14,066 nucleotides of DNA from an uncultured bacterium. GTDB lineage: Bacteria > Zixibacteria > MSB-5A5 > JAABVY01 > JAHJOQ01. Positions 1 through 14,066 of the stretch are shown here, piece after piece. A program made the position numbers and the translations under genes. The stretch's first letter is position 1. Every line of letters starts with the position of its first letter. The stretch covers positions 1-14,066 of the forward strand of contig CBDUQR010000057.1 of assembly GCA_965369655.1 (NCBI GenBank), given 5' to 3'. Under the pieces are notes generated by a model. It was not told the DNA's origin, did no database searches, and saw nothing but the letters and a program-made list of their open reading frames with translations.

Positions 1-359
1 GGACGAGCAAGACTCGCACTGGATAATGCCCCAACAGAATGAATCATACCACTAGGATCGAGCCTGTATCTTGCGACATGCGCTGAGACAGTTTCTTGCA
101 GGCGGTTCGCCTTCAATAGGCGCTGGATAGATCTATCTACTTCTGTGCGGCTGATAGCGGGGGCGCCGTCAGGAAAGCAAGTGGCGCCTTGTTGCTCCAT
201 TTCCCGAACAGTGAGTCCCTGATCGCAGTCGCCCACTAGCAGATTCTGCTCAAGTATCTTGTCAATGGCTGTCTCCTTAATAGGTTGCGTATGGGGAGAA
301 AAGCGCATACGAGCTGACAGAAGAACGGACCTTTTTACAGATATATCTTCTATTCCCAT
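1..359 (-). CDS. Hypothetical protein, N-terminal 119 codons only (runs off the left edge); possible winged-helix N-terminus
   Basis: Translated by hand, absent from the ORF track: ATG at 359, GGAGG about 11 nt upstream, no stop to the window edge. MGIEDISVKRSVLLSARMRFSPHTQPIKETAIDKILEQNLLVGDCDQGLTVREMEQQGATCFPDGAPAISRTEVDRSIQRLLKANRLQETVSAHVARYRLDPSG... Confidence 0.75.
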   Translation of the reverse strand, partial: MGIEDISVKRSVLLSARMRFSPHTQPIKETAIDKILEQNLLVGDCDQGLTVREMEQQGATCFPDGAPAISRTEVDRSIQRLLKANRLQETVSAHVARYRLDPSGMIHSVGALSSASLAR

Positions 360-480
360 TCTTGTGAGGCCTCCAATTCAAGAGTCACGAGCATGTTTAA
401 TCGGGCTAAATAAGATAACCTATCGACAATGCAAGAGAAACTTCCCGTGAATGCAAGTAGGGCCCCCCGTGCCAGGCAGA

Positions 481-796
481 TCCTTCGAAGCTCAGGACGT
501 TGCAAGTGGGCGTGAGCTACTATACTGTTTTTGCGTCCGCCGAAGGCGAACGTGTCCCTCAGGATCGGGATCAGCGACCGATGAACTGCCGGTCCCTCGG
601 GGATCGGGATCGGCGACCGAAAAATGGAAGCAATGCCTGGCAACAGCTTACAGAAGATCGTCAGGTCACACCGCCGACTCCGTCGTCGCCAAGACCCGTC
701 GAAACTACTTTATGGGACAACCTCTCCACATCTGCTGATACCAACGCTGGATACGGCATCCCCTTCGATGCTCAGGACTTGCGAGGACGTCTGCCG
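481..796. repeat. Intergenic cluster 1 of short palindromic/REP-like repeat modules
   Basis: Module A (YCCTTCGAnGCTCAGGAC) at 481-498 and 761-778; module B (GTCCCTCRGGATCGGGATCRGCGACCGA) at 554-581 and 592-620; small hairpin GTCCGCC-GAA-GGCGAAC at 535-551. Modules A and B recur at 4641-4827. Confidence 0.85.
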
Positions 797-817
797 CCAA
801 CAATACAATATCAGATA

Positions 818-843
818 TGCAACTTTCACCGTTCTTTCCCGTC
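818..843 (+). promoter_or_regulatory. Putative ECF-sigma promoter (TGCAAC-N16-CGTC)
   Basis: TGCAAC 818-823, 16-nt spacer, CGTC 840-843; fits the ECF -35 AAC / -10 CGTC pattern, about 40 nt before the ATG at 886. Confidence 0.6.
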
Positions 844-885
844 TACTAAGATGAAGCAACTGACCGAAGCATGGAGGAAAGCAAA

Positions 886-1500
886 ATGAGATTTCTTGTT
901 ACTCTCATAATATCTGCCACACTGATGTTCACGTCCGCGTTCGCTTACGACGGCGAGTATGAACACGACAATATCGTCATCAAGAGCGGCAATGTCCACG
1001 GCGACTGGTTTTTCGACGACTGGGCGTCATTCGACATCGATGACGGGTCGATCATCCTTGAATACAGGGATCGCCATCACACGACGGTAGAGATTACGGA
1101 AGACTATCAGCTATTCGTGGATGACGAAATAATCGATCTCAACGACGAACAACAGGAGTTAGTCCGGGAATTCTATGATGGTTCTATGGATGTCATCGAA
1201 CGGGCGATCGACATCGGCTGGAAGGGCGCCGCCATCGGCGCGGAAGGGGCAAAGATTGGAATTGCGGCTGTGGCCGGATTGATCAAGGTCCTGCTGACGA
1301 GCTATGAGATGGAGGATTTCGAGTACGATATCGAGCAACAGGCGGAGGAACTCGAGGAGAAGGCTGAAATTCTGGAAAAGCACGCCGAGGTCATCGAAGA
1401 GATGGCGGATGATCTGGAGGATATCTATCGGCAAATGTGCAGGGATATTCCGGAACTGAAAGACATCGACAGGTCACATTTTGACGATGATGAAATTTAG
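886..1500 (+). CDS. Exported DUF2884/YggN-like protein
   Basis: GGAGG at 873-877 favours ATG 886 over 871. Signal peptide MRFLVTLIISATLMFTSAFA; ITEDYQLFVDDEIIDLNDEQQELVREFY, Gly/Ala-rich GAAIGAEGAKIG helix, acidic coiled coil and terminal IPELK resemble DUF2884. Confidence 0.75.
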   Translation: MRFLVTLIISATLMFTSAFAYDGEYEHDNIVIKSGNVHGDWFFDDWASFDIDDGSIILEYRDRHHTTVEITEDYQLFVDDEIIDLNDEQQELVREFYDGSMDVIERAIDIGWKGAAIGAEGAKIGIAAVAGLIKVLLTSYEMEDFEYDIEQQAEELEEKAEILEKHAEVIEEMADDLEDIYRQMCRDIPELKDIDRSHFDDDEI

Positions 1501-1563
1501 AGAATAATTACAGCCGGGACACAGCCCCACCCCGGCCACTTCAGATACTTGTTAACGGTTCCA

Positions 1564-1591
1564 GAGCCGGCTCAATTCGCTGAGTCGGCTC
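1564..1591. terminator. Stem-loop downstream of the DUF2884-like gene
   Basis: GAGCCGGCTCA-attcgc-TGAGTCGGCTC, 11-bp stem with one G-U pair; weak U tail. Confidence 0.55.
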
Positions 1592-1617
1592 AATCTTTAT
1601 GACCGCAATGTTGGCAC

Positions 1618-1650
1618 AAAAAAAGTGGGATCGAAATAATTCGATCCCAC
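1618..1650 (-). terminator. Rho-independent terminator of the RRM gene
   Basis: Minus strand GTGGGATCGAA-ttat-TTCGATCCCAC followed by T7; perfect 11-bp stem, 50 nt after the stop. Confidence 0.9.
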
Positions 1651-1700
1651 ATCGTCCTCAGTATATCAGAAAAACTTCTGTTACCTGATTAACGAACTCC

Positions 1701-2003
1701 CTACCAGGAGCGTCTTCCGCCACCGCCACCGCCGCCGCGGTTCGAACGATCTGAACGATCTTCACGGGGGCGAGCCTGATTCACTTTCAGGTTGCGGCCG
1801 CCGAATTCAGAGCCGTTCAATCCGTCAATAGCAGACTGGGCTTCTTCATCGCTGGACATCTCAACAAAGCCGAACCCTCTCGACTCACCGCTGAATTTGT
1901 CCTTGATGACGTTGATGCTCACCACTTCGCCGTAACTTCCGAAAGCATCTCGCAGCTCATCATCTGTCACACCGTAAGGCAGGTTACCGACGTAGATATT
2001 CAT
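1701..2003 (-). CDS. RNA recognition motif (RRM) RNA-binding protein with Gly-rich tail
   Basis: RNP2 IYVGNL, RNP1 RGFGFVEM, LKVNQARPRE, C-terminal RGGGGGGGRR; GGAG SD at 2010-2013. Confidence 0.96.
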   Translation of the reverse strand: MNIYVGNLPYGVTDDELRDAFGSYGEVVSINVIKDKFSGESRGFGFVEMSSDEEAQSAIDGLNGSEFGGRNLKVNQARPREDRSDRSNRGGGGGGGRRSW

Positions 2004-2187
2004 ACAGAACTCCAGTTTCGCTCATCCTGCTGCAAGTCATCCAACTTTCGAGATTCAGGCGACAGGACAAACAAGTTAAAACATACGTTACCGCCGATGC
2101 TACCCAACCTTAATTTTGACTGCGATGTTTGTGGAATAATCAAAAACCTGGTCAAATCAATGAGGAAATAACAATCAGCATATGCTA

Positions 2188-2216
2188 TTTATATCGTCAA
2201 ATCGCCCCAATGTCAA
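2188..2216 (-). promoter_or_regulatory. Sigma70-type promoter of the RRM gene
   Basis: Minus strand TTGACA (2216-2211), 17 nt, TATAAA (2193-2188), with an A/T tract upstream; predicts a start near 2181. Confidence 0.75.
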
Positions 2217-2313
2217 CACAAATCTTTCACATTTAATAAAAAAATTGCACCTGCCCAAAAACAGGCAATTCCCCCGTCCGTGCCGCCGGACAGCCCTGTC
2301 GACAATATCCGCC

Positions 2314-3123
2314 TTATTTCACCGCATTGATCGAGAACATCAATGGCAAGCTCTCGGGACGCTTAGGATACCTCCACATGCCGTCGCTGCCCTGCTCAAG
2401 GAACGGATGAGACTGGTATGAACTGAATGGGAACTCATGCACAAACTCGATCCTGAGACCCGCCTCAATCAGCGAGTTCATGGCATCAGAGAGCGAGTGA
2501 GTCCATTCATAGTGGACAGCGCGGACATCAGCGGTCCCGTCCGCATAACTCCCCTCATTCTCGAACCGCATCGGCTCGCCGGAATGAAAATAGGGATAGC
2601 GGACAGTTGGCCTGTCGACTTCGTTCTCATCATCGAATACCCCTGAAAATGGATGGAATTCACGAATATAGAACATTCCGCCCTGTTTCACGAAGTGCGA
2701 CGCGATTTCAGCCCATTTCCTCAGGTCGGGCAGCCACGGCAAAACGCCACCAGAAGTGAATACGACGTCGAATTCGCCTGTCAAGTGTTCCTGCAGATCG
2801 TATATGTCGCAGCAAATGAACTTCGCAGCGATGCCGGACTCTGCTGAGATGGAACGCGCAAGGTCTATCGCGTCAGGGGAGAAATCAACGCCCGTGACTT
2901 CGGCGCCTGCTCTCGCCCAGGAGAGAGTATCGAGTCCGAAGTGGCATTGCAGATGCAGGAGCTTCTTACCCTCGACCTGCCCCACTTCCTGATGTTCGAT
3001 ATCGAGAAGAGTACTCCGACCTGATCTGAACGCCTCGACATCGTAGAACTCAGACCGTTTGTGAATCGGAACGAGGCGATCCCAGAGATCACGGTTGGAG
3101 TCGAGATATTTTTTGTTATCCAT
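2314..3123 (-). CDS. Class I SAM-dependent methyltransferase
   Basis: Motif I variant LLHLQCHFGLDT, VTGVDFS, FDVVFTSGG, LRIEFVHEF. ATG 3123 (MDNKKYL) preferred; the ORF track starts at 3168, so the start is uncertain. Confidence 0.9.
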   Translation of the reverse strand: MDNKKYLDSNRDLWDRLVPIHKRSEFYDVEAFRSGRSTLLDIEHQEVGQVEGKKLLHLQCHFGLDTLSWARAGAEVTGVDFSPDAIDLARSISAESGIAAKFICCDIYDLQEHLTGEFDVVFTSGGVLPWLPDLRKWAEIASHFVKQGGMFYIREFHPFSGVFDDENEVDRPTVRYPYFHSGEPMRFENEGSYADGTADVRAVHYEWTHSLSDAMNSLIEAGLRIEFVHEFPFSSYQSHPFLEQGSDGMWRYPKRPESLPLMFSINAVK

Positions 3124-3308
3124 AATTGTCCATTCAATAACTTGGTTTATTCTCTTTGCTTTCATCAAAAAGCAGGAGAGGTGTCAGACGTGTCAAGTTT
3201 CAAAAAGGTTTCTGCTATTCGCCTTGACATTTTGTGATTGTTCGATTTCTTATAAATTGAAAACTATGCATATCCAAAACCGCAATATTAATAGTATTGA
3301 GAGGTTCT

Positions 3309-4529
3309 ATGCAAAAACATCATATCAAAATATGGTTCCCTCTAATTGTTTTTGCATCACTATTAGTTGCATTTAGTTGCTATAAGAAGGATGTTCCGGT
3401 AGGTTCTGAGATTGATACCACAGGGACAACCTGGTCACAAACCTTCGGCGGCTCTAATTTTGACAGGGGTCTATCCGTTGCACCAACCAGTGACGGTGGG
3501 TATATCATAACAGGATCTACAAAATCATTTGGCGCCGGCAATATGGACGTTTACATGATCAAGACAGACGCCTCGGGAAATGAAACCTGGTCAAGAACCT
3601 TCGGCGGCTCTGGTTATGATTATAGTAATTCCGTTGCACCGGTCAGTGACGGTGGGTATATAATAACAGGACAAACAGAATCATTTGGTGCCGGTTCTAA
3701 TGACGTCTACTTGATCAAGACCGACGTCTCGGGGAATGAAACCTGGTCAAATACCTTCGGCGGAACTGATTGGGATAATGGTTTTTCCGTTGCACCGACC
3801 AGTGACAGCGGATATATCATAACAGGAATTACAAGATCATTTGGCGCTGGTGATTGGGACGTTTACCTGATCAAGACCGACGCCTCGGGAAATGAAACCT
3901 GGTCAAAAACATTCGGCGGCTCTGGTTGGGATTGGGGTTGGTCCGTTGCACCGACCAGTGACGGCGGATATATCATAACAGGAGAAACATACTCATTGGG
4001 CGCTGGTTCTGCTGACGTTTACCTGATCAAGACAGACGCCTCGGGAAATGAAACCTGGTCAAGAACATTCGGCGGCTCTAATTTTGACACGGGTAATTCC
4101 GTTGCACCGACCAATGAAGGCGGATATATCATAACAGGAATGACAAAATCATTTGGCGCTGGTGATTATGACGTTTACCTGATCAAGACCGACGCCTTGG
4201 GGAATGAAACCTGGTCAAAAACCTTCGGCGGCTCTGATTCGGATTATGGCTATTCCGTTGCACCGACCAGTGACGGCGGGTATATCATAACAGGAACTAC
4301 AGAGTCATATGGCGCCGGTTCTTATGACGTTTACCTGATCAAGACCGACGCCTCGGGAAATGAAACCTGGTCAAAAACATTCGGCGGCTCTCTTCTGGAT
4401 TTTGGTAGTTCCGTTGCACCGACCAGTGACGGCGGGTATATCATAACAGGATTCAAGATTTCATTTAGTGCTGGTTCAGGGGACGTTTACCTGATCAAGA
4501 CCGACGCCTCGGGAAATGTGAATGAATAA
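3309..4529 (+). CDS. Lipoprotein with seven 52-aa tandem repeats, probable 7-bladed beta-propeller
   Basis: GAGAGG SD then ATG 3309; signal peptide with lipobox-like LVAFS-C; repeat consensus TWSxTFGGSxxDxGxSVAPTSDGGYIITGxTxSFGAGxxDVYLIKTDASGNE. Confidence 0.88.
   Translation: MQKHHIKIWFPLIVFASLLVAFSCYKKDVPVGSEIDTTGTTWSQTFGGSNFDRGLSVAPTSDGGYIITGSTKSFGAGNMDVYMIKTDASGNETWSRTFGGSGYDYSNSVAPVSDGGYIITGQTESFGAGSNDVYLIKTDVSGNETWSNTFGGTDWDNGFSVAPTSDSGYIITGITRSFGAGDWDVYLIKTDASGNETWSKTFGGSGWDWGWSVAPTSDGGYIITGETYSLGAGSADVYLIKTDASGNETWSRTFGGSNFDTGNSVAPTNEGGYIITGMTKSFGAGDYDVYLIKTDALGNETWSKTFGGSDSDYGYSVAPTSDGGYIITGTTESYGAGSYDVYLIKTDASGNETWSKTFGGSLLDFGSSVAPTSDGGYIITGFKISFSAGSGDVYLIKTDASGNVNE
3429..4520 (+). 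repeat. Seven intragenic 156-bp direct repeats
   Basis: ACCTGGTCA starts at 3429, 3585, 3741, 3897, 4053, 4209 and 4365: exact 156-nt period, no indels. Confidence 0.97.
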
Positions 4530-4571
4530 TCAACCGAACCGTAAGTCTTTGCGTCCGTTCCGGCAGTCTTG

Positions 4572-4768
4572 GTAGGTCGAAACCTTTACGGTTTCGACAA
4601 TTCTCGTATAGTGCGAAAAGGAAAAAAGATTGTCACGCCTCCCTTCGACAGACTCAGGACTGTGCAAGCAGGCGTGACCTACAAGACTATTCTCCAGTAG
4701 GTCGGTGTTCCGCAGCAGGTGGAGCCTTCAAGTCCCTCGGGATCGGGATCAGCGACCGAAACCCCGAC
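4572..4768. repeat. Three GTAG-type REP-like hairpins
   Basis: GTAG-GTCGAAACC-tttac-GGTTTCGAC (4572-4598, +); GTAG-GTCACGCCT...AGGCGTGAC (4682-4632, -); GTAG-GTCGGTGTT...AACCCCGAC (4697-4768, +, one mismatch). Confidence 0.8.
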
Positions 4769-4785
4769 TCTCTGATAACTGTCCC

Positions 4786-4905
4786 GTCATTGCGAGCGAC
4801 CGACGACAAGTCCTGAGCCTCGAAGGGAGGGAGTGTGGCAATCTTAAGTCAGGCCTCGTATCACGAGAACTGAGATCACCACGTCGCTACACTCCTCGTG
4901 ATGAC
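4786..4905. repeat. Bipartite palindromic element GTCATTGCGAG...GTGGCAATCT / AGATCACCAC...CTCGTGATGAC
   Basis: Imperfect inverted halves 4786-4844 and 4873-4905, central hairpin CTCGT-atc-ACGAG, and module A in reverse at 4810-4827. Confidence 0.8.
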
Positions 4906-4986
4906 AACAGCAGAAACGCGCGCTTAAATGATTTCTTCAACATGTCTTTCGTTATAATGACAGAAACTGTGATGGGATCATTTAGC

Positions 4987-6396
4987 CTATATATTGTAGC
5001 GTTTACGGTCGAGTTCAAACTGGGAATCACATCCGATCAGGTCGCGGCACAGTGAAGAGGCAATATCATCGATTACGTCCGAGCCCTTCTTGACGAGACA
5101 GTGGCAGGCAGCGGAATACAACTCGCTCGAAGGCACGAGACAGATGTCATGCTTCCTTGCGTCGTCAAGGCATTCCATGTCAAACCATATCTCTCGCTCA
5201 GTTGGGGCATTCAGGCGCCACGCATTCCCGATCAGGATGCCTTTGGGCTTCACATGAAAGCTGCTCAATTCTATCCGTTCAACAAGCTCGGATATCTCAT
5301 GTGCGCGAATCGGACCCTGGTCACATGCTGCGGTCTTCACTATCGCCCTGCGAATCCTGTCGCCATTGAAGACAACTTCAAACATCCCCCCGCTCTTCCC
5401 TGGCATTGCCTCCAGTATCTCAAAACCGAGCACACCGAGAGCGACTCTGGATGCCTCGGCCAGATCGAGACCTGTCTCCACAAGCAGGTCGACCAACCGC
5501 ATCGTTTCTTCAACCTTCTCCAGAAGGAGTATTCTCTCGTTTTCGAGAGATGAAATTTGCCTGTCGAGTCTTTCGAGTTCCGCCCTGAAGGGATTTATCG
5601 CATCGAGATCAGACTCGAGGCTTTCGACCCAGGCAGGCCTGACAACTCCAAATGTCTTATTGAAGAGAATTGACTTGAAAGCGTCGACCAGTCTTTTCTC
5701 CTCGTCTCGCACGAGGAACTGTGGGACCAGGAATATTCTGCCGGGCATCGAATCGAAGCTGACTCCCGACACTACAGGATGTTTCGGAGTCGTCGCAGTC
5801 TGAGCGATGACATCAACCCTGCCACCCGGAATCGAGTCCAGAGTCTGTAGACAGTTGATAGGGTATCGTCCGAAAATGCGAGCGAACTGACCGCGCCGAT
5901 CCAGGAATTCGAGAGTGTTCTTGCTGCAATACTCGAACGAGTAATTCCCCAGGAACTCCTGCAACCAGAAGAAGGGCGATACGATCGATTCCGTGTACGA
6001 CTGAGTACCAATGCTGCTCTTCTTGCGGATTTTGAACTGCACATTCGGTATCTGAGCGCGAATCACGAAAATCCCGCCGTTTTCGAGGAGTCTCTGGATG
6101 CCCGCAGTCGCAGCTTTTATCCCGGCGAGGTATCGACGGAAATTGGCTTCGGTGCAGCCGACATATGAGGCGAGTGAAATATCGCTCGTTTCCGGCCTGA
6201 ACCCATGGTCAGCAGCAAAACCGAGCGGATCGAAAAATACGATCCGGTACGACTCGAAATCGATACCACCCCTCAGATCGGACGTCTCGAACGGGTTGCT
6301 CGCATTGTGCCAGTTGAGGAACAGAACCTTACATGTCGAATCGTACTTGATCGACTCCGGTTTTGTTCGAGGAACTGTGAACGGTCGCAATTCCAA
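4987..6396 (-). CDS. Hypothetical protein: N-terminal alpha/beta domain, coiled coil, C-terminal restriction-endonuclease-like fold (probably degenerate)
   Basis: 469-aa ORF; GGAGG upstream, start TTG at 6396 or 6390. Coiled coil RAELERLDRQISSLENERILLLEKVEE; C-terminal LLVETG..ASRVALGVLGFEI..KGILIGNAWRL..ARKHDICLVPSSELY. The CDS is well supported, the fold call is inference. Confidence 0.7.
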   Translation of the reverse strand: MELRPFTVPRTKPESIKYDSTCKVLFLNWHNASNPFETSDLRGGIDFESYRIVFFDPLGFAADHGFRPETSDISLASYVGCTEANFRRYLAGIKAATAGIQRLLENGGIFVIRAQIPNVQFKIRKKSSIGTQSYTESIVSPFFWLQEFLGNYSFEYCSKNTLEFLDRRGQFARIFGRYPINCLQTLDSIPGGRVDVIAQTATTPKHPVVSGVSFDSMPGRIFLVPQFLVRDEEKRLVDAFKSILFNKTFGVVRPAWVESLESDLDAINPFRAELERLDRQISSLENERILLLEKVEETMRLVDLLVETGLDLAEASRVALGVLGFEILEAMPGKSGGMFEVVFNGDRIRRAIVKTAACDQGPIRAHEISELVERIELSSFHVKPKGILIGNAWRLNAPTEREIWFDMECLDDARKHDICLVPSSELYSAACHCLVKKGSDVIDDIASSLCRDLIGCDSQFELDRKRYNI

Positions 6397-6554
6397 TTGC
6401 CTCCGGTGATGGAGAGATGTTGTCAGTCATATATCTTATCGGAAGCACTGACGGTCGAATGAGCACAAAAAAGCGTCCTTCACAATACATGGCGCACAGA
6501 AAACATCCATCAATGAACGAAAACCTCTCGGGATCGACCAGGAGCAATTCAAAA

Positions 6555-6628
6555 TCGGGGTGAGAGGATTTGAACCTCCGACATCTTGCTCCCAAAGCAA
6601 GCGCGCTGCCAGACTGCGCCACACCCCG
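6555..6628 (-). tRNA. tRNA-Pro (anticodon UGG), CCA not encoded
   Basis: Acceptor stem CGGGGTG/CACCCCG plus discriminator A; anticodon arm CTTGC-TTTGGGA-GCAAG; T arm GGAGG-TTCAAAT-CCTCT; followed by TTT. Confidence 0.97.
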
Positions 6629-6640
6629 ATCGGGAAAAAC

Positions 6641-6668
6641 AAAATACTCCCATATCGGTCGATGTCAA
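6641..6668 (-). promoter_or_regulatory. Sigma70-type promoter of tRNA-Pro
   Basis: Minus strand TTGACA (6668-6663), 16 nt, TATTTT (6646-6641), 12 nt before the mature 5' end. Confidence 0.6.
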
Positions 6669-6796
6669 GAATCATGTTGAGCAGGATGTTAAACGGATTC
6701 GTGCAGCCTTTGTTCCAATACAGCGCCAGCATTCCATCTGCTTTCACGATCCGTGCAATCACATCATAGCTTCACCCATACAGGCGCGACAGTATC

Positions 6797-6814
6797 TGTG
6801 TCCATTATGACACA
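6797..6814. promoter_or_regulatory. Inverted repeat, candidate enhancer-binding-protein site
   Basis: TGTGTC-cattat-GACACA (TGT-N12-ACA), about 65-80 nt upstream of a -24/-12 element. Confidence 0.5.
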
Positions 6815-6878
6815 CACGGATACAGCTCCAAACATTCTCATAAATCGTAACGCGCTGTCTTCCACCATGTTAACTGAT

Positions 6879-6894
6879 CGGCACGTTCTCTGCA
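6879..6894 (+). promoter_or_regulatory. Putative sigma54 (-24/-12) promoter
   Basis: CGGCACGTTCTCTGCA versus consensus TGGCACG-N4-TTGCW; GG 6880-6881 and GC 6892-6893 are exactly 10 nt apart. Confidence 0.65.
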
Positions 6895-6944
6895 ATAGTG
6901 TTGATCGAAACCAAAGAGAGAACCCTCTAAGAAAGGAGAACATC

Positions 6945-8048
6945 ATGAAATCGCAGATTCTTTTCGCAGCAGGAATGACCGCAGTAGCGGTTGCCGTCGT
7001 CGCGGGCTTTTTCTTCACAATCGAGAGACGCGATGCGATTCCATCCGTCGAGTCGGCGTTTCTCGAAACCGAAGAGGTTGAGTTCGCCGTCGACATCGAT
7101 GCGGAATTTTCCGCAGAACCGATCATCACCGATACCCCGAGTGTACCGGAGATAGTAATGATTCCGCTCGATACGATCGAGCTTGATTTCTCGAATGTGA
7201 ACTGCGCTGCCGTCATGGGTGGCAAAGCGATGGTCGGTACGGAAGGCGGCATCTTCATCTATGATCCGGTCGAAACATCGATTGAGCTGGTATCGATCTA
7301 CGACGGCCTGATCGATCCCCATGTCACCGCGCTCTGCCCGAATGGTGATCGGATCTACATCGGCACCAGGTCTGGTCTCTTTCTCAGGGATGAGAACGGC
7401 AACGTCGAGCAGATCGCTCCCGACCTGAAGGTCGAGATTACGGCGATCGCCGCGAAGGGCAACGACATCTACATCGGAACCACGACCGACGGCGTAATCA
7501 AAATCTCACCCATCGACACGACTGTCATCCTGAGCAGTCAGAATATCAGGGCGATTGAAGTCGGCGGATCAAACGTCTGGATAGCAGCTTATGACGACGG
7601 TCTGTATTGCTATGACGGTGTAAAATGCCGGAGGCGAAGCCTGATTTCCGACTCGACGGCCCTCGACTGCGTTTCCTCGCTCGGTTTCAAATTCGACAGG
7701 CTCTATGTAGGTACGTCAGAAGGCATGTATGTCTACGATGGCGGTTGCTGGGATATGTATGACGGCGACGACGGTCTCTTAGTCTGTGATGTGACGGCAA
7801 TAACATTCAAAGGCTGGAAAATCCTCGCCGGTACTCGTGACTGGGGATACTTCGAGATCTTCGAGGAATGGGTCAGGCCGATGGCCTGGTCAGAGGCGCT
7901 CGAAGTTACCGCTCTCGCGTCGGATGGAAACCTGGTTGTGCTCGGGACGCCTGACAACGGCGCATATATCGCGACCGAAGATGATGTCCGTCATGTCAAC
8001 CCGGATATCGAGATATTCGAGATTCCACAGTTCGCACTCTTCTTCTGA
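6945..8048 (+). CDS. Membrane-anchored beta-propeller protein (two-component-sensor propeller-like blades)
   Basis: AAGGAG SD then ATG 6945 (ORF-track start 6753 is too early). N-terminal hydrophobic helix, acidic linker, repeated blades VTAL..IYIGTRSGLF, ITAI..IYIGTTTDGV, LYVGTSEGMYVYDG, DGLLVCDVTAI. Confidence 0.8.
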   Translation: MKSQILFAAGMTAVAVAVVAGFFFTIERRDAIPSVESAFLETEEVEFAVDIDAEFSAEPIITDTPSVPEIVMIPLDTIELDFSNVNCAAVMGGKAMVGTEGGIFIYDPVETSIELVSIYDGLIDPHVTALCPNGDRIYIGTRSGLFLRDENGNVEQIAPDLKVEITAIAAKGNDIYIGTTTDGVIKISPIDTTVILSSQNIRAIEVGGSNVWIAAYDDGLYCYDGVKCRRRSLISDSTALDCVSSLGFKFDRLYVGTSEGMYVYDGGCWDMYDGDDGLLVCDVTAITFKGWKILAGTRDWGYFEIFEEWVRPMAWSEALEVTALASDGNLVVLGTPDNGAYIATEDDVRHVNPDIEIFEIPQFALFF

Positions 8049-8057
8049 TCGAATCGA

Positions 8058-8090
8058 CAACGGCTGTCTCAGACAAAGAGACAGCCGTTG
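8058..8090. terminator. Hairpin between convergent genes, probable bidirectional terminator
   Basis: CAACGGCTGTCTC-agacaaa-GAGACAGCCGTTG, perfect 13-bp stem between the stops at 8048 and 8111. Confidence 0.75.
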
Positions 8091-8110
8091 AAATTCCAAA
8101 GATCACGAAA

Positions 8111-9865
8111 TCACATGCCGATGAAACTCTCCCAAAGCTCTCTTGACGATTCAGGCATCGGGCTCCGGAGATTTGCCCGATAGAGCATCCGATTCCCAAG
8201 CGTAATCGTAGTTTTTTTCTTCTCTCCGTTTCTCTCGAAGCCGAGATCGATTTTGTCGCCCGGTTTCATCCCGGCCACCAGTTTGTTCAAGTCCGACGCC
8301 TTGCTCATCTTGAATCCGCGCAATTCACTCAGGACGTCGCCGAACTCGATCCCCGCCTGTTGAGCAGGTCCGCCCGGTTCCACATATTCGACAGAGAGAT
8401 CATTGATGCCGGCCATGAGCAGCCCGATCTGAGGATTTCCGCTCGGCTCATGTTTGATACTGACCCCGTAAGGTTCGATGATCCTGTCGAGATCGATCAC
8501 TTCAGAGCCTCTAAAATGGGCGTCGAGGAGTGAATCGATCTCCGGCAGACCGAGGTCTTTGAACAGGCTGAACAACTCGAACTCAGTGTATCCCCCGGCG
8601 CCGCCATATGAATGTGACAGGCTGTTGAGAGCGCTCTCGATTGCCATCTCGCCACCGCTGTTCTTGTGCATCATGAGATCGAACATAGCAACCATCATAA
8701 ACGAATAGACGCTTCTCTCATCGGAGTTGGGAAGCTGCAGGAGCGCAAACAGCGACAAGCCTTTCCTGCGAAGCTGTTCTGTGTAGGATGTGTATGTCTT
8801 CGCAACTCTGGCCAGGAAATCATCCCTGCTGATAAAACCGAGCCGCAGCATCGATTTCAACTGCATGTAGTTCAAAACGCCGGTAGTGAACCAGTCGAGT
8901 CGCGCGGTTGAGGCAGGCCTGAAGTATCCGGGAGTCCAGAAGCTCAGGAGATTATAGGTGATCAGCCCCATCTGTTCGTCGAGCTGTGACTGGCCTGTCT
9001 TCTCATCTATCAGACAGTTGAAACTGCGCGTGCCAACCGCTCCGTAGCTATGTGTTCCGGATGCCTTTCCTGAGCTCGGCGTGAAATAGACCGTCATGCT
9101 GATTCTGTGATGCGGCAGAGTCCCAAATATGGATACGTAGAAATCGAGGATCGAGTCGATTCGAGGCTGGAGATCGTCGGCGGAAAAGCCAAGCCCTGTG
9201 CGACTGATTCCACAGATGATCGAGTCGCCATCCCTCTCGTATGTCTGCACGTCAAAATCGCCCAGGGCCCAGAATTCGCCGCGCAGGAGACTCAGGCTCC
9301 CAACTCGATAACTGCTCTCGCCAATTTTCTCATACGGCGTTATGAAGACCACATTCTCGGGACCTTCGAACGTGATATCGATATTGCCAATCCTGCTGCC
9401 ATCAGCATCTTTCGGGTACACGACTATCGCGGCGCCTGGAAATATCGCGGCAGTACCCCACATCAGCGGTGTGTCATCGATCCCGAGAGCGCTCTGAGTC
9501 TTATAGTGATCCATCACTATGATGTAGTTCGCAGTGTAGGATCCTTTCAGCCCGCTCGCGCGATATTGTCCAGCCGTGTCCTCCACGAAATCTACGCGTT
9601 CACCATGATTGTCCCGGAGCGTGAAGGCTCTTATGTGTTTCCTGTAACCCCGCGTGTAGTGGTTGTCGACATCATCGAGGACAAACATGACTTCACCCGT
9701 GCGTGCCGGAAACGTGTAATCGGCCTGAACCTCGATGAGTTTCCTCATTGGGTTCGCTATCCTGAACTTGTAGCTCAGGCTCCAGTCATTGGGACTTATA
9801 TCCTGGGCCGCGACGAGCCCGACGCAGAATAGAACAAGAAGCGCTCCAACAGTGACAATCCGCAT
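8111..9865 (-). CDS. Exported peptidase M61-like protein with C-terminal PDZ domain, lacking HExxH
   Basis: Signal peptide; M61-like N-terminal beta domain; helical region ending LDWFTTGVLNY and FDLMMHKNSGGEMAIESAL; PDZ VEYVEPGGPAQQAGIEFGDVLSELRG..KPGDKIDLGFERNG; AAGGGAAGGA SD. Confidence 0.8.
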   Translation of the reverse strand: MRIVTVGALLVLFCVGLVAAQDISPNDWSLSYKFRIANPMRKLIEVQADYTFPARTGEVMFVLDDVDNHYTRGYRKHIRAFTLRDNHGERVDFVEDTAGQYRASGLKGSYTANYIIVMDHYKTQSALGIDDTPLMWGTAAIFPGAAIVVYPKDADGSRIGNIDITFEGPENVVFITPYEKIGESSYRVGSLSLLRGEFWALGDFDVQTYERDGDSIICGISRTGLGFSADDLQPRIDSILDFYVSIFGTLPHHRISMTVYFTPSSGKASGTHSYGAVGTRSFNCLIDEKTGQSQLDEQMGLITYNLLSFWTPGYFRPASTARLDWFTTGVLNYMQLKSMLRLGFISRDDFLARVAKTYTSYTEQLRRKGLSLFALLQLPNSDERSVYSFMMVAMFDLMMHKNSGGEMAIESALNSLSHSYGGAGGYTEFELFSLFKDLGLPEIDSLLDAHFRGSEVIDLDRIIEPYGVSIKHEPSGNPQIGLLMAGINDLSVEYVEPGGPAQQAGIEFGDVLSELRGFKMSKASDLNKLVAGMKPGDKIDLGFERNGEKKKTTITLGNRMLYRANLRSPMPESSRELWESFIGM

Positions 9866-9981
9866 AGCATCCTTCCCTTATGAACTTTCCTCGTTATACA
9901 AACGGCGGCATCTCAGTTGCCACCTTTATTTATCGGCGATACCACGCTCAATCATGTGTGGAAATGCAGTTCGCCGATCAT

Positions 9982-11421
9982 TCAATATATGAATTCTATC
10001 TCGATTCTGCGATTCTTTTCTCTTCCCGCCCTGGTCTGATTGGAGGCAAGAAAGCCGGTCATACCCTTCCCAACAGCCTCGATCCGATCACGATCTGTTC
10101 CGTTCAGCACAAGGTAGTTCCTGATCTTATCGGCTCGCTTCCGGGACAACTTCAAGTTAGCCTCGACGTTCCCGATATTGTCGGTGTAACCAAAAACCTT
10201 CACCGCCACGCCGGGAAATGCCTTCAGCCAGTCAGTCAGGCTATCGAGAAACAATCCTGTCTTCATATCGATTTCCGCACCGCCCGGCTGGTAGCTCACA
10301 TGCAGGACTTTCTTTGAGAAGATCAGAGATTTGTCGAAACAACCATCATTGTCCACCTGATAACCGCGAGGTGTGTTCGGGCACTTGTCGATATCATCCG
10401 GCACGCCGTCCGAATCCTGATCGAGCGGACAACCTGCTGTATCGACAGTCATGTTCAGCGGAGTATCGAAACAATCGTCCATATAGTCAGGCACGCCATC
10501 CGAGTCGATGTCAGTCGGACAACCCGTTTCATCCACAAACCCCTTCGCTTCGATCGGCGTATCGGGACAGAGGTCGATGTCATCTCTAACGCCGTCGTAG
10601 TCCGAATCGGCATAGAAATCATCTGCTGACTGACGCAGGTTATCAAAGGGAGAGCCTCCGTCCGGTTCGCGCTCGATAAAACGAGACGGCTGCTTTCTCA
10701 CGACTGCCATTTCGCCGCTGTCGCGCCATTTCTCCCACAACGTTCTGTGGCGCTTTCCGAAATAGAACGCGAGTCCGACCTTGAAATTGGCATACCCTCT
10801 CGACCTGTAGTCCTCGGTTGCATCGTCGAAATCAGCGCCGATACCGGTAAGATAGAAAAGCTCAATGTTATAGTTGATGCTCCACCGGGGATGGATAAAG
10901 CTCTCGGCTCCGATCCCGCCGAGAATGAAAAGCTCGGTCGCTTTGTAGTCTGTGTCGGAGCCACCGGAGTTAGTTACGGACACGGGCTGACCTGTCGCGA
11001 TGCTCCTGATGTCCCAGATGGAGAGCCCTACGCCGAGTTTCGCATACGGCATGAACGATCCTTCGGGATAGACATAGATTTTTCCGGCCAGTCCGAAACC
11101 ATAATTCTTCCAGACCTCGTTGGCGTTCTCGCGACCGATCTTGAATGTTTCAATCGACACGGAATCGTTGTAAACTTTGGAGTAGGAGAACAGCGGCCCG
11201 ACAGACAGTCTCTCGGTTGCCTTGTAATAGAATCTCGCTTCAAAGGTGGGCGAAATGACCCAGGGCTGACTGTTGCGGTTGAATGTGGCTTGCCTCACTC
11301 CGGCGCCGAGGTTGATCGACCACCTCCTGCCAAGTCCGGCTGTGGCGTCCGACAGCGGAGCCAGACAGAATGCCAGGATCATCAGACGCAGCAACGCATT
11401 TCTTGCCGTTACGCAAACCAT
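9982..11421 (-). CDS. OmpA-family outer membrane protein: beta-barrel, TSP3-like Ca-binding repeats, OmpA C-terminal peptidoglycan-binding domain
   Basis: Signal peptide; barrel strands (FMPYAKLGVG, FKVGLAFYFG); three DxDxDGVxDxxDxC repeats at about 10339-10608; GYTDNIG..NLKLSRKRA..NRRIEI. Start may be the later Met (MILAF). Confidence 0.92.
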   Translation of the reverse strand: MVCVTARNALLRLMILAFCLAPLSDATAGLGRRWSINLGAGVRQATFNRNSQPWVISPTFEARFYYKATERLSVGPLFSYSKVYNDSVSIETFKIGRENANEVWKNYGFGLAGKIYVYPEGSFMPYAKLGVGLSIWDIRSIATGQPVSVTNSGGSDTDYKATELFILGGIGAESFIHPRWSINYNIELFYLTGIGADFDDATEDYRSRGYANFKVGLAFYFGKRHRTLWEKWRDSGEMAVVRKQPSRFIEREPDGGSPFDNLRQSADDFYADSDYDGVRDDIDLCPDTPIEAKGFVDETGCPTDIDSDGVPDYMDDCFDTPLNMTVDTAGCPLDQDSDGVPDDIDKCPNTPRGYQVDNDGCFDKSLIFSKKVLHVSYQPGGAEIDMKTGLFLDSLTDWLKAFPGVAVKVFGYTDNIGNVEANLKLSRKRADKIRNYLVLNGTDRDRIEAVGKGMTGFLASNQTRAGREKNRRIEIEFIY

Positions 11422-11479
11422 AACATCTATGATAATGCAAAGCGCTCACGGATTTGCAACAAAAAAGTGCAGACGGTCA

Positions 11480-12727
11480 TCAGCGGTATATGGAGAAAAT
11501 CTCGACGCCTGTGTAATATGACGACAATATCCTCCGGTAATCCTGTCCATTACGCGAGCGCCCGAGCGCCCCGCACTGACACATTCCCACGCCATGACCA
11601 TTGCCGCGCCCGTCGATCCCGACCCTATCGATCCGACCGTCGGCATCGCGCATCAGTGTTACCTCGAAGTTTGTCGAGGGGAGAATCGCATTATCTCTGT
11701 CCGGCCTCATAAGCGCCCATCTTATCTCATCCTTCAGGAGGAGAAACTTGCCCCTGTCTGTCAACACCTGCAGGACTTTGATCCGTCCCGACGGCAACCG
11801 TTCTATCACAACGATGTCCTCGATGCGAACATCTCGCCCTTCCAGCCGCTTTCTGTCGCGAAGATACTCGGAGATAGACTTCTCCAGTTTCTTTCTCGGC
11901 CATGTGTATGACCATTCGTAGAATTTCGACCACTCGCAGAAATGGTCATCCGGCATTGCCTTGAGATACGATCGCGGCTGCCGTTTCCAGACATCCTCAA
12001 TGTTGTCCGTCGCGCCGCCACAGGTAGAATGGTAATAGGCTGTGATCAACTCACCGTCGTTGAGGAGCACTTCACCTCTCGTCGCGTCGACAGCTTTGTT
12101 GATCCAGCCATCCTCAATCTGCATTCCGCTGTAAATCTGATCGGCGACATCATTGACCATATCGTACGGTTTCACCGGATTGAGCCTGAAGCGCGAAAAC
12201 GCGTATGTTCTCGAAGCCACTGCCTGCGCTTTCAGTGCTTCGAACTCAGGTTTGCCGTGACGACCGATCTCCGGCGGCAGCACTCCCTTCAGATAATCCT
12301 CGGTGTACACGGCATTGACCACCGTGATGGAGCCATTTTCGATAATCATATCCGCAATACCGCGAAACGGTTTGCCATTAAGATACAGATGACTCTCGAT
12401 GTTCCTCGGAATGGCGACCACTCGCACGAGAGATTTCTCGAGTGGTATCCCGATCTGCTCGTGTACAGAGATCATCCCATCCGACATCGAAACAACTATG
12501 GCTGAATTGGAGCGATAATCAGTCGATTCACCCTCCGCGCTCATGCACAATATCTCATAAGGTCCGGTACACCTGAGCTTGAGCTTCGATGTTTCCATTA
12601 TTTTCACTCGGACAAAGGGCCGCATGAGATGCTTGTAGCCCCTGCGCTTCTCGACATAGTCGAATCTCGCACAACCGAACGAACTTAGCAGCAATGCCAG
12701 CAGAAGGAGGCTCGTGAGGTATCTCAT
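11480..12727 (-). CDS. SpoIID/LytB domain lipoprotein (lytic transglycosylase family)
   Basis: Lipobox SSFG-C; EDYLKGVLPPEI with the conserved Glu, EALKAQAVASRTYA, DQIYSG, AVDATRGEVL, YYHSTCGG, GHGVGMCQCGA, ILSSYYTG. Confidence 0.94.
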   Translation of the reverse strand: MRYLTSLLLLALLLSSFGCARFDYVEKRRGYKHLMRPFVRVKIMETSKLKLRCTGPYEILCMSAEGESTDYRSNSAIVVSMSDGMISVHEQIGIPLEKSLVRVVAIPRNIESHLYLNGKPFRGIADMIIENGSITVVNAVYTEDYLKGVLPPEIGRHGKPEFEALKAQAVASRTYAFSRFRLNPVKPYDMVNDVADQIYSGMQIEDGWINKAVDATRGEVLLNDGELITAYYHSTCGGATDNIEDVWKRQPRSYLKAMPDDHFCEWSKFYEWSYTWPRKKLEKSISEYLRDRKRLEGRDVRIEDIVVIERLPSGRIKVLQVLTDRGKFLLLKDEIRWALMRPDRDNAILPSTNFEVTLMRDADGRIDRVGIDGRGNGHGVGMCQCGALGRSRNGQDYRRILSSYYTGVEIFSIYR

Positions 12728-13902
12728 GCCGGTGTGATTTTTCCGAGGATAACTTTCCGGCCCGCGCCGGTTACATTCGGCAGATTACCCGGCACACCAT
12801 CGATGGTGAGATTCGCAAGCAGGGCGAACGAAATCGATTCTACGAAATCGGGATCGATATCGACGACGCCGGTGTCGGTCACATCAACTCCTTCGAACAA
12901 ATCAGCCAGCCTTCTCATCATGAATAGGTTGTGACAGCCTCCTCCGCAAACCAAAACTTTCGTCACATCGGTGAATCTGGAACCAAACCGGGCTATGCAG
13001 TACGCGGTAAAGAACGACAGCGTAGCGAGTACAGATTCCGCTCTTATCTGAAGCCGACCGGAGAAATCGAGGATTCCATCGACGACCCCTGATCCGAACT
13101 GCTCCCTGCCGAGAGAAATCGGCATTTTTCTGCGCAGGAATCCCATCTTCTTTAGATAGATCAGAAGTCGTTTATCCACCTCGCCCTTCGACGCCAGCTT
13201 ACCGGCGCGATCATAATCCCTGCCGAACAGTCGTCGGCAGACTTCATCGAGAAGCATATTGCCGGGACCGCAGTCGCTCGAAACGACACTGTCGATACTG
13301 CATGACGAGGGCAGATAAGTCAGGTTGGAAATCCCCCCGATGTTTACAACGATTCGCGATTGTCCCGACTGTCTGAACAGGTAGTGATGCGCTATCGGCG
13401 TCAACGGAGCGCCGCGACCACCGGCGGCAATATCCGCCGAGCGGAAATCGGATACGACCGGCGCCCCAAATCTCTGCGATATGATTTCCGTGGACCCGAT
13501 CTGAAGTGTCATGGCGCGTACTCTTCGCCTGCGGACTTCCGAGTGACAGACTGTCTGACCATGACAACCGACAAGATCAACAGACAACCCGCGCGCACGA
13601 TCCGTGTCGAGCAGCTTACCTACGGCATCAGAGTAGAATACGCCAAGTTCATGATCGAGTTCGAGAAGATCGCGCTTGGAAACCCTGTCATCGCCCGCGA
13701 TGTCCAGGAGCCTGTCTCTCAGCTTGCGAGGAAACGGGACGTAATAGTTGATCGACTCCGCAAGGCGGTAATCCTTCCGGAACCGGGCAATCGATATATC
13801 CACACCATCGAGCGACGTCCCCGACATTATCCCGACGGTCCGGCGCTTTTCAAGCGGCTTGTCAATGATCGACCTAGTGTCGTGTCCCGGATATATGTTC
13901 AT
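12724..13902 (-). CDS. anmK: Anhydro-N-acetylmuramic acid kinase
   Basis: GIMSGTSLDGVD, GCHGQTV, SDFRSADIAAGGRGAPL, NIGGISNLT, DCGPGNMLLD, VCGGG, ESISFALLA. Start moved to ATG 13902 because most of the extra 19 codons in the ORF track translate a REP element. Stop overlaps the next ATG (ATGA). Confidence 0.95.
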   Translation of the reverse strand: MNIYPGHDTRSIIDKPLEKRRTVGIMSGTSLDGVDISIARFRKDYRLAESINYYVPFPRKLRDRLLDIAGDDRVSKRDLLELDHELGVFYSDAVGKLLDTDRARGLSVDLVGCHGQTVCHSEVRRRRVRAMTLQIGSTEIISQRFGAPVVSDFRSADIAAGGRGAPLTPIAHHYLFRQSGQSRIVVNIGGISNLTYLPSSCSIDSVVSSDCGPGNMLLDEVCRRLFGRDYDRAGKLASKGEVDKRLLIYLKKMGFLRRKMPISLGREQFGSGVVDGILDFSGRLQIRAESVLATLSFFTAYCIARFGSRFTDVTKVLVCGGGCHNLFMMRRLADLFEGVDVTDTGVVDIDPDFVESISFALLANLTIDGVPGNLPNVTGAGRKVILGKITPA

Positions 13903-13915
13903 ATATTCTTTTGTA

Positions 13916-13964
13916 GTAGCACGGGCATCCTGCCCGTGAATCATGGGCAAGATGCCCATGCCAC
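13916..13964. repeat. Inverted REP doublet (GTAG/GTGG type)
   Basis: GTAG-CACGGGCA-tcc-TGCCCGTG, aat, then on the minus strand GTGG-CATGGGCA-tct-TGCCCATG. Confidence 0.88.
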
Positions 13965-14066
13965 GATTTAATTTGCCGCTTTTTATTGTGAATGGATTCC
14001 TGGGACATGATACTAGTGGTGTGACACATATATACCGCTATACTTTCTTCCACTTGTATGGTCTTG

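Follow-up and report, generated by a model that had tools for sequence, protein, structure and literature searches.

Beta-propellers with near-identical blades that differ at a few hot-spot residues have been described for two kinds of WD40 protein, namely the fungal HET-D, HET-E and HNWD proteins (Paoletti 2007, PMC1805685) and the highly repetitive prokaryotic HR-WD40 propellers (Hu 2017, PMC5587647). According to the accessible parts of these two papers, the blades of HET-E/HNWD and HR-WD40 form near-identical tandem arrays, a few codons per blade (four positions per WD repeat) diversify, on the top face that makes the interactions, conservation elsewhere in the blade reaches many silent sites, and the propeller acts as sensor domain within cytoplasmic NACHT/STAND proteins. 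Another group is that of recently amplified beta-propellers, for which the main text of Pereira and Lupas 2022 (PMC9218822) describes blades that are closer within than between proteins, no correspondence of blade index between proteins, and a gradation of arrays from young ones to decayed ones. That main text does not use the terms 'hypervariable', 'DUF5122', 'SBBP' or 'delta-60', and its supplements might list members of the family treated here. The closest described structure is the C-terminal propeller of CylK (PDB: 7RON, 7FH6; Braffman 2022, PMC8916777), which has seven blades and, in the portion of the paper available, active-site and substrate-contacting residues on the top face formed by the blade-connecting and internal loops.

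The gene reported here lies in a 14,066-nt stretch of contig CBDUQR010000057.1 from an uncultured Zixibacteria bacterium, referred to below as the window, and encodes a predicted exported seven-blade propeller protein of 406 residues (3309-4529, forward strand; ATG at 3309, TAA stop at 4527-4529; from the ORF list and translation). An in-frame TTG at 3297 on the same strand is an alternative start; the database copy of the protein (P0002) begins at ATG 3309, and a Shine-Dalgarno-like GAGAGG, read from the sequence, is located 4 nt 5' of that codon (3299-3304, forward strand). The promoter scan gave no sigma-70-type match upstream of the gene, and nothing in the promoter and terminator scans at the gene exceeded shuffled expectation. 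The first 24 codons (3309-3380, forward strand) specify a signal peptide that closes with a lipobox-like motif whose +1 residue is Cys24 (codon 3378-3380), as matched by a regular expression that we take to be the PROSITE lipoprotein pattern. In the AlphaFold2 model, residues 6-23 form a helix and residues 25-40 (3381-3428, forward strand) a low-confidence linker, with pLDDT below 50 at residues 26-37. The protein is thus probably lipid-anchored and may be exposed at the cell surface. Among 107 relatives starting with Met, 22 carry a lipobox-like motif at the N-terminus and 59 another hydrophobic stretch. The adjoining genes are unrelated to the propeller and lie on the opposite strand. In the same-genus genome (G001) both flanking genes are present, with a different 210-aa ORF between them and no orthologue of the propeller, while in G004 they are about 100 bp apart; the slot between them shows gene turnover.

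Tandem Repeats Finder reports a period of 156 nt and 7.0 copies at 3428-4518. When 3429-4520 is cut into seven 156-nt units, these align without gaps at a mean column identity of 89%, and each 52-residue unit supplies four strands in the model. All seven repeats are on the forward strand, as defined by the repeat alignment and the model: blade 1 (3429-3584), whose first strand completes the ring by serving as outer strand in the final structural blade, blade 2 (3585-3740), blade 3 (3741-3896), blade 4 (3897-4052), blade 5 (4053-4208), blade 6 (4209-4364) and blade 7 (4365-4520). The hypervariable codons occupy positions 10, 11, 13, 15, 30, 32, 38 and 39 of every repeat, the first nucleotide of each being blade start + 3 x (position - 1). 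The residue strings that an earlier note on this DNA, made from the sequence, had listed for positions 10-11, 13, 15, 30, 32 and 38-39 were all reproduced exactly, and its seven-blade propeller with a lipoprotein-type signal agrees with the AlphaFold2 model and the lipobox pattern. Position 4, absent from its list, is also moderately variable (Q,R,N,K,R,K,K).

The codon statistics separate the two classes of site. Pairwise across the seven blades, the 43 scaffold codons give pS = 0.202 and pN = 0.045 by Nei-Gojobori counting; the eight hypervariable codons give pN = 0.654, which is near saturation, codon pairs differing by 1.3-2.4 nucleotides. The ratio of hypervariable pN to scaffold pS is thus about 3.2, rising to about 6 once both are Jukes-Cantor corrected (1.54 vs 0.235), a contrast that comes from counts rather than codon-model likelihood and that may be inflated, since gene conversion may keep scaffold silent sites alike so that pS understates the age of the array. 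The claim of a conserved scaffold with eight radically changing codons is thereby upheld, in that nonsynonymous divergence at these codons exceeds synonymous divergence in the scaffold. Nearly half of the variable alignment columns (26 of 57) lie within the nine variable codons, which amount to 27 nt (hypergeometric P = 9e-13). The 56 hypervariable residues include 17 aromatic residues and 21 Asn, Ser, Asp or Gly, which fits the enrichment in Tyr, Trp, Phe, Asn, Ser and Asp noted earlier, and identity at these positions between blades of the same protein is 0.10-0.11.

The AlphaFold2 model (pLDDT 92.8) is a beta-propeller of 28 strands in a 7x4 pattern, for which the top Foldseek match is CylK (TM 0.82, 28% identity). 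CylK is also the sole phmmer match in PDB (E = 3e-24) and hence the only solved sequence relative. By model topology, positions 10, 11, 13 and 15 are found at the end of the blade-connecting (D-A) loop and the start of the innermost strand, and positions 30, 32, 38 and 39 on either side of the internal B-C loop. In a hand-read alignment (chain index + 8 = numbering of the paper, checked on four residue identities), CylK Leu438 falls on repeat position 11, Asp440 on 13, Tyr473 on 39, Phe499 on position 13 of the next blade and Ser318 on 13; Glu374 also falls on 13, but in a low-confidence stretch of the alignment. The earlier expectation that the eight sites map to one face is therefore borne out by their placement within or next to the two sets of loops from which that face is built and their coincidence with substrate-contacting residues on the top face of CylK. 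The eight positions thus appear to share a single top face, as judged from strand topology and the hand-read alignment rather than from distances.

Going by the available text of PMC8916777, CylK resembles the protein described here in its seven blades and in having functional residues at top-face positions equivalent to the hypervariable ones. Its long internal loops arise, in the alignment, from residues inserted between repeat positions 32/33 and 35/36. It differs in its blades, which are not near-identical, and in being a two-domain enzyme with a Ca-binding beta-roll; the present protein lacks both that domain and conserved catalytic residues. With the HET-E/HNWD and HR-WD40 propellers, as far as the accessible text of their papers describes them, it shares near-identical tandem blades (here seven ungapped 156-nt units, pS 0.20), few diversifying codons per blade on the top face, and conservation of the remainder down to many silent sites. 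However, it belongs to a different propeller family, with no WD40 match in Pfam and no NTPase match; it is an exported stand-alone propeller rather than one joined to a NACHT/STAND or kinase module; it has eight variable positions per 52-residue blade instead of four per repeat; and, unlike the HET-E/HNWD kind, its genome has no pool of paralogues for repeat exchange. The analogy with HET-E/HNWD drawn in the earlier note is apt as a way of working, to the extent that PMC1805685 could be consulted. With the recently amplified propellers the family has in common that blades of one protein resemble each other more than they resemble those of other proteins, that blade indices do not correspond from protein to protein, and that its arrays grade from young to decayed.

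The same pattern extends over a very large family, with 104,494 cluster representatives matching the propeller. Of the 120 listed proteins, counting the query, 108 have seven blades, and the eight positions are equally hypervariable in the 119 listed relatives (entropy 3.2-3.9 bits), with a family-wide composition of Y 17%, S 12%, G 9%, D 9% and N 8% and an identity between proteins of 0.11, which equals chance. Modules attached to these 119 relatives include the T9SS sorting domain PF18962 (36), PKD (10) and dockerin plus cohesin (4). Scores against NF047494 (SBBP repeat lipoprotein, LipL53 family; 55.8 vs a cut-off of 400 bits), TIGR02608 (delta-60 repeat; 45.2 vs 76.5 bits) and Pfam PF17164 (DUF5122; 11.4 vs 27 bits) are all below the curated cut-offs, so the protein belongs to none of them as defined, although they are likewise beta-propeller repeats of exported proteins and its blade motif is weakly matched; 3 of 6 relatives scanned pass the DUF5122 cut-off. 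Phage records hold just three distant matches (27-32% identical). The literature searched, in which supplements were outside the scope, yielded no description of hypervariability for the CylK-related propeller family, and the accessible parts of Kaur et al. 2020 (PMC7159879) and of a tandem-repeat survey (PMC11417379) contain nothing on this family.

Across 96 genes from Bacteria and Archaea, scaffold pS ranges from 0.09 to 0.80 and scaffold pN tracks it (rho 0.80), whereas hypervariable pN stays near 0.60 in every scaffold-pS bin (rho 0.27). In the ten youngest arrays (scaffold pS 0.09-0.29) it already amounts to 0.51-0.67. Hypervariable pN is more than 1.5 times scaffold pS in just 22 of the 96 genes, the remainder being saturated for both and uninformative. 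For four orthologue pairs the ratio of hypervariable pN to scaffold pS is 0.1 to 1.1, and in one of them (L105/L119) change is rarer at the hypervariable sites than at silent ones (0.029 vs 0.270), so that diversifying selection is not a constant property of the family.

How such arrays are kept alike in scaffold and different on the face admits several readings. Concerted evolution of the HET-E/HNWD type, that is, a running generator of specificities by continual exchange of blades or segments within the gene and among paralogues, agrees with a number of observations: blades 3-6 differ among themselves by 6-10 scaffold nucleotides and blades 1, 2 and 7 from the others by 8-16; no single tree accommodates 19 of the 28 informative site pairs of the scaffold, which fits inter-blade recombination; one relative (L108) has identical codons 10/11/13 in blades 3, 5 and 6 while its other clusters differ; the tandem paralogues of L031 correspond by position only in blades 1 and 7 (pS 0.12, 0.14) and not in the internal blades; and across the 108 proteins with seven blades, scaffolds from different proteins are no more alike when the blade index matches than when it does not (identity 0.686 vs 0.685). 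Against it, a PHI-type permutation test on the scaffold sites of the array is flat and gives no positional signal (p = 0.52), and scaffold pS is at least 0.5 in 63 of the 96 genes, a saturation that indicates homogenisation is not maintained in most members. A search of the array against the whole genome, which is assembled to 99.5% completeness (blastn, word 7, E up to 10), found just 18-47-nt chance matches outside the array for donor, paralogous or orphan blades, and protein paralogues in the genome are only 35-41% identical; the earlier suggestion of blades shuffled among paralogues therefore finds no support here. Nor was the strain-level variation it envisaged found: a scan of metagenome contigs for variant alleles gave 17 loci, the best 62-65% identical, and the contigs of three public runs of one study (probably the source samples, so not independent, and with rare variants dropped in contigs) cover almost all of the array, the listed pieces showing 0 differences. 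We consider ongoing concerted evolution unlikely. The same tiling is evidence against a chimeric assembly of several family members from the metagenome, a worry raised by the repetitive array and by other organisms' contigs with the same scaffold, which stack up deeply over it and produce false joins. With the frame intact, the seven blades typical of the family, and hypervariable clusters at most about 69 nt apart, a spacing that ordinary reads should bridge between neighbours, we regard such an artefact as extremely improbable. Targeted, programmed hypermutation, whether by a diversity-generating retroelement or some similar mutator, would account for extreme variation focused on codons, and 21 of the 23 NNY two-fold hypervariable codons of this gene end in T, compared with 45% in the long ORFs of the genome (P = 5e-6). 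This bias does not extend to the family as a whole (49 of 97 genes, Wilcoxon p = 0.22), and amounts to no more than a trend in young arrays (23 of 34 genes vs 26 of 63 for old ones). The array was rejected as a retroelement target: no RVT_1 match occurs in the genome (the same search matches 3 of 14 control genomes), no template-like second copy of the array exists anywhere in it, and no adenine specificity shows at the variable columns, where T is the commonest base in 11, A in 9, G in 2 and C in 1. Since the orthologue pairs also lack excess change at hypervariable codons, there is hardly any room for a programmed mutator.

Two further readings concern function. A multivalent lectin of the Photorhabdus PLL/PHL or tachylectin type, with a similar sugar site in each blade, is favoured by Foldseek matches to PHL/PLL (TM about 0.6, E about 1e-10), the extracellular location of the protein and aromatic, Asn- and Asp-rich variable residues that would suit sugar binding. 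Multivalent propeller lectins, however, generally carry the same binding residues in every blade, and here the candidate positions differ from blade to blade to the extent given above; with sequence identity to PHL/PLL of only 14-17%, a lectin of this kind seems very unlikely. An alkylating enzyme of the CylK/BrtB type is suggested by CylK being the sole solved relative, but the architecture of signal peptide, linker and propeller lacks the Ca-binding N-terminal domain with the essential Arg105, the catalytic positions of CylK (Tyr473/Asp440) correspond to hypervariable, unconserved ones, and the ten window ORFs scanned include no halogenase or resorcinol genes. We give this reading almost no credence.

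We consider it likely that the protein is an exported, probably lipid-anchored seven-blade propeller with a custom top-face binding surface, diversified in an early burst and without a continuing mutator, the last point following from the orthologue ratios and the missing RVT_1 match. It would be a diversified binding protein, that is, a highly repetitive propeller with variable hot spots of the kind known for WD40 from the consulted parts of PMC5587647 and PMC1805685, belonging to a very large family, as yet uncharacterised, that is related to the CylK propeller domain. The array would be young by blade amplification or homogenised by inter-blade recombination, the data fitting either, and the top-face codons would then have diverged under diversifying selection. 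The resulting 7 x 8 = 56 residues would form one asymmetric surface rich in Tyr, Trp, Phe, Asn, Ser and Asp on a rigid invariant scaffold, a putative custom binding site for one ligand, either protein or glycan. Binding would be its function, and selection would be the cause of the divergence at these codons. Of the diversified binding-protein system proposed earlier, we thus retain the diversified binding protein as a probable reading but not a multi-part system: this is a single gene, and no accessory machinery was found, with no reverse transcriptase and only unrelated neighbours on the opposite strand. To call it the best candidate for a novel system was too strong, as the gene is just one member of a very large family, with a design already published for WD40 propellers in the text available of PMC5587647. 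The near-saturated codons of the ten youngest arrays, the near-static orthologues and the T-ending NNY codons of this gene, which disregard host codon usage, lead us to consider also an unknown, reverse-transcriptase-independent process that rewrites or swaps top-face codons at the birth of a new propeller. Although we think it rather improbable, such a process would, if true, be a shared way for Bacteria and Archaea of many phyla to mint binding proteins.

With the design principle already known, a single propeller gene of this kind is no surprise, and it is the scale that may merit specialist attention. A single 52-residue type of blade is found in some 100,000 protein clusters that span Zixibacteria-like bacteria, the archaeal groups ANME, Bathyarchaeia and Asgard, and at least one phage, always with a rigid scaffold and the same eight antibody-like (Tyr/Ser/Gly/Asp-rich) variable positions, and often joined to T9SS, PKD or dockerin modules. 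Variation on one face is a known way to build a binding surface, as far as the accessible WD40 literature describes it, and this family from sediment-dwelling bacteria and archaea, very large yet unstudied, is a candidate natural scaffold for engineered binders. Given its scale, its constant eight positions and its attached modules, it may represent a major class of extracellular recognition proteins in sediments that has gone unstudied.

The propeller gene (3309-4529, plus strand) is a 406-aa ORF whose translation encloses seven 52-residue repeats. Tandem Repeats Finder gives 7.0 copies of a 156-nt period at 3428-4518, and the seven 156-nt units cut from position 3429 onwards align without gaps. 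The protein has a basic start, then a hydrophobic helix and a lipobox-like motif with Cys24 (by the PROSITE-type lipoprotein pattern), in line with the lipoprotein named in the earlier note. The seven-blade propeller described there is borne out by a confident AlphaFold2 model made with 49 relatives (mean pLDDT = 92.8, pTM = 0.87), which has 28 strands, four per repeat, at repeat positions 52-6, 11-19, 25-31, and 39-46. Curated family models are matched below cut-off only: SBBP LipL53, delta-60, and DUF5122 give 55.8, 45.2, and 11.4 bits against cut-offs of 400, 76.5, and 27, respectively. Only one sequence relative has a solved structure, the propeller domain of the cyanobacterial alkylating enzyme CylK (E = 3e-24), which is also the top fold match of the model (TM = 0.82, 28% identity), followed by designed propellers and Photorhabdus lectins (TM ~0.45-0.63). 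Lacking both the N-terminal domain and the catalytic residues of CylK, the protein is no enzyme of that type, and a multivalent lectin is a poor fit since the candidate binding residues change from blade to blade.

All residue series listed in the earlier note for repeat positions 10, 11, 13, 15, 30, 32, 38, and 39 are reproduced in the translated repeats, and position 4 is variable too. Its description of a scaffold conserved at silent sites with radical change at these eight positions also holds: by Nei-Gojobori comparison of the seven blades, the proportions of synonymous and non-synonymous differences (pS and pN) are 0.202 and 0.045 for the 43 scaffold codons, vs a pN of 0.654 for the eight codons, which is near what unrelated codons would give. 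The nine variable codons, 27 nt in all, account for 26 of the 57 variable columns (P = 9e-13), and the 56 hypervariable residues comprise 17 aromatic ones and 21 Asn, Ser, Asp, or Gly. The hypervariable codons of the array (3429-4520) include 23 two-fold NNY codons, 21 of which end in T, vs 45% in the long ORFs of the genome (P = 5e-6), and the scaffold NNY endings of the gene are 26 T vs 36 C. This trend recurs in young family arrays, that is, those with low scaffold pS (23/34 genes), and is absent in old ones (26/63); a foreign origin or an AT bias among new mutations could explain the T-ending excess.

In the model, positions 10 and 11 are at the end of the loop joining repeat strands 1 and 2, positions 13 and 15 start strand 2, and the loop joining strands 3 and 4 has 30/32 before it and 38/39 after it; in an antiparallel meander the two loops share one side. 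The top face of CylK is described, in the available text of PMC8916777, as formed by the blade-connecting loops and by internal loops that are unusually long. In our alignment the CylK insertions fall at repeat positions 32/33 and 35/36, within the strand 3-4 loop, so that under this definition repeat strands 2, 3, 4, and 1 correspond to A, B, C, and D, which places all eight sites on the top face. Six CylK residues assigned in the same text to the top-face active-site cleft, Leu438, Asp440, Tyr473, Phe499, Ser318, and Glu374, align with repeat positions 11, 13, 39, 13 of the following blade, 13, and 13, respectively, the last in a low-confidence stretch. The alignment was read by hand, the chain index plus 8 being the paper's numbering (confirmed on Leu438, Asp440, Tyr473, and Phe499). 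The mapping to one face raised in the earlier note is thus supported by AlphaFold2 strand topology and by the hand-read alignment with CylK top-face residues.

In 96 family genes with six or more blades each, scaffold pS is continuous from 0.09 to 0.80 and scaffold pN tracks it (rho = 0.80), while hypervariable pN is 0.60, 0.60, 0.61, and 0.64 across four pS bins (rho = 0.27); thirteen more genes from this genome and its relatives span the same range. In the youngest arrays, at loci L108, L061, and L113 (scaffold pS/hypervariable pN = 0.091/0.533, 0.142/0.510, and 0.163/0.582), the scaffold DNA is nearly identical and the eight codons carry multi-nucleotide differences. L108 is from a Methanophagales MAG and L113 from an Asgard MAG, archaeal arrays thus being among the youngest. 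The continuum and the young arrays fit repeated birth by blade amplification, then decay, as described for propellers by Pereira and Lupas (PMC9218822, available text). A new propeller would be born by amplification of a blade and its array would then decay, with the top face differentiating very fast, early after birth. A mutator still running on these codons is rejected by blade-wise comparison of four orthologue pairs (scaffold pS/hypervariable pN = 0.080/0.031, 0.085/0.093, 0.166/0.124, and 0.270/0.029).

Recombination between blades is probably a contributor. In the propeller gene itself, the central blades are mutually closer than the terminal ones and incompatibility affects 19 of the 28 pairs of informative scaffold sites; in L108, codons 10, 11, and 13 are identical in blades 3, 5, and 6, a cluster shared like a cassette by blades that are unlike each other at the remaining hypervariable clusters; and in the tandem paralogues of L031 positional correspondence is found in blades 1 and 7 only. 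However, a PHI-type test on the propeller gene is flat (p = 0.52), so either amplification followed by selection or homogenisation of the scaffold with the differences kept may account for the array. L031 is a metagenome contig with two adjacent seven-blade paralogues of common scaffold, whose between-gene pS is 0.12-0.39 for most blade pairs and 0.39-0.58 for pairs involving blade 4 of the first gene; correspondence limited to the first and last blades is what unequal crossing-over among internal repeats classically leaves behind. Blade shuffling among paralogues, as proposed in the earlier note, finds no support in the 99.5%-complete genome, in which no blade-like DNA was found outside the array and the protein paralogues reach just 35-41% identity; one of them, C14 (locus L002), proved on analysis to be an old array. 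No reverse transcriptase was found in this genome either, and no adenine-specific pattern at the variable columns of the gene. Nor did the suggested strain or codon polymorphism appear: no variant allele of the array was found in metagenome contigs or in those of three runs from one marine-sediment study (probably the source samples), contigs being prone to hide rare variants.

The gene occupies a variable slot. In the same-genus genome G001, that of a sister species, both flanks share one contig and enclose a different 210-aa ORF (L047, 847-1479), a predicted membrane protein unrelated to the propeller, and in comparison genome G004 the flanks are ~100 bp apart. The GC content is 0.471 vs 0.518 for the genome, and AnmK, a housekeeping protein encoded in the window, has relatives that are 88, 82, and 75% identical to it (the closest named ones from Zixibacteria), vs 70% for the propeller's best match. 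The downstream spacer (4590-4950) is pieced together from short dispersed repeats, each ~30-160 nt long. Slot variability, low GC, this spacer, and the closer AnmK relatives together suggest recent gain or fast turnover. The spacer repeats have up to ~46 genome matches each, contig depth over the spacer is very high in the three runs (up to 364), and two pieces of 28-31 nt recur at 554-581 and 592-622; the repeats resemble an intergenic element family of REP or MITE type. The neighbors, a methyltransferase gene and an unannotated 469-aa gene, lie on the opposite strand, and no linked genes of related function were found beside the propeller gene. A 100-aa protein with a single RRM_1 domain (1701-2003, minus strand) and an outer-membrane protein of the OmpA family that carries a thrombospondin type 3 repeat (9982-11421, minus strand) look ordinary.

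Scanned in full, 1.84 billion cluster representatives yield 104,494 matching proteins at E ≤ 1e-3 and 27,228 at E ≤ 1e-30, including many giant multi-propeller proteins; database proteins P0122-P0128 (1,300-7,241 aa) have up to ten matched stretches each and hence several propellers per chain. A word-indexed search gives at least 8,000 significant matches, the best non-self ones being 45-70% identical among the matches listed. Seven blades are found in 108 of the 120 proteins listed, query included. Across the 119 listed relatives the eight positions have an entropy of 3.2-3.9 bits and a within-protein identity of 0.13-0.21, vs a scaffold identity within one protein of up to 0.96. In the 108 seven-blade proteins, blades of one protein have a scaffold identity of 0.774, and blades of different proteins 0.686 at equal vs 0.685 at unequal blade index, which indicates no positional orthology of blades; at the hypervariable positions, identity between proteins falls to the chance level of 0.11. 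The pooled hypervariable residues are Y 17%, S 12%, G 9%, D 9%, N 8%, E 7%, and W 5%. Export is the predicted rule: among 107 Met-start relatives, a lipobox-like motif is present in 22 and some other hydrophobic stretch at the N-terminus in 59, and by hand count 36 of the 119 carry a T9SS sorting domain, 10 PKD, and 4 dockerin and cohesin. Close relatives occur in species genomes of many bacterial phyla and, among archaea, in Thermoplasmatota, Methanophagales, Methanosarcinales, Bathyarchaeia, and one Asgard archaeon. Viral contig L138 encodes a 453-aa member (5003-6364, 40% identical to the query) ~1 kb upstream of terminase large subunit (7398-8813) and portal (8810-10213) genes, so at least one true phage genome carries the family.

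A design in which the blades are almost identical save for a few diversified residues on the top face is described for fungal HET-D/HET-E (PMC1805685) and noted in prokaryotic highly repetitive WD40 proteins (PMC5587647), in the available text of both. The analogy drawn in the earlier note stands as to this working principle but not as to membership: the present protein belongs to a different propeller family, is exported, lacks an NTPase module, has eight variable sites per blade, and comes from a genome without a paralogue pool. Its rating as the best candidate for a novel system goes too far, the design being ordinary in principle and, from what these two sources present, already published for WD40 propellers; for the present propeller family a search outside supplements found no paper on hypervariability. 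The variable-faced propeller is real and well supported, with binding as its predicted role, and its main interest lies in how large and broad its uncharacterised family is.
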